A stretch of 64,000 bases of DNA from an uncultured Gemmatimonadaceae bacterium (lineage in GTDB: Bacteria > Gemmatimonadota > Gemmatimonadetes > Gemmatimonadales > Gemmatimonadaceae), in contig CAWFQK010000003.1 in assembly GCA_963817955.1 (NCBI GenBank), forward strand, positions 160,001 to 224,000, read 5' to 3'. Of the stretch, positions 1 through 64,000 are shown one piece after another; the stretch's first letter is position 1; each line of letters starts with the position of its first letter. Below the pieces are notes generated by a model. The model worked only from the letters and a program-made list of their open reading frames with translations, searched no databases and had not been told where the DNA came from. A program made the translations under genes and the position numbers.

Positions 1-2
1 GC

Positions 3-116
3 ACGAAGGCGCGAGACTACAATCACCGCAGGATGGACTACAACAATGACCCCACGACGACACTCGCTGACGTGCACAGCCTGTTCGCCGAGGCGCTCGC
101 GCGAATCAAGCCGTGA
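3..116 (+). CDS. 3' end of a hypothetical protein (partial, runs off window)
   Basis: Open frame TKARDYNHRRMDYNNDPTTTLADVHSLFAEALARIKP* ending at TGA 114-116. Confidence 0.5.
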   Translation, partial: TKARDYNHRRMDYNNDPTTTLADVHSLFAEALARIKP

Positions 117-184
117 TGTGCAGCGTTCACGTGATGCTCAGCGTCTCATGGATAGGAATATCAATCTCCTCCTGAGAGTAGAAC

Positions 185-901
185 ATGACTGACGAGCTGT
201 CGCTGCTACGCGCCGAGGTTCGACGTACCCGTCGTTACGTGGTCGCCTTGTCGTGCCTTCTTCTCGCCGCGTCCGTAACCGCGTTCCGAGCTGCCACCGC
301 GCCGACTCGCTTCAAGGAGATCGATGTCGAGCGGATCAACGTTCGCGAACCTGACGGCAAGCTACGAATGATCATCGCGAATCGCGCAATGTCGAGCGGG
401 CCGATCGCTCGCGGAAAGCCGTTCGGCTATGGCGGCGGCAATCGTCCCGGGATCATCTTCTTTAATGATGAAGAAACCGAGAACGGTGGCCTGGTCTTCG
501 AAGGCAAACGGGAGAACGGCGTTGCAAACGCCGGGGCACAGCTCTCATTCGACCAATACGAGCAAGATCAGATATTGTACTTGACGTACCAAGACGAGAA
601 CGGCCAACGAATCACGGGTCTGAACGTTGTTGATCGGCCGGATACGACCGGCGGCCGACGGCCCGGCCCCATTGGAAACGCGCCGCGGGTATTCGTCGGG
701 CGGGACGCTTCCCGGTCGGCCGTCCTGCGATTGTCCGATCCGTTCGGTCGTCCGAGAATACGTATCAGCGTCGACTCGATGGGGATCGGCAGAATCGAGT
801 TCTTGGATGGGCGCGGGCACGTCGTGCAGACGGTTCCTTCCTCCGCACCAGACAGCGCGAATCGGGGAGCTGAGTTCGACTTCGTTAGATTCTTACGATA
901 G
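185..901 (+). CDS. hypothetical exported/membrane-anchored protein
   Basis: 238-aa ORF, purine-rich RBS-like sequence upstream, N-terminal hydrophobic segment, beta-rich repeats. Confidence 0.7.
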   Translation: MTDELSLLRAEVRRTRRYVVALSCLLLAASVTAFRAATAPTRFKEIDVERINVREPDGKLRMIIANRAMSSGPIARGKPFGYGGGNRPGIIFFNDEETENGGLVFEGKRENGVANAGAQLSFDQYEQDQILYLTYQDENGQRITGLNVVDRPDTTGGRRPGPIGNAPRVFVGRDASRSAVLRLSDPFGRPRIRISVDSMGIGRIEFLDGRGHVVQTVPSSAPDSANRGAEFDFVRFLR

Positions 902-925
902 ATTCTCTCCAAGTCGGAGGTCATC

Positions 926-1063
926 ATGCAATTCGAGTTGACGGCCATCTTCCAAGAGGCTCTCGAGGGCGGGTATGTCGCCTTCGTCGAGGAACTTCCT
1001 GGCGTGAATACCCAGGGCGAAACGCTCGATGAGGCCCGTGAGAATCTTCGCGAAGCGGTCGGC
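926..1063 (+). pseudogene. truncated HicB-family antitoxin
   Basis: MQFELTAIFQEALEGGYVAFVEELPGVNTQGETLDEARENLREAV is a typical HicB N-terminus; GGAGG RBS; frame then reads into the antisense of the permease; no hicA nearby. Confidence 0.75.
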
Positions 1064-1068
1064 GGCCC

Positions 1069-3723
1069 TCAATCCGCGCCGAGCGCCACCGCGGGATCCA
1101 CCCGCATTGCCCGCCGCGCCGGAACATATGACGCACACAACGCCACGACGCCCAGCAGCAGCGCGACGCCGACATACGTCAGCGGATCACCTGGCCCCAC
1201 CGCGACCAGATATCCACGAATTGCGCGACCCGCGGCGGCGGCGAGCCCCACCCCAATGATTATTCCCATGACCGCGAGCATCGTACCCTGTCGAAACACG
1301 AGGCGCGCAACATCGCGCGGCTGGGCCCCGAGCGCGACGCGTACGCCGATCTCGCGCGTGCGCTGGCTCACCGTGTAGGCGATCACGCTATACAGGCCAA
1401 CGGTGGAGAGCACGAGGGCCGCGAGGGCAAACACGGTGAGCATCGCCATCGCGAACCGCGGGCCAGCCAGGTTGGCTTGCAGCTCCGTCTCCGACGTGGA
1501 CGTTCGCACGATTCGTAATTGAGAGCTGGTACTTTGAACGATCTGACGGAGCGTCGCGGCGAGCGCACTGCTCTCGAGGGCGCTGCGATACGCGAACCCC
1601 TGTGCCGGAAACCCAATCATCCGCATCGGATAATAGATCTGAAGATCGTAGCGATCCCCGGTGCGGCCGGGGACTCGAAGGTTCTGAGCGACACCGACGA
1701 CCGTCACCCACGGCGCGTTCGCGCTCGAACGCATCCGCGACCCCAGGGCGTTGCCAGCGGGCCAGAGCCGTCGCGCGAGCTGCTCGCTCACGATGACCTC
1801 GTCGCCCGGACCCGTCGCGCGACCCGAGCTGTCGCCGCTGAACGTGTGGCCGCGCAAGTGGATGCGCGCGACCCGGAAAAAGCCGGGCTGCACCATGAAG
1901 AACCCTATCGTCCCCACGTGCGCCGTTTCACTGGTGCTGCGCCCTTCCAGTTCGAAGGCCTGGGAGCTGACGCCGCTGCGTGGCGGGAGATCGCCCGCCT
2001 CGACCGCATCGTCGATCCCGGGCGTGGCGCGGAGCCTCGCAAGGAAGTCGGCAAACACCGCGATCCGCTGCTCCTTTGGCATTGTGGCGTTCACCCCCAG
2101 ATAGATCTCCGCGAGGCCGTGGGGGTCGAAGCCAACGTCCGTTTGCTGCATTGCGCGGAAGGAGCGCACGAGCAGACCGGCGCTCACGAGCAGCATTACC
2201 GACAGCGCGATCTCGCCCACGATCATGCCGCCACGCACGCGTCGAGCCGCCGCGCCACCAGCCACCGCGCGCGCACCGGCCTTCAGGCGATCGCCCAATC
2301 CGCCGACGGATGCGAACATTGCCGGACCGGCCCCGAACAGCAGCCCAGTGGCGACGGCGAGCGCTGTCGTCCACAGCAGCACCGCCGGTTCGATCCGAAC
2401 GCCATCGAGCTTGTCGAGCGCGTCGGGACGCAGCTTCACGAATATGTGAAGGGCACCCCAGGCCAGCGCGAGTCCAACGACGGCGCCCGAGACCGAGAGG
2501 ACCAGGCTTTCCGCGAGCACTTGTCGCGCGACCCGCGCACGGCCGGCGCCGAGCGCGGTCCGAATGGCGAACTCGCGCTGCCGCGACCACCCGCGTACGA
2601 GAAGTAGGTTCGCCACGTTCGCGCAGGCGATGAGCAGCACGACGCCGACGGCGCCGAACAGCAGCAGCAGCGCGCTGCGATAGCTCGTCCCGAGATAATC
2701 CTGGGCGCGCATCGCTTTCGCCGACATGTTCTTCGAACCCGCGGCGCTCGGCAGCGACGCCGCGATCGCCGCCAATTCCTTGCTCGCCTGCTCGGCCGTG
2801 ACTCCCCGGCGCAGCTTCCCGAATGCCGAAAGTTGACCAGATGCGTTCGTTGCCAGCGGCGTCCAGATCGCTCGCCCTAGCTCGTCGCTGAACGGAAGAA
2901 CGAACCCGGGCGGAGCGACCCCCACGATCACGCGCGGCAGGCTGTCGACGGTGATGAGCTTTCCGAGGACGTCCGCTGCTCCGGCAAATTGCTGCTGCCA
3001 CAGTGCGTAGCCGATCATCACCGCGGCCGGAGCGCCGGGTCGTGCGTCGGCATCGTTGAACTCGCGCCCGTGCGCCGGCCGTACGCCGAGAAAGCGATAC
3101 ATGCCGGGCGAGATGGCCGCGCCGGCAAGCTGATCGGAGTGGCCGGCGATGACGACCTCGTAGTCCGCCTCTCGCGACGCCACGATCGATTCGAGCGTGC
3201 GCGTGCGCGCACGCCAGCCGTCGATGAGCTCCCCATCCGGCTGCAACATGATGCGTCCGTCACCCACCGTCTGCAACAGCTCCACCATGCGATTCCCGTC
3301 GGCGTATGGCAGCGGCGCCAGCAGCAGATGGTGAATGACGCTGAAGATTGCGCTGTTCGCGCCGATGCCCAACGCGAGCGTCATGACGGCGACGATCGCG
3401 AACATTGGTGCACGCCGAATCTGGCGGCCCGCGAAGCGGAGGTCCTGCGTCAGCTCGGCGGCGGCGTTCCCGACACGCTGGCGCGCTCGCGAGCCGGCGG
3501 AGATCGACGCGGCATGCCGGCGCACGTCGGCGTCGTCGCCGAAGCGCCGCCATGCCTCCGTTACCGCCTCCTCGGCCGACAGGCCCGAGGCTGCGAGCTC
3601 GGCTGCGCGCATGTCGATGTGAAAGCGCAATTCCTCGTCGGCATCGTTCGCGAGTCGCGACGCAGTGCGCCATGGGAGCCGGAAGAGCCGGCGAACGCCG
3701 GGAGGAAGCCGTCGATTGGTCAT
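1069..3723 (-). CDS. ADOP-type duplicated ABC permease (MacB/FtsX domains)
   Basis: DEELRFH N-terminus, TLALGIGANSAIFS, LLIACANVANLLL, RTREIGVRVALGA, PARRAMRVDP. Confidence 0.92.
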   Translation of the reverse strand: MTNRRLPPGVRRLFRLPWRTASRLANDADEELRFHIDMRAAELAASGLSAEEAVTEAWRRFGDDADVRRHAASISAGSRARQRVGNAAAELTQDLRFAGRQIRRAPMFAIVAVMTLALGIGANSAIFSVIHHLLLAPLPYADGNRMVELLQTVGDGRIMLQPDGELIDGWRARTRTLESIVASREADYEVVIAGHSDQLAGAAISPGMYRFLGVRPAHGREFNDADARPGAPAAVMIGYALWQQQFAGAADVLGKLITVDSLPRVIVGVAPPGFVLPFSDELGRAIWTPLATNASGQLSAFGKLRRGVTAEQASKELAAIAASLPSAAGSKNMSAKAMRAQDYLGTSYRSALLLLFGAVGVVLLIACANVANLLLVRGWSRQREFAIRTALGAGRARVARQVLAESLVLSVSGAVVGLALAWGALHIFVKLRPDALDKLDGVRIEPAVLLWTTALAVATGLLFGAGPAMFASVGGLGDRLKAGARAVAGGAAARRVRGGMIVGEIALSVMLLVSAGLLVRSFRAMQQTDVGFDPHGLAEIYLGVNATMPKEQRIAVFADFLARLRATPGIDDAVEAGDLPPRSGVSSQAFELEGRSTSETAHVGTIGFFMVQPGFFRVARIHLRGHTFSGDSSGRATGPGDEVIVSEQLARRLWPAGNALGSRMRSSANAPWVTVVGVAQNLRVPGRTGDRYDLQIYYPMRMIGFPAQGFAYRSALESSALAATLRQIVQSTSSQLRIVRTSTSETELQANLAGPRFAMAMLTVFALAALVLSTVGLYSVIAYTVSQRTREIGVRVALGAQPRDVARLVFRQGTMLAVMGIIIGVGLAAAAGRAIRGYLVAVGPGDPLTYVGVALLLGVVALCASYVPARRAMRVDPAVALGAD

Positions 3724-3733
3724 GAGTATATCC

Positions 3734-4066
3734 TCACGTCGTTTCGAGAACGGCGTTCATGGCCGCCGAGTAGCGCTGCCAGGCCGCGACTTCCTGCCGC
3801 AGCAACTGACGTCCCCGCCGTGTGATGGAGTAGTACTTGGCGCGACGGTTGTTCTCGGAGAGGCCCCACTCAGCCTCGATCGACCCGTCTTCCTCCAAGC
3901 GGTGGACCGCCTTGTATAGCGCCGCGTCCACGACTCCGAGCTCGCCGTGGGTCTGGTCTTCGATCCATTTGGTGATCGCATACCCGTGCATCGGTGCCCA
4001 GCACAGCGCTTTGAGCACCAGCACGTCGAGCGTGCCGCGGCGAAGGTCGTCGGTCTGTCGGAGCAT
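3734..4066 (-). CDS. PadR-family transcriptional regulator
   Basis: GTLDVLVLKAL..MHGYAI..LYKAVHRLE..SENNRRAKYYSIT; directly upstream of the ADOP permease. Confidence 0.92.
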   Translation of the reverse strand: MLRQTDDLRRGTLDVLVLKALCWAPMHGYAITKWIEDQTHGELGVVDAALYKAVHRLEEDGSIEAEWGLSENNRRAKYYSITRRGRQLLRQEVAAWQRYSAAMNAVLETT

Positions 4067-4068
4067 GG

Positions 4069-4095
4069 CATTCCACTAACTGAGTTAGTGGAATG
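4069..4095. promoter_or_regulatory. perfect 27-bp palindrome, probable PadR operator
   Basis: CATTCCACTAACT-G-AGTTAGTGGAATG, 2 bp upstream of the padR start codon. Confidence 0.7.
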
Positions 4096-4235
4096 TGTCG
4101 CCGATGACAAAGGGCGTCAAGAGCAGTCGGAACGCGGTGGACTTCTCCATGATGCGGCCGGCTATGCGATCTGTGATATCGCGCGGCGTGGCGCGGACCG
4201 CTGGCGTACCTGCGACAATGACGTAGTTTCCCAAT

Positions 4236-5096
4236 GTGATCGACCTCGACGACGTTCGAAAGTCCTATGGCTCGGTCACCGCGCTTCGCGGTGTGTCGTT
4301 GCGCGTGCGGAAGGGTGAGATCTTCGGTCTGCTCGGACCGAATGGCGCAGGCAAGACGACGTTGATCAAGACGCTCGTCGGTTCCGTCCGGGCCGACAGT
4401 GGCTCCGTGCGCGTGATGGGACTGGATCCGTTTCGCGATGTGGCCGAGATTCGCCGCCAGGTCGGTTACATGCCGCAGGCTCCCGTGCTCTACGAGGACC
4501 TCAGCGCGCGCGACAACGTACGGTTCTTCGCCCAGGCGCATGAGTTGTCCGATCTGGAACAACGCGTGGACGCCGTCATCGAACTCACCGGTCTCGCCGC
4601 GCGCGCGCGCGACGCCGTGTTTGGTCTTTCCGGCGGCATGAAGCAGCGCATCTCACTCGCCTGCGCGCTGGTGCACCTTCCTCGCCTGTTGCTCCTCGAC
4701 GAGCCCACTGCCGGCGTGGACCCACAGTTGCGTGAAGCGTTCTGGCACCACTTCCGCCGTCTGGCCGTGAATGGAACGACGCTGCTCGTCAGCACGCATC
4801 TCATGGACGAGGCGCTGCAATGCGACCGCATCGCGGTGCTGCGCAATGGAACTGTGCTCGCGTGCGACACTCCGGCAAATCTGCTGAGTGCGGGACATGC
4901 CACGATCCACGTACACCGCGGTGACGTGATCGAGACGACGACGACCGCGGACTACGCGACGACGCTGCCGGCGGTGCTCCAGCGCTACGGACTCGATCCG
5001 TCGGTGACACGCATCGACGTCGAGCGTGACTCCCTCGAAACCGTCGTGCTGGCGATGATCCGCGCCCGCGAGAGTGACAATGTCGCACGCGAGTAG
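4236..5096 (+). CDS. ABC-2 type exporter ATP-binding protein
   Basis: Walker A GPNGAGKT, signature LSGGMKQR, Walker B LLLLDEPT. Confidence 0.93.
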   Translation: MIDLDDVRKSYGSVTALRGVSLRVRKGEIFGLLGPNGAGKTTLIKTLVGSVRADSGSVRVMGLDPFRDVAEIRRQVGYMPQAPVLYEDLSARDNVRFFAQAHELSDLEQRVDAVIELTGLAARARDAVFGLSGGMKQRISLACALVHLPRLLLLDEPTAGVDPQLREAFWHHFRRLAVNGTTLLVSTHLMDEALQCDRIAVLRNGTVLACDTPANLLSAGHATIHVHRGDVIETTTTADYATTLPAVLQRYGLDPSVTRIDVERDSLETVVLAMIRARESDNVARE

Positions 5097-5832
5097 GCGT
5101 ACCGTCGCAATCGCGAGCCGAGTGCTGCGTCAGTTGCGCGGCGACCGGCGGTTCATTGTGATCTCGCTGGCCGTGCCCCTCGTTGTCATCTATATCGCGC
5201 GCGTCTTTCTCGGCGCACTCGCCACACCGTTCTTTCAGCCGACGACGCTGGCCCTTCCGATCGGGGCGTTCATCGTTCACTTCCTCACCTACATTCTCTG
5301 TGCGCTCGTGCTGGTGCGCGAGCGGACGGCCGGCACCCTTCAACGGATGTTCGTGAGCGGCTATCGCCGGACCGAGATCATCGGTGGGTACGTTGCGGCG
5401 TACACCTGCCTGGCCACGCTGCAGAGTTTCCTCGTGCTCGGGGAGTTGAGCCTGTTGTTCCGGCCCGGGTACAGCGCGGTGCAATATCTGTCCATGTACC
5501 TGGTGTTCTGGCTGCTCGCCGTCATCAGCATCTCACTGGGCATTTTCGTGTCCAACTTCGCGCGCACCGAGGGACAGGTCTTTCCGTTCATTCCGGCGGT
5601 GATCATTCCGTCGGTTCTGCTCTCGGGTCTCGTGCTCTCAGTGAATCAACTGCCCCGCTGGGCGCAGTGGTTGGCGCCGGCGATCCCATTCTATTGGGCG
5701 AACCGCGTCATCGATACGTTATTGAAGCCGGGCGGCAGCTTCGCGGACGACTGGGTGGGAGCAGTCTGCCTGCCGCTATACGGAATCGTCGTGCTCCTTC
5801 TGTCGACGCGGACGCTACGCGAGGTGGAGTGA
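5074..5832 (+). CDS. ABC-2 type exporter permease
   Basis: About 6 hydrophobic segments, RERTAGTLQR motif, overlaps the ATPase stop. Confidence 0.9.
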   Translation: MTMSHASRRTVAIASRVLRQLRGDRRFIVISLAVPLVVIYIARVFLGALATPFFQPTTLALPIGAFIVHFLTYILCALVLVRERTAGTLQRMFVSGYRRTEIIGGYVAAYTCLATLQSFLVLGELSLLFRPGYSAVQYLSMYLVFWLLAVISISLGIFVSNFARTEGQVFPFIPAVIIPSVLLSGLVLSVNQLPRWAQWLAPAIPFYWANRVIDTLLKPGGSFADDWVGAVCLPLYGIVVLLLSTRTLREVE

Positions 5833-5871
5833 CGGTGTTTGTCAGTGAGGCCGCGAACGCCTGCACATCTA

Positions 5872-6318
5872 TCAGTAGTCGACGCCTGGCTCGAACTCAC
5901 CGCCCTCCACGACCCGTACGACGTCGCCGCTCGGCGAAACGTAAAACTCTAACGAACGAGAGCGTCTCGCGAGCTTAACCTCCACCGTCCAGTATGTCTC
6001 GCCGGCAGCGCCGCCGAAGCCCACGAACGACCAATACCTGACCGACCCGCTCCGGATTGCTCCCGTGTCCGCCGGCGACACTCCGCGCGCATTGGCCAGC
6101 CCGTGGGCGACGGCGGAGTGCACTAACTCGCCGAATGAACAGTTGAGCGGCGCATCCAAGTGCTGGACGGCCGTAACCGGAAAACGCACCGTGCGACACG
6201 GATACTTGTTGACAATGGCGGCGCGTTCCGCCGCGCTTGGCTCCTTGCGTTGCGCAACGGCCGAAGCGCACGGCCAACAGAACAATGCGGCCGCGACCAT
6301 CGGAGCCAGTGATCCCAT
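5872..6318 (-). CDS. hypothetical secreted protein (probable cassette gene)
   Basis: Signal-peptide-like MGSLAPMVAAALFCWPCASAVAQ; start reassigned from the 256-aa ORF. Confidence 0.55.
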   Translation of the reverse strand: MGSLAPMVAAALFCWPCASAVAQRKEPSAAERAAIVNKYPCRTVRFPVTAVQHLDAPLNCSFGELVHSAVAHGLANARGVSPADTGAIRSGSVRYWSFVGFGGAAGETYWTVEVKLARRSRSLEFYVSPSGDVVRVVEGGEFEPGVDY

Positions 6319-6333
6319 TCGTAGAAGCACGCC

Positions 6334-6390
6334 AGAATCTTCGGCGCGGTTGGCCGGGATCTCGAGGTAACAGATCTTGCCGTGGGGCAT
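6334..6390 (-). pseudogene. N-terminal fragment of a VOC/glyoxalase protein
   Basis: MPHGKICYLEIPANRAEDS with GGAG RBS, then abrupt switch to unrelated sequence. Confidence 0.6.
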
Positions 6391-6430
6391 CAGAGAATCC
6401 TCCAGTATCGGTACAGGTTCGGTCCCATCG

Positions 6431-7333
6431 TCAGCTCGCGTGCGCGTTACGATCCTTCTCGAGGCCAAAGGCTGGTGCGTTGTCGGCGGCCCAGTGATGG
6501 AAGCTTCTCGCTGGCGACCCAGTGATCTCCTGGACCGCGGACGTGACAAACGCTGGATGGCCGAGCGTCGCCTGCCACGCGCCGAGCAGCATCTCGGCAA
6601 CGTGCGGGGGCCATGCGGCCGCCGTCTCACTTCGGAACTCATCGGGCGACAGCTCCACGAACTGAAGCGGGCGCCCGATTGCGTCGCCGATCGCGTGGAC
6701 TTGGGCGGCTTGGCTCAACGAGGCGGGACCCGTCAGCACGTAGTCGCTGCCCGCGAATCCAGGCTCGAGCAGCGCCTGCGCGGCCACGTGTGCCACATCC
6801 CGTTCATCGATGGGCGCCGTTTCGGCGGCACCGAACGGCCATCGCACCACGTTGCCCGTTCGGATCTGCGGCGCCCACCAATGCAGCGCGTTTGACGCGA
6901 ACATCCCTGGCCGAAGCACGACGTGACCTTCCGTCGCCTGCCGGAGGAGCCGTTCGACCTCCACGTGAACAGCACGCATCGGGTTCGGTTGCTGAAAGAA
7001 CGGGTGGGACGTTTGGTGAGGGGCGGATAGGTAGACGAGGCGACGAGACCGCGCGGACGACTCCGCGGCAAGGCGAGCGATGACCGCTGCGGCGCTGCCG
7101 ATCGGGGCAGACCAGACGAGGAAGACAGCCTCAATTCCTTCGAGCGCTGCGTCGAGCGACGCCGGGTCCGTGAAGTCTCCGCCAACAATCTCGGTGCCCG
7201 CGGGAAGGATCGCGCGTTCCGGCCGGCGGGTGAGTGCGCGAACGCGCAGGCCGAGTCGGACCAACTCATCGACCACGAGGCGCCCCACCCGCCCCGTGGC
7301 GCCCGTTACGAGGATCGTGCGTGAATGCGTCAC
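6431..7333 (-). CDS. NmrA-like NAD(P)H-binding oxidoreductase
   Basis: ILVTGATGRVG Rossmann motif, LRPGMFASN, PIDERDVA, YVLTGP. Confidence 0.9.
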   Translation of the reverse strand: MTHSRTILVTGATGRVGRLVVDELVRLGLRVRALTRRPERAILPAGTEIVGGDFTDPASLDAALEGIEAVFLVWSAPIGSAAAVIARLAAESSARSRRLVYLSAPHQTSHPFFQQPNPMRAVHVEVERLLRQATEGHVVLRPGMFASNALHWWAPQIRTGNVVRWPFGAAETAPIDERDVAHVAAQALLEPGFAGSDYVLTGPASLSQAAQVHAIGDAIGRPLQFVELSPDEFRSETAAAWPPHVAEMLLGAWQATLGHPAFVTSAVQEITGSPARSFHHWAADNAPAFGLEKDRNAHAS

Positions 7334-7547
7334 GTCGCGGCGCGCGGCTCGGTGCAGCTACTCAGCACGCAAACAACTGCGACTCCCAACACGTGCGTGA
7401 CGATTCTTCTCATACCACGAAGCTAATCACCGAAAGCAGCGCTACGGAATATGCCGCGCAAACCGTGCCTCCCACTGGGTGAGCCTCGTGGTCCAAGATG
7501 AGTCCTGAGATGCCGGTAAGAGCGCGGGGCGAAGTTCCGCGCAATCC

Positions 7548-8033
7548 TTAACCGCGGCGCGCCGATTCGATGGCAGCGATGTCGATCTTCTTCATCTGCA
7601 TCATCGCATCGAACGCGCGCTTGGCTGCAGCGGGATCGGGATCGGTGATCGCGTGCGTCAGGGCGATTGGCGTGATCTGCCAGGACAATCCCCATTTGTC
7701 CTTGCACCAACCGCACGCGCGCTCTTCGCCGCCGTTGCCGACAAGGGCATTCCAGTAGCGATCGGTCTCGGCCTGGTCGACCGTCGCGATCTGGAATGAG
7801 AACGCCTCGGTGTGCGTGAACGCCGGTCCGCCATTGAGCCCGAGGCACGGAATGCCGATCACCGTGAACTCGACGGTCAACACGTCGCCTTGCTTCCCCG
7901 ACGGAAAGTCGCCCGGCGCGCGGTGCACGGCGCGAACGGACGACTCGGGGAAGGTTTGGGCGTAAAACCGCGCCGCGCCCTCGGCGTCGCCCTTGTACCA
8001 AAGGCAAATCGTGTTCTTTGGTGGCTTGACCAT
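7548..8033 (-). CDS. VOC/PhnB-like (3-demethylubiquinone-9 3-methyltransferase family) protein
   Basis: KNTICLWY..GLNGGPAF..AFSFQI..CGWCKDKWGLSWQI; start reassigned to ATG 8033. Confidence 0.9.
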   Translation of the reverse strand: MVKPPKNTICLWYKGDAEGAARFYAQTFPESSVRAVHRAPGDFPSGKQGDVLTVEFTVIGIPCLGLNGGPAFTHTEAFSFQIATVDQAETDRYWNALVGNGGEERACGWCKDKWGLSWQITPIALTHAITDPDPAAAKRAFDAMMQMKKIDIAAIESARRG

Positions 8034-8119
8034 GTCACTTCTCCATCGAGATGAGCTAATCCTGGCCGGAGTCGGACTCATTCGGCAGCGTCTTCTCGGG
8101 CGAAGAGAGTCTGCACCAT

Positions 8120-8375
8120 CAAACGATTCGCCGTGCGACTGCTCGTGGAGTGCACGCTGCCCGTACGCTGGAGCGATCGGAGGGCCCGCTCCAGGAATGC
8201 GATCGAGGTTCTCGATTTCGGTCGCCACATTGTAATCGCTCTCCGCACGAAGGAAGAATCCATCGCGAGAGCGACTGACGCCCCGTACCGGTTCCCAGAA
8301 CCGTTCTCGCCAATGAGGAAAGTGACAGGTTGCGGAAACGCCAGGCATTCCAGATTTACGATCGCCGGCAGGGAA
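8120..8375 (-). pseudogene. fragments of an ABC/AAA-family predicted ATPase (COG3910-like)
   Basis: Pieces in different frames: PVTFLIGENGSG (truncated Walker A), DGFFLRAES, LHEQSHGESF. Confidence 0.7.
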
Positions 8376-8461
8376 GAGTTCGACACCGCCATCATCATGC
8401 GATGGAATTGCGACGAGGAAGCGCTTGACTGACATGGGAAGTTGGTTGTCTGGATAACGCG

Positions 8462-8840
8462 TCACATCCACCGCGCCAAGCGGATGGTGAACGTGAGCTT
8501 CTCGCCGCTATCTGTCCACGGTCCAGAAAGCTCCAGTGTGTCGCGCTGCACGCGGTATCCCACGACGTCCCACTTCCCCTCATCCGCAGGATCGAGGGAC
8601 ATGATGCTCTCGATCCGCACCGTGTGCTTCGTGGTGTCGCACTCGTACCGTCCCGCATGCGCGCTGGCCCCCTCGAACGTGTCGCGCAGCTCGGCCGGGG
8701 TCACGGTGTCGCGCCGCCACGAAGCGCCATACGCCTTCCACGGCAGGATCGCGTTGTTGCGCGGAGACGGCGGCTGGGGTCCCGGTCGCGAGGATGATCG
8801 AGACGACCAGGGTAAGTACGTGCTGCTGACGCATCGTCAT
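8462..8840 (-). pseudogene. lipocalin-like secreted protein, copy 1, internally deleted and frameshifted
   Basis: Signal peptide + EGVWRFVA in one frame, AHAGRY..DTLELSG..TIRLAR in another; homologous to 10818-11060. Confidence 0.65.
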
Positions 8841-8956
8841 GTCGTCAACCCGAATTAGCGGCGGGGAATTAATGAAGGAGAATTCAACCGGCCGCCGAAT
8901 TTGTGCGAGGCCCTCAATCTGGAATGCATGAATCCAGGGCGGAAGGGTGCTTGCGA

Positions 8957-8990
8957 GGAAGTTCACGCTTAGCGGAAGATCACGCTTAAC
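8957..8990. repeat. 17-bp imperfect tandem repeat in divergent promoter region
   Basis: GGAAGTTCACGCTTAGC / GGAAGATCACGCTTAAC (15/17). Confidence 0.55.
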
Positions 8991-9068
8991 GGTTCGCAAT
9001 TGCCATCGTCTTACACGGTTGACCGTTCGTTCGTTGTTCCATCGTGGCACCTAATCGGAGAGATACGC

Positions 9069-9365
9069 ATGCGGTTTTCGACGAAGCTCGCAGTGCTGGG
9101 AATGACGTTGGTGGTTATCGCGGCAGCGCCGAACATGGCGAGCGCCCAACGGCCCCACGCCGGAGCGCGTCCGGTCGCGGCGGGACGTCCGAACGCCCGC
9201 AGGGCCGCCCACGGTACGCCTGAGCAGCAAGCCTGGTTCAAGGCGTACGTGGCAGAGCGCAAGTCGTTGGCGACCCAAGTAAAGGCGGGGACGCTCGACA
9301 AGAAGGGAGCGGTGGCAGCGCTCAAGACATGGCGCGAGGCCAACAAGCCACCCAAGAAGCCGTAG
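9069..9365 (+). CDS. small basic secreted hypothetical protein
   Basis: GGAGA RBS, signal peptide ending ASA-Q, Lys/Arg-rich helical C-terminus. Confidence 0.7.
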   Translation: MRFSTKLAVLGMTLVVIAAAPNMASAQRPHAGARPVAAGRPNARRAAHGTPEQQAWFKAYVAERKSLATQVKAGTLDKKGAVAALKTWREANKPPKKP

Positions 9366-9390
9366 TCGGACACTCGGTCTGTTTCGCGCC

Positions 9391-10650
9391 GTGCTGTCGG
9401 CGCAGTCCAGGCAGTACGAGAGACGAAGTGTCGCCGTGACGATCGTCGCGGTGGCGCTTCTGTCTTGCCTGTCAGCTCCGTCGGGGGCACAGGTTTCCCG
9501 GTCGCCGGCGCCGCGTGACACCGCCGGTTCCGGCCCGAGCGCGACGGAAGGGGGCGTGCAGCAAGTCCTCACGTTCGGCATCAGCTACCGCGGGTACCAC
9601 ATTGGCGATACCGCGGTGAGCGAGCGTGGCGTACCGGTGTCGTACGAGCTGTCCGCGACGCGCCTGCGCTTTCAGCTCGACGCCACGTCGCTGCGATATG
9701 CGGCGCCCGCCTCCGCGATTGCTGGGAACTCTCCGCTGTCCGGCCGGCTCGAGCTCATTTCTCGACGGGGCGACACGCTCGCGTTGGTCGGCAGTTCGGG
9801 CAGCCGGCCCGCGTACCTGGACGCTGTCCAAGCGGCTGCACTCGGTGCGGCCCCTTCCGCAACGATTCCGTTGGAGGCTTTTTCGTTCGGAACGCCTCCG
9901 ATGTTCGGTGCACACACGGCTGTCGGGTTTACCGTGGGCGAGGCGGTCTTGTCGTTGCGCGGCGGCGTCGAGTCCGAGCCGCGGCCGGCCGGCACGCTGC
10001 CGGTCTATTGGCGCGGAACGACGCTCCTTGGCGGTGCAACGCTTACCGGCGACGCGGGCGACACGCGACTCAGCGCCGGTATTGACTACAGCCGAAGCTC
10101 CGGTGATTCGCTCGGCGGGCGCAACTTGTTTCCCGGCGGGGGCGAGCTGACGGCGCTCGGCTCTCTGGCCGGCGGCGTGACAAATCCGTTCGATGATCTT
10201 GGCGATGATATGGATGCTCGCCTGAGCGTATTCGTCAGCCATCCGTTCGGGGATGCGCGCAACGATCAGCCGAACCTGCTCGTGCCGCTGGGGAATACGA
10301 TGGGCGCGACCGGATCGCTCGCCGTGCCGAACGGTATCGTCGTGTGGTCGCCATCCCTCGATCTGACGCGAGAATCGAGTGCATGGACCCGGACCGCCGT
10401 GCTGACGCACGCATCACAGCGCAATACGGCCACCGCGTGGGTGGCGAATCTCGGGCTCGACGCGATCGTTACAATTTCCTCGTTCGCCGACCTGACGCCG
10501 CGGATTGGCTACGCGGTGGGCAGCGTGGATGCGAGCGTTTCGCAGTCGGGTCTGACGGCTCGGCGGGGACGTCCCGTATCGCGATCGGCGTCGTTCACCG
10601 ACGCCGTTCGGGGCTGGTGGACAGGAATGGAGCTTTCGGTCAGCTGGTAG
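9391..10650 (+). CDS. hypothetical outer-membrane beta-barrel-like protein
   Basis: Signal peptide, alternating amphipathic strands, C-terminal GMELSVSW aromatic terminus. Confidence 0.7.
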   Translation: MLSAQSRQYERRSVAVTIVAVALLSCLSAPSGAQVSRSPAPRDTAGSGPSATEGGVQQVLTFGISYRGYHIGDTAVSERGVPVSYELSATRLRFQLDATSLRYAAPASAIAGNSPLSGRLELISRRGDTLALVGSSGSRPAYLDAVQAAALGAAPSATIPLEAFSFGTPPMFGAHTAVGFTVGEAVLSLRGGVESEPRPAGTLPVYWRGTTLLGGATLTGDAGDTRLSAGIDYSRSSGDSLGGRNLFPGGGELTALGSLAGGVTNPFDDLGDDMDARLSVFVSHPFGDARNDQPNLLVPLGNTMGATGSLAVPNGIVVWSPSLDLTRESSAWTRTAVLTHASQRNTATAWVANLGLDAIVTISSFADLTPRIGYAVGSVDASVSQSGLTARRGRPVSRSASFTDAVRGWWTGMELSVSW

Positions 10651-10817
10651 AGCTGGGAAATCAGAGGTGGTCGGACAGGTCAAGACAGTGAGGCAGCTGT
10701 CTTAGGTACACGAGCGCAGGGTGATGGTGCAGTGTAGTTCGATGCTTGTCATCCATGCGCTCAACCGATCACGACCTGAAGAATCCATCGCGAGAGCGAC
10801 GTACGCGCCGTTCCTGT

Positions 10818-11060
10818 TCACTTCAGTCGCGCCAATCGGACGGTAAACGTGAGCTTCTCGCCGTTATACGTCCACGCCCCAGAGAGCTCCAGTGTGTCGC
10901 GCTGCACGCGGTGTCGCACTCGTAACGTCCCGCATGCGCGCTGGCCCCCTCGAACGTGTCGCGCAGCTGGGCCGGGGTCACGGTTTCGCGTCTCCACGTG
11001 CGCCCCTTCGGCATGATCGTCGACGACATGTAGCCGTGCGGGTAAAGATCAGGAGGCCAT
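10818..11060 (-). pseudogene. lipocalin-like protein, copy 2, 5'-truncated and internally deleted
   Basis: GYMSSTIMPKGRTWRRETVTPAQLRDTFEGASAHAGRYECDT then jump to RVQRDTLELSG; high nucleotide identity to 8462-8720. Confidence 0.65.
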
Positions 11061-11132
11061 TGTAACCACCGGCAGGGCCGGCCGACAGAGCACATGAATG
11101 CGCCGCCATGCCGGCCAACGCAATCTCAGTTC

Positions 11133-11159
11133 CCTTGTCAGCTGAACCGATCGTTGGGT
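11133..11159 (-). repeat. attC half-site (inverse core side)
   Basis: Minus strand ACCCAACGATCGGTTCAGCTGACAAGG immediately after the stop of the VOC gene. Confidence 0.55.
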
Positions 11160-11163
11160 ACCG

Positions 11164-11562
11164 TCAACAGCTCTCCGCAGCGAGGGGCTGATGGAAGTAG
11201 TAGCACAACCCATCGGGCGCGACGACGAAGAATACCTGAACCCTAATGCCATGCTGTTCCTCGACACGCCAGTCGCCGGTGGTGACCCCCTTGGCCTCCA
11301 GCTCCGCGCGCGCCGCGTGGATATTGTGTACCAGGATGCCCGCGCCCTCTTGCGAGCTATCGCGGCCATTGACCGCAAACCCGATACGGACGCCGTCTCG
11401 TTCCATAATGACTGTGGGCCACGGCTCCAGCGTACGCTCCACCTGAACCATGGTGAAGTGTTGAGCGTACCAGGTCGCGGCGGCATCCAAATCGGCGACC
11501 GGTAAGGCCAAGATGTCGTCGCCGTATGGGAAGGCCTTCTCGAAAATGACGCGTTCCGCCAT
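11164..11562 (-). CDS. VOC/glyoxalase family protein
   Basis: LALPVADLDAAATWY..FFVVAPDGLCYYF; start reassigned to ATG 11562. Confidence 0.85.
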   Translation of the reverse strand: MAERVIFEKAFPYGDDILALPVADLDAAATWYAQHFTMVQVERTLEPWPTVIMERDGVRIGFAVNGRDSSQEGAGILVHNIHAARAELEAKGVTTGDWRVEEQHGIRVQVFFVVAPDGLCYYFHQPLAAESC

Positions 11563-11572
11563 GGGGGTTCCC

Positions 11573-11594
11573 TCAGCTTCAACGTTCGTTGTGC
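11573..11594 (-). repeat. attC half-site (inverse core side)
   Basis: Minus strand GCACAACGAACGTTGAAGCTGA, nearly identical to one end of attC 17867-17968. Confidence 0.6.
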
Positions 11595-11644
11595 GTGCGG
11601 CGACGAAGGCAGGATGTTCGAGGCCTAACCGGTCGGGCTGTCCT

Positions 11645-12133
11645 CTACCAGTGCGCGGCTGGAGTTTCCGAGTGGGCGACCGGGAGCCACGAGTCCTCAT
11701 GCTGGCTGTACACGGTCAGCACATACAAACGCGACGGGGCTTTCTGACCCCAGCACGTCGCGTCGACCGTGGCTTTGTAGCTGATCGTTGCCGTTCCGCC
11801 GACATGAGTAACACGAAAGTCACTCAACGCGTAGCTCACCGTCTGGCATCCCAGCACATAGCGAGCTGTCGACGCTGGAGACGTTCGTTTGATGCCGCTG
11901 ACGTCGATGTCGACCACGTCGCCGCCCATGAGGCGCGCGAATGTCGTCGTGTCGCGCGCCTTCAGTGCCTCCCATTGGGCGCGTTCGCGCTGCGCCAGGA
12001 GGGAATCCTGTGCGGTGTGCGCAGCGTCGAACGTCGGGTGCACGTCTGTCTGCTGGGCGAGTAAGCGCGCCGGCTGGCTCAGGACAAGCGCGCTCGCAGT
12101 AATCAGCACTTGCGCGGCAAATGACGCTTTCAT
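11645..12133 (-). CDS. secreted NTF2-like (DUF4440-type) protein
   Basis: Signal peptide; ERAQWEALKARD, C-terminal WLPVAHSET typical of SnoaL/NTF2 folds. Confidence 0.75.
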   Translation of the reverse strand: MKASFAAQVLITASALVLSQPARLLAQQTDVHPTFDAAHTAQDSLLAQRERAQWEALKARDTTTFARLMGGDVVDIDVSGIKRTSPASTARYVLGCQTVSYALSDFRVTHVGGTATISYKATVDATCWGQKAPSRLYVLTVYSQHEDSWLPVAHSETPAAHW

Positions 12134-12187
12134 CGTGAACACTCCGTGAACGGTGGACCTGCACGAACAGCGTGCCGCGTCGTTGAA

Positions 12188-12769
12188 CTATCCGGTCTTC
12201 AAAGGCCCAGCGACCTTGTACGTACTGAGGATGATGCCAGACGGCATTACTTTCGTGCTGACGAGCTCGAATGAGCGCGGCGGGGTTCCCTCCGCAAAGA
12301 AGCGCTTCCCGGTGCCCAACAGGACCGGATAGACGACCAGCACGATGTCATCCGCGAGCCCCTGTTCGAGCAGGGTCGATGTCAGCGTGGAGCTACCCGA
12401 GAGGATGAGGTCCGCGCCGTCCTGCGACTTGATGCGGCGAACGCCCGCGATGATGTCCGGTCCAAGCGCAGCGAACGGGCCCCATTCAAGACTCTCCGGA
12501 CGGTGGGTAACGATGAATTTTGTTGCCGCATTGAGTCTGTCCGCCATCGGACTGCTCGGCGCCGTTGGCCAGAAGCCCGACCAGCTATCGTAGGTGCGAC
12601 GGCCAAGCAGCAGGTCGAAGCGCTCGCCATACGCGGCGAGCATTGCGTCCCGGCCAGCGGGGGTCCGATAGGGTGCGGTCCAGTCGCCGTAGGGGAAGTC
12701 GCCGTCTTCGCCGGAGACCTGGATCACTCCGTCCAGGGAGATGTGTTCGATAATTTTGAGCTTTCTCAT
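12188..12769 (-). CDS. dihydrofolate reductase / RibD C-terminal domain family protein
   Basis: ISLDGVIQ, LLLGRRTY, GSSTLTSTLL, YPVLLGTGKRFF. Confidence 0.9.
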   Translation of the reverse strand: MRKLKIIEHISLDGVIQVSGEDGDFPYGDWTAPYRTPAGRDAMLAAYGERFDLLLGRRTYDSWSGFWPTAPSSPMADRLNAATKFIVTHRPESLEWGPFAALGPDIIAGVRRIKSQDGADLILSGSSTLTSTLLEQGLADDIVLVVYPVLLGTGKRFFAEGTPPRSFELVSTKVMPSGIILSTYKVAGPLKTG

Positions 12770-12892
12770 TTGACCCCGGGTTCTGGCCCGCCTCGACGGC
12801 TGCGAGATGTGTTACGGCGAGCCCGCCTGTTGAGTACAGCGGAGTGTATTTGCCATCGCAATCCTCAGGCCGCCCGGCAGGTTCAACGATGG

Positions 12893-13207
12893 TCAGGCGA
12901 CACGGAGCGGCTTAATCCGACTGACGTCTCCCTTGAGTTTCTGCGCGGCGTCCCACAGGTCGACAGCCCGTTGCGCGTTCAGCCAGAACTCGGGTGAATT
13001 CCCAAAGAGCCGCGACAACCGCAGCGCCATCTCGGGACTGAGGGCGCGGCGCCCGCGGAGCAGTTCGTTCACCGATTGCCGCGACACACGCGCCGCTTCA
13101 GCTAGTCCGGCCACCGTCAGTCCATACTCCGGCATAAAGTCTTCGCGCAGCATTTCGCCCGGATGGATCGGCCGTCGCAGCAGGGGCCGACTATTGGGGA
13201 TCGACAT
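12893..13207 (-). CDS. higA: HigA-family addiction module antitoxin
   Basis: PIHPGEMLREDF..SPEMALRLSRLFGNSPEFWLNAQ; AGGAGG RBS. Confidence 0.92.
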   Translation of the reverse strand: MSIPNSRPLLRRPIHPGEMLREDFMPEYGLTVAGLAEAARVSRQSVNELLRGRRALSPEMALRLSRLFGNSPEFWLNAQRAVDLWDAAQKLKGDVSRIKPLRVA

Positions 13208-13215
13208 GGCTCCTC

Positions 13216-13296
13216 CTAGTGATAATCGCAGATCTCAACGTCGTCGGCGTCGCCGAACAACTCTTCCGTGCGGCGATCGGCGAACGACTTGATCAC
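13216..13296 (-). pseudogene. higB: HigB toxin with in-frame internal deletion (26 aa left)
   Basis: VIKSFADRRTEELF joined to GDADDVEICDYH*, the canonical first and last residues of HigB, in the toxin position upstream of higA. Confidence 0.85.
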
Positions 13297-13304
13297 GCCG
13301 TAAT

Positions 13305-13324
13305 GTAACGCGTCACGTGACGCG
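13305..13324. promoter_or_regulatory. palindrome upstream of higBA, probable HigA operator
   Basis: GTAACGCGTCACGTGACGCG containing the perfect 16-bp CGCGTCAC-GTGACGCG. Confidence 0.55.
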
Positions 13325-13345
13325 CGTCAGTTTCCCCTCGGTGTC

Positions 13346-13375
13346 ATCTAACACTCGAGCTAAAGCTGCAAAGCG
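13346..13375 (-). repeat. attC half-site (core side)
   Basis: Plus strand ATCTAACACTCGAGCTAAAGCTGCAAAGCG, same pattern as the left ends of attC 17867 and 27236. Confidence 0.6.
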
Positions 13376-13489
13376 ATCACTAAGGGTGGAGTCCTCGGTA
13401 AGCGGCGCGGCTTCGAGCCAGCGGCCGTCGGGGGCCAACGAATGCAGTTTGCCTCGACGCTGTCGTGGTCCAATCTCTTGATCGTCATG

Positions 13490-13990
13490 TCATATCGCAG
13501 AGCCCGTGCGCGGCGACACCCGCTCTGACGCGCGTGGAGGGGAAGGGCGTTCGATCGGACCGAGATCGAATGGGGGATGCTTGCCGTTGAGAAGGCGATA
13601 CGTTCCGCTGAGGTCGACATTCGCGCCGAAGCCGCACGCTAGGTCACTCCCCTCTTGCGCCACGAGCACTCGGCCAGGCGTAAAGCGCATGCGAATGCGA
13701 CAGTGGGTCTTAGCCTCGCGCTGCTCATACACCAGCGAGTCACCGAGCAACGGCAGCCGCGCATCAAGGACACCAAGGTGGTGGCCGGGCGCCGGATACC
13801 GACAGAGCACTTGCACGCGCACAGAGTCCTTAGTAATCGGCGCGGCTTCGAGCCAGCAGCCGTCACGGCCTGACGATGGCAGATGTGTCGTTCCCGTCGC
13901 ATACGTGCCCATCACGGGTGTGGGGCGTGGTGGCGATGCCTCCTGCGCCACGGCCACGCCACCTACCCCGGCGACGATGAGCATCCCCAT
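13490..13990 (-). CDS. hypothetical secreted Cys-containing protein
   Basis: Signal-like N-terminus, CGFGANVDLSGTY motif; exact start uncertain. Confidence 0.6.
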   Translation of the reverse strand: MGMLIVAGVGGVAVAQEASPPRPTPVMGTYATGTTHLPSSGRDGCWLEAAPITKDSVRVQVLCRYPAPGHHLGVLDARLPLLGDSLVYEQREAKTHCRIRMRFTPGRVLVAQEGSDLACGFGANVDLSGTYRLLNGKHPPFDLGPIERPSPPRASERVSPRTGSAI

Positions 13991-14135
13991 GGCCCCCCGA
14001 GCCAGCCGGCAGTAAGTCCCGCGGCGCGTCCCACGTTGGTGCAAAGGATCAATCTGCCCAATGGCACTCGGCGAAGTGCACCGAATGCGACGATTGTCCC
14101 CAAGACAGAACCCGCGAGGCCCGATCGTCATTCAC

Positions 14136-14699
14136 CTAGACTCGCAGCGAACATCGGAATCCCCGAGCGGCATAGTACGAGTCAGCACCGTTGTGATATA
14201 CGAAAACTGTGTCGTAGCGGCGATCGCAGAACAGCGCGCCACCAAGCTTCCGGACCTTGGCCGGTGTTTGCACCCAGCTGGACGTCGTCGTATCGAACTG
14301 GCCGAGCTCTTGGAGCCGCTGGTACTCAGCGACAGTGAGAAGTGCCGCACCCATGGCAGTCGCCATTTCAACCGCGCTGCTCTTGGGCTTATGCTCCTTC
14401 CGCGCCTCACGTGCTTCGCCGTCGTAGCAGACGCTTCGGCGCTCCTTGGGGCTCGGCGTTGAGCAATCCATAAAGATGATCTCGCCTGTCGCCGTATCGA
14501 GATCAACGACGTCAGGCTCACCCCCAGATTGCTCCATTTCGTTGAGCGACCAGAGTTTGGCAGCATTCGACTCGAGTCTCGCCTGCACTGCCGTCCATTG
14601 GAGACTCGCGTGGCGATGCCTCTGTGCCTCGAAGCGGGACTTCAGCGTTTTCAGCAAGGCGTCGCGTTGCTTCCCTGTAAGATTCTTTGCTTTTGGCAT
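14136..14699 (-). CDS. DUF4256-family protein
   Basis: EMEQSGGEPDVV, RRSVCYD, GGALFCDRRYDTVFVYHNGADSYYAARGFR. Confidence 0.85.
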   Translation of the reverse strand: MPKAKNLTGKQRDALLKTLKSRFEAQRHRHASLQWTAVQARLESNAAKLWSLNEMEQSGGEPDVVDLDTATGEIIFMDCSTPSPKERRSVCYDGEAREARKEHKPKSSAVEMATAMGAALLTVAEYQRLQELGQFDTTTSSWVQTPAKVRKLGGALFCDRRYDTVFVYHNGADSYYAARGFRCSLRV

Positions 14700-14800
14700 C
14701 CGTATCTGGGCTGTTGCGTAGCTGTCAGTGGGGCAAGATGTGCCGCTTAGACGTTGTCACTGGGCTGGCCCCGGGTCGGAGGTCATAGACCAGCCCATTC

Positions 14801-14995
14801 TCAAAGCGGATGATGGTCGTATCCTGAGAGTGACGGTGACCGAACTGGAATCGGCGTCGGCGCGCGCGGCGGCAGGAACACGAGCGTGAGCTGCGAACCG
14901 AAGATCAGTTTGAACGCGCCCACGACACCCCATACGGTGCCAAGCCCGAAAGAGACCTTTGCGAGCAGATCAGACGTCGCCGGTGAAATGGACAA
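14801..14995 (-). pseudogene. probable fragment of a small membrane protein
   Basis: 64-aa ORF with hydrophobic N-half that degenerates into low-complexity sequence. Confidence 0.3.
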
Positions 14996-15079
14996 CTTCC
15001 AAGAAGGCGTGAGTTCTCATCCGTAAGGTATGAGCCAAACTGTTACGACTGGCAAGAGGTCGGCTCGCGCAGGGTCGCT

Positions 15080-15562
15080 TCAGCGTTTGTTCCCCGGTCG
15101 TTCTCTGACAGGAGCCTCGGCCAGTGAGACTGACACTGCTGGTGCAATGCCCACGCGAGGGATCTTCTCGCCGTTCCATTGAACGTACTTTGCGGACCCA
15201 ATGATGACGGCGGACCCGAGGTGCGGGTCTCGCGGTTGAGCGACCTTGAGATGCATGGATGCACCGCTCTCGACAGAGAAGAACACATGGGCACCCGCAC
15301 CGAGAGCGTTGACGGCGGTGAGAACGAGGGGCCCAGATGAACCTGGAGGCAGCGCGCCCCAGAGACGGACCTCCACGGCATAGCCCTGGAACTGCTGGAG
15401 CGCTCGTGTGAGGGGCTGGCGATTGGTAAGAACGCTTGTGGCGAGTAGAGCGGCGGAGCCAAGGCCCAGCACGAAGAAGATGAGCTTCGGGAAGAGGGCA
15501 CCAGCCGTGAAGGCGCCCATGGTGATCGCAGACAGCAAGACGCGAGAAGAAAGAGGGCGCAT
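15080..15562 (-). CDS. hypothetical membrane protein
   Basis: GAGG RBS, two N-terminal TM segments. Confidence 0.6.
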   Translation of the reverse strand: MRPLSSRVLLSAITMGAFTAGALFPKLIFFVLGLGSAALLATSVLTNRQPLTRALQQFQGYAVEVRLWGALPPGSSGPLVLTAVNALGAGAHVFFSVESGASMHLKVAQPRDPHLGSAVIIGSAKYVQWNGEKIPRVGIAPAVSVSLAEAPVRERPGNKR

Positions 15563-15619
15563 GCCTCACAAGGATGGCGATTCGGGCGTCAGGTTCAGCG
15601 ATCGGTGGTAGGAAGCGGC

Positions 15620-15883
15620 CTAGCGAGACTGAACGTCGAGAACGGCTACAATCCCGAGAAGTAAGATGGGAACCGCTATGAGCGCGAGTGGTAAGTAGAC
15701 CCGGCCATTTCCTAAGTTGGGCGTTGTATTGCTAAACGGAGGATCCGTACGCGGCCAGCGCTTCGGGTGAGACGGAACGAAGAGACGAGAATCACGCGCG
15801 CTCGCATAGAAGAAGTGGAAGCAATGCCAGTTGCTCTCGTTCTGCCACTCCTCTGCATTCCTTTCAGTCGATGCCAAAGACAT
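15620..15883 (-). CDS. DUF5808-like small membrane protein
   Basis: W..NW..FY..DSRLFVP..NLGN plus C-terminal TM helix. Confidence 0.55.
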   Translation of the reverse strand: MSLASTERNAEEWQNESNWHCFHFFYASARDSRLFVPSHPKRWPRTDPPFSNTTPNLGNGRVYLPLALIAVPILLLGIVAVLDVQSR

Positions 15884-16036
15884 TCTGTGATCTCCGATCG
15901 CTTCAAGCGACGGTGTGAATCTCGGGATCGATGCGCACTTGCGCGACCGTGCTCACGTCGCGAAGCGGCTCGAAGCGGCTCGAAACGGCGAGCGCAACGA
16001 CGATGATACCGAGTAGGCTGCCGTCAGTCAGAGGCC

Positions 16037-16744
16037 TTACACCCGAATGTAGGCGCACCCGGCATTTTGGGCGCGGGCGAGTCCGAATATTCCCGACGGC
16101 ACGGCATACGCCCCCTGAAGCAAGCCCGCGCGAAGGTCCGCATGCACATCCTCTGGACTTCTGCCCGACTTCGTAGCCAGCCGCTTGGACAGATGCCCCA
16201 TGGCAAAGTCGCAGACCAAGATGATGGCTCCGCGGTCGACGAGATCCGTGATGGTGGGTACCGTGATGCCTGGTGCAGGACTCGGGGCCCGATGCCAGAA
16301 CGGATTACGAATCGCTGGCTGCTGCGTTACCGGATCCTTGGCATTGTATTCGGCGCCAAGGGAATACTGCTCCCAGAGTCTGTCGGTCATGGCTGCGCCA
16401 ATGGCTTGGGTGCGGATATTCAGAACCACTCGCGCATCGTAGGCGCTCGCACCATAGGCGCTTCGACAGTTGTCGAGGTACCGCTCCGCGATCTCGAGGA
16501 TTATGGGGTCGGCTGGGTCACCAAGGCTCGGCCAATCGAATACGGCGCGGTCGGTGGCTGAGCGAAGCGTGTCGATCCAACGTAGATCCCAGTCTCCGCT
16601 CCCGCCGGTCGAAACATGCTGAATGCTCGGAGTAGAGGTTGCGACGGAAGGCCGAGCACATCCGGCGAGTGCGACCGTCGAAGCCAGTCGGCCCACATTG
16701 GTGAGAAAACCGCGGCGCGATTCTGCCGGTGTATCGATGCTCAT
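16037..16744 (-). CDS. Tat-exported DsrE-like protein
   Basis: SRRGFL Tat motif, lipobox LAGC, GAIILVCDFAM, VPSGIFGLARAQNAGCAY. Confidence 0.8.
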   Translation of the reverse strand: MSIDTPAESRRGFLTNVGRLASTVALAGCARPSVATSTPSIQHVSTGGSGDWDLRWIDTLRSATDRAVFDWPSLGDPADPIILEIAERYLDNCRSAYGASAYDARVVLNIRTQAIGAAMTDRLWEQYSLGAEYNAKDPVTQQPAIRNPFWHRAPSPAPGITVPTITDLVDRGAIILVCDFAMGHLSKRLATKSGRSPEDVHADLRAGLLQGAYAVPSGIFGLARAQNAGCAYIRV

Positions 16745-16810
16745 TGCCTTCCTTATTTAGAAATCCGTGAGGTGGCCGAACGTCCGTCAGGGTGGTCCGG
16801 AGTCGACTGA

Positions 16811-17104
16811 TTAATCGGCCTCGTGGCGGTACGCATCAATCACCGACCAGACATTCCACACCAGCGCGACCAGCAATGCCCGGCGGCCACCCAGGCCCAG
16901 CGCGCCGAGGACATACGCGGCAACCGTTCCGAACTGAACGAGCGCCGTGATCCAGCGGCCTTGCATGAGCTGACCGAGTCCCGGCACGAGTGCACTCAAG
17001 CCCGCGTGCAGAAGTGCTCGCTCGCGATGTTCGCGTACCTCGACTTGCATGGACTCGATTGTCATAGGTGGCTCTGGAGTCGCCGCAAAAATGCTGGTGG
17101 TCAT
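16811..17104 (-). CDS. small membrane protein
   Basis: LSALVPGLGQLMQGR motif, WSVIDAY; AGAGG RBS. Confidence 0.65.
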   Translation of the reverse strand: MTTSIFAATPEPPMTIESMQVEVREHRERALLHAGLSALVPGLGQLMQGRWITALVQFGTVAAYVLGALGLGGRRALLVALVWNVWSVIDAYRHEAD

Positions 17105-17150
17105 TGACATTCCTCTTTGAGCAGGCGTGACACTGCCTACCGTATGAAGT

Positions 17151-17837
17151 TCATACATGCATCGGCGCGCTGATCCCTATCGGCGGATTCCGACCTGGGC
17201 GCCAATCGTGAATCTCGCCACCAACGAGACGCAATGCAGTGGCAAACTCCTCGTTCGGCTTCAGCGCTTCAGGCGTTGAGGAGAGTTCAACCACTTTGAT
17301 TTGGACCGCGATGCTGCAGTCGCCGGCAGTCACGTCGACCTCCGTCACCCCCCGGGCCTTTGGATATAGCCGTCCATTCCGTAGGACCACGACTTGAGTA
17401 TCACGCACCGAGGCTGTCCCGGCGAGCAAGGTGACGGGATTCCCGTCGAGGCCGACAGCGCCCACCATTAGCTCGCGCGGTGGATCGGTGGTGAGCAATC
17501 GCACGGTCGCCGGCAGCCGAAAGCCGAGAATAGGTCGGCACCGGACAATGAAGCGCGTCGAGAGTTCAGCGCGCGTCACTCGAATTTCAGCATCGGTCGG
17601 CTGCCAACAGGTCACGACGCCATTGTCGGACAGTTGGACATCGCCACCGGACACGAGTTCATAGCGCGTTCCGCTTGCGCTCACAATGCGTCCCGCCGCA
17701 TTGCGGGCGGCGACGGGCAAGCGTGTCGCCGTGCGGCTATTCACCACCACCCTATCGGGTACAGCCAGGCGCGCGGGGCGCCGGTCGACACATGCTGTGA
17801 TGAGGAAAAGGAGAGCGGGCCTACATAGCCAGCGCAC
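17151..17837 (-). CDS. hypothetical lipoprotein with Ig-like repeats (possibly 3'-truncated)
   Basis: Lipobox ITAC, beta-strand pattern; first gene after attC 17867-17968. Confidence 0.55.
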   Translation of the reverse strand: MRWLCRPALLFLITACVDRRPARLAVPDRVVVNSRTATRLPVAARNAAGRIVSASGTRYELVSGGDVQLSDNGVVTCWQPTDAEIRVTRAELSTRFIVRCRPILGFRLPATVRLLTTDPPRELMVGAVGLDGNPVTLLAGTASVRDTQVVVLRNGRLYPKARGVTEVDVTAGDCSIAVQIKVVELSSTPEALKPNEEFATALRLVGGEIHDWRPGRNPPIGISAPMHV

Positions 17838-17866
17838 GTGCGTTCCTCACCAGTGAGTTGGTGGCA

Positions 17867-17968
17867 ACCGAACGCCCGAGCTAAGAGCTGCACAGGGGAT
17901 CACATAAGAGTGATGCCGAGGGCATCACAATGCAATAAACCCTTCGTCAGCTTCAGCGTTCGTTGCGT
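17867..17968 (-). repeat. integron attC site
   Basis: Minus strand ACGCAAC GAACGCTGAAGCTGACG ... GCAGCTCTTAGCTCGGGC GTTCGGT; complementary arms, internal GTGATGCC/GGCATCAC hairpin. Confidence 0.8.
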
Positions 17969-17987
17969 GCAGGTTGAGATGGCGATG

Positions 17988-18296
17988 CTACGCGGGTGGG
18001 CGATCAGGGTCGGGGAAACGCCGCGTGGCGCGGAAGACCGTCAGGATTTCGACGCACGAATCTCGCAACTCGTAGACGATGCGATAGCTGCCGTGAATCA
18101 CTTCTCGCACGGTGGACTCGCCCAGTTCCGGCACGACGCGCCCACTCTCTGGGAACTGAGTCAGCCGCGTAACCGCATGCACCAGTCGGTCGACGACCAC
18201 GGCGGCATACCGCGGTGAGGTGCGCGCAATGAAGGCTGAGATCTCGCTCAGATCATTGACCGCCGCGGCAGACCAGACGATGCCCGGAGAAGTCAC
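17988..18296 (-). CDS. RelE/ParE-family toxin
   Basis: IVWSAAAVNDL..FPESGRVVPE..YRIVYE..ILTVFR. Confidence 0.9.
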   Translation of the reverse strand: MTSPGIVWSAAAVNDLSEISAFIARTSPRYAAVVVDRLVHAVTRLTQFPESGRVVPELGESTVREVIHGSYRIVYELRDSCVEILTVFRATRRFPDPDRPPA

Positions 18297-18478
18297 CGCG
18301 CGGAGAAGCGGCGAACCACCTCGTCGTGGCTAATGGTCCGCCCCGCCTGGAGGTCGGCCCGACCGCGCTCGATGCTTTCAAGGAAATACAGGCGCTCCAT
18401 GGCGTCCTCGAGCGTCGCATCGTCGGGAAGCTGTTCGATGGCGTGAAGAGCGAGTTGCTTGGGCGACGAATCAGCCAT
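18293..18478 (-). CDS. cognate antitoxin
   Basis: IEQLPDDATLEDAMERLYFLESIERGRADLQAGRTISHDEV; 4-bp overlap with toxin start. Confidence 0.85.
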   Translation of the reverse strand: MADSSPKQLALHAIEQLPDDATLEDAMERLYFLESIERGRADLQAGRTISHDEVVRRFSAR

Positions 18479-18593
18479 GAGAACTCCGGGGTCTCGGTGC
18501 GAACCGAAAGATATGCGAAGTGCGTACTCGATGAAGAGCTGAGCTCCGGAAGTTGGCCGAAGAATTGTGTCGGTCCTCAGCCTCAGAGGATCA

Positions 18594-18704
18594 CTGCGGA
18601 AGAGTCGATTCACGGAAGAGCAAACCGTGCAGGTCATGCAGGAGTGGGATGCCGGCGGCAAGATCGCCGATCAAGCGCTGAACCTTCAGGTCATGAAGGA
18701 CCTC
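18594..18704 (+). mobile_element. IS3-family transposase orfA remnant with internal deletion
   Basis: (L)RKSRFTEEQTVQVMQEWDAGGK joined to IADQALNLQVMKDL; AGAGG RBS upstream; no orfB. Confidence 0.65.
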
Positions 18705-18740
18705 ATCCAGTTCTCGTCAGTGGGAGTCTGACCGGGGCCG

Positions 18741-19100
18741 CTATCGGCCCACAGGTGTCTGGACGAGTTGGCGCACACGGCAGCCGTGCAGCAGGCCCGG
18801 TGAATACCGCCACGAAGTGAACGTCAGCCGGGCCTCCATGACAACGGCCGAATCGCTGACCTTCAGTGCACGAAAGGTGCGCGGCTGTGGCACGCCGACA
18901 GTATCGACTACGAACTGAATGAGATTATCAGGATTACGGACGGCCGCGGTCGGATGCACCCCCGCGGCGGTATCAGGCAGCCAGCGGACGGGCGTGGCCA
19001 TCTGGTACTCGAAGTGGATGCCTGAATCGGCACATACCGGAGACTGGCCGAATACCGTCGTGGGAAGTGCGAGCAGCGCGAGCATTAAGAGGAGTCTCAT
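18741..19100 (-). CDS. secreted TonB C-terminal-like protein
   Basis: Signal peptide, FEYQ, IQFVVDTVG, WRYSPG..GCRVRQLVQTP. Confidence 0.75.
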   Translation of the reverse strand: MRLLLMLALLALPTTVFGQSPVCADSGIHFEYQMATPVRWLPDTAAGVHPTAAVRNPDNLIQFVVDTVGVPQPRTFRALKVSDSAVVMEARLTFTSWRYSPGLLHGCRVRQLVQTPVGR

Positions 19101-19178
19101 CGGCGTCGTCCAATAGTAGTGTGTGCCAGTCTAGAAAGTATAACTGGGATGGCCTCCGACCATCGCGTGGGGCAATCG

Positions 19179-19921
19179 TCAGATGAAGGTCATGCGGGCC
19201 GCTTCCCGCTTGCCTTGGGCGAAACCGGCACGAGCGGTGGGGATACGGGTCGCCAGGTCCATCAGGTTCGTGCCCATTGCGGCTCGGGAATCGGCGTCCG
19301 GCGTAATCACCTCGACGCGGCTGCGCTGTTTGCGCAGGTCCTCGACCTGGCTTGCCAAGTCCGTGCGCCATTCCGGTGCCCTGCGCAGGCCCTCGAACTG
19401 TCCGGGTTCTGTCCGGGTCCGTCCGCCCAATGGCGAGAGCACCACGACGTTCGCATAGCCCGAGGCAAGGTCGGCGTTTTCGGCGGAGCGCACGCCACCG
19501 TCTATGTAGCGAGCGCCGTTGATGCGGTGCGTGGGGACCAGACCAGGCAGCGCGCAGCTCGCGGTGACCGCGTCCACCAGCTCGACGCCGGAATCGCGGT
19601 CGAACGCAGCCAACTCGCCGGTGTGTGCGTCGATGGCCGTCACGATCATCGGCCTGTCCGGCCATTCAGGGCGAGGCAACCTGGCGGCGACCGTTGCGCG
19701 CCGCTGTTGCGCCGCGGGTTCGAGTATGGAGTCGCTTTCCAACCCGAACGCGCCCATCGCACGCTGTAGGTCGGCTGCCGAGGTGGTGGCGGCGCCGATC
19801 ACCAGATCGGCGGCCTCTGTCATATCGAGACCACCTTCGGCTAGACCTGCGATGATACCGTCAGCCACGTGTTTCCGGCAGCACCACCACCACCGAGAAC
19901 CAGAGCAACTCTGTGAGTCAT
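19179..19921 (-). pseudogene. patatin-like phospholipase, frameshifted and lacking the catalytic Ser motif
   Basis: ALVLGGGGAAG out of frame with the rest; GTSAG absent; ASCALPG and YIDGG retained. Confidence 0.8.
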
Positions 19922-20056
19922 TTACCCACTATATGCAATCGTCCTTGGAGACGCCAATGCGCCCCATGTCGGCAGAGCCTGCTACCTTTCCTGCTCGGTC
20001 AATCATCTATCTCGAACAGGTGGCAAGAGACACCTTTGCGCGAGTAGCATTAGGGA

Positions 20057-22552
20057 ATGCCTCCTTCCCCGCCACGTGGTACGCCCGTTCCTGACCTGCT
20101 CTACGCGCAGGCCCGCGCCGACCTTGCCGCGGGGCGGTGGCGAAAAGCGCGCGACGCCTTCAAGGAACTCTGCAAAGGTGATCGCGCCACATTCCAGCCA
20201 CTCCTCGTGGAAGCGAATGTCGGGCTCGCCCGCGCCATGCTGGCCAAGGGCCTGATCTCCGACGCACGACAGGTTCTGTCGTACCTCCGGAGGATCGCTT
20301 CTCCGGCAACCATCACCGCGCTCGATGCTGAGATCGCCGCATGTGCAGCGAAGTCGCCGAGCGCCGCTCCCGATCCGGTCGCGCTCCTCGCGGATGGTGC
20401 TCTGGCGCCGGACGAACAGCGCAGGGTGGCGGATCAACTCGTCGTCGCATTCACGAGCGGCAGCATAGACACCGCGTCACCAGCGTCCGCACAGGTGGTG
20501 GCCGATCTTCGCGCGATTCATCAGGCGATCGAATCCGTGTGCCACGGAGACCACGAGCGCGCGATGGAGTATGTGCGTCCCCTCAAACGAGAATCCGTGT
20601 TCGCCCACTGGCGACTCTTTGTGCGTGCGGTGGCAGCGTTTCAGCGAGGTGACGCAGACAAGGCCGTGCAGTACTTCGAGGAATTGCCGGCGTCCTCGGT
20701 GCCTGGGCGGGCATGCGATGCGTGGCTCCTTGCGCTTGGCAAGCAAATCGACACTGGACGAGGCGCCGAATCGGAAGCCGTGCTCGAAGCGGCCGGAACG
20801 CTGGCTGGTGAACCTGGATGGGGCCGTGCGCTGGCCCGGGCCGAGGTGATGTGGCGCGCAGGTAGGCATGCATCATCGTATCGCGCAGTCGCTGGCGCGA
20901 AGGGGTCTTTTCCATCGGACGGGGCGGACTTTTGCTCCGCGCTCTCAGCCTTCTTTTTCAATGCCATCTTCGCGCTTCCGGAAGATCAGCGCTACGAGTA
21001 CGCGGACGCGCTCAGCGAGATCGAAGTCAGCCGCCGCGGGACGAGTCCCACGGAATTGATGCTGATTCGCCGCACCCTGTCGTTGCTGTACGCAGCCGAC
21101 GGCACGGGCGAAATCGACCCATCCTGTCTGCAGGGGATATGGGAAGCGTTCCTCCGGGACCACCAGCGTATTCACGGCACCAACCCCCGCCTCGCCTCGG
21201 CGGGGTTGTGCTGGTTGGGCAAGGTCCTCGCGCAACCGCGACCACATTCACTCCGTCATCGCCCCCGGGCGAAGCGCGACCGCGGCGGCGCTGCCATCGC
21301 CGTGCTGGAGAAGAGCATCGAGCTCGATCCGGGCAATGTCGACGCACATCTCCTGCTGGCGTCGTTGTACGGGACGGGATCGCGCGCGCGCGATCGTAAC
21401 CGCCTCCTCGATCTCATCGCTGTCCGATTTCCGGACCACAAGGAGGCGCTTCTGGCCGTGGGCGCCGGCTGCGTCGATCGCAAAGCCAACGCCAAAGCGC
21501 TCGAATACTACGAACGCGCGCTCACGATCGACCGGTTGGATCCGGCGATGCCCGATCTCGTCGCGACCGCCTGTTTATTACTTGCCGCTCAATTCTATCA
21601 GAAGGGAAAACTCCCGGCAGCGCGGCAAGCATTGACCCGCGCTGACGAATTAGCGGTCGATCACGCCGAGCACTTCGTGCGCAGCCGGTGGTGCCTCGAG
21701 GCGCGGCGCGCCGTACTGGAAATGATGTATGGCGACGCATCCGTGGGCGCAGTGGCGTTGGACGAGGCGCGGGCGAGCAGTCCGTCGCGGGCGGCGTGCC
21801 TGTTTTTCGTGCGGCTCGCCTGGTCGTTCTACTATTCCCGATCTCTCCACCGGCTCTTTCCGGCGCCGCTCAAGGCGGAGCTTGCGCAGGAGGCGACGCG
21901 GGAGTCAAACGGTCGCGATGCAGTGACGCTCGTGCAGCTCTGGCGGTACTGGGGCACTGGTGGGAACTCTCGAGCTCGGACCATGGACGAGGAAGGGTGG
22001 CTCCGGCGGTATCTCAAGGGTGCGGCGAAAACGTCGATGGCCCGCGATGATGCGTCGCGCCTCCTCGAACTCCTCCGGGCTTTCCCCGAGTTTGGCCAGG
22101 AGGCGCGAGCGGTGGTGGCGCGAGCGTTGAAGGGAGATCGAGCGGATCCGTTGTTTCTACTCTATAGGGAACTGCTGCAACCCTTCCCGCGACTTGGACC
22201 GGTGGAATACGAGTCCATCCTGGCGGAGGCTCGTCGCCGCGGCGACGACGCGGCCGAGCGACTTGCGCGCGAGTTAGACAGTCACATCGCGGGGAGCGGC
22301 TCACCACCATTCGCACAGCCATGGGATGATTCCGGACTGGACGAATTTGAGGACGACGATGACGTCGCGGAAGACATCCTTGGGTCTCCAGAGGTAGCCG
22401 CATTCATTGATCTGCTTGCCGCCGCGCCGCCGGGCGAAGTTGCAAAGATGAGAAAGAAGCGCCCACAATGGATGCCCATGGAGCTGTTTGAAATGTTGCT
22501 GACGTTCGCGCGGGCGGGGAGAGGGAATCCCGATCAAGGCGACCTGTTCTGA
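20057..22552 (+). CDS. large TPR-repeat protein
   Basis: 831 aa, helical; AIAVLEKSIELDPGNVDAH and ALEYYERALTIDRLD TPR motifs; acidic linker; ends QGDLF. Confidence 0.85.
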   Translation: MPPSPPRGTPVPDLLYAQARADLAAGRWRKARDAFKELCKGDRATFQPLLVEANVGLARAMLAKGLISDARQVLSYLRRIASPATITALDAEIAACAAKSPSAAPDPVALLADGALAPDEQRRVADQLVVAFTSGSIDTASPASAQVVADLRAIHQAIESVCHGDHERAMEYVRPLKRESVFAHWRLFVRAVAAFQRGDADKAVQYFEELPASSVPGRACDAWLLALGKQIDTGRGAESEAVLEAAGTLAGEPGWGRALARAEVMWRAGRHASSYRAVAGAKGSFPSDGADFCSALSAFFFNAIFALPEDQRYEYADALSEIEVSRRGTSPTELMLIRRTLSLLYAADGTGEIDPSCLQGIWEAFLRDHQRIHGTNPRLASAGLCWLGKVLAQPRPHSLRHRPRAKRDRGGAAIAVLEKSIELDPGNVDAHLLLASLYGTGSRARDRNRLLDLIAVRFPDHKEALLAVGAGCVDRKANAKALEYYERALTIDRLDPAMPDLVATACLLLAAQFYQKGKLPAARQALTRADELAVDHAEHFVRSRWCLEARRAVLEMMYGDASVGAVALDEARASSPSRAACLFFVRLAWSFYYSRSLHRLFPAPLKAELAQEATRESNGRDAVTLVQLWRYWGTGGNSRARTMDEEGWLRRYLKGAAKTSMARDDASRLLELLRAFPEFGQEARAVVARALKGDRADPLFLLYRELLQPFPRLGPVEYESILAEARRRGDDAAERLARELDSHIAGSGSPPFAQPWDDSGLDEFEDDDDVAEDILGSPEVAAFIDLLAAAPPGEVAKMRKKRPQWMPMELFEMLLTFARAGRGNPDQGDLF

Positions 22553-22561
22553 GTATCAACG

Positions 22562-22867
22562 ATGAACCCATATTTCATTCTTGGCGTGCCTCTCGATGCG
22601 GATGATGAGCGCATCCGCCGAGCCTATCTCGACTCGATCAAGCTTGCGCCTCCCGACCTGGACCCCACGCAATTTCAGGCGGTAAGCGCGGCCTACGAGC
22701 AAATCAAGAACGAAGCGAGTCGACATCAGCATATCTTGTTTGATCGAACTCCGCCGGGAGATTCACCGGTGGACGTATTGGTCCGGTACGCCAAGGTTCG
22801 TCCGCAACCACGGGCCCTTCCCCTCGACGCAATGAAAGCGCTTCTCCGCGCATGCACGAAGAACTGA
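22562..22867 (+). CDS. small J-domain-like protein (PPD instead of HPD)
   Basis: NPYFILGV..IRRAY..APPDLDP..FQAVSAAYEQI. Confidence 0.85.
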   Translation: MNPYFILGVPLDADDERIRRAYLDSIKLAPPDLDPTQFQAVSAAYEQIKNEASRHQHILFDRTPPGDSPVDVLVRYAKVRPQPRALPLDAMKALLRACTKN

Positions 22868-23556
22868 TGCCGACCGCAAACGACTCCAATGCCGGAGCGC
22901 TGGAGGACTGGAAGCGCGAGCTTCGTGAGAATGTCGAGCGCTGGCTCGAGTCGCTCGACGACATTCCCGACAGCGATGAGGCTGATGCGGACGAAGTGGA
23001 GACGCCGGATCTCTATTCGTTCTACGGGCAACTTGCTGCCGCAACCACGGAGGCGCGCAAGTCCAATCGCCGGACTGCGGAGGCGTTCAGTCAGTGGAGC
23101 GATACGCTCTCGAAATTCGATGACGAACTGCGGCTGCTTCGCGAACAGGGATCGCGACAGCCGGTGGCAGACAATGACGCGTTGCCACGCGCATGGTGTC
23201 TCGCGCTCGTCGAGATCACGGACCGCATGCATCGGCTTTCAGCGGCGTTCGCGACACCGCCGCGCCGCGCGTGGCTGGGCACCGACCACCAGTGGCACCT
23301 GGCCTGGGAAACCCAACGGCAAGGTTTCGATATTCTCCTGAGTCACGTCGATGCGCTTGTTACTCGCGCCGGATTGACCCGGATACCGGCGCTCCACCAA
23401 CCGTTCGATCCCGCCATGATGTCGGCCGTCATCGCCGAGCCCGACGCCGGCTGGCCACACGACACGGTGACCGAGGAGATAGCCCCAGGGTACCTGTTGC
23501 GCGGCGAGCTTCTTCGAGTTGCGCAGGTCAAAGTCTCCACGCGCGAGCGCCCATGA
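22867..23556 (+). CDS. GrpE-like nucleotide exchange factor
   Basis: TGATG coupling to the J gene; QPFDPAMMSAV..EIAPGYLLRGELLRVAQVKVS C-terminal GrpE motif. Confidence 0.88.
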   Translation: MPTANDSNAGALEDWKRELRENVERWLESLDDIPDSDEADADEVETPDLYSFYGQLAAATTEARKSNRRTAEAFSQWSDTLSKFDDELRLLREQGSRQPVADNDALPRAWCLALVEITDRMHRLSAAFATPPRRAWLGTDHQWHLAWETQRQGFDILLSHVDALVTRAGLTRIPALHQPFDPAMMSAVIAEPDAGWPHDTVTEEIAPGYLLRGELLRVAQVKVSTRERP

Positions 23557-23578
23557 ACCACACATTGCCACACTCGAG

Positions 23579-25330
23579 ATGAATGAGCTGATCGTCGGAA
23601 TCGACCTGGGTACCACGAATTCCGCCCTCGCGGCGGACGTCGATGGCGAAATCAGAGTTATCGATATCCATGGTCAACGGACCATGCCGTCGTGTGTAGG
23701 AATAGATGCGAGCGGCACGCTCGTTGTCGGGGAGGCGGCCAGGAACCAGGCCATCGCGTCGCCCGACGCGACGATTCTCTCCATCAAACGACGGATGGGA
23801 GACGATGTCCGGTTACCGCTCGGTGGCAGGCAGTTCTCGCCTGAAGAACTTTCCTCGTTCATCCTGCGTGAGCTCAAGCTCGAGGGGGAGAAGCAACTCG
23901 GCCAATCAATCAGGAAGGCCGTGGTCACCGTGCCCGCCTTTTTCACCGAACGGCAGCGCAAGGCCACGCAGGTCGCCGGCGAGCTGGCCGGCCTCGATGT
24001 GGTGCGGATCATCAATGAGCCCACCGCTGCGGCGCTCGCTTATGGCGCCGGCGACACCCCCGACGAGACGATCGTCGTCTATGATCTCGGCGGCGGCACC
24101 TTTGACGTGTCGGTCGTTGTCGTGCAGGAGGGAGTGGTCGAGGTCCGCGCGAGTCATGGCGATACGCACCTGGGCGGCGACGACTTCGATCAATTGCTCG
24201 TCGAGCACGCACTCCGCGAGTTCGAGCGTCGTCACGGCACCAATCTCTCGGGAAACGACCGGGTGCTTCGCCGGTTGGGCATCGTACTCGAGCGCGCCAA
24301 ACGCCGGCTGTCCGACGAACCGTTCGTCGCCGTGCGAGAGGAGTACCTGGACGGCACGCATCATCTCGACATGGAGATCGAGCGCGGTGCGTATGAGGCG
24401 ATGATCGCGCCACTCCTTGAGAAGACGCTTCTCTCGGTTCATCAGGCAATGCGGGGCGCGGCCTTGCTGCCGGGCGCCATCGATCGCGTCATGCTCGTTG
24501 GTGGTTCCACTCGCACGCCCCTTGTTCATGCCATGTTGCGTGAGCGGCTGCAGATGGAGCCGAGATGGGAGATAGATCCGGATCTGATCGTCGCGATGGG
24601 CGCGGCAATTCAGGGCGCCGTGCTGGCCGGGCAGAAGCGTCATTCGATTCTCGTCGATATCACACCGCATACGTTCAACACGACTACGCTGGGGATGATG
24701 GACGGCATGACTCGTCTCGTGTCCGTGCCCATCATTCCGAGGAATACCCCACTTCCCGCAAGCAAGTCGGAAGTCTTCTTCACGATGTACGACAATCAGG
24801 ACGCCGTGGAGGTGGACGCGCGCCAGGGCGAGGCGACCGTTCCCGAGCTGAATGCACTCGTGGGCGAGTTCTTGGTGGAGGGACTCAGCCAAGTGCCCGC
24901 CGGGAGCCCCATCGTCGTCCACTTCGAGCTCGACCTCAGCGGCGTGCTCCGTGTGACAGCGACGGAAAAGCAGACCGGTCTGGCGAAGACGGTCACGATG
25001 GACACGCGGGGTACCCACGTGCTGAACGTGGACGAGGCGCGCCGCAACATCGCGTCGTTGCTGGAGCCATTGGTCGTGCGCGCCGAGGACGCGGAGTCTG
25101 ACGACGATGCCAGTGACGCTTCCGAAGCGCGAGAGCGGTTACTGGCGACCGCCAAGGACCTCCGGAAACGTGGCGAAGCATTGCTGGCGAAGAACGTCAA
25201 TGACGATGATGCGCGGGAGATTCGCGATCTGATTCACGCGAGCGCCGGAGCGATCACGGGGCGCGACTGGGGGCACCTCACCGAGATGAACGACAAGTTG
25301 TCCGATCTCGTTTTCTATCTCGAGGACTGA
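23579..25330 (+). CDS. Hsp70-family chaperone (specialised DnaK paralog)
   Basis: GIDLGTTNS, INEPTAAA, YDLGGGTFDVS, HLGGDDFD, LVGGSTR, IIPRNTPLP; ends DLVFYLED. Confidence 0.93.
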   Translation: MNELIVGIDLGTTNSALAADVDGEIRVIDIHGQRTMPSCVGIDASGTLVVGEAARNQAIASPDATILSIKRRMGDDVRLPLGGRQFSPEELSSFILRELKLEGEKQLGQSIRKAVVTVPAFFTERQRKATQVAGELAGLDVVRIINEPTAAALAYGAGDTPDETIVVYDLGGGTFDVSVVVVQEGVVEVRASHGDTHLGGDDFDQLLVEHALREFERRHGTNLSGNDRVLRRLGIVLERAKRRLSDEPFVAVREEYLDGTHHLDMEIERGAYEAMIAPLLEKTLLSVHQAMRGAALLPGAIDRVMLVGGSTRTPLVHAMLRERLQMEPRWEIDPDLIVAMGAAIQGAVLAGQKRHSILVDITPHTFNTTTLGMMDGMTRLVSVPIIPRNTPLPASKSEVFFTMYDNQDAVEVDARQGEATVPELNALVGEFLVEGLSQVPAGSPIVVHFELDLSGVLRVTATEKQTGLAKTVTMDTRGTHVLNVDEARRNIASLLEPLVVRAEDAESDDDASDASEARERLLATAKDLRKRGEALLAKNVNDDDAREIRDLIHASAGAITGRDWGHLTEMNDKLSDLVFYLED

Positions 25331-25331
25331 C

Positions 25332-25667
25332 GTGCGGGTATCCTGTCCGGCGTGCGGCAAGACCATGGTGGCTGCGCTCGCCGCCGATGTGGCGTGCGAC
25401 AGATGCGGATGCGATCTGTCGCGGCTCCGTGATATCCTCGTTGCGGCGGCGGCGCGCCTCCAGTTGGCACGATCGGCCCTGGCGACGGGCGAGTATGAAG
25501 TCGCGCTTTCGTACGCCGACGAGTCGTGGTCATTGGCGCACAATCCACTGTGTGTGGACGTCGCGTGCCTGGCTGCGTCCGCTGGTGGCTACGTCGGCGA
25601 TCTCGTGCGCTGGCAGCGCCGTGGAGGTGGTGCGTCAGACTCTGGTCTATCACCGCGGACTGCGTGA
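25332..25667 (+). CDS. Zn-ribbon + TPR-like small protein
   Basis: GTG 1 bp after the Hsp70 stop; CPACG..CDRCGCDL followed by a helical hairpin. Confidence 0.75.
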   Translation: MRVSCPACGKTMVAALAADVACDRCGCDLSRLRDILVAAAARLQLARSALATGEYEVALSYADESWSLAHNPLCVDVACLAASAGGYVGDLVRWQRRGGGASDSGLSPRTA

Positions 25668-25717
25668 TGTACGCCGTAGTGCGCCGCGAGCGGCGCATTG
25701 TGGGCAGGCTCTCTCAC

Positions 25718-25743
25718 CCCGAACACAGCAAGCAACGTTATGC
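25718..25743 (-). repeat. collapsed attC remnant
   Basis: Plus strand CCCGAAC ACAGCAAGCAAC GTTATGC; the upstream gene's TAA lies inside GCATAAC. Confidence 0.4.
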
Positions 25744-26069
25744 GGAAAGGCGTACCGACGCTCCGTGGGCGGCGGCGTACAGCATGTCCGGATCCAGATC
25801 CACCCCATTCGGCCACACGATCGTGCCCGCGTCTGCGTCCACGGAGACGCGCGCGAAGAAGCTCGGATCCTGTAGGGGCGCGATCTTGACCGGCGACTCG
25901 TCCGAGTGGAGCCGACGCCAATTCTCAAGCAGTTCGGCTTCGTGGAGTGTAGTCCACTCCACCACGAGCGCCAGGCTCGAGGCGGAAGGTTGCCGGAGAG
26001 GAGCCCGACTGGTTGGATCTGCACCTACGCCTCTAGGAATACGGCGGTCAGATGTTGTAGGGTGATCAT
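25738..26069 (-). pseudogene. mosaic of HicB start, DUF4160-like and DUF2442-like TA fragments
   Basis: MITLQHLTAVFLEA* | LLSGNLPPRA / LVVEWTTLHEAELLENW..KIAPL | QDPSFFARVSVD..GTIVWPNGVDLDPDMLY. Confidence 0.7.
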
Positions 26070-26156
26070 GTTAGCTCGCTCGGGTGTGGAACTCGAAGGC
26101 AAGTCACCGTAGCCGCCACGACAGACCCACGCGGGTGGGTTGGGCACCCAATCTCG

Positions 26157-26432
26157 TTATATGGCCGCTCCGCGATGTCCGTCTAGCCTTCGCCTAGCAC
26201 GCCTAGCACTGGTGTATGCGAAGGCAGGATCCCGGCGGTCGCCGAGCGTGTCAGCGGTAACGTCCGGCCCCAATCTGGACCGAGCGGCGGCGGGCTTCTC
26301 ACGTAGAGTGCAACCGGCAAGCGTTGGCGGGTTATCGCCGTGCCTCCAGGGCGAGCGCTGCGCTCCTGCAGGAAACGGTGTGCAAACCGCGATGCTTGCA
26401 GCTGTGAGAGCGAGGCGGATACGCGAACGCAT
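26157..26432 (-). pseudogene. probable truncated secreted protein
   Basis: Signal peptide directly after attC 26460; C-terminus degenerates. Confidence 0.4.
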
Positions 26433-26459
26433 CGTGATCCGATGAGAGGGTTGGACGCT

Positions 26460-26556
26460 CTCTAACGCCGAGTATCACCTGCAGGCGAATTCACAAGAGC
26501 GGCGGTGAAGCCGCCGTCAACCTTGGCTCGCCTGCCTGGTGCATGCAACGTTAGCC
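26460..26556 (-). repeat. integron attC site
   Basis: Minus strand GGCTAAC GTTGCATGCACCAGGCAGGCGA ... TCGCCTGCAGGTGATACTCGGC GTTAGAG; toxin TAA lies inside the inverse core. Confidence 0.88.
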
Positions 26557-26856
26557 GTCACGGCGAGTGATCGTCCAGTCGATTTCGTCTTGTCGCACAT
26601 GTCGACAGGCGAGAACGACGATCTCGTCGCCGAAGATCTCGTACACCACGCTGTACGGAAACCGGTGAAGCAGTGCGCGACGGACTTGCCCTTCTTCGGT
26701 CACGGCTCGATGCACCTGTGGAAAGATCGCGAGCACCTCAACCGTCGCATCGAGTTCGCCAAGGATGGCACGGCCGAGCCCACGGACCTGTGATTCGTAC
26801 CACCTTCGGGCTTCTCGAATCTCCGCGCGCGCCTCCGGCCGAAACCGAACGCGCAC
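26551..26856 (-). CDS. ParE/RelE-family toxin
   Basis: FRPEARAEIREARRWYE..GLG..RRALLHRFPYSVVY..LACRH. Confidence 0.9.
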   Translation of the reverse strand: MRVRFRPEARAEIREARRWYESQVRGLGRAILGELDATVEVLAIFPQVHRAVTEEGQVRRALLHRFPYSVVYEIFGDEIVVLACRHVRQDEIDWTITRRDG

Positions 26857-26861
26857 GAGCT

Positions 26862-27125
26862 TCAGCCAGTCCGGCGCGGACCGCGCGCATCGGCGCGATC
26901 GTCCGCCTCTTGATCAGCGGCCAGCTCTGAGCGAACGGTCTTCCAGTCGACGGCAGCGGAGGGATCACGACGATGCGCGGCGCGACGGGTTTCGATGAGC
27001 TCTCGCTCCTCGGCGCTCATTGGGAACGCGCCCGGCTTTGTTCGTAGTGAATCCCAGAGTTGCTCAATGAGCTCGAAGCGCTCACCGGCTGTCAGTTGGT
27101 CGATGTTGAATGCGGGACGGACCAT
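26862..27125 (-). CDS. addiction module antitoxin (TIGR02574-like)
   Basis: LTAGERFELIEQLWDSL..AVDWKTVR. Confidence 0.85.
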   Translation of the reverse strand: MVRPAFNIDQLTAGERFELIEQLWDSLRTKPGAFPMSAEERELIETRRAAHRRDPSAAVDWKTVRSELAADQEADDRADARGPRRTG

Positions 27126-27235
27126 GTTTGGGAATCTGGCCGCTACCTCATCGGCCGGCAAGTCCGGCCGCCAGAGGACGGTTCTCGCAACTTGGCCATC
27201 GGGCGGCGATCGCCTCAGCGATGCCGGGGTGTAGG

Positions 27236-27333
27236 GCATAACGCTTGAGCTAAGCTGCGAACGCGCAGGGCTGGAAGATTGCTGCCGGTGCGAAACGATG
27301 CGCGCGTTCGTCAGCTCCAGCGACTTGTTGGGC
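27236..27333 (-). repeat. integron attC site
   Basis: Minus strand GCCCAAC AAGTCGCTGGAGCTGACGAACGCGC ... GCGCGTTCGCAGCTTAGCTCAAGC GTTATGC. Confidence 0.9.
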
Positions 27334-27342
27334 GGCGGCGCG

Positions 27343-27735
27343 CTAGCGGGTGACCGCCGTCTGCACGAGCTGCGGGACCCGGCAGCCGCCACTCACGGCC
27401 GGCGTGAACGCCCACCGGGTGATCACTTGCCGCACACTGTCCGCGGCGGCCGCCGACGGCGTCCGCAGAACATGGAACGAGCGCGGATCGACCGCGCCAA
27501 GCGTGTCGACGACGAACTGCACGATCACCGCCTCCGGGTGCGCCTGCATCTGGATGAACCGTTCCCTGGCGGGCCGCGGCACGAGCAGCGTGTCGCCCCG
27601 GTAGCTCGCCGGCTGGTCGACCTGGAACTCGAACAGCGGCTGTGGCGGCGCGACACACCCCTGTGCGAGCGCGGCCGACCCGGCCGCCGAACCGAGGAGC
27701 GCCAGCGCGACAGCAGCGACGGATACGGAGCGCAT
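27343..27735 (-). CDS. secreted TonB C-terminal-like protein (paralog of 18741-19100)
   Basis: Signal peptide, FEFQV, VQFVVDTLG, WAFTPA..GCRVPQLVQT. Confidence 0.75.
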   Translation of the reverse strand: MRSVSVAAVALALLGSAAGSAALAQGCVAPPQPLFEFQVDQPASYRGDTLLVPRPARERFIQMQAHPEAVIVQFVVDTLGAVDPRSFHVLRTPSAAAADSVRQVITRWAFTPAVSGGCRVPQLVQTAVTR

Positions 27736-27739
27736 GCTT

Positions 27740-29177
27740 AGCTCGACTTTGGCCATTTCTCACGTGCTGTGAACGAGGCGCGTATAGCAGCCTCATGACG
27801 TGACGAAGCGGGTGACCTCGTAGACTGACGTATCTCTTTGGCAAGAGTGATCTGTCATGTCTGCGCTGCCGACCCGCTTCGTCTCGATCATCCTAGCATT
27901 TTCCGGACTCTTTCGCCAGCGGACGTGGCGGTACGCGGAACGGCTCCTCGTCGGCGCCATTCTCGCGCCGGGTATTCGCACCGTCGCGAGCGCCCTGCGC
28001 GTCCTCGGGCTGGCCGACGAGCGCCATTTCGTGAACTATCATCGCGTGTTGAGTCGAGCCCCATGGTCCCCCCGTGCGGCGAGTCGGATCTTGCTTGCTC
28101 TGCTCGTGCGCGCCTTCGTGCCGACCGGTCCGATCGTGCTTGGCCTCGACGACACCATCGAGCGCCGGCGCGGCGCCAAGATTCACGCCAAAGGCATCTA
28201 CCGGGATCCGGTCCACTCCTCGCACAGCCACTTCGTGAAAACGAGTGGGTTGCGCTGGCTCTCGGTCATGCTCCTGGCCCCGATTCCGTGGGCGAAGCGC
28301 GTCTGGGCGGTGCCGATCCTCACGGCGCTGGCGCCCTCCGAGCGCTATGCCAAGGAGCGCGGACTGCGGCACAAGCGGCTCACGGATTGGGCACGGCAAC
28401 TGCTCGTCCAACTCCAGCGCTGGTTGCCCGGGCGCGCCCTTATCATGGTAGCCGACGCGAGCTTCGCGGCCTTGGACCTCCTCGCGGCCCTCTCGCCCAG
28501 GATGACCTGCATCACGCGTCCGACTGGATGCCCAGCTCTTGCGCTCGCGCCCGCGGCTGTGCCGGCCCTGCATCACGTCCTCGGTCGTCGAGCGACGGAG
28601 TGGACGCGTCTGACGGTGCCGGCCTGGTATGGCGAGACGAGCCGCGACATCGAGGTCACCTCCGACACCGCCGTCTGGTACTCGCATGGCGTCGCGTTGC
28701 CCATTCGCTGGGTGCTCGTGCGCGATCCGTTCGGCCGGTTCGATCCGCAGGCGCTGCTCTGCACCGATCTCGCGCTCGCGCCGCTCGCCATCGTCCAGTA
28801 CTTCGTGCAGCGGTGGCAGGTCGAAGTCACGTTCGAAGCGGCCCGGCGACATCTCGGCGTCGAGACGCAACGGCAATGGTCCGACCGCGCCATCGCCCGG
28901 ACGACTCCCGTCCTGTTGAGCCTCTTCTCCGTGGTCACGCTCTGCTGGCCCACCGCCTCGTCCGTGCCGGCACGCTGCCAGTCCGCCGCACGGCCTGGTA
29001 TCGGAAACCGACGCCCACCTTCAGCGATGCCCTCGCCGCCGTGCGGGCCGAGCTCTGGCGCCAAGAGGGTTTCCATATCTCCACATCGCGGGCGGACGTG
29101 TCAAAACTCACACGACGCTTGCTCGCACGCCTGACAAGTATCTTATGCGAGGCCGCCTAAACGGCCAAAGTCGAGCT
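27740..29177 (+). mobile_element. IS701-like insertion sequence, degenerate
   Basis: Terminal inverted repeats AGCTCGACTTTGGCC (27740-27754) and GGCCAAAGTCGAGCT (29163-29177) enclosing a DDE transposase. Confidence 0.85.
27857..29160 (+). pseudogene. IS701-like DDE transposase, internally deleted and frameshifted
   Basis: LGLDDTIERR, VADASF, RWQVEVTF motifs; C-terminus (WYRKPTPTFSDAL) in another frame. Confidence 0.8.
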
Positions 29178-29407
29178 GAGCAATCCGATGCGCGGCCTTT
29201 GCCCCGTCAACGCCAAGGAGCGCCGTGGTCGGCCAACCATGCTCGCGGATGATCTCACGTAAGCGTGCGGATGTTTGAATCGTGAACAGCCGCCATGCGC
29301 GGGTTGTACCCTTGAAACAATGCCCCGTCGGACGCCAACGTGGCACGGACAGTCTGATCGTAGTCATCCATCGCGATGAGCTCTGCTCGCAGCACCTCGT
29401 CTAACAC
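29178..29407 (-). pseudogene. DUF6624-like protein, 5' part only, cut by the IS
   Basis: LRAELIAM..DQTVR / RLREIIREHGWPT..LLGVDGAKAA..IAQ, ending at the IS right end. Confidence 0.6.
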
Positions 29408-29435
29408 GACACCTCTGGCAACGATCTCGTTAATC
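29399..29435 (-). repeat. collapsed attC remnant
   Basis: Minus strand GATTAAC (contains TAA of the 29430 gene) ..23 nt.. GTTAGAC. Confidence 0.4.
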
Positions 29436-29969
29436 GCCACAGGGCGGTGGCGCGGTGCCGGGCGACGGAGGGGGCGGCGGGTCGTACGCGATAGCGGGCC
29501 CAGGCCCAACCCCGACGTACCGCCAGCGTCCCGCGACGCGTCGAAAGGTGTACTCGTAAACGTACCCCGATGCCCATGGGCCGCCCGCCCGCGGACACCA
29601 GCGCGTGCCGCGGTCCACTTCGAGCACGGCCGAGTCGCCGCGGACTTCGGCGCGCTCCACCTGGAGCAGTGTCCAAATGCTGTCGCCGGGCGCGCGGGCG
29701 CGAGCACCCGTGACGCGCAGCACTGCCGCGCGTAGCGCCGCCTCCTCGGCCGACCCGGCCTCCGTGCGCGCCCGCACATCCCAAACGCCCCAAGCCGGCG
29801 TCCCCGCTCGCTCGTCGCCGTGGGACGGGTGCCCCGTCGCGAGGTCCGCGGTGAGCGGCGGGATCAGCGCCCGGACGAGTGCCGGCGCTTGGGGCGCCAC
29901 CTGCGCGCGAGCCGACGCTGGGCAGCAGAGCGCCAGCCCGTAGAGCACGTGGGAGAATCGACAGGTCAT
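29430..29969 (-). CDS. hypothetical secreted protein
   Basis: GAGGG RBS, signal peptide ARA-Q, YTFRRVAGRW, Pro-rich tail. Confidence 0.6.
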   Translation of the reverse strand: MTCRFSHVLYGLALCCPASARAQVAPQAPALVRALIPPLTADLATGHPSHGDERAGTPAWGVWDVRARTEAGSAEEAALRAAVLRVTGARARAPGDSIWTLLQVERAEVRGDSAVLEVDRGTRWCPRAGGPWASGYVYEYTFRRVAGRWRYVGVGPGPAIAYDPPPPPSPGTAPPPCGD

Positions 29970-30002
29970 ACGTCCCTCACATGACGATGTGTTCGTATGC
30001 GC

Positions 30003-30221
30003 CTAACGCGGGCCCTCGTCGGTACTCTTCGGCGCGAGCTGCGCCGCGTCGGCGCCGAGTACGCGCTCCTGCAATACGAGCAGGCGGTCTAACTTGGCGT
30101 GGATCGGATCCAAGATTGCTCGGACGGTCGCTCGAATGAAGGCGGCGGTCGCTCGAGCGAAGATGTAGATAATCGCGCCCAAGATTAGGAGCGACATGAG
30201 GCCACCGACTAACTGTTCCAT
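30003..30221 (-). CDS. small single-TM hypothetical protein
   Basis: GAGGAG RBS, one TM helix and an amphipathic helix. Confidence 0.5.
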   Translation of the reverse strand: MEQLVGGLMSLLILGAIIYIFARATAAFIRATVRAILDPIHAKLDRLLVLQERVLGADAAQLAPKSTDEGPR

Positions 30222-30267
30222 CGATCGCGTCTCCTCAGCTGCAGCGTTTGTTCCGTGATCGGCGCGG

Positions 30268-30611
30268 CTAAACGTATCTGAGGACATCGAAGAGTGCTTG
30301 CTTCGATGCAAGCGGAAACTCCCCGCGTCGGCTGACTTGGCAGTCGACGAGCTGTATCAGGAATGTCAGATAGTCTGGCTGCGGCAGATGGAAGTGCGAC
30401 AGGAGAAAGTCATTGGTCACGGTGTGGCGAACCGCGTCGGCGTCGTCGGCCACGAAGTCCACGTCCTCCGCCGCACCGCATCGCGTGTGATCCCAATGGC
30501 TGACATCAAGATGTGCATACCGATCGTGACGCCTCCGGTTACGGCGACCCGTGCGACGTCTATGTGGGGAGTGAGCCGAGGCAAGCAGTCGTGCAGAAAC
30601 TGTGAATTCAT
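30268..30611 (-). pseudogene. frameshifted nucleotidyltransferase-like fragment
   Basis: VAVTGGV and EDVDFV motifs in different frames. Confidence 0.45.
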
Positions 30612-30647
30612 CGGAACCGATCGTCAGGTGACGCCAGGGCTCAGTCG

Positions 30648-30676
30648 CGCCCGTCACGTGCAGCGCAACGTTAGCG
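30648..30676 (-). repeat. attC half-site (inverse core side)
   Basis: Minus strand CGCTAAC GTTGCGCTGCACGTGACGGGCG shortly after the stop at 30691. Confidence 0.6.
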
Positions 30677-30690
30677 GGGCGGCTCCAAGA

Positions 30691-31002
30691 TCAGGAAGTG
30701 CTGCCCCCGAGTGCTACTCGTGCGCGCTGGCGGCTTGGTACGCAATAGCGCTGGGCGACATCACCGCGCGGTAGCGTACTCTGGTCAACAGCGATTAGCG
30801 TATCCGAAAGGAGAGACTCCACCAATGCGGATGCCCAATAGGTGGTCTCTGCCTGACCTCCGGGGGAGGGCCGAAGGACGCGCGCATCAAGGCATACACG
30901 GCCATCGGTCGGCCCTTCCTGCCAATCCGCGACCGCGGCGCGCAGAACGGCAACATCTGCCGCTACATGTTGCGGCGCTGAGTGGCAACCCGAGGAGAGC
31001 AC
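30691..31002 (-). CDS. hypothetical protein (possibly truncated)
   Basis: 103-aa ORF in cassette orientation followed by an attC half-site. Confidence 0.4.
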   Translation of the reverse strand: MLSSGCHSAPQHVAADVAVLRAAVADWQEGPTDGRVCLDARVLRPSPGGQAETTYWASALVESLLSDTLIAVDQSTLPRGDVAQRYCVPSRQRARVALGGSTS

Positions 31003-31084
31003 CGGCGACTATCCATATAGAGCGCATTACTGATCCGTTGAGAGCATGAATGAGGCTCGCTCGTGCGCTGTAATGCGGTCCAAT

Positions 31085-31323
31085 CCCCGCACAATGGCCT
31101 CCGCAAACTCGTCGGCGAGACCCGCCCGCTGCTCTTCGTACCACTTACGGGCGTCGAGCAGATCACGTCGAGCCGCAGGCCGAAAGACGAAGCGCGGCGT
31201 CATCCGCCGCGCTTGAAGAGTTCAGTTCGGACCGTGTCCCAGGGGATGCTTTCCTCGGGACGCTCCTTCGCGTCGGCAATGCTGTCCCAAATATCCTCGA
31301 CCAACTGCAGGCGCTCCTACATG
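31085..31323 (-). pseudogene. degraded addiction-module antitoxin + ParE toxin pair
   Basis: ERLQLVEDIWDSIAD|AKERPEESIPWDTVRTELFKRGG* with ATGA overlap to MTPRFVFRPAARRDLLDARKWYEEQRAGLADEFAEAI (truncated). Confidence 0.8.
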
Positions 31324-31378
31324 GCGCGCGGCACGGAACGTCCCGATAGCGGGAGGGACGAAAGCCGCCATGTCTGCC

Positions 31379-31444
31379 GAATAACGCGTCAGCTCAACTG
31401 CAAACAAATCAACAGATCCTGGACAGCTGCACCGCACGTTACCT
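31379..31444 (-). repeat. integron attC site (short)
   Basis: Minus strand AGGTAAC GTGCGGTGCAGCTGTC ... GCAGTTGAGCTGACGC GTTATTC; TAA of the upstream gene lies in the inverse core. Confidence 0.8.
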
Positions 31445-31708
31445 GGCGTGAGCGACGAACACAGCCAGCCCCACCACGAACGCGACAACAGCAGTGAGTA
31501 TACCCCAAAGCGTGAATTGAGCGCGACGGTGAGCCATGTTCAGCGTCCAACCGAGGCCGCGCTGTGCCGGAACAAGGAGCCGGGGATCATCGGCGCAGCG
31601 GTATACGCCAAAGGCCTCCCAGTGCCGCGGGTCGCGCCACATTTGATCGCAGTCACGCTGGATAACGCGCGTGTCGTCTGTCACGCAGAGTGCTCCGGTC
31701 GCCACCAA
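31439..31708 (-). CDS. DUF5808-family membrane protein
   Basis: DPRHW..GVY..DDPRLLVP..GLGWTLNMAH + TM; start uncertain. Confidence 0.7.
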   Translation of the reverse strand: MVATGALCVTDDTRVIQRDCDQMWRDPRHWEAFGVYRCADDPRLLVPAQRGLGWTLNMAHRRAQFTLWGILTAVVAFVVGLAVFVAHAR

Positions 31709-31752
31709 ATTCTCGAATTAACCTGCGAGCGAATCAAATGGATGCCGGACGG

Positions 31753-32013
31753 TCATCGGTCGATCAAGTCAGGAAGCCGATCGAGCGCCGCGACATAGGA
31801 ATCGCGGTCGTACGGTTGGTTATTCCGGATCATCACGCTCATTTCCTGAAGCAGAGCAGCGGAGATCCAACGGACCGCTTCATCCTTGGCAATACCTTCG
31901 CGCTGAAGACGAGCAAGCGTCAAGGCGGTTTCCGGAGGATCGTTGTTGGCGATTTGGTCGAGGACCGTTTCGCGTAGAACGCGCTCAACCTCGGGATTAG
32001 CGCTCTCTGACAT
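31753..32013 (-). CDS. small helical hypothetical protein (first gene of the array)
   Basis: ETVLDQIANNDPPET..TLARLQREG..PYDRDSY..LDRLP. Confidence 0.7.
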   Translation of the reverse strand: MSESANPEVERVLRETVLDQIANNDPPETALTLARLQREGIAKDEAVRWISAALLQEMSVMIRNNQPYDRDSYVAALDRLPDLIDR

Positions 32014-32128
32014 ATTGAGATGTGTGTTGTGCGTATAATGCCAAGCAGGTGGTCACTATACGCTGCGGAAGCGTACAATACAACCGCGACGCGAGCAGCG
32101 TAGCACCACGGAACTTACGCCGTCGTCG

Positions 32129-33583
32129 TCACGTGACGCCGAGCATGGCGCGGCCGACGGTGTCTCGGTCAAGCGGGCATTCGCGAACCGTTCCGCCGTG
32201 AATCACCAACACGCGCGTCGCGAGACTGAGCACCTCATCGAGATCGCTCGAGTACACCACCACGGCCGCGCCGCGTGTTGCCGCACTGCGTAGGTGTTCA
32301 TGCACCGCGCGCGTCGCGCGAATGTCGAGACCGCGTGTCGGGTTCTCTGCCACGAGGAGAAGCGGCTCGCCGTCGAGCTCTCGCGCCAGCACGAGCTTTT
32401 GCTGGTTGCCGCCCGACAGGGATCGCGCCAGCGTGGTGGGGTCGCCGCCGCGCACATCGAATGTTCTGACAAGCCGGTCTGATCTTCGCCGGATGTCTTT
32501 CAGTCGCAACCGCCCCCGCCGCGTGCCGGCGTTCTTGAGCGCCACGTTCTCCGCGAGCCCAAAGTCGAGGACGAGCGCGTCGCGAAGCCGGTCCTCGGGT
32601 ACGAAGCCGATGGCACTCGGTGCGCGCAACTCGCCGCTCGTGGGACGAAGCCGGCCGGCGAGCGCACGCAACAGCTCGTGTTGGCCGGCGCCTTCGACGG
32701 CGGCGATGCCGACGATCTGGCCCGCGGCAATCTCGAATGTGGCGCCGCGAACGACGCTGGCGCCACGCGAATCCGAGATGTTCACGTTCGTTGCACGCAC
32801 GATGATTGATGCCGGTCTGTCCTCTCCCCTGACCGCAGCTTCGGCTGGCATGTCTTCGCCGAGCATCGCGGAAGCGAGCGCACCTGTCGTAACGTCAAAG
32901 GCCTTGCTCCGCAGGGTCACGCGTCCTCGGCGAAGCACGGTGACCTCGTCGGCCACGGCAAGCGCCTCTTTGAGTTTGTGTGTGATCAAGACGACGGCGT
33001 TCCCCTGGGTGGCGAAGGTGCGGAGCCAGCGGAGCAACTCCTCGGCTTCGGCCGGCGCAAGTACGGCCGTCGGCTCGTCGAGAATCAACACGCCGGCATC
33101 GCGCGCCAGCGCTTTGACGATCTCGAGCCGCTGCTGCGCACCGACTGGCAGGTCTTCGGCGCGAACGTCAGGATCCAACGTCAACCCGGTACGCTCGGCG
33201 ATCTCGCGCACGCGCGCCGCAGCCGCACCCTTCCGGAATCGTCCGCTGCCGCCGAGCGCGACGTTCTCCGCCACGGTCATCGCCGGCACGTTCGTAAAGT
33301 GCTGATGGACCATGCCGATGCCGGCGGCGATGGCGTCGGCCGGAGACGCAAGAATGTGAGTGCGGCCGACGATCACCACGTTTCCAGCATCCGGAGCCAA
33401 CAGCCCGAACGCAACGCGCATGAGCGTTGTCTTTCCCGCACCGTTCTCGCCGAGCAGCGCGTGCACCGTGCCGCGACGCAGCGCGAACGACACGTTGTCG
33501 AGCGCCGCCGTAGCGCCGAACCGTTTTGTGATGCCGGTGAGCGCGAGCACGACGTCGTCGCGCATCGCCGCTTCGGTGATCAC
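32129..33583 (-). CDS. sugar/nucleoside ABC transporter ATP-binding protein (two NBDs)
   Basis: GENGAGKTT, GIGMVHQHF, LSGGNQQK, PTRGLDI. Confidence 0.92.
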   Translation of the reverse strand: MITEAAMRDDVVLALTGITKRFGATAALDNVSFALRRGTVHALLGENGAGKTTLMRVAFGLLAPDAGNVVIVGRTHILASPADAIAAGIGMVHQHFTNVPAMTVAENVALGGSGRFRKGAAAARVREIAERTGLTLDPDVRAEDLPVGAQQRLEIVKALARDAGVLILDEPTAVLAPAEAEELLRWLRTFATQGNAVVLITHKLKEALAVADEVTVLRRGRVTLRSKAFDVTTGALASAMLGEDMPAEAAVRGEDRPASIIVRATNVNISDSRGASVVRGATFEIAAGQIVGIAAVEGAGQHELLRALAGRLRPTSGELRAPSAIGFVPEDRLRDALVLDFGLAENVALKNAGTRRGRLRLKDIRRRSDRLVRTFDVRGGDPTTLARSLSGGNQQKLVLARELDGEPLLLVAENPTRGLDIRATRAVHEHLRSAATRGAAVVVYSSDLDEVLSLATRVLVIHGGTVRECPLDRDTVGRAMLGVT

Positions 33584-34353
33584 AGGCCGGTGGGAGCGTC
33601 GATGAAGGTAGATGTCATGCCAAACGCCGACGCGAGTCGCTCGCCCAATGCACGTACGCCGAGCGTTTCCGTGGCATAATGGCCTGCATAGAGAACGACT
33701 ATTCCCAGCTCGCGCGCCTCGACGGCGGTGTGATGCGGTCCTTCGCCGACGATCACCGTGTCGATTCCGCGCTGTGCCGCTTCACGCAGTGTGGACGAGT
33801 CGGCACCTGCGCCGGTGCACACTCCCCACCGGCGAGTAATGCGATCACCGTCGAAGGGGGTGGCTACCAAGCGACCGCCGTGCTCCTGCGCCAACTCCTC
33901 GGCGCGTTCAGCAATGATCCGCGTCGGAAGATCGGCGTCGCCGCTAAGGCCCACATCGATTGTCTGGTACTTGGCGAAGCCGCCGGACGGGGTGAGGCCG
34001 AGCCGTTTTGCCAGCAGCGCGTTATTGCCGATTTCCGGATGCACGTCGAGCGGCAGGTGCGCCGCATAGACAGCCACGTCGTGGGTGATGAGCGCCGAAA
34101 GGCGTTTGTGGCGATGCGCGGTGATCGGCTGCACACCGCCCCAAAACATTCCGTGGTGCACCAGGAGGAGGCGCGCGCCGGCGTCGATTGCGCCATTTAC
34201 GGTATCAGTAGAGAAATCCACTGCCGTGGCGATCTGCTCGATGTTCTTGGCGTTCGCCAACTGCACGCCATTCACGGCATTGGGATAATCAGGAACGCCG
34301 CCAATGTGCAGCGTGGTGTCGAGAAAGTGCGCGAGCTCGGCGAGTGCGGGCAT
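33580..34353 (-). CDS. Nif3-like dinuclear metal centre protein (YbgI/DUF34)
   Basis: NGVQ, LLVHHG, HLPLDVHPEIGNN, AGHYATE. Confidence 0.92.
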   Translation of the reverse strand: MPALAELAHFLDTTLHIGGVPDYPNAVNGVQLANAKNIEQIATAVDFSTDTVNGAIDAGARLLLVHHGMFWGGVQPITAHRHKRLSALITHDVAVYAAHLPLDVHPEIGNNALLAKRLGLTPSGGFAKYQTIDVGLSGDADLPTRIIAERAEELAQEHGGRLVATPFDGDRITRRWGVCTGAGADSSTLREAAQRGIDTVIVGEGPHHTAVEARELGIVVLYAGHYATETLGVRALGERLASAFGMTSTFIDAPTGL

Positions 34354-34355
34354 GG

Positions 34356-35417
34356 TCAGGGTTTCGCAGGCGCGTGATCGAGTGGTACCGAATACTGGCC
34401 GGCGAGCATGCGTGATTGCAAAGAGTCGATGTGCGCGCGTGTCGCGGCAGGGACCTTTGCCTGGAGGGCCGGGTTCAGCACGAGCGTAACGACGTGGCTC
34501 TTCTCTCCCAACTCAATGACCCCGGGCTTGAATGTGCCGTCCTTGACCGCGCGCGCGATCGTCAGGAACGCACGCGGGAGATCGATGACGACGCTGGCGA
34601 GCGTGACATCTGGCGCAACATCATTCTGGTTGGAGTTGGAGCCAATGACGTAGGTGTCCTTGGTTTCTCTCGCGGCCTGGAAGACGCCCAGTCCCGCGGC
34701 ATCCGCGTTCTGGAAGATGACGTCGGCGCCTTGTGACAGTTGCGCGAGCGCCTGTTCCTTGCCGGCGCTTACGTCGTCCCAGTTGCCGATGTACGACGTT
34801 ATGATCTTGATGTTGGGATTCACGTCGTGCGCACCTTTCTCAAAGGCCCGAAAGCTTTCGACCACCGGTGGTAACGCGGTTCCGCCGAGCACACCGAGTT
34901 TGTTCGTCTTCGTCACGGACGCGGCGAGGATGCCAGCGAGGTACGAAGCGTCGGCGAAGGCGAAGGTCATGCCTGCGAGGTTGGGACCTGACGTCGTGCC
35001 GGATGTCGTCACATATATGGTATGCGGGAACTCGGGTGCGACGCGGCGGGCTGCGTCCTGAAACTCGAATCCATGACCGAACACCAACGTGTAGCCCTGC
35101 GCGCCGTACTGCCGGAAGTTTTCCTCGAATTCAGCCGGGGTCTTTGTCTGGATATGGCTGACCTGGGCGCCGAGGGAGTCGCGGATTTGTAGGAGGCCTT
35201 GGTAGGCACCGCCGTTCCATGATTGGTCGGAGACCGGTCCCGGCGTGAGCAGCGCGACTTTGAACGACGTGGCGTGCGTGGTGTCGCCAGACGTTGGTTT
35301 CGCCTGACGGTTGCAGGCGGCGATGGCAGCAAGCGTGACGAGCGAAGCCGTCACGATAGAGCCTCGTCGGCCGTTATACAGGCGCCTTAGTGGCGCCAGG
35401 TTGGGTTCAAAAATCAC
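34356..35417 (-). CDS. BMP-family ABC substrate-binding lipoprotein
   Basis: Lipobox IAAC, DQSWN, GHGFEF, GADVIFQ; true start may be GTG 35354. Confidence 0.9.
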   Translation of the reverse strand: MIFEPNLAPLRRLYNGRRGSIVTASLVTLAAIAACNRQAKPTSGDTTHATSFKVALLTPGPVSDQSWNGGAYQGLLQIRDSLGAQVSHIQTKTPAEFEENFRQYGAQGYTLVFGHGFEFQDAARRVAPEFPHTIYVTTSGTTSGPNLAGMTFAFADASYLAGILAASVTKTNKLGVLGGTALPPVVESFRAFEKGAHDVNPNIKIITSYIGNWDDVSAGKEQALAQLSQGADVIFQNADAAGLGVFQAARETKDTYVIGSNSNQNDVAPDVTLASVVIDLPRAFLTIARAVKDGTFKPGVIELGEKSHVVTLVLNPALQAKVPAATRAHIDSLQSRMLAGQYSVPLDHAPAKP

Positions 35418-36324
35418 GCCTCTGCTCCCTGAGGATCAGGTCGAGCATGCGGTCGAGATCGTCGGCAGAGTAGAACGATATCTCGATTTTACCCTTGGAT
35501 TCGCCGGACAAATGGACGTGGACGTCCGTCTGGAGGTACCGGCGGAGGTCGTCCTGAATACGCCGGACCGTCGGATCTACCGTTGAAGGAGATTGTGCCT
35601 TTGGCTGTGTTGCACGCGCCTTGTTCCGCTCGATAGACGGAGGGGCTGGTACGCCGCTGAGCACGCGGACGTATTGCTCGAGCTCGCGGACCGACAGACC
35701 GCGCTGTGCAGCCGCGCTTGCTACTTCGGCCGCAGAGATAGATGGGCTGAGGGCGAGCAACGCACGGGCGTGTCCGGTGGTGAGCGTTCCCTGCTCAACC
35801 ATCTGCTGCACGGCGTCAGGTAATGTGAGCACTCGCAACAGGTTGGTGACCGTTGTGCGGTCTTTTCCAACGACCTCGGCCACCTGCTGCTGGGTGAGTT
35901 GGAACTCGTCTATCAACCGGCGATAGCCGCGCGCCTCTTCGATCGCGTTGAGATTGGCTCGCTGCAGGTTCTCGACGAGCGCGAGCACGAGCATCGTGCG
36001 ATCGTCGAAGCTGCGAACAATGGCCGAGATCTCGGTCCAGCCAAGGTTGGTGGCGGCGCGAAAGCGGCGTTCACCGGCGATGAGCTCATAGGCATCGCCG
36101 CGTTGGCGAACGGTGATTGGCTGGAGCAGTCCGCTCGTTTTCAGCGAGGCCTCGAGCTCGGCGAGCTCGGTGGGATCGAACTCTCGGCGGGGCTGAAATG
36201 GATTGGGCCGAACGCGTGCGATGGCGATGCGCTGGAGGTCGCTCGCCGGCGCGCTCGGCGATGCAGCCGAGCCAATCAGCGCTTCGAGCCCGCGTCCAAG
36301 ACGGCGGGGCTTTTCGCTGGTCAC
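35407..36324 (-). CDS. parB: chromosome partitioning protein ParB
   Basis: NPFQPR, LIAGERRFRA, ENLQRANL, HTH GKDRTTVTN, GHARALL. Confidence 0.95.
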   Translation of the reverse strand: MTSEKPRRLGRGLEALIGSAASPSAPASDLQRIAIARVRPNPFQPRREFDPTELAELEASLKTSGLLQPITVRQRGDAYELIAGERRFRAATNLGWTEISAIVRSFDDRTMLVLALVENLQRANLNAIEEARGYRRLIDEFQLTQQQVAEVVGKDRTTVTNLLRVLTLPDAVQQMVEQGTLTTGHARALLALSPSISAAEVASAAAQRGLSVRELEQYVRVLSGVPAPPSIERNKARATQPKAQSPSTVDPTVRRIQDDLRRYLQTDVHVHLSGESKGKIEISFYSADDLDRMLDLILREQRRDF

Positions 36325-37088
36325 TTGCGCCTCGCGATAAGTTCTTTGGCGACACTCATATACGCCTGTGCGCCGACCGAAGCAACGTCGTACAGGATGA
36401 TCGGCTTTCCGAAGCTCGGTGCCTCTGCTAAACGGACGTTTCTCGGGACGACGGCGTCAAAGACCTGCGATCCGAAATACTCGCGTGCCTCGCTGGCAAC
36501 TTGCCGCGACAGGTTCAAGCGGGCGTCGTACATGGTCAAGAGCACGCCGTCGATCGCCAGTTCTGGGTTTACGCTGTGCTGAACCAGGTGCACGGTGTTG
36601 AGTAGCTGAGACAGCCCCTCAAGCGCGTAGTACTCGCACTGGAGCGGGATCAGCAACGCGTCGGCAGCCGCTAGCATGTTCAGCGTGATCAAGCCGAGCG
36701 ATGGCGGGCAATCGATCAGGACATAATCGTAATTCTGCGCAACGGACGCGACCGCAGTGCGCATCATCAGCTCGCGATTTGGTCGGTCGACAAGCTCGAC
36801 CTCTGCGCCGGCGAGATCGGGCGTTGCGGGCACCACATCCATGTGCTTGAAGTGCACCTGTCGTATTGTCGCGTCCGCGATTGTGCGGTCGCCGATGAGC
36901 ACGTCGTACACGGTGGGTCCGAGCTGATCGCGTAGGAGCCCGACGCCGCTGGTCGCGTTGCCCTGTGGATCGCCATCGATGAGCAGGGTTCTTTGCTCCG
37001 CGGCAGCGAGGCTGGCAGCGAGGTTGACGGCGGTGGTCGTCTTACCGACGCCGCCCTTCTGGTTTGCGATCGCTATGACGCGAGCCAC
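36321..37088 (-). CDS. parA: chromosome partitioning ATPase ParA/Soj
   Basis: NQKGGVGKTT, DPQGN, IDCPPSLG, RLAEAPSFG; start reassigned to GTG 37088. Confidence 0.95.
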   Translation of the reverse strand: MARVIAIANQKGGVGKTTTAVNLAASLAAAEQRTLLIDGDPQGNATSGVGLLRDQLGPTVYDVLIGDRTIADATIRQVHFKHMDVVPATPDLAGAEVELVDRPNRELMMRTAVASVAQNYDYVLIDCPPSLGLITLNMLAAADALLIPLQCEYYALEGLSQLLNTVHLVQHSVNPELAIDGVLLTMYDARLNLSRQVASEAREYFGSQVFDAVVPRNVRLAEAPSFGKPIILYDVASVGAQAYMSVAKELIARRK

Positions 37089-37198
37089 TATTTGCGAAGC
37101 TGAAAGAGGGTGTCGTGCCCACGCAGCGAAACGTCGCATGCGATTGGGGTAATTCGGGCCGACGGCGCCAATCTATTCCCCAGTAGGGCGCGAAACAA

Positions 37199-37214
37199 CG
37201 TGCCACGTGGCACA
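37199..37214. promoter_or_regulatory. putative parS site 1 (variant)
   Basis: cGTGCCACGTGGCACa, perfect 14-bp palindrome upstream of parA. Confidence 0.7.
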
Positions 37215-37227
37215 ACAGCACATGCAG

Positions 37228-37254
37228 GTCCTTCGCCTTCGGCTCAGGATGACA
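37228..37254. repeat. half of a REP-like TGTCATCCTGAG..CGAAGGAC element
   Basis: GTCCTTCGCCTTCGGCTCAGGATGACA between the two parS-like sites. Confidence 0.4.
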
Positions 37255-37261
37255 ACCTCTA

Positions 37262-37277
37262 TGTGCCACGTGGCACT
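37262..37277. promoter_or_regulatory. putative parS site 2 (variant)
   Basis: tGTGCCACGTGGCACt, same 14-bp palindrome, 63 bp from site 1. Confidence 0.7.
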
Positions 37278-37290
37278 TACTTCCGATCGA

Positions 37291-38061
37291 CTATCGCTGC
37301 GGAAGGAATGTCCAGCGTGCCGACACGGTCGTGGTGACAGCCTGCTGCCCCGGCTCGATGGGCGTGGGGGCGAATGCATCCGCCGTCATCCGCGCCATCG
37401 CCATCTCGGTCCGCGGCATCTGGAACGATGAGGTCTGTAGCTCGAGCAAGGGACCGAGCGCTCCGCCGGCAGCTCGCGCGAGCGTCTCCGCGTCGGCCCG
37501 AGCGTTGACCACCGCAGCGGCAAGTGCCGCGCGTCGAGCCGAATCGGCCTTGGATGAGTAAAATTGGAGGCTGGAAATCTGGTTCGCGCCCTTGGCGAGC
37601 GCTGCGTCGATCAGCCGGCCGACGTCGTCCAGCTTTCGAACTTCCGCGCGGACGGTGTTGGTGACGGTGTAGCCAGTCACTCTGGGCGGAATCTGCCCGT
37701 TCGGACTGTACTGCATCTCCGGCGACACACTGTAGTTGATGGTCGATAGCTCGTCGCCCGTGAGACCGAGCGCGCGAAGCGTGTCGAGGATCGCCCGTTG
37801 ACGGCGAGCGTTATCGATGCCGGCAGCAGCAGCGGTCGTTGCCCGGCTCTGTACTCCGATAAAGATTGTTGCGCGATCGGGCGAGACGCGGGCTTCGCCC
37901 GAACCCGTCGTGATGATCTGGGGCGGCGCAGCGGCGGTCTGCGCCGAAGCGCGCGTCGTCGTCGCCGAGGCTGCCGCGGCGACGACGCCTGCCGTGAGTA
38001 TCCAGGTACGCAAACCAAGTCTCCGTGTGAGTGGGTGTGGCGAGCTGACGAGTGCCCGCAA
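37291..38061 (-). CDS. SIMPL (DUF541) domain protein
   Basis: Signal peptide, GEARVSPDRA, GYTVTNTV, GANQI, PIEPGQ. Confidence 0.9.
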   Translation of the reverse strand: MRALVSSPHPLTRRLGLRTWILTAGVVAAAASATTTRASAQTAAAPPQIITTGSGEARVSPDRATIFIGVQSRATTAAAAGIDNARRQRAILDTLRALGLTGDELSTINYSVSPEMQYSPNGQIPPRVTGYTVTNTVRAEVRKLDDVGRLIDAALAKGANQISSLQFYSSKADSARRAALAAAVVNARADAETLARAAGGALGPLLELQTSSFQMPRTEMAMARMTADAFAPTPIEPGQQAVTTTVSARWTFLPQR

Positions 38062-38133
38062 GGCTCGTGCTCGATATTAATGCGCAAGTCGATACTAATT
38101 GCGAGCGCGCAATGGTCTGAGACCCTGAACGGG

Positions 38134-40074
38134 TCAGCGCGCCTCCGATCTGCGGCGCCGCTTCTCGATCTCGAGCACGAGGTTCTGTAGGTCCGTGGGG
38201 CTGACACCGGGAATGCGCGCCGCCTGGGCCAACGTCCCCGGGCGAATGGCGGCGAGCTTCTGCCGCGATTCGAAGGACAGCGACACCATGTCTCCGTACG
38301 GAACGCTCGCATCGAGGGCGAATTGCCCCAGGCGACGCATCTTTGCTGCCTGATCGCGCTCGCGGATGAAGTAGCCCGCGTACTTGAGCTCCAGTTCCGC
38401 CGTGATGATCGCATCGCGCTGCAGGTCCTGTCCGACGTGCGCGGCATCAAACAACTCTGATAAATAAACTCTCTGACGCCTGGCTACCTCGGCGATCTTC
38501 ACGGAATGCGCCAGCGGCGCGCTGTCGGCGCGCACCAGCAGTGGATCGGCCTGCGCCGGTACGATGCTCGTCGCCTCGGCCAGTGCGCGCGCTCGGTCTT
38601 CGTGCGCGAATCGTACGTCGATCATCGCGCGCTCGGTGTCGCTGAACAACCCAGCTTCGAGTGCGATCGGCGCAAGGCGGCGCAGGGCGTTGTCCTGGCG
38701 CACCGTCAAGCGGAACTCGGAACGCGACGTGAACAAGCGATACGGCTCGTCGACGCCGCGGGTGACCAGATCGTCGATCAGCACACCGATGTACGACGTC
38801 TCGCGCCCGAGCACGAGGCTCGAAGCGCCGAGGGCCCGGCGCGCGGCGTTCAATCCGGCAACGACGCCCTGCCCTGCGGCTTCCTCGTAGCCCGTGGTGC
38901 CGTTGATCTGTCCTGCGAAGAACAGGCCTGGCAGCGCCTTCACCTGCAGGGTCGCGTCGAGCTGCGTCGGCGGGTAGTAGTCGTATTCAATCGCATATCC
39001 GGCGCGCGTCATGCGTGCCTGCTCCAGGCCCGGCACGGTATGCAGTACGTCGAGTTGTACCTCCGCGGGAAGTGACGTGGAGAGACCGTTGACGTACAGT
39101 TCCGTCGTGTCGTGGCCCTCCGGCTCGAGGAAGAGCTGGTGGCGTTCCGCCGCAGGGAACTTCACGATCTTGTCCTCGACCGAGGGACAGTAGCGCGGTC
39201 CGCGAGCACCAATGGCGCCACCATACATTGCCGACCGGCCAATGTTCTCCTGGATCACGCGCTTGCCGTCCTCCCCGAGGAACGTGATCCAGCACGGCAT
39301 CTGCGTCGGATGGCGAGTGACCTCGCCCACTCGCCGAGCCGTCGTCCAGAAGTGCGACCACGAATAATCGAACGCTTCGATCTCCGTTTCTTGCCGAGCG
39401 AGGCGCGAGTAGTCCACAGATCGACCATCGATGCGCGGCGGCGTCCCTGTCTTGAATCGATCGACGACGAGTCCCAGCTGCTCGAGTTGCTCGGCGAGAT
39501 GTGTCGCCGACGATTCCCCTGCGCGGCCTCCAGCGATCTTCGTCTCAGTGCCGATGTAAATGCGCCCACGCAGGAACGTTCCGGTGGTGATCACAACGGA
39601 GGTCGCGCCGAAGCGGCGTCCCTCGAGCGTTTCCACGCCGGCGACGGCGCCGGTTGCCGAGTCGGTGAGCAGGCGCGCGACGGTGCCCTGGATTGTCTGA
39701 AGCGCCGCGTGCTCCTCGAGGAGAGCCCGAACGGCGCGCCGATACAATCCGCGATCGCACTGCGCGCGCGGCGACCACACCGCGGGCCCCTTACTGCGAT
39801 TCAGCATGCGAAATTGCAGCGAGGCAAGGTCGGTGGCGCGCGCCATGATCCCGCCCAACGCATCGACTTCCCGGACGACGGTGCCCTTCGCCACACCGCC
39901 GATGGCGGGATTGCACGACATCTGACCGATGGTCTCGAGCGCGCTCGTCACAAGCGCCACCCGCGCGCCGGCGCGTGCGGCCGCGACGGCGGCCTCGGTG
40001 CCGGCGTGTCCCGCCCCAACGACGAGAACGTCGAACGTGGCTTCGAGCTTTCGGGTCGCGTGCGCGGTGGTCAT
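38134..40074 (-). CDS. mnmG: tRNA uridine-5-carboxymethylaminomethyl synthesis enzyme MnmG
   Basis: VVGAGHAG, MSCNPAIGG, RFKTGTPPR, GPRYCPS, AGQINGTTGYEEAA. Confidence 0.96.
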   Translation of the reverse strand: MTTAHATRKLEATFDVLVVGAGHAGTEAAVAAARAGARVALVTSALETIGQMSCNPAIGGVAKGTVVREVDALGGIMARATDLASLQFRMLNRSKGPAVWSPRAQCDRGLYRRAVRALLEEHAALQTIQGTVARLLTDSATGAVAGVETLEGRRFGATSVVITTGTFLRGRIYIGTETKIAGGRAGESSATHLAEQLEQLGLVVDRFKTGTPPRIDGRSVDYSRLARQETEIEAFDYSWSHFWTTARRVGEVTRHPTQMPCWITFLGEDGKRVIQENIGRSAMYGGAIGARGPRYCPSVEDKIVKFPAAERHQLFLEPEGHDTTELYVNGLSTSLPAEVQLDVLHTVPGLEQARMTRAGYAIEYDYYPPTQLDATLQVKALPGLFFAGQINGTTGYEEAAGQGVVAGLNAARRALGASSLVLGRETSYIGVLIDDLVTRGVDEPYRLFTSRSEFRLTVRQDNALRRLAPIALEAGLFSDTERAMIDVRFAHEDRARALAEATSIVPAQADPLLVRADSAPLAHSVKIAEVARRQRVYLSELFDAAHVGQDLQRDAIITAELELKYAGYFIRERDQAAKMRRLGQFALDASVPYGDMVSLSFESRQKLAAIRPGTLAQAARIPGVSPTDLQNLVLEIEKRRRRSEAR

Positions 40075-40163
40075 GCCAAAAGGTATGGTGCCGCACCACA
40101 TGCAGGGAGCACGCGACGCTTGCATATATTGCAGGCCGTCAATTGCACGCAGGGAGTAGAGAG

Positions 40164-40454
40164 ATGGCTCTGAACATCAGCAGCGGCGCGCCCACGTTGT
40201 TCATTCGACGCCCGGCGTACGAATTGAGTGGACTCACGCGGGCCGCGCTCGATGAGCGACTGGGGCTCACGGCAGATGAGTTTCAGGTGGATGGCAACCT
40301 CGTAGCGATCGGTCCCATCTATGGCGCCGATGGGGGAGCCCTTGGCGATCTGATCGCTGAGCTCGAAGGAATGGGCCTGGTGTATTTCGACGACTTTTTC
40401 GAGCTCTCGGGAAACTGGCCGGAGTGGCTCCGACTACACGTCTCCGCTCGTTAA
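40164..40454 (+). CDS. conserved hypothetical protein
   Basis: GGAG RBS; GLVYFDDFFELSGNWPEWL C-terminus. Confidence 0.75.
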   Translation: MALNISSGAPTLFIRRPAYELSGLTRAALDERLGLTADEFQVDGNLVAIGPIYGADGGALGDLIAELEGMGLVYFDDFFELSGNWPEWLRLHVSAR

Positions 40455-40469
40455 TGACCTTCAGAGAGG

Positions 40470-41405
40470 TCATGCGCCGAGGAACTTGCGGAACCAGCCG
40501 ATCGTCAGCGGCCAAGCTTGACCGCTGGCCTTGACGTTGGCGTCGATCGGCGCGCCTGACTGGGGATCGTTGCGCTGACGAAGAAATCCGTGGCCAGCTC
40601 CCTCGAATGTGTGGGGATCGTACGTCTTGCCGTCCGCCTTCATCACCGAGTCGGTAGCGGGGATCGTAGCGCCAATGCGCTGATCGCTGCCGCCGTAGAG
40701 GCCGAGGACAGGCACCTTCACGTTCTTCACCTGTGAGTACTGTGCCGGCGTGATCGATCCGTAATACACTACCGCTGCCGCTAGCCCCTTCGGTGAGAGC
40801 AGTGCGTGGGCGAATGAAGCAGACCCTCCCCAGCAGAACCCGACAATGCCGTACTTCTTCTGTGCGGAGGGCAGGTTCATGCCCCAGTTCGCCACGGCCT
40901 CGAGCTGCCGCTGGTAATCCTCCGGCTTGATGTTTCGGATGGCGGCCGTTGCCGCCTGCGCTGCGACGGTGTCACCCTGAATGTGCTCGACCTTCCCTGT
41001 GAGCAGGTCCGGGGCAATCGCGATGTAGCCGTCGGCGGCGAGCTGATCGGCGACGCCACGAATCCAGGTGGAGAGGCCGTAGATCTCGTGGATCACGACC
41101 ACGACCGGTGCATTCGTGCGCCGCTGCGGGTACACCACCCAGGCGAGTACGCTGTCCGATGGTCCCGTCTTGATCATTTGATATTCGCCATGCCGTGGAG
41201 ACGCGGCGAGCCGCGCGGCAACTTCGGCCGAGCTTGCAGGATATGCCAAGTTCTGCTGCGAGAGCGGCACGGCCACGACTCCTGCTGCCGTACCGGAATC
41301 GTGGTGGCTATGATCGGAGTCCATGGTGCTGGTTCCACGCGCTTCGCAACCGGCGAGAACGCCGAGGGCGACGACGGGGAGCAACCCGAGGGGACGAACG
41401 GTCAT
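40470..41405 (-). CDS. dienelactone hydrolase family lipoprotein
   Basis: Lipobox LAGC, IHEIYGL, GFCWGG, GAGHGF. Confidence 0.92.
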   Translation of the reverse strand: MTVRPLGLLPVVALGVLAGCEARGTSTMDSDHSHHDSGTAAGVVAVPLSQQNLAYPASSAEVAARLAASPRHGEYQMIKTGPSDSVLAWVVYPQRRTNAPVVVVIHEIYGLSTWIRGVADQLAADGYIAIAPDLLTGKVEHIQGDTVAAQAATAAIRNIKPEDYQRQLEAVANWGMNLPSAQKKYGIVGFCWGGSASFAHALLSPKGLAAAVVYYGSITPAQYSQVKNVKVPVLGLYGGSDQRIGATIPATDSVMKADGKTYDPHTFEGAGHGFLRQRNDPQSGAPIDANVKASGQAWPLTIGWFRKFLGA

Positions 41406-41482
41406 GCGGCTCTCCTGCTGACGTGGTCAGCGCACCTGAATAGCAAATGAAGCGGTCGAGACTCTATCCGCTCATTTGCAAG

Positions 41483-42529
41483 TCAAGCACCGAACGCCGT
41501 TCTGAGCTCCTCGTTCAGAAATTCGCAGGCCCGCCACTCCGCATAGTAGATCGGGTGCCAGGGCCATCGTCCCGCGACGAATCCGACGTGCCCGCCATGC
41601 TCAGAGAACTCCGGCACGAGGCAGCTGTTGTGATCGGCAATCGCACGAACTTCGTCGAGCACTTCGGCGGGCAGGAACGGATCGTCTACGGCGCTGAGCA
41701 GCAGCGTTGGCCGAGCAATACGAGCGAGCCAGTGGAGGGAGCTGGAGCGCGTGTAGTAGTCATCTGCGTCGGCAAAGCCGTGCACGGGAGCCGTCACAGC
41801 GTCGTCGAAATCGTAGACCGATCGAGCGCGCTCGAGGGCAGCGCGGTCAAACAGGCCCGGATACCGCTCCAGCTTGGCGAGCGCCTTCTTGCGTAGTGAT
41901 CGCAAGAAATGCCGGTCATAGACGCGGGCGAATCCATGTGAGATGAATCGGCAGCCGCGCTCGAGATCAAAGGGTACAGATATGGCCGCCGCGGCTCGCA
42001 CACGGCTCGATAATGCGCGTCCCTGCTCCCCGAGATACTTGAGCAGCACGTTGCCACCGAGCGATACGCCGGCGAGCAGGACCGGCGCAGATGGATCTTC
42101 CGCCAGGATTCGATCGAGCACGAACGCGGGATCGGTGGTCTCACCCGAGTGGTAGAAACGCGGTGTCCGATTTGGCTCCTCACCGCACCCGCGAAAGACG
42201 AGGAGGTCGGCTGCCCAGCCGCGCCGTTTAGCTTCATTGAAGAAGCCGCCGACGTAATGCGATCTGATGGTGCCCTCGAGCCCATGGAGCAGGAGCAGTC
42301 GCGGCGCACCCCTTGGCGCGTCGAGGCGGTGGAGATCGACGAAATCGCCGTCCGGCGTGTCCCATCGCTCCCGGCGTGTTGGGACGAGCGGACGCGGACG
42401 GAAGAACTTGCCCCACAGGGTCTGCACATGAGCACCCCGTACCCACCATGCGGGGCTATAGGTATACTCGCTTTGGCGATGTGATGACACGAAAGGCTGA
42501 TTCCCCGGCGAATGGTGGCCGGCAATCAA
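41483..42529 (-). CDS. YheT-family alpha/beta hydrolase
   Basis: HGLEG, YHSGET, GVSLGG, DDPF, GGHVGF; start uncertain. Confidence 0.9.
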   Translation of the reverse strand: MIAGHHSPGNQPFVSSHRQSEYTYSPAWWVRGAHVQTLWGKFFRPRPLVPTRRERWDTPDGDFVDLHRLDAPRGAPRLLLLHGLEGTIRSHYVGGFFNEAKRRGWAADLLVFRGCGEEPNRTPRFYHSGETTDPAFVLDRILAEDPSAPVLLAGVSLGGNVLLKYLGEQGRALSSRVRAAAAISVPFDLERGCRFISHGFARVYDRHFLRSLRKKALAKLERYPGLFDRAALERARSVYDFDDAVTAPVHGFADADDYYTRSSSLHWLARIARPTLLLSAVDDPFLPAEVLDEVRAIADHNSCLVPEFSEHGGHVGFVAGRWPWHPIYYAEWRACEFLNEELRTAFGA

Positions 42530-42548
42530 TAACAGACCAGCGCGACCG

Positions 42549-42896
42549 ATGGAAGTTCAGATCTTTGGCATCAAGAAAAGCTCCGATACACGGAAGGCAC
42601 TTCGCTTCTTTTCCGAGCGGCGGATCAAAACGCACTTCGTCGATTTCGACGAACGCGCCGCCAGCCTGGGGGAGTTGCGCCGTTTCGTACAGAAGTTCGG
42701 CCTGGACCGGCTGATCGATCGCGAGTCGAAGCGCTATGGCGATCTTGGCTTGCGCCACGCGCGCATGTCCGACGAACGCTGGTTGGAGAAGCTCCTGGAC
42801 GAGCCACTCCTGCTGCGGATGCCGCTCGTACGCAACGGCAACGCACTGACTGTGGGCTTGGCTGAAAACGACTGGAAGGACTGGACGACAAAGTGA
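42549..42896 (+). CDS. ArsC/Spx/YffB-family protein
   Basis: QIFGIKKSSDTRKALRFF..PLLLRMPLVR. Confidence 0.85.
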   Translation: MEVQIFGIKKSSDTRKALRFFSERRIKTHFVDFDERAASLGELRRFVQKFGLDRLIDRESKRYGDLGLRHARMSDERWLEKLLDEPLLLRMPLVRNGNALTVGLAENDWKDWTTK

Positions 42897-44851
42897 CGCA
42901 CCTCGCAGTCTCGAATGCAGTGGTTGAATTCGGCGCCACGCTCCTCTTCAAAGACATCTCCTTCACCGTCGAGGCTGGCGATCGCTGGGGGATTGTTGGC
43001 CGCAACGGCACGGGCAAGACGACTCTGTTTCGTCTCCTCACTGGGGAGATGCAGCCGTCGAGCGGCCAGATATCTCGGCAGCCGGGCATCCGTGTGTCGC
43101 TCATGGAGCAGCACCGCGAGTTCGCCGGAGCGACAACCATCTGGGAGGTGGCGGCGGGCCAGTTCGCGGACTTACTCGCCCTCGAACAGTCCATCATGGA
43201 GCAGGCGAGCCAGCTCGAGCACGACGCGAGCGAAGCAGCGCTCGAACGATACGGCCGAGACCTCGAGCGTTTCGAGCGAGAGGGCGGATATACGATTGCA
43301 CCCCGCGTGGACGCGGTGTTGCACGGCCTTGGCTTCGATCCGGCAGCTGCGCGTACGACGCCGATCGTGCAACTGAGCGGCGGAGAGCGAGGTCGGCTCG
43401 GTCTCGCGCGGCAGCTCGTCAGCCCGGCAGACGTTCTGCTGCTCGATGAGCCGACGAACCATCTCGATCTGGAAACGACCCGTTGGCTGGAAGAGTATCT
43501 CGCCGGCGTGTCTACAACGGTGCTGCTGATCAGTCACGATCGCGCGTTTCTCGCGGCCGTCGTCGATCACGTGCTGCACTTCGAGGGCAATTCGGCAGAC
43601 GCCTATGTCGGTAGTTACGCCGCGTTCGTGGAGCAGCGAACGCTTCGCCGCCTCACGCAGCAGCGCCAGTTTACCCAGCAGCAAAGGAAGATCGCGAGCG
43701 AGCAGGACTACATCGCGCGGAATCTCGCGGGCCAGAACACTAAGCAGGCCAAGGGAAGGCGGAAACTTCTCAACCGGATGCCGCGGCTCAGTGCGCCGGT
43801 GGGTGAGGATGGCACGATGGCTGTGCGCTTCGACGTAGCCGAGCGTGGTGGCGATCGTGTGATATCCGCCGAGCATGCAAAGGTGATGGTTGGGGACCGC
43901 GTGCTGATTCAGGACCTCACTGCAACGCTGATGCGTGGTGACACCCTCGGCCTCCTGGGGCCGAATGGGTCTGGAAAGTCAACGCTCATCCGCACCTTGC
44001 TCGGCGACCATCCGATCTCGGGGGGCGAATTGCGCATCGGTGGCGGAATCAAGGTTGGCTATTATCGCCAGGACATGACGCAGGTACCGCTCGACAAAAC
44101 GCTGTTTGACGTGATCAACGACCTGCGCCCCACGTGGGATCGACGCATGGTGCAGGGTCATCTCGGTCGCTTCGGCTTTTCCGGCGACGAGGCGCAGCGA
44201 CGTGCCGATACGCTGTCCGGAGGCGAACGCGCTCGCATCGCATTGGCGATGTTGATGCTCAGTCGCGCAAACTTGCTGATCCTCGACGAACCGACCAACC
44301 ATCTCGATGTCGAGTCGATTGAAACACTGGAAGACGCGATCGAGCAGTACGAGGGCAGCGTACTCCTCGTGAGCCACGATCGAGAGCTGCTCCGAGCATT
44401 GACGACGCGATTGTGGGTGTTGCACGAACGGCACGTGACGGACTTCGACGGCAACTTCGCCGAGTGGGAGGTGGTGTCCACGGAGCGACAGCACGCGGCA
44501 ACGGTGCGTGCGTCGGAAGACGAAGCACTGCGTCGTGTGCAGGAAAAGAAGAAGACGGTGCGGCGCGAAGAGGCGAGTCGTGGCACGAAGCACGCGAACC
44601 GTACTGCGGAGCGCACCGCCGAGCGGCGGGTGGCGGAACTGGAGGCGGATATCCAGAGACTCGAGCTGCGTATCGAGACGCTGACGCACGAGCTCGAAGA
44701 TCCGGAGCTGTACACCAAGCCGAACGGTGTGTCCCGGGCAACGGAATTGGGATCGCAGCTCGAGGTGCTCAAGCGCGATCTGGAACGCGCGCTCGACGCA
44801 TGGGGTACGGCCACCGAAGCGCTCGAAACTTTCACGAAGAGCAGTTCCTAG
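42893..44851 (+). CDS. ABC-F family ATP-binding protein
   Basis: Two NBDs with LSGGE and DEPTNHLD, no TM segments, C-terminal coiled coil. Confidence 0.93.
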   Translation: MTHLAVSNAVVEFGATLLFKDISFTVEAGDRWGIVGRNGTGKTTLFRLLTGEMQPSSGQISRQPGIRVSLMEQHREFAGATTIWEVAAGQFADLLALEQSIMEQASQLEHDASEAALERYGRDLERFEREGGYTIAPRVDAVLHGLGFDPAAARTTPIVQLSGGERGRLGLARQLVSPADVLLLDEPTNHLDLETTRWLEEYLAGVSTTVLLISHDRAFLAAVVDHVLHFEGNSADAYVGSYAAFVEQRTLRRLTQQRQFTQQQRKIASEQDYIARNLAGQNTKQAKGRRKLLNRMPRLSAPVGEDGTMAVRFDVAERGGDRVISAEHAKVMVGDRVLIQDLTATLMRGDTLGLLGPNGSGKSTLIRTLLGDHPISGGELRIGGGIKVGYYRQDMTQVPLDKTLFDVINDLRPTWDRRMVQGHLGRFGFSGDEAQRRADTLSGGERARIALAMLMLSRANLLILDEPTNHLDVESIETLEDAIEQYEGSVLLVSHDRELLRALTTRLWVLHERHVTDFDGNFAEWEVVSTERQHAATVRASEDEALRRVQEKKKTVRREEASRGTKHANRTAERTAERRVAELEADIQRLELRIETLTHELEDPELYTKPNGVSRATELGSQLEVLKRDLERALDAWGTATEALETFTKSSS

Positions 44852-44871
44852 AGCGCGCCGACTCGCCGCGA

Positions 44872-47010
44872 ATGCTCAGCCTTCTCTTGTTCGCCCAGCT
44901 TTCGGTGAGCGCGCCGAAGGCGGACTCCACGTACTCGACCGCCGCGCTGCGGAGCCTGGTTGCCCGCGCGGCCGTCGAGAATCACCGCCCGCCTGCCGAG
45001 CTGCGATCATACAGCAGCCACGTGGAAACAGAAGTCGCGTTGATGCTCCGCGACACGCTCGGCCGCGAGCGTTCCGCGGAGATGGAACAGATGGCCACGA
45101 ATGCCACGTGGGATCGCGGCGGACGATACGATCTGCACATCGTGGGGTATCGTTCGCAGAGCGTGGGCGTGCCGTATTCCACATTGAGCATCATCCGCGC
45201 GTGGACGGTGCCGACGCTGTATGGCGAGCGGCTTTCGCTCGGCGCGTACTTCACGCGCACGAACCTGGGCGACACGCTCATCGCCGTACATCCGTTTGCA
45301 GCCGACCGCGATCGCTATTATCGCTTTTCCGGCGGTGATACGGTTGCAAGCCTGCACGCCGGCAATCGGACCATTCAGATCGTGCGAGTCCGGGTGCACC
45401 CGGCATTTCAGTCGCGAACACCGCTCGGTGCATTTGACGGCGAGATCGATCTCGATGCTGAAAGAGGACAGATCATTCGCATGCGCGGCCAGTTCATGAG
45501 GCTCGGACCGGCGGCGAGCAAACGCGAGGCGCTGTCCAAGTGGAGCGGCATGGTCGCGGTGGCGTATATCGAGTTCGTCAACGCGGAAATCGGCGGCAAG
45601 TACTGGCTGCCGTCGTTTCAGCGCACCGAATTTCAAGCCAGCTTTCCGCTTTTTGGACAGACGCGGCCAATCTTCCGCATCGTATCGACGATCAGCGCCA
45701 TCGCGGTGAACGATACGGGTGCGGTGACGCCAGACACGATCGACTTTCCTCGAGTGATCGTGAGCTGGGCGCCGACCGACAGCGTGAATCGGTTTGCCGA
45801 TTGGCAGCGCGATCTTGGCACGCAGACCGCGTCGGTGCACTCCGATGACTTCGCCGACATGGCGCCCGACGAGTGGCGTTCCGATGGACCGCCGCGACTC
45901 GACATGTTCCCGAACAGCACGGCGCGAATCATCCGATTCAATCGTGTGGAAGGCCTGTACACGGGTGTTGCGCCGACGGTCAATTTTCGAAGCGCGGCGC
46001 CTGGGTTGAGCGTCGGCGCTGATGCCGGCTGGGCGTGGACCGAAAAGACGGTTCGTGGTGGCGCCTTCGTGAATTTCACAACGCAGCAGTGGACATATGG
46101 TCTGCGTGCGGAGCGTTCGCTGGAATCGACGAATGATTTCGTCTTGCCATTCAGCCAGGATCCCGGCGTCGGGGCCATCCTCAACTCGATCGACCCCTAC
46201 GATTATGTCGATCGCCGGACGGCGATGGCCTCGGTCACGCGGGTATTGCGTAGCGTTGATGTGGGCGTCGTGACACTGCAACTCGGCGGTGGCAGCGACA
46301 ATCCCGAACGCGCGCGACTGTCGCACGGTTTGATCCCTGGCGGCGCGCCGTTCCGTCCCAACCGCGGTGCCGCCGCAGGGAGCTACGCCATTGGGCGCGC
46401 TGACCTGGAGTTCCATCCGAACGTGACCGGAGACTTCGTGGAGCCCGGCCTCGGAATGCGCGCGCACTACGAAGCGGCATCGGGAACGCTCAACTGGCAG
46501 CGTGCCGAGTTGTCGCTGTCGGCTCGGAAATATTTCGGACCAGTGTCGCTTGCCGCACACGCGGACGGGGGCCTGCTGTTCGGCGCCGCGCCACCACCGC
46601 AAACGTTATTCGAGTTAGGCGGATCACAATCGCTCGAGGGCTATCAATACAAACAGTTCGCCGGCGACCGCGCTGCCCTGTTCCGCACCTTTGCGAGCTA
46701 CCGATTCGATCTCTGGAAACGTCCCTGGCATTTCTGGCGAAACTACTACCTGCCTGGAATCAGCCCCGGAGTAGCGGTGAGCGCGCAAGGCGGTTGGACT
46801 GAAATCTCGTCGCCCGGCGTAGCTCAGGCTGTGCGGGAGCTGGGTCTCGATGCAAATGGCAATCCTGTTTCGACCGCGACGGGCGGCGTGCGGGCTACCA
46901 TTGGCGGCGGGCTCACGCTGTTTTCCGACATCGTGCACATCGGCATCGCTCGCCCCGTGGACCGTCCCGCGCCATGGAGGTTCGTCATCGGATTCGGGCC
47001 GGCATTCTGA
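44872..47010 (+). CDS. hypothetical outer-membrane protein
   Basis: Start reassigned to ATG 44872; RFNRVEG motif, beta-barrel-like C-half ending in Phe. Confidence 0.75.
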   Translation: MLSLLLFAQLSVSAPKADSTYSTAALRSLVARAAVENHRPPAELRSYSSHVETEVALMLRDTLGRERSAEMEQMATNATWDRGGRYDLHIVGYRSQSVGVPYSTLSIIRAWTVPTLYGERLSLGAYFTRTNLGDTLIAVHPFAADRDRYYRFSGGDTVASLHAGNRTIQIVRVRVHPAFQSRTPLGAFDGEIDLDAERGQIIRMRGQFMRLGPAASKREALSKWSGMVAVAYIEFVNAEIGGKYWLPSFQRTEFQASFPLFGQTRPIFRIVSTISAIAVNDTGAVTPDTIDFPRVIVSWAPTDSVNRFADWQRDLGTQTASVHSDDFADMAPDEWRSDGPPRLDMFPNSTARIIRFNRVEGLYTGVAPTVNFRSAAPGLSVGADAGWAWTEKTVRGGAFVNFTTQQWTYGLRAERSLESTNDFVLPFSQDPGVGAILNSIDPYDYVDRRTAMASVTRVLRSVDVGVVTLQLGGGSDNPERARLSHGLIPGGAPFRPNRGAAAGSYAIGRADLEFHPNVTGDFVEPGLGMRAHYEAASGTLNWQRAELSLSARKYFGPVSLAAHADGGLLFGAAPPPQTLFELGGSQSLEGYQYKQFAGDRAALFRTFASYRFDLWKRPWHFWRNYYLPGISPGVAVSAQGGWTEISSPGVAQAVRELGLDANGNPVSTATGGVRATIGGGLTLFSDIVHIGIARPVDRPAPWRFVIGFGPAF

Positions 47011-47028
47011 CGCGGCTCCAACGCGCCG

Positions 47029-47985
47029 TCAGAACTCGCCGATGAATCCAATTTCCGGTTCGAGGAGAACACCGCACTCGGCCACCACCTTGTCTTGAGC
47101 GATCGAGATCAACTCGCGAACATCCTTGGCGGTGGCAGCGCCGAGGTTGACCATGATGTTCGCATGCATATGTGAGATCTGGGCATCGCCATGGCGAAAG
47201 CCCTTGAGGCCGCACTGATCAATGAGACGACCGGCGCCGACGCCCTCCTTCTTCTTGAAGATGGAGCCGGCGCTCGGATGCCACTCGAGCCAGGGGTGCT
47301 TGCTGCCGCGCCAGCTCAGGTTCTCCTGAAGGATGCGTTGCAACTCTGCCTGATCGGCACGCGCCAACTTGAAGGTGGCCGACAGCACGATATCGCGCCG
47401 ATGGTGGAAGACCGTGTCGTCGTACCTGAAGTTCACATACGACGCGTCCACGACCCGGCGCTGGTCATCCTCGGACAGGATCTCGCAAGATTCAAAGACC
47501 TCCGCAATGAACATCGTCCGCTCGCGCTTTGGTGCCGGCGACAGAAAATGTAGATTCTGCCAGATGGCGCCGCCCACGGTGCTGGGAATTCCGACATAAT
47601 GTTCGAGGCCGGACCACCCGCGGCGTACAGATTCCTGAATAAGATCCTTGATGATCGCGCCGCTCTCGCTCCGCAGATGACAGAGGTCACCTTCTTCGCG
47701 GAACTCGTGAGCGTGGGCGGTGTTCCGAATGACCAACCCACGAAAGCCGCGGTCGCCGATCAGCACATTGGCACCGAGACCGAGCACGAAGTAGGGTACG
47801 TGTGCCTCGCGCGCGGCGAGCACGGCATTCGCAAGGGCGTCGGCGGACACGGTCTCGAAGAACAAATCGGCCGGTCCACCAATCTTGAAGGTGGTATACG
47901 GGCCCAGCGGCTCGTCGCGTTTGAGGTGCGTCGCATTTAGGCGCGCCGCCACACGGTCCAATGCTTTCGGTTCGGAGCTCGACAT
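47029..47985 (-). CDS. murB: UDP-N-acetylmuramate dehydrogenase
   Basis: TTFKIGGPAD, GIPSTVGGA, SAGSIFK, HANIMVN, LEPEI. Confidence 0.93.
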   Translation of the reverse strand: MSSSEPKALDRVAARLNATHLKRDEPLGPYTTFKIGGPADLFFETVSADALANAVLAAREAHVPYFVLGLGANVLIGDRGFRGLVIRNTAHAHEFREEGDLCHLRSESGAIIKDLIQESVRRGWSGLEHYVGIPSTVGGAIWQNLHFLSPAPKRERTMFIAEVFESCEILSEDDQRRVVDASYVNFRYDDTVFHHRRDIVLSATFKLARADQAELQRILQENLSWRGSKHPWLEWHPSAGSIFKKKEGVGAGRLIDQCGLKGFRHGDAQISHMHANIMVNLGAATAKDVRELISIAQDKVVAECGVLLEPEIGFIGEF

Positions 47986-48004
47986 GATAGGGGTAAAAGA
48001 AACC

Positions 48005-49420
48005 ATGGATGACCTCGAGGCGCCACCGTGCTCCGTCCGGAGCAGGCGCGCAACGCGCGTGCTGGCGCTCCTGCTCTGGATTCCGTCACTGCTCGGCGCG
48101 CAGCGCGCCGAGCTCGTACGGCGCATTCAGCGAACGACGTTGCCGAACGGCCTGGACGTTATCGTGGTCCAGAATCGCGGGGTGCCTCTCGTCACGATCG
48201 AAGCAGACGTGAAGAACGGTTCGTTCACACAGGGGCCGGAGTTCGAGGGACTCTCGCACCTGTACGAGCACATGTTCTTCAAGGCGAACGCGTCGTATCC
48301 CAATCCTGATGACTTTGTGGCGCGTGCGTCGGAGCTTGGCGCCGAGTTCAACGGCACGACGAGCGAAGAGCGCGTCAATTACTACCTGACCGTGTCGGCC
48401 GACAGTGTGGAAGGCGGCATGAAGTTCCTCGCCGCCGCGCTCATGACGCCGCTCTTTCGACAGGACGAACTGGAACGCGAACGCGAGGTTGTGATCGGGG
48501 AATACGACCGCAACGAGTCCAGTCCGTTCTTTCAATTCAACACCGCGATGAGCAAGGCGCTGTGGACCACCGCATGGAGCCGAAAGAATCCGCTCGGCGA
48601 GCGTGCAGTCATCCAGAGCACGACACCGGAGAAGATGCGCACGATTCAACAGCGGTATTACGTGCCCAACAACACGGCCATCATCATCACGGGCGATATC
48701 GCGCCGGACCGCGGCGTCGCGCTGGCCCGTACGATCTTCGGTGGCTGGAAACGGGCAGCCGACCCATTCGCCGATGACCCAATTCCGGCCATTCCACCGC
48801 TCCTCCGCGATACGGCCCTCATCATGGAGCAACCGATCGGAAGCGTCATTGTCATGTTGCAGTGGCAGGGACCGAGCGCGCGAAAGGACGTGGCGTCCAC
48901 CTATGCGGCAGATGTGTTCTCCGACGTGCTCAACCAGCCCGGTTCGCGTTTTCAACGCCGATTGGTGGACAGCGGCCTCTTTCAGTCGGCCAACGTCAAC
49001 TACTACACGTTGAACCAGGTCGGGCCAATCACGATACTCGGCGAGACGACAGCCGCGCGCCTGAAGGAGGCGCTCGCGGCGTTGAACGACGAAATCAAGA
49101 AGGTGGACGATCCGGGCTACTTCTCCGCTGAAGAGCTGAACGCCACGAAGCAGCACCGGATCGTCAGCACCATGCTCAGCCTGGAGCGCGCGTCCGGCTT
49201 TGCGCACCAGCTCGGATTCTGGTGGGCTGTGACGGGACTCGACTACTTCTATGGATACGTCGACACCATGGCCGGTCAGTCGCCAACCGACCTGCAGACG
49301 TATGCCAAGAAATACATTCTCGGCAAGCCGCACGTTGTCGGCGTACTGCTCTCCGCCGACGCGCGCCGGTCGCTGAACCTTACAGCGGCCACGCTCGTTG
49401 GCCCGGGAGCACGCCGATGA
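48005..49420 (+). CDS. M16-family zinc peptidase, catalytic subunit
   Basis: HLYEH inverted zincin motif, YYVPNN. Confidence 0.92.
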   Translation: MDDLEAPPCSVRSRRATRVLALLLWIPSLLGAQRAELVRRIQRTTLPNGLDVIVVQNRGVPLVTIEADVKNGSFTQGPEFEGLSHLYEHMFFKANASYPNPDDFVARASELGAEFNGTTSEERVNYYLTVSADSVEGGMKFLAAALMTPLFRQDELEREREVVIGEYDRNESSPFFQFNTAMSKALWTTAWSRKNPLGERAVIQSTTPEKMRTIQQRYYVPNNTAIIITGDIAPDRGVALARTIFGGWKRAADPFADDPIPAIPPLLRDTALIMEQPIGSVIVMLQWQGPSARKDVASTYAADVFSDVLNQPGSRFQRRLVDSGLFQSANVNYYTLNQVGPITILGETTAARLKEALAALNDEIKKVDDPGYFSAEELNATKQHRIVSTMLSLERASGFAHQLGFWWAVTGLDYFYGYVDTMAGQSPTDLQTYAKKYILGKPHVVGVLLSADARRSLNLTAATLVGPGARR

Positions 49421-50715
49421 TCGCGCGCATTGCTCTCCTCGTGCTGTTGCTCGCTGCGCCCGCGGCGTCGGCACAGACCGACACGGCGACGTCGAGCTTC
49501 GACGTCAACGGCCTGAAGGTGATTCTACGCCGCAACACGGCGAATGACGTCGTCGCGGCGAACGTGTACCTGCTTGGCGGAACGCAGCAGCTCACGCCGG
49601 CGACGCAAGGCCTGGAGGTCTTCCTGCTCCGGGCCAGCGAACGCGGTACGCGCCGGTTCCCTGGCGACGCCGTGCGCCGCACCGTCGCGCAGCTCGGCAC
49701 CGACATCAACGTCGAACCGTCCGCCGACTGGACGATGTTTGGCTTTACCAGCACGCGCGCCACGCTCGATTCCACATGGAGTGTACTCGCCGACCGGCTC
49801 ATGGCGCCGCGGCTCGATTCCGCCGAGGTCGAGCTCGTGCGCGCGCGCATGCTCGCCGACATGCGCGAGGTGCAGAACAATCCCGACGAACTCCTCAATC
49901 AGCTTGCAGACAGCCTCGCCTATGTCGGTCACCCATACAGTTTCTTGCCCTCCGGCAACGAGTCATCGCTCGAGTCGATCAGACTCGCGGCGCTGCGAAA
50001 TTATGAAGCCACCCAGATGGTGACGTCGCGCATGCTCGTCGTGGTAGTGGGGAACGTCGATCGGCCACACGTGGAGCAGCTCGTGCAACGCACGCTCGCT
50101 CATCTTCCGCGCGGCAACTATACGTGGTCAGCGCCTCGGCTTCCGGCGCAGTTCGGACGTGCGTTGGTCGAGAAGGATGCAACGCTTCCGACGAACTATC
50201 TGCTTGGCTACTACGCTGGCCCGCCGGCGCGCGACCCGGACTATCAGGCGTTGCGTGTCGCGACCGCCGTGCTCTCCGGACGCTTCTTCACCGAAATCCG
50301 ATCGCGCCGCAATCTGTCGTACGAAGTGGAAGCACCGTTCGTCGAGCGCGCCGTGGCGAACGGCGGCGTATACGTGACCACGACCGATCCGAACACGACG
50401 TTGCAGATCATGCGCGCCGAGATCACCCGTCTGCAAGAGGAGTTGATCGACCGCCGCGGCCTTGACCGGCTCATTGGCCAGTTCATTACTGATTACTTCT
50501 TGAAGAACGAAACGAACGGCGACCAGGCCACGTTTCTGGCGCGCGCGCAGATCTACCAGGGAGATTATCGCGGCGCCAATCGTTTCGTGCAGGATCTGCG
50601 TCGCGTGAGCCCCGAAGATGTTCGCCGCGTGGCCCGACAGTACATGCGCGATTTTCGTTTCGTGTACATCGGGAATCCCGCGTCACTGTCGCGCGCGCTG
50701 CTCGCGACGTTTTAA
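49417..50715 (+). CDS. M16-family peptidase, non-catalytic subunit
   Basis: ATGA overlap, no HxxEH, IRSRRNLSY R/Y motif. Confidence 0.9.
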   Translation: MIARIALLVLLLAAPAASAQTDTATSSFDVNGLKVILRRNTANDVVAANVYLLGGTQQLTPATQGLEVFLLRASERGTRRFPGDAVRRTVAQLGTDINVEPSADWTMFGFTSTRATLDSTWSVLADRLMAPRLDSAEVELVRARMLADMREVQNNPDELLNQLADSLAYVGHPYSFLPSGNESSLESIRLAALRNYEATQMVTSRMLVVVVGNVDRPHVEQLVQRTLAHLPRGNYTWSAPRLPAQFGRALVEKDATLPTNYLLGYYAGPPARDPDYQALRVATAVLSGRFFTEIRSRRNLSYEVEAPFVERAVANGGVYVTTTDPNTTLQIMRAEITRLQEELIDRRGLDRLIGQFITDYFLKNETNGDQATFLARAQIYQGDYRGANRFVQDLRRVSPEDVRRVARQYMRDFRFVYIGNPASLSRALLATF

Positions 50716-50727
50716 TCAAGGCAAACG

Positions 50728-51441
50728 CTAGCCGCCGAACTCCTGGGCTATAGATCGCGGGTCGAGCAGGCCTGAGTACAACTCCGCACCGAGCAATACG
50801 GCCGAGATGCCGCGGTGCTCCAAGGCGCGCAGGTCGCTGACGGACGTTACCCCGCCGGCGGCGATCACCGGGAACGCGCAGGCATCCGCTATGTCTTCAA
50901 GTAGCGTGAGATCGGCGTTGCTCCAGTTGCCGTCGCCGTGGGCCGCGGAAATCAGTAGCCCACCAAGAGGAAGTGAATTCAAGTCCTCGACGACATCGAG
51001 GATATCGAGCGGCAGCGTGCGGACCCACCCGCGTGTCACCAGCCGCCGCTCGCGAACATCCGTTTTCAAAACGATGAGTCCTGGATACGACTCGGCCGCA
51101 CCGGCCAACCACTCGGGCTCTTCAATTCCGCGGCCTCCAATGATGACCCGCGCGGCGCCGGCATCGAGGAGCCGTTCGATTTCGTCGTAAGACGCGATGC
51201 CGCCGCTCGCCTGTATCTCGAGCGTGCTATCGCGAATGATGTCTTCGACGATGCTCGCATTGGACCCGTTCCCGCTTGCCGCGTCGAGGTCAGTCACCTG
51301 GATCCGACGGAATCCGGTGGAGGCCCAACCTCTGGCGACGCCAACCGGGTCGCCGCCGACAGGCCCAGTGTCACCATTGGCGGAAAACGGTGCACACACG
51401 CCGTCACGGATGTCGATCGTAGGAATGGCTATCATGCTCAT
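50728..51441 (-). CDS. HisA/HisF-like TIM-barrel protein
   Basis: IPTIDIRDG, TDLDAA, QASGGI, IAAGGV. Confidence 0.8.
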   Translation of the reverse strand: MSMIAIPTIDIRDGVCAPFSANGDTGPVGGDPVGVARGWASTGFRRIQVTDLDAASGNGSNASIVEDIIRDSTLEIQASGGIASYDEIERLLDAGAARVIIGGRGIEEPEWLAGAAESYPGLIVLKTDVRERRLVTRGWVRTLPLDILDVVEDLNSLPLGGLLISAAHGDGNWSNADLTLLEDIADACAFPVIAAGGVTSVSDLRALEHRGISAVLLGAELYSGLLDPRSIAQEFGG

Positions 51442-51612
51442 GCAGCATACACGGCTGACATAGGTAGGATGTTGACGGTCCAGCGGCCCGAGCTTTGCAC
51501 GCAGTTGACTCGTTTGCGTTGGGGATAGGATGTGATACTTTCACAGCCTCCGCGACTTCGCGGCGAGCGACTCTAAACGATCTCAGCTAGGCACTACTGG
51601 AGGCACTAAGAA

Positions 51613-52110
51613 ATGCGGTTCAACGGACTTGCGCTCTTGGCGGGCGCGGCTGTTCTCGGTGCGTGCGGCGGCGGCGAAAAGAAGGCGTCGGACACGACCA
51701 GCAGCACTCCTGCGGCTGGTGCACCGGCAACACCGGCTCCGGCCGGGAGTGCGGTTGCGGCAATGCCAGCGACTGGCGATACGGTGCAGGTCAAGATGAT
51801 CGGCGACGACAAAGGCTATCGGTTTGATCCCGCCAATATCACGATAAAGAGCGGTCAGGCGATCAAGTTCATCATGGTCAGCGGCGGCCCGCACAACGTA
51901 GCGTTCGATCCGGCTACCGTTCCGGCCACCTCGAAAGATCAGCTCAACGCCAACATGGTTGGCCAGATCTCCGAGCTCTCGAGCCCCATGCTCATGAACC
52001 CGAATGAGTCATACACGATCTCATTTGCCGGCGTGAAGCCCGGGGTGTACCCATTCCACTGCACACCGCACCTCGCGATGGGCATGAAGGGCACGATTAC
52101 GGTCCAGTAA
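51613..52110 (+). CDS. plastocyanin/azurin-family blue copper lipoprotein
   Basis: Lipobox LGAC, PHNV, CTPHLAMGM type-1 copper ligands. Confidence 0.92.
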   Translation: MRFNGLALLAGAAVLGACGGGEKKASDTTSSTPAAGAPATPAPAGSAVAAMPATGDTVQVKMIGDDKGYRFDPANITIKSGQAIKFIMVSGGPHNVAFDPATVPATSKDQLNANMVGQISELSSPMLMNPNESYTISFAGVKPGVYPFHCTPHLAMGMKGTITVQ

Positions 52111-52133
52111 GCGCTACAGGCGTATTGTGTTGG

Positions 52134-52164
52134 AAGAGCGGAGTCCTTCGGGCTCCGCTCTTTT
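52134..52164 (+). terminator. Rho-independent terminator
   Basis: AAGAGCGGAGTCC-TTCG-GGCTCCGCTCTTTT hairpin after the plastocyanin gene. Confidence 0.8.
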
Positions 52165-52282
52165 GCGGAGCAGGATCAACAATGCGACATCCTCCTTGCG
52201 TGGTGGCCCATTGCCTGCCACGGTACGGACGGGGGTCGCGTCACGCTTGCGCCGCATGCCCCGTGGGTGAGAGTATCGCAGC

Positions 52283-54013
52283 ATGGCACCAATGACCGGC
52301 GACGTTCCTCGAGCGATCGCACGCCCCGCGTGGCTCACGGCGCGTGCTCGCAATGCGGTGAATCGACCAATATTCATTGCCGCTGTGGGCGGCGGTGCGT
52401 TCATCGCTGTGCTCATCGCGCTGCTCTTCGCCCCGCAGCAGGTCAGGCGCATCGCACACGCGCCGTCGCTCCCCGTCGAGGCACGGCCGGATACCGCTCC
52501 GCTCATTGCGGCACTTGCGCACGCGCGCACTCGTTTTGGGGCCGCGGAGGGCTCACTCTCGGCAGCGCGGTCCCATGCCGCGGAGGAACCGGCGCAGGTG
52601 GTGGACACGATAAGCCCGCGGCTCATTGCTCTGCGGGATACGCTTTCCGGCGCGGTCAACGATCTCGATGCGCTACTGACTCGAGTCGAAACCGCGCCGC
52701 TCACCGCGTCGTACCGCGCCCTCGCTGAATCCCCGCAGCTTACGTCGAACCCGCGGGTCAAGGCACTTCTCGACTCGCTGGCCGACATCGAGCGCGACCG
52801 TGACTCGTTCGGGACCACGGGCGCCGCCGACCCCGTGTACGTAGCGCTCACTGCGCGCGCCATGGAGATCGGGCGCGCCATCCAAGCCATTGCCCAGACG
52901 AAGCGTGACGCCCTGCGACTGGAAATATCAAAGCTGAACGCACCAGCCGTACGCCAGGCTGAGGTTCAAGCGCCCTCTGCCGACACGACCGCCTGGATAG
53001 CAGAGCGCGACTCGGCGCAGTCGATGCTGCTGCAGGCAAATACCGCGCTTGCCGATGCCCGGATGAAGGCGACGGAATACGATGTGGAAGTAGCGCACGC
53101 GACGGAGGCAGCGAAATTCAATGCCCCGCCCGTGGCGCTGCTCGGAGCTGCGCTGGTGTTCGGTATCGCACTCGGGTTCGGCGTTGCCTTCTTTGGCGAG
53201 ATGCAACACCCGCGGGTGCGCGACGAGCACGAAACAGAGCGATTGACCGGAGCGCGCGTGCTGGCGACGATTATACCTCGCCCGCCGAGGCCGGACCGGC
53301 AACGCCGGGCGGCCGACAAACAGGCACCGCCTCACTTCGATCCTGGCGCCGACGGATATCAGCTCACGTATCTCCACGTGGCGCGGGCCGGCGCCAGTCG
53401 GCTGATGCTGACAATTGCCAGCGAACACACGGAAATTGCAGCGGTCATTGCGACGAACGTCGCGGCGATTGCTGCTGATGAAGCCCGCAGCACCATCCTC
53501 ATCGACACCGATGAACGGAACTCGCCGGTTGCGGCCGCGCTGCGGATACACGCCGAACCCGGCGTGGCGGACGTCATTGATTCCAAACTGGACTGGGCGG
53601 AGGTCACCACCCAAGTAATGGTGGGGCGGGATCGGGTGATAGACGTGCTTCCTAGCGGCACGTCGAGCGGCGTGCGTAACCCGAGGCAAATTCTCGACCT
53701 GTTCCGGCAGGAGGGGCCTCGCCTGGCGCGCCACTACGAAGCGATCATCCTGGTTGCCGCGATGGAACAGACCAAAGCTGGGCTGCCCGGAGTGCTGCCG
53801 ATTCCCGACACGATCCTCTGCGCGCGAATTGGTCATACCAAGATCGCCGACCTACGTAACGCCCTTTCTGCGGTGCGGGAGTCAGGAGGACACCCCGTAG
53901 GGGTGGTCTTGTGGGATGCGCCGCCTCCGTCACTTCCGTCGCCGGAGCGGATTGCCAGGGCGCCCCGGACGCTGCGCACCGATGAGATGAAGGCGCTCAG
54001 CCGCACCTCCTGA
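52283..54013 (+). CDS. Wzz/Wzc-like membrane protein with degenerate CpsD/CapB domain
   Basis: TM - coiled coil - TM; TILIDTD, PGVADVI, DVLPSG; no GK[ST] Walker A. Confidence 0.7.
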   Translation: MAPMTGDVPRAIARPAWLTARARNAVNRPIFIAAVGGGAFIAVLIALLFAPQQVRRIAHAPSLPVEARPDTAPLIAALAHARTRFGAAEGSLSAARSHAAEEPAQVVDTISPRLIALRDTLSGAVNDLDALLTRVETAPLTASYRALAESPQLTSNPRVKALLDSLADIERDRDSFGTTGAADPVYVALTARAMEIGRAIQAIAQTKRDALRLEISKLNAPAVRQAEVQAPSADTTAWIAERDSAQSMLLQANTALADARMKATEYDVEVAHATEAAKFNAPPVALLGAALVFGIALGFGVAFFGEMQHPRVRDEHETERLTGARVLATIIPRPPRPDRQRRAADKQAPPHFDPGADGYQLTYLHVARAGASRLMLTIASEHTEIAAVIATNVAAIAADEARSTILIDTDERNSPVAAALRIHAEPGVADVIDSKLDWAEVTTQVMVGRDRVIDVLPSGTSSGVRNPRQILDLFRQEGPRLARHYEAIILVAAMEQTKAGLPGVLPIPDTILCARIGHTKIADLRNALSAVRESGGHPVGVVLWDAPPPSLPSPERIARAPRTLRTDEMKALSRTS

Positions 54014-54080
54014 TCGGCCTTTCGCTCCTCGAGTACCGGATTGGGATGAACATTGGGCTCGATGCGGGTTACCTTGGGGC

Positions 54081-54575
54081 ATGGCCGAAGTTGCGCTCGA
54101 TCTTCGTCATCTGCCCAAGGACCGGTCGTACGCGCAGTTGCACGCGTACGTGCTGAACACGCTGGCGGGCATCGACGACGAGATTGCGGCAATGGCGACG
54201 ATGAGCGCAATGATTCATCATGCCTTCGGTCATCTCTGGACGGGATTCTATCGTGTCGTGGGCCCTGGCTTGCTGCGCGTGGGCCCGTACCAGGGAACGC
54301 TTGGCTGCCTCGAGATCGCCATCGGTCGCGGAGTGTGCGGCACGGCGGCTGCGGAGCGGCGGACGATGGTCGTGCCCGACGTGGACCAGTTTCCGGGCCA
54401 CATCGCTTGCGATGCACGGTCAAGGTCGGAAATCGTCGTGCCCGTGTTCGACAAGTCGGGGGCGCTCATTGCGGTTCTCGACGTCGATTCCGACCAGCGT
54501 GGAACCTTCGACGAAGAGGACGCACGCGCACTCGAGCGCATCGTGCGCTGGTTCGCCGGCGAAGGTCGCAGTTGA
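54081..54575 (+). CDS. GAF-domain protein (fRMsr/MsrC-like)
   Basis: WTGFY, GPYQG, GRGVCG, FPGHIACD, SEIVVP, LDVDS. Confidence 0.92.
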   Translation: MAEVALDLRHLPKDRSYAQLHAYVLNTLAGIDDEIAAMATMSAMIHHAFGHLWTGFYRVVGPGLLRVGPYQGTLGCLEIAIGRGVCGTAAAERRTMVVPDVDQFPGHIACDARSRSEIVVPVFDKSGALIAVLDVDSDQRGTFDEEDARALERIVRWFAGEGRS

Positions 54576-54609
54576 CGCGAATGATCCGCACATATAGGGT
54601 GTTCTGCTC

Positions 54610-55236
54610 ATGACGATTACCGGATATTCGGACCGCATCAATCACGCACTGGCGTTCGCGGCCAAGCACCATGATCAGCAGGTGCGGAAAGGCACGCGCC
54701 TGCCGTACCTGACGCATCCGGCAAACGTTGCGATCATCCTCACACGCTATGGCCAGAGCGACGGAACCGTCGTCGCCGGCATCCTGCACGACGTGATCGA
54801 AGACTGCGTGCGTGAGGCCTACACGCAGGAGATGCTCGAACAGCGCATCGGAGACAAGTTCGGCGACGAGGTACTAGAAACGGTCCTTGCTGTCACGTAT
54901 CGCCTCATTGACGATGACGGCGTCGAGCTCTCGCATGACGACCGGCGAGATGACTATCTCGCGCGGCTCGCGCAGGCGAACGAATCCGCGCGTTGGGTGT
55001 GCGCGGCCGACAAGCTGCACAATGCCAGCACGATTGTCGCCGACCTGCGTCGCACCATCGAATCGAACAGCGTCTGGAGCCGCTTTACCGGAGGCAAGGA
55101 TGCGACCATTCGCTGGTATCGCCGCGTCTACGACCGCTTGAACGAGATCGGGTTCCACGGCGAGATCATGATCGAGCTCGAGAAGATCGTCGTCGCGCTC
55201 GAGGAGCATGAACCGGCGGAATCGGCGCGTTCCTGA
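54610..55236 (+). CDS. HD-domain protein (Mesh1/small alarmone hydrolase-like)
   Basis: HDQQVRKG..PYLTHP, ILHDVIED, ADKLHN. Confidence 0.9.
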   Translation: MTITGYSDRINHALAFAAKHHDQQVRKGTRLPYLTHPANVAIILTRYGQSDGTVVAGILHDVIEDCVREAYTQEMLEQRIGDKFGDEVLETVLAVTYRLIDDDGVELSHDDRRDDYLARLAQANESARWVCAADKLHNASTIVADLRRTIESNSVWSRFTGGKDATIRWYRRVYDRLNEIGFHGEIMIELEKIVVALEEHEPAESARS

Positions 55237-55344
55237 CGTTCGCAGCACACAACGCTGGACTGGAAAGCCGAACCTGACCGGACCCGAGATAGTGGCGAGG
55301 GCCGGGAGTGGCTCCAGTACCCCACTTATATCGACATTGCTGGA

Positions 55345-55376
55345 TTATACTTGATATCGAGTATAGTCGACTATAA
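55345..55376. promoter_or_regulatory. overlapping AT-rich palindromes upstream of AAA ATPase
   Basis: TATACTtGATATCgAGTATA overlapping the perfect TATAGTCGACTATA (55362-55375). Confidence 0.5.
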
Positions 55377-55386
55377 GTAGCTCGGC

Positions 55387-56571
55387 ATGGATCCGATCAA
55401 GAACCCTTTCTCTCCGGGCGCCGGGGCTCCGCCGCCTGAGCTCGTTGGTCGAGACCCTGTACTCGAACTGACTCGAGTGCTGCTGGGGCGAGTACGACAA
55501 CGCCGACCAGAGAAGAGCGTGCTCCTGACGGGACTACGAGGCGTCGGCAAGACGGTTCTACTCAATGAAATCGAGCGGCAAGCAACCTCAGCGGGCTATC
55601 GGACGATTTTCATTGAAGCCCACGAGGAAAAACCCCTCGGGCCGCTACTCGCACCCTACCTCCGCAGCACTTTATACGAGCTCGATCGTATGGCTGGGGT
55701 CGGCGACAAGGCGAGGCGGGCTCTCCGAGTGCTCCGCGGCTTTCTCGGCTCGCTCAAGATCACCTACGCCGATGTAGAGATCGGCTTGGACGTCGATCCC
55801 GAACAGGGAACTGCGGACAGCGGCGATCTCGAGATCGATCTGCCCAATTTGCTCGTCGCGGTCGGCGAGGCAGCGGAGGAACGAGGAATCGCGGTAGCCG
55901 TTCTCATCGACGAAGTTCAGTACTTCGCCGAGAAGGAGCTGGGTGCGCTGATCATGGCGATGCACAAGGTGCAACAGCGCCAGCTTCCCGTCGTTCTCCT
56001 CGGCGCTGGCCTTCCCATTCTTCCGGGCCTCGCTGGCGAGTCCAAGTCCTACGCCGAGCGGCTGTTCAGCTTCCCCGAGGTCGGCGCGTTACTAGAACAA
56101 GACGCCGCAAAGGCGCTGCGTGAGCCGGCTCAAAACGCCGGCGTCGTCTTCGAGCAAGATGCGCTCGACGAGACTTACCGGCTGACCAAAGGGTATCCGT
56201 ATTTCCTGCAAGAGTGGGGTTATCAGTCCTGGAACCATGCGCCCACGAATCACATCACACTCGCCGTGGTGCGGGCCGCGACAACGAACGTCATCGAACG
56301 GTTGGACCGAAACTTCTTTCGCGTTCGCTTCGACCGCCTCACACCAAGTGAGAAACGATTCCTCCGCGCGATGGCCGAGCTCGGTCCGGTCGCGCAGCGA
56401 ACCGGCGACATCGCCGACGCTCTCGGCGTGAAGGTGACGAGCCTCGGCCCCGTTCGCGCAAAGCTGATCCGCAAGGGAATGGTGTACAGCCCAGGATACG
56501 GCGAGATGGCCTTCACAGTTCCGTTATTCGACGAATTCATGCGTCGTGTGATGCCGACATTCGCGCGTTAA
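55387..56571 (+). CDS. AAA_16-like ATPase with C-terminal winged-helix-like domain
   Basis: NPFSPG, GLRGVGKT, LIDEVQ, GYPYFLQ, RAKLIRKGMVY. Confidence 0.88.
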   Translation: MDPIKNPFSPGAGAPPPELVGRDPVLELTRVLLGRVRQRRPEKSVLLTGLRGVGKTVLLNEIERQATSAGYRTIFIEAHEEKPLGPLLAPYLRSTLYELDRMAGVGDKARRALRVLRGFLGSLKITYADVEIGLDVDPEQGTADSGDLEIDLPNLLVAVGEAAEERGIAVAVLIDEVQYFAEKELGALIMAMHKVQQRQLPVVLLGAGLPILPGLAGESKSYAERLFSFPEVGALLEQDAAKALREPAQNAGVVFEQDALDETYRLTKGYPYFLQEWGYQSWNHAPTNHITLAVVRAATTNVIERLDRNFFRVRFDRLTPSEKRFLRAMAELGPVAQRTGDIADALGVKVTSLGPVRAKLIRKGMVYSPGYGEMAFTVPLFDEFMRRVMPTFAR

Positions 56572-56605
56572 GCAGGAGGCATCCGGCAAGGAAGGCTGGA
56601 CCGTT

Positions 56606-57850
56606 TCATCTCGCGTCAGCGGTTGCCGCCGTTCCATCCGATGCAAAATGCGATGCGACGTAGTCCTCCAGGATCTTTAAGAAATCCTGAACGATGGTGT
56701 CGCCCTTCAGTGTCGTGAACAGCGCGCCATCCACGTACACGGGCGCCTTCGGTTCCTCGAAGGTGCCGGGGAGCGAGATGCCGATGTTCGCGTGCTTGGA
56801 CTCGCCGGGCCCGTTCACCACGCAGCCCATCACCGCGACCTTCAACTCTTCCACCCCGGGCCGTTGCTCGCGCCACACCGGCATCTGTTCGCGGATATAG
56901 GTCTGGATATCTTCCGCCATGTGCTGGAAGAACGTGGAGGTCGTGCGGCCGCAACCGGGGCACGCCGTGACCTGTGGCGCGAAGCTCCGCAATTCGAGCG
57001 ACTGCAGAATCTGTTGTGCCACGAGTACTTCCTCGGTGCGATCGCCGTTCGGTTTCGGGGTGAGGGAAACGCGAATCGTATCGCCGATGCCTTCGGCGAG
57101 CAGAATCGACAGGCCCGCCGTGCTCGCGACGATGCCCTTGGTCCCCATGCCGGCCTCAGTCAGCCCGAGGTGCAACGGGTAGTCGCAGCGCACCGCGAGA
57201 CGACGGTACACTTCGACCAGATCCTGCACTCCCGACACCTTCGCAGAAATGATGATGTACTCATGGGCAAGTCCCACCTCTTCGGCCATCTCTGCTGAGC
57301 GAAGTGCGCTGGCGAGCATCGCCTCGATATAGACATCCTTCGCGGTCCGCGGCGTCGTCGCGCTCGCGTTCGCATCCATCATCTCCGTGAGCAGTTCCTG
57401 GTCGAGCGAGCCCCAGTTCACGCCGATCCGCACGGGTTTGTCACTGTCGACGGCGATCTGTACGATCGTCCGGAAGTTCTCGTCACGCCGTTTGCCGCCG
57501 ACGTTGCCAGGGTTGATGCGGTATTTCGCCAGCGCGCGCGCCGTGTCCGGGTACTTCGCGAGTAGCAGGTGCCCGTTGTAATGGAAGTCACCGACGATCG
57601 GCACGATGACTCCAGCGTCGATCACACGCTGCACCAGTTCGGGCACCGCCGCCGCCGCCTGCTCGTTGTTCACGGTCACGCGGACGAGCTGCGACCCAGC
57701 GCGCGCCAAGGCAACGACCTGGCGGGCGGTCGCGCTGGCGTCCGCGGTATCGGTGTTCGTCATGGACTGTACGACAACTGGCATGGCGGAGCCCACTGGA
57801 ACACCGCCTACCCAGGTCGTGACCGTCTGTCGCCGCCTCTCAAATGCCAC
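56606..57850 (-). CDS. ispG: (E)-4-hydroxy-3-methylbut-2-enyl-diphosphate synthase
   Basis: [46 protein letters not shown]; start reassigned to GTG 57850. Confidence 0.95.
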
Positions 57851-58072
57851 TGTCAGAATCCTCTGCTTCGGGGCCGCCGAAAGATAGTTGCCGTGCGGCG
57901 CCCTCTCACCTGGCTCGGCCGATTGTTCACAACGTGCTTGACCGAATTTTAATGGTTTGCTACCTTGGCGTCGCTGGAGGCGGGCCGCCGGGAGTGCCGG
58001 GAGCCGTTGGCGCCAGCGAGTATGGCCCCGCACAACATGGTGTTGTGGCGGCAGTTCTTTCAGGAGTCGGAC

Positions 58073-58288
58073 ATGCGTACGACTGGAAAGGTGAAGTGGT
58101 TCAACGACGCCAAGGGCTTTGGTTTCATCACGCCGGACGGCGGTGAAAAAGACTGCTTCGTCCACTACAGTTCCATCCAGGGAAACGGCTTCAAGACGCT
58201 CGCCGAAGGTGATCCGGTCGAGTTCGACCTTGTGCAGGGCCAGAAGGGGCCTGCGGCCGAGAACGTGAGCAAGGTCGCCGCGCAGTAA
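58073..58288 (+). CDS. cold-shock protein
   Basis: [36 protein letters not shown]. Confidence 0.95.
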
Positions 58289-58313
58289 CCGCGCGTCGTT
58301 CTCGCTGCAGGAC

Positions 58314-58346
58314 AACGGGACGCCGGATGCCGGCGTCCCGTTTTTT
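58314..58346 (+). terminator. Rho-independent terminator
   Basis: AACGGGACGCCGG-ATG-CCGGCGTCCCGTTTTTT. Confidence 0.88.
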
Positions 58347-58387
58347 CGGCCACAAATGGCGGTACTCGCTCCCGATGGCGTCTCGCC

Positions 58388-58780
58388 TCATTCGCCATGT
58401 GGGACCGCGCCTGGCGGGCGTCCACGCCGGCGGGGGACGACCGACTCGACGGCTTCAGCGACGAGCGCGTCCACTGTTCGCTGGAATGAGTCTCGGTCGA
58501 GCTTGAGCTCCAGATCGGCGCCGAGCGTTACATGCGTAGCGTTTGTGGTCAGGAGTTGGCCGGCCAGTTGGACGGCCCGCTCTGTCGGGACGCCGAATTC
58601 CAGGCACAGCCGCCGGATGAGGGCGATGTGGTAGATGCCCGTCGAGGAAACCCTTCGCGCAACGCCCTGCTTCCCACCGTCAACACCCGGAATGTCGAAG
58701 TGGGACAGGAGGTTGTCGATCCACTTACGATCGACAGTCGCCGCGAAGCGTGCAATGTCAACGTGATAGTGTCGGGCCAT
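58388..58780 (-). CDS. putative MerR-like DNA-binding protein with C-terminal AT-hook-like motif
   Basis: VDRKWIDNLL..GVARRVS pattern; PRRRGRPP tail. Confidence 0.6.
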   Translation of the reverse strand: MARHYHVDIARFAATVDRKWIDNLLSHFDIPGVDGGKQGVARRVSSTGIYHIALIRRLCLEFGVPTERAVQLAGQLLTTNATHVTLGADLELKLDRDSFQRTVDALVAEAVESVVPRRRGRPPGAVPHGE

Positions 58781-58808
58781 TATTTATCCTGAAATAGTAG
58801 GATAAATA
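58781..58808. promoter_or_regulatory. 10-bp inverted repeat abutting start codon
   Basis: TATTTATCCT-N8-AGGATAAATA in an AT-rich island. Confidence 0.6.
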
Positions 58809-58972
58809 CTATCAGCCAGCAATAGAATAATATTACTTCACTGGAAGGATAATATCCTATCGGAACAGGGTCTGGGGGTTGGCCCTGCGAGGTCGCACCG
58901 GCCGTCGCAACGTATGTAGAGTCTGGCACGGAACTGGAAGCCGTTTAGCCGTCACTGCTCACAGGAGACACA

Positions 58973-59506
58973 ATGACTCGTCTGCTACGCTGCGGGGTTG
59001 TCCTCGCCCTGTTGGCCGCGGAACCGGTGGCCGTGCGCGCCCAGTCCCCGTCGAACAAGGTCACGCTGAACATTGCCGCCGGTCTGTCGCTGCCTACGGG
59101 ATCGTTCTCCAATGGCAACGACGCAGGTTACAACCTGATCGTCGGCGCCGGTGTCATGCCGCCACTGTCGCAGCTTGGATTCCGCGTCGAGGGCATCTAC
59201 ACGGAATTCAACGCGAAAGACTTCAACGAGAAGTCGCATGCTGGAGGGGTGACTGCCAACGTCGTATACGACCTCAACCCCGTGAACCCCCGCCAGCCGG
59301 GAAGCACGATCTATCTCATTGGCGGCGCCGGCTACTACAGCACACGCGACGTCTTCTTCGACAATGGGGGAAACCTCGGGTGGAATGTGGGGGGAGGATT
59401 CCGCTTTCCGCTCAGTGGCTTTTCGGCGTACCTCGAGGCACGGTACCACGCTGTCACCAACACCGAGGTGAGGTTCGTCCCGATCAGCTTTGGGCTGGAA
59501 TTCTGA
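58973..59506 (+). CDS. 8-stranded outer-membrane beta-barrel protein
   Basis: AGGAG RBS, signal peptide, YLIGGAGYY, EARYH, terminal Phe. Confidence 0.85.
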   Translation: MTRLLRCGVVLALLAAEPVAVRAQSPSNKVTLNIAAGLSLPTGSFSNGNDAGYNLIVGAGVMPPLSQLGFRVEGIYTEFNAKDFNEKSHAGGVTANVVYDLNPVNPRQPGSTIYLIGGAGYYSTRDVFFDNGGNLGWNVGGGFRFPLSGFSAYLEARYHAVTNTEVRFVPISFGLEF

Positions 59507-59528
59507 CGGGTTGCACCATTGCCGGAGG

Positions 59529-60938
59529 CTACCCGATCGCCGTCTGCGCGGCTTCGAGTTGCGCGCGCACGGCACTCGGGCCGGTGCCGCCTTCCACCTC
59601 GCGCTGTTCCACCGATTGCAGGGCCGACAGTGCGTCAAATACGTCCTGCTCGAACAACGGATGCGCGCTGCAAAAGGCGGAGAGCGGTAGCGTGTGCAGT
59701 TCGAGCTTCTCTTCCTCGCATTGGCGAACGAGCCGGCCCACGGCGCCGTGTGCTTCTCGGAAGGTCGCACCCTTGCGAACGAGATAATCCGCCAAGTCCG
59801 TCGCCATCATCGTGCTCGACAGCGCCGCACGCATCCGCTGCGGCTTGAATTCGCACTCGTCGAGGGCTCCGGCAACAGCTGGGAGTACCAATAGGAGCGT
59901 GTCCACCGCGTCGAACAGCACGCGCTTGTCGTCCTGCAGATCCTTGTTGTAACTCGTTGGCAGACCCTTGAGCGTCGCCAGGAGCGCGGTCAGGTTGCCG
60001 AGCATACGCGCCGCGGACCCGCGCGCCAGCTCGAGCGCGTCGGGGTTCCGTTTTTGGGGCATCATGCTCGATCCTGACGTATACATGTCGCCAAACTGTA
60101 CGAAGCCGAACTCGCTTGAGCCGTAAATAATGAGATCTTCGGCGAGGCGCGACAGGTGCGTACCGATCATCGTCGCGGCGAACAGCAATTCAGCTACGAA
60201 GTCGCGATCGCTCACTGCGTCGATGGAGTTCGGTGAGATCGCACCAAAGCCCAGGCTACCCTGGAGAAGCACACGCGAGATCGGATAGGCGCACCCGGCC
60301 ACCGCGCCGGAACCCAATGGCAGAACACCAGCGGTACGCTGCGCTGAACGCAGGCGTGCGCGATCGCGCTCGAGCGGCCAGAAGTGCGACAACATCCAGT
60401 GTGCGGCGGAAACCGGAATTGCGCGCTGCATGTGCGTGTACGACGGCATGATCGCGGTCTCGAGACCCTGGGCCTGATCGATCATCACCTGCTGTAGCGT
60501 GCGCACGGCCAAGTCGAGCCGAATGGCGGCTTCCATCGACCAGAGGCGTGTCGCGGTCGCGACCTGATCGTTGCGGCTGCGCCCTGTGTGGAGCTTTGAC
60601 GCGACGTCGCCGACCTCGGCGTGGAGCAGCCGATCGATGAGTGTATGCACGTCTTCGTCGCCGTCGCCTGGCCGCTCACCGGCCGCGAGTCGCGCACCGA
60701 CGGCGTCGAGACCGATCTCGATCTCGCTGCACTCTCCCAAAGTGAGCACGTCGGCCTTGTACAGCGCCATCGCCCACGCTTTGGAGAGCCGGATGTCGTA
60801 TGGCCACAGGCGAAAGTCGATGTCGATGGAGTTGTTCAGTGCGTCGAACTCCGGGGCAGGACCGCCAGAAAACCGGCCGCCCCAGAGCTTGTGCGACTTT
60901 CCCGACAACAGGGGGCGGGACGCAGCGGCGGCCGTCAC
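59529..60938 (-). CDS. argH: argininosuccinate lyase
   Basis: [31 protein letters not shown]. Confidence 0.96.
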
Positions 60939-62203
60939 GCGATCTGCAGTGCTGGTGCTTCCTGCGCTTCCTTCCTTAATGGTGTCGCCGGCGCCAGCCC
61001 CATCTCCTGATCCTTGAGCGCCCGGACGCGCGCCGGCAGCGCGAAGAGGCGGATGAAGCCTGCAGCGTCGCTCTGCTGATACACGTCGTCCTCACCGAAT
61101 GTGACGAACCGTTCGTCGTACAACGCATGCACGCTCTCCCGACCGATGACCTGCAGGGAGCCCTTGAACAGGCGGAGCGTGACCGTGCCAGTGATCCGCT
61201 CCTGGGTGATGTTGACGAAGGCGTCGTACGCTTCGCGTTCGGTCGTCCACCAGCGGCCCTCATAGACGAGATCCGCATAACGTGGCGCGATCATGTCTTT
61301 GGCCGCGAGCGTGCGGCGATCGAGTACGAGCTGCTCGAGCTCCGAATGCGCGGCGTAGAGCAATGCTCCACCCGGTGTCTCGTACACGCCGCGGCTCTTC
61401 ATGCCGACCATACGATCTTCGACCAGGTCAACGACGCCGACACCGTGCTTGCCGCCAATGCCGTTGAGCGCGGCAATGAGATCGACCGCGCCAAAACGGG
61501 CGCCGTTCACCGAGACCGGCGTGCCCTTTTCGAAGCCGATCACGACCTTCTCCGGCGAGTCCGGCGCATCGGTGACGTTCCGCGTGAGCATGAGCAGATC
61601 GTCCGGGGGCGCGTTGTTCGGATCCTCGAGCACGCCGCCTTCATGCGACAAATGCCAGAGGTTCGCGTCACGGGAATAGATCTTCTGGCGTGTGGCCGTG
61701 ATAGGAATGCCACGCGCTTCAGCGTACGCAATAGCGTCCTCGCGGCTCCGGATGTCCCACTCACGCCAAGGCGCGATGACGGGTAGGTCGGGAGCAAAGG
61801 CAGCGAAAGTCATCTCGAAGCGCACCTGATCGTTACCCTTGCCCGTGCATCCGTGGGCAAGCGCATCCGCACCAACCTGGCGGGCGACCTCCACCTGCCG
61901 CCGAGCAATGAGCGGGCGGGCCATGGAGGTGCCGAGCAGGTATTTGCGGTTGTAGATCGCCCCAGCGCGGAGCGTGGGGTAGATGAAGTCTTCGACGAAC
62001 TCCTCGCGGAGGTCTTCGACGAAACAGTCGTCGGCGCCGGACGCGATGGCCTTGGCGCGCACGCCGGCCAGCTCCTCGCTGCCCTGCCCGATATCGGCGG
62101 CAACGCAGATGACGCGGGCCCCACCATAGTTCTCCTTGAGCCAGGGAACGATGATGGAGGTATCAAGACCGCCAGAATAGGCGAGGACGATCGTGCGAAA
62201 CAT
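60935..62203 (-). CDS. argG: argininosuccinate synthase
   Basis: [32 protein letters not shown]. Confidence 0.96.
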
Positions 62204-62218
62204 GGGCGCTCCTTAGCA

Positions 62219-62253
62219 TGCACTGTTATGCAACCGGAACGCATATTTAATCA
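62219..62253. promoter_or_regulatory. tandem ARG boxes upstream of argG
   Basis: TGCACTGTTATGCA and CGCATATTTAATCA, 21-bp period, resemble TGMAT-wwww-ATKCA. Confidence 0.65.
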
Positions 62254-62315
62254 CAATTTGCCCGCCCGTCAATCCTTAATTCAGTGTTGCGGGTTCATCC
62301 AGGCTGCCAACGCCG

Positions 62316-62774
62316 TCATTTGCCGTGCGACAGGCGCACCAGGCGATCGATGAGCGTTTGGCGAGCCTCGGCAGACCGGCAGACAATGAGTACGGTGTTC
62401 TCGCCAGCCAACGTGCCGATGATCTCTGGCCATCCCTGCGAGTCAATGGCCTCGGCAATCGGTTGTGCGCCACTGGGAAGGGTGTGAAGGACGACGAGTT
62501 CACCGACGCCATCCACGCGCGAGAATAATTGTGGTAACAGCATGCCAAGAGCCGGCTTAGACTCGTCGGACACCATCTCCGGCAGCATGTAGCGAGAGCC
62601 GTCTTCGCCCGGCGCTCGCACCACACCAAGGTCGCGTAAGTCGCGCGATAATGTCGCCTGGGTCACGATCAGCCCACGGGCCGCAAGGAGCTGCTTCAGC
62701 TCCTCCTGGCTCGCCACATGGTGACCGCTCACGAGCTGAACGATCGCGTTCTGGCGCGCTTCCTTGTTGCTCAT
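62316..62774 (-). CDS. argR: arginine repressor
   Basis: SQEEL, VTQATLSRDLRDLG, GTLAGENT. Confidence 0.95.
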   Translation of the reverse strand: MSNKEARQNAIVQLVSGHHVASQEELKQLLAARGLIVTQATLSRDLRDLGVVRAPGEDGSRYMLPEMVSDESKPALGMLLPQLFSRVDGVGELVVLHTLPSGAQPIAEAIDSQGWPEIIGTLAGENTVLIVCRSAEARQTLIDRLVRLSHGK

Positions 62775-62850
62775 CGATGGTTCGGTATCAATAGCACCGG
62801 AATTGGCCACAGGCGGCCTCTGAGTGATCGTGGGATTGACTTCGGAGCGG

Positions 62851-62885
62851 TGAATTATTATGCATCACGTGTGAATATAATACCG
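62851..62885. promoter_or_regulatory. tandem ARG boxes at argC/argR divergent promoter
   Basis: TGAATTATTATGCA (62851-62864) and weaker TGAATATAATACCG (62872-62885), 21-bp period. Confidence 0.75.
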
Positions 62886-63830
62886 ATCGGGGTGCTCGGG
62901 GCCAGCGGTTATGCCGGCCGCGAGCTCTGCGCACTCATTCATCGCCACCCGGCGCTTTCGCTCGCCTTTGCCACGGCGAACGACCAACGCGGCAGCTCCG
63001 CCCGCCTCGGCGGACGGGACGTAACGTTCGTCGCGCCCGATGATGTCAATCTGAGTGACGCCGAACTCGTGTTCAGTGCCCTGCCGCATGGTGCATCCAT
63101 GGAATGGGTTCAGCGTGCGCAAGCGGCCGGTGTCCGCGTGGTTGATCTATCGGTAGACCTGCGTCCCGGCAATGGGTGCCAGGGTTTCGCCTACGGTCTC
63201 ACGGAACTCAACCGGGAGTTGGTGAAAGGCGCCAGTGTCGTCGCCAATCCAGGGTGCTATCCCACGTCCATCCTCATGGCGCTGGCACCCCTGGTGGAGC
63301 GCGGACTCGTCGCCGACGGTGGGACGATCATCGCCAACTCCGCAAGCGGTGTGACGGGTGCCGGCAACTCGCCGAAACGCGAGCTGCTGTTCGCCGAGGT
63401 GGCGGACGACTACCGCGCGTACGGCATTGGCAACACGCACCGCCACCTGAAGGAAATGCGGGCGACGCTCGACAGCTGGGGCTCTCCGGCAGATCTGGTT
63501 TTCACGCCGCACCTGCTGCCAGTCGCGCGCGGCATCCTGTCATCGATCACCGTGCCGCTCACCAGAGCACTCCCCGACGCGCTCGAGCCATGGCGGGCCG
63601 CGTTTGCCAATGAGCCTTGCATTGAGATCACGGATTGCACGCCGTCTCTCAAGGACGTGGCCCACCGGAACATTGTCCGCATTTCGGCGACCATGGTGGC
63701 TGGAACGCGCGCGCCGATGCTGCTCGTGACCTCGGCGATCGACAATCTGATGAAAGGCGCTGCCGGACAGGCGGTTCAGAACGCGAACCTCATGCTGGGT
63801 CTCGACGAAACCCTCGGGCTGCCGTTATGA
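62871..63830 (+). CDS. argC: N-acetyl-gamma-glutamyl-phosphate reductase
   Basis: GASGYAG, ALPHG, ANPGCYPT, SGVTGAG, DNLMKGAAGQA; start reassigned to GTG 62871. Confidence 0.95.
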   Translation: MNIIPIGVLGASGYAGRELCALIHRHPALSLAFATANDQRGSSARLGGRDVTFVAPDDVNLSDAELVFSALPHGASMEWVQRAQAAGVRVVDLSVDLRPGNGCQGFAYGLTELNRELVKGASVVANPGCYPTSILMALAPLVERGLVADGGTIIANSASGVTGAGNSPKRELLFAEVADDYRAYGIGNTHRHLKEMRATLDSWGSPADLVFTPHLLPVARGILSSITVPLTRALPDALEPWRAAFANEPCIEITDCTPSLKDVAHRNIVRISATMVAGTRAPMLLVTSAIDNLMKGAAGQAVQNANLMLGLDETLGLPL

Positions 63831-64000
63831 CGCGCGTCATCAAGGTCGGTGGCCGGCCGCAGAGCAATCCCACGTTATCGGCGACGCTTGCCGCGGTCAG
63901 TCGTACGAATGGGGGCGTCGTGCTCGTGCATGGCGGTGGAGATGAAGTGACCACGCTGCAATCGATCCTTGGCGGGAGCACGACGTTCGTGAACGGCCGT
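63827..64000 (+). CDS. argB: acetylglutamate kinase (partial, runs off window)
   Basis: ATGA overlap with argC; MTRVIKVGG..VLVHGGG..FVNGR. Confidence 0.88.
   Translation, partial: MTRVIKVGGRPQSNPTLSATLAAVSRTNGGVVLVHGGGDEVTTLQSILGGSTTFVNGR

Follow-up and report, generated by a model that had tools for sequence, protein, structure and literature searches.

A private Hsp70 operon with a putative split TPR–J co-chaperone and a candidate sliding-clamp docking tail

In the window (the whole stretch of 64,000 nucleotides analysed here), five consecutive genes encode a TPR protein, a J-like protein, a GrpE, an Hsp70 and a Zn-ribbon protein (Table 1), raising the question of which task a chaperone set of this kind would serve. 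The initial annotation had described five intact plus-strand genes between broken genes of the opposite strand, and both statements hold. All five ORFs are open (831, 101, 229/234, 583 and 111 aa) and under purifying selection (dN/dS 0.09–0.40 against L006), and the neighbours are a broken patatin-like gene and a DUF2442-matching remnant. Pfam profiles recognised TPR, DnaJ (E 1.6e-7), GrpE (E 7e-17) and HSP70 (E 1.6e-138); the Zn-ribbon match is weak (best E 0.003). Translational coupling is tight across all operon genes. The gaps of 9, -1, 22 and 1 bp reported previously are correct for the starts chosen there, except that a GrpE start at 22852, giving a 16-nt overlap with the J gene, is likelier because an in-frame ATG at -16 is present in 27 of 60 homologous loci.

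Table 1. Features of the operon and its immediate surroundings in the window.
Feature	Coordinates	Strand	Basis or remark
Patatin-like pseudogene, frameshifted, divergent from operon	19179..19921	-	Context only; frame change near 19868
TPR-like alpha-solenoid scaffold, 831 aa	20057..22552	+	Pfam, structure model (pLDDT 91.4, all helix), complex model
C-terminal QGDLF, candidate beta-clamp-binding motif (family mode QLDLF)	22535..22549	+	Motif scan
J-like protein, 101 aa: J fold (~2–57) with PPD for HPD, helical extension (58–100)	22562..22867	+	Pfam, fold and complex models
Dedicated GrpE-like nucleotide exchange factor, 234 aa from 22852 / 229 aa from 22867	22852..23556	+	
HscC-like Hsp70, 583 aa: catalytic residues kept, lid altered, conserved [FY]LE[DE]-type C-terminus	23579..25330	+	
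CxxC...CxxC Zn-ribbon and short helical repeat, 111 aa, dispensable	25332..25667	+	
DUF2442-matching remnant, convergent with operon	25738..25965	-	Context only

The order TPR–J–GrpE–Hsp70 is kept in every related locus long enough for testing. Downstream of the TPR gene, J follows in all 61 loci with downstream DNA (some near-identical to one another), GrpE, lying between J and Hsp70, in 60 and Hsp70 in 56, the remainder being contig edges. The Zn gene comes next in 39 of 50 loci, and one clade of 11 loci does not have it. The operon is rare, being present in 1 of 30 congeners and in 8 of 150 of its best order; the 0 of 400 obtained for genomes of a phylum sample means not found in those searched, because only two candidates per genome were scored. 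In the tree, the operon Hsp70 nests among Verrucomicrobiota homologues. Together with the rarity among congeners, this placement points to horizontal gain by interphylum transfer. The earlier view of a self-contained, mobile machine is supported in that the set is non-housekeeping and horizontally acquired. Cultured carriers are two Verrucomicrobium sp. genomes, and a sister family is found in cultured Nostoc, Anabaena and Calothrix. The sister operon also occurs on cyanobacterial plasmids, one copy beside an integrase and IS607; tblastn of plasmids gave no match to the TPR protein of the window, only the sister family being plasmid-borne. On viral contigs, none of 78 pattern matches was confirmed as a relative by alignment.

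The J fold of the 101-aa protein is supported by PF00226 (31.7 bits, cut-off 27.8), by J domains in the PDB (E 2e-11) and by fold matches (best E 2.5e-3). The HPD motif is absent from all 61 J proteins, which carry [PST]P[DE] in its place (PP[DE] in 38, SP[DE] in 16, TP[DE] in 7), and with the His lost the protein may fail at stimulating Hsp70. Solved-structure matches to the J profile stop at position 70 or before in 60 of the 63 listed. Complex prediction, the check suggested earlier, placed the C-terminal extension (58–100) on residues ~126–386 of the TPR solenoid with a score of 0.81, the best control reaching 0.00; by counts that are only rough, the mark for this score was attained by 116 of the 157 solved pairs and 2 of the 215 mismatched ones. 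Model runs agreed on at least 98% of contacts, with a partner pLDDT of at least 88. J residues 12–50 are excluded from the predicted interface, and conserved basic patches lie outside it. No fused J form was present among 8000 longer candidates, which is weak evidence.

Acidic and flexible linkers lie near the C-terminus of the TPR model. Fold searches returned generic solenoids only (best Foldseek TMq 0.26, best VIA Z 13.0) and barely covered residues 650–831, and the Atlas held no usable match for residues 755–831. With an all-helical model and generic TPR fold matches only, no catalytic domain is evident, in line with the absence of a recognisable effector domain noted before.

Placed where a Pro/Lys-rich linker ends, the tail of the TPR protein fits, position by position, the clamp consensus, which the available text of 10.64898/2026.05.27.728225 gives as Q-phi-x-L-F or Q-phi-x-L-x-L, a five- and a six-residue class. 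Both classes are present among the TPR tails, and the family alternates between them. With loose patterns, 111 of 137 homologues proved to have a motif within their C-terminal 15 residues, the modal form being QLDLF; the controls all stayed below 1% (40/7339 internal windows, 231/27400 shuffled tails, 15/3968 ORF ends of the same genome). The aligned 137 were drawn from 147 homologues of at least 750 aa by leaving out 10 near-duplicates or doubtful ones, and strict patterns matched 83 of the 147. Residues 824–831 of the model have a pLDDT below 50, as expected of a flexible, exposed motif segment. In the host, clamp-type motifs occur in MutS, PolB and a DUF72 protein, and an identical QGDLF in a protein that matches Pol IV weakly. 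The host DnaN, encoded on contig C3 at about 102.6–103.7 kb, can be aligned with E. coli DnaN across the segments containing what we take to be its pocket positions. From the motif, we infer that the TPR tail is a sliding-clamp docking motif. Counting against this reading, 26 of the 137 homologues have no motif; the tail of the cyanobacterial family is of a basic GF[QR][ED]L(F) type, canonical in 1 of 115; and the window's QGDLF has Gly at position 2, where the consensus, in the same available text, prefers an aliphatic residue (10.64898/2026.05.27.728225).

The operon Hsp70 retains D8, K70, E171, T199 and D201, and its C-terminus reads LFYLED in 19 of 29 proteins, a tail that might conceivably contact the TPR protein in the manner of EEVD. 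It is without DnaK residues 76–101, a deletion that the accessible part of PMC8215388 describes for many DnaKs too, and without the D211 loop. The L1,2 insertion is present, and a variable acidic stretch takes the place of part of helix B; HscC-type proteins are recognised by a 4–8 residue insertion in L1,2 and a shortened helix B. In one tree the protein grouped with E. coli HscC at UFBoot 85, on a long branch and with one HscC row, a grouping that another tree left unresolved. Against the DnaK profile TIGR02350 it scored 476 bits (cut-off 822.55), and it forms a clade separate from DnaK. The phylogenetic comparison called for in the initial annotation thus set it apart from DnaK: judged by sequence, the operon Hsp70 is HscC-like.

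In a split J co-chaperone that would bring a dedicated Hsp70 to clamp-loaded DNA, the TPR protein, with a clamp motif at its end and a J protein predicted to bind it, seems to supply the scaffold and the targeting, rather than being the client or guarded effector proposed earlier. Since the J protein is predicted to be bolted on the solenoid by its C-terminal extension with the J helices free, TPR and J would act as one split class-C co-chaperone. The tail would dock on the beta sliding clamp, in its peptide pocket, and the tethered J domain would stimulate its cognate HscC-like Hsp70, the [PST]P[DE] loop possibly insulating it from DnaK. At the replication fork or behind it, the Hsp70 would then grip a protein that the TPR solenoid presents and dislodge or refold it, and the dedicated GrpE would reset the Hsp70. 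From a scaffold that is predicted to hold a J helper and ends in a clamp motif, it follows that the operon probably remodels proteins on replicating DNA; we consider the chances evenly balanced that it is a private Hsp70 remodelling machine directed to clamp-loaded DNA. The likeliest role would be accessory genome maintenance: where DNA is stalled or has just been replicated, a protein complex would be cleared away or reshaped. The resistance to UV that E. coli HscC confers by an unknown route, according to the available part of PMC8215388, was counted for the clamp reading. The fuller proposal, a horizontally spread Hsp70 machine riding the sliding clamp, in which an HPD-free split TPR–J pair recruits its own Hsp70 and GrpE and dismantles a stalled host replisome or an invading phage or plasmid complex, is held to be slightly short of an even prospect. 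No description of a chaperone set remodelling proteins on replicating DNA was found in the literature searched.

The operon had also been placed in a decaying cassette array. One convincing attC-like hairpin (26460–26556) after a ParE-type cassette, and an integron integrase on another contig, bear this out only in part; pattern-and-fold scans revealed no attC-like hairpin at the operon ends, the nearest being the one at 26460–26556, so that the operon itself is not flanked by attC. Nearest neighbours of homologous operons are mostly metabolic or housekeeping genes, and genes for replication or repair did not recur next to the operons. A polyprenyl-synthase neighbour at 3 loci was discarded as synteny, since the two scanned belong to different subfamilies. 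None of the five operon proteins matched PADLOC 2.0 profiles at E 0.1. With 300 of 482 flanking ORFs scanned, a PADLOC candidate-type neighbour was present at 8 of 74 loci, a raw count without background from which RecQ-like, kinase, ABC-ATPase and methyltransferase matches were excluded as generic. Hence, the anti-phage role that had been deduced from the toxin–antitoxin neighbours is not borne out, and the anti-phage context is weak. Upstream of 70 loci, neither CIRCE nor any of four LexA-type patterns, in the forms we presume these sites to take, was detected. Three enriched upstream palindromes vanished once related loci were merged (54 groups), and promoter and terminator scans stayed at chance level. 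The 0 of 70 for a LexA-type box and the lack of a recurrent replication or repair neighbour count against the clamp reading, as does a patchy, horizontally moving distribution, which conflict systems show no less typically.

This distribution would also suit a defence function. A clamp-tethered TPR protein could sense replication proteins with which a phage or plasmid uses or blocks the host clamp, whereupon the Hsp70 would dismantle the foreign replisome or trigger growth arrest. The low counts among congeners, in the phylum sample (with its two candidates per genome) and in the best order, the interphylum transfer, the plasmid-borne sister operon with its integrase and IS607, the toxin–antitoxin cassettes and attC-like site in the window region and the candidate-type neighbours at 8 of 74 loci are consistent with it, and Hsp70/GrpE modules are known from predicted conflict systems, as far as the available portions of PMC7159879 and PMC12642450 go. 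Set against this are the absence of PADLOC matches for the operon proteins, the mainly metabolic or housekeeping neighbours, the lack of restriction-modification, BREX or CBASS core genes among matches for the 300 of 482 flanking ORFs, and a TPR model in which no catalytic domain is evident; we consider a defence function unlikely.

The tail might have nothing to do with the clamp, binding another partner or being vestigial, while TPR–J would supply the Hsp70 with a specific cytosolic client, comparable to the presumed action of HscC–DjlC at the membrane. The motif-free homologues, the different tail of the cyanobacterial sister family and an Hsp70 that has the indels of HscC and groups with it in one tree (UFBoot 85) would fit such a chaperone set. 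However, a tail that follows the clamp consensus throughout, closes a Pro/Lys-rich linker and alternates between two known classes argues for docking, making a clamp-unrelated set rather improbable. Equally built on the motif is the idea of a poison, either the guard proposed earlier or a selfish addiction, in which J, Hsp70 and GrpE hold the TPR protein inactive and it would otherwise block the clamp pocket as SocB does. SocB inhibits replication via a clamp-binding motif (PMC9690074, available part), and the tight translational coupling of all genes would suit such a pair. A conserved solenoid of 831 aa with a large predicted J-binding groove, however, far exceeds what a pocket blocker needs, and motif-free homologues such as L013 and L015 still keep the operon, so that a poison is very hard to credit. 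If the preferred reading, a chaperone set directed to clamp-loaded DNA, is true, a chaperone would be added to the partner set of the sliding clamp, and an HPD-free J domain driving a matched Hsp70 would challenge a rule of Hsp70 biology. It would also offer a way to approach the function of HscC-type Hsp70s and the reason for the UV sensitivity caused by loss of HscC, as reported in the accessible part of PMC8215388.

With the housekeeping DnaK–DnaJ–GrpE set the operon shares its three component types and the conserved ATPase residues. However, the host has a separate dnaK on contig C2 and grpE–dnaJ, with HPD present, on C4, and the operon Hsp70 shares 38% identity with host DnaK, lies in a separate clade and has no CIRCE-like site. 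J domains on a TPR scaffold, or short J proteins docked via a C-terminal extension, are found in the eukaryotic TPR–J co-chaperones P58IPK/DNAJC3 and DNAJC7 and in Shewanella AtcJ. In contrast to these, the operon has TPR and J as separate genes, its J protein has lost the His, and genes for a private Hsp70 and GrpE lie alongside; P58IPK is a generic fold match to the TPR model (Z 9.6, rmsd 16.1). Clamp partners with QL[S/D]LF (Pol III, Pol IV, MutS, Hda and the toxin SocB) likewise carry a terminal motif on a flexible linker, in five- and six-residue forms. The partners described in the available parts of the source literature include no chaperone co-factor; for the operon protein, clamp binding is what we infer. 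The GAP1-N2 systems, which combine HSP70 and GrpE with FNIII-DnaJ or TPR proteins (Kaur et al. 2020, PMC7159879, available part), resemble the operon in a dedicated HSP70, GrpE and J/TPR set and in patchiness, but a GTPase and FNIII repeats are central there and no such gene recurs at the operon loci.

A close likeness in both Hsp70 and partners is to E. coli HscC (Hsc62), encoded in the order ybeQ-ybeR-djlB-ybeT-ybeU-djlC-hscC. Going by the HscC features listed in the accessible part of PMC8215388, the two share the 76–101 deletion, the lost D211 loop, the L1,2 insertion, an altered helix B and the lack of an R56–E264 pair. Common to the operon and HscC–DjlB/DjlC are a private J partner, repeat-protein neighbours and a sporadic distribution. 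Yet the operon Hsp70 is only 34.8% identical to HscC, and the operon encodes its own GrpE whereas HscC uses none. DjlB and DjlC are membrane proteins with a tail anchor, in contrast to the 101-aa [PST]P[DE] J protein with its predicted TPR-binding C-terminal helices, and it is the scaffold of the operon, unlike the HscC system, that ends in a clamp-type motif.

The operon postulated by the initial annotation, five plus-strand genes encoding a TPR protein, a J protein, GrpE, an Hsp70 and a Zn protein, is present with all reading frames open. Pfam matches were obtained to TPR repeats, the J domain, GrpE and Hsp70, and the last product carries two CxxC pairs and weak Zn-ribbon matches. The intergenic gaps initially described are correct for the starts chosen there; GrpE, however, probably starts at 22852, since an in-frame ATG lies 16 nt upstream of the J end in 27 of 60 loci. 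Compared with locus L006, dN/dS is 0.09-0.40 in all five genes. Between GrpE and Hsp70 a 9-codon ORF (window 23553-23582) overlaps the stop of the former (ATGA) as well as the start of the latter, and might couple their translation across the 22-bp gap.

Using a profile built on 19 close TPR homologues, 342 representatives (50% identity clustering) were found at E < 1e-30. We examined 82 loci (37 genome, 44 metagenome and L002); in 21 the contig stops inside the TPR gene, leaving 61 usable for gene order. Downstream of TPR, J is found in 61/61, GrpE in 60/61 and Hsp70 in 56/61, the contig stopping within 1.4 kb in the five loci lacking Hsp70. Of the 50 loci whose Hsp70 gene is complete, 39 have the Zn gene next, and the 11 lacking it form a single clade; several metagenome loci are near-identical, hence the loci cannot be counted as independent occurrences. 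Most carriers with a name belong to Verrucomicrobiota, but there are also Gemmatimonadaceae, Omnitrophota, Acidobacteriota, Deltaproteobacteria, Syntrophorhabdaceae and Ca. Anammoxibacter. The operon is accessory in every group sampled, with 1 carrier among 30 congeners, 8 among 150 in the order to which genome G845 belongs, and 0 among 400 in both the own-phylum sample and the phylum of G439. Because the host DnaK pairs with DnaK of a Gemmatimonadaceae genome in a quick tree, while the operon Hsp70s of the same two genomes are nested in Verrucomicrobiota rows (support 98), we interpret the pattern as horizontal gain of the operon. A mobile operon, as initially proposed, agrees with both the accessory distribution and the placement of its Hsp70 away from host DnaK.

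Both neighbours are indeed broken: the left patatin-like gene shifts frame near 19868, and on the right only a remnant that matches DUF2442 is left. The cassette array that had been suggested is borne out in part. The surroundings are integron-flavoured, because an attC-like hairpin follows a ParE-type cassette and contig C4 encodes an integron integrase; no attC was found for the operon itself. DNA-level similarity between the window and L006 is limited to 20121-25621, so the mobile unit is the operon itself. The repeats listed below are remnants of a duplicated cassette, and the transposase ORF is one we take to be IS701-like. The variable region is origin-proximal, since parB, parA and gidA are close by and dnaA-dnaN lies ~77 kb from the operon on the same contig; this position is probably incidental.

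Features in the surroundings of the operon and in the host genome (G000)
Feature	Location	Remarks
attC-like hairpin	window 26460-26556	directly after ParE-type toxin and its addiction-module antitoxin (minus strand)
Integron-type TA cassette	window 26460-26856	minus-strand ParE-type toxin and antitoxin, attC-like hairpin; no integrase nearby
Integron integrase	G000:C4:1373624-1374562	second attC-like site ~1.1 kb downstream
Transposase ORF with DDE_5	window 27857-29134	plus strand, inside variable region
Repeats of 42-102 nt	window 8253-8721 and 10778-10998	85-93% identical
parB, parA, gidA	window 35407-40125	~10 kb from operon

A sister family exists in cyanobacteria (364 members among 8000 candidates scored). 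A Nostoc plasmid (NZ_CP151103; L075 4209-10211) carries TPR-DnaJ-grpE-Hsp70-TPR in the same order, with IS607 and an integrase alongside; on an Acaryochloris plasmid only the first four genes are present. Both plasmid Hsp70s join the operon Hsp70 at UFBoot 100, the last Nostoc gene product matches the Zn-protein profile (E 4e-9), and the TPR profiles of the two families align over 446 columns (probability 95.6), a likeness that is partly generic. The J protein of the window's operon adopts the J-domain fold. Since all 61 J copies contain [PST]P[DE] instead of HPD, the HPD-free loop is a fixed family trait and not decay; the J proteins of the two plasmid operons likewise lack HPD.

The TPR protein was modelled as a confident all-helical solenoid (pLDDT 91.4), for which fold searches returned generic matches only. 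When TPR residues 11-825 were co-folded with J, the score was 0.81 (0.80-0.81 over three runs; best control 0.00). Among solved complexes 116 of 157 attain the score mark, as against 2 of 215 mismatched pairs, although with the alignments used these counts apply only roughly. The runs share at least 98% of contacts with partner pLDDT of at least 88, and the model supports TPR-J binding. In the model, mainly J residues 58-100 contact TPR residues 126-386, the lowest-error pairs falling at conserved positions (TPR W266, L296, A262, F299; J P69, L59), where mean conservation is 0.62 versus 0.41 overall (descriptive means). J residues 12-50, the region whose helices engage Hsp70 in known J proteins, are free in the modelled complex. 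Judged by sequence search, the high score is unlikely to stem from a similar complex known to the predictor, because solved-structure matches to the J profile end at position 70 or earlier. Conserved basic TPR patches (R29, R32, K36, K40; K462, R475, K480) lie outside the predicted interface.

The TPR protein ends in QGDLF, a candidate binder of the sliding clamp DnaN. In the first alignment Q827 and L830 are invariant and F831 nearly so, following a variable linker. Within the last 15 residues of 137 homologues, 101 have the five-residue and 10 the six-residue form (controls: 40/7339, 231/27400, 15/3968). The commonest residue per position gives QLDLF, the clamp-binding consensus of 10.64898/2026.05.27.728225. 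A stricter pattern matches 18 host ORFs, likely including chance matches beyond the four annotated, namely MutS, PolB, DUF72 and one with the same QGDLF and weak Pol IV matches below cut-off. RuvB (L127, G000:C2:946805-947830) also has a clamp-motif-like tail, QETLF. Gene order is kept, ATPase residues are intact, J is HPD-free and the terminal motif is present; we give about an even chance to a genome-maintenance remodeller, in which the TPR tail would dock on the clamp, J would bind the solenoid as modelled and stimulate its cognate Hsp70, and a client would be removed at clamp-loaded DNA. Against clamp docking count the absence of the motif in 26/137 homologues, the non-optimal Gly at position 2 in the window and the differing cyanobacterial tail. 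The canonical motif occurs in 1/115 cyanobacterial tails; these proteins (L075, P0178-P0297) often end in a basic stretch and GF[QR][ED]L(F), with 69/115 matching GF.[DE]L, perhaps a lineage-specific docking motif. A specialised chaperone independent of the clamp would suit these exceptions and leave the common motif aside, and we consider it unlikely. A guarded clamp poison, recalling the guarded effector first suggested, would use the motif, and is very improbable.

The same architecture could instead serve defence, which we regard as possible but doubtful. Flanking ORFs were picked heuristically in 74 loci (482 in all); the 300 closest to the operon were scanned with PADLOC (E 1e-8 and 1e-25) and the closest 150 with NCBIfam. 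Candidate-type matches (PDC-S01, S03, S27, S37, PD-lambda-2B, Cas3) occur in 8 of 74 loci (L015, L027, L032, L082, L087, L088, L090, L099), a raw count that leaves defence neither shown nor excluded because it has no background control. Named neighbours are mostly metabolic or housekeeping, with a few IS elements or TA genes, and no recurrent gene beyond the operon core was found in the genome loci. A PDC-S01-type gene adjoins the operon, on either side, in four metagenome loci (L087, L088, L090, L099), one also with cas3.

We conclude that the operon is a real specialised Hsp70 system, not characterised in the literature searched, with a candidate link to the replication clamp. Full-text searches found no published description; supplementary operon tables (e.g. 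PMC7159879) could list it. A very divergent further Hsp70 (496 aa) was seen at L060 (G439:C123) in Verrucomicrobium sp. BvORR106. The operon Hsp70 ends (window 25313-25330) in a near-invariant [FY]LE[DE]-type tail, in five- and four-gene versions alike, which is a possible docking signal. Its catalytic residues are kept, as is the hydrophobic linker; identity is 38% with host DnaK and 35% with both E. coli HscC and HscA. With HscC it has in common the indels and loss of the R56-E264 pair, features described in PMC8215388. It falls outside HscC on two counts: a dedicated GrpE is encoded in the operon, and the J partner differs from the membrane proteins of DjlC type.
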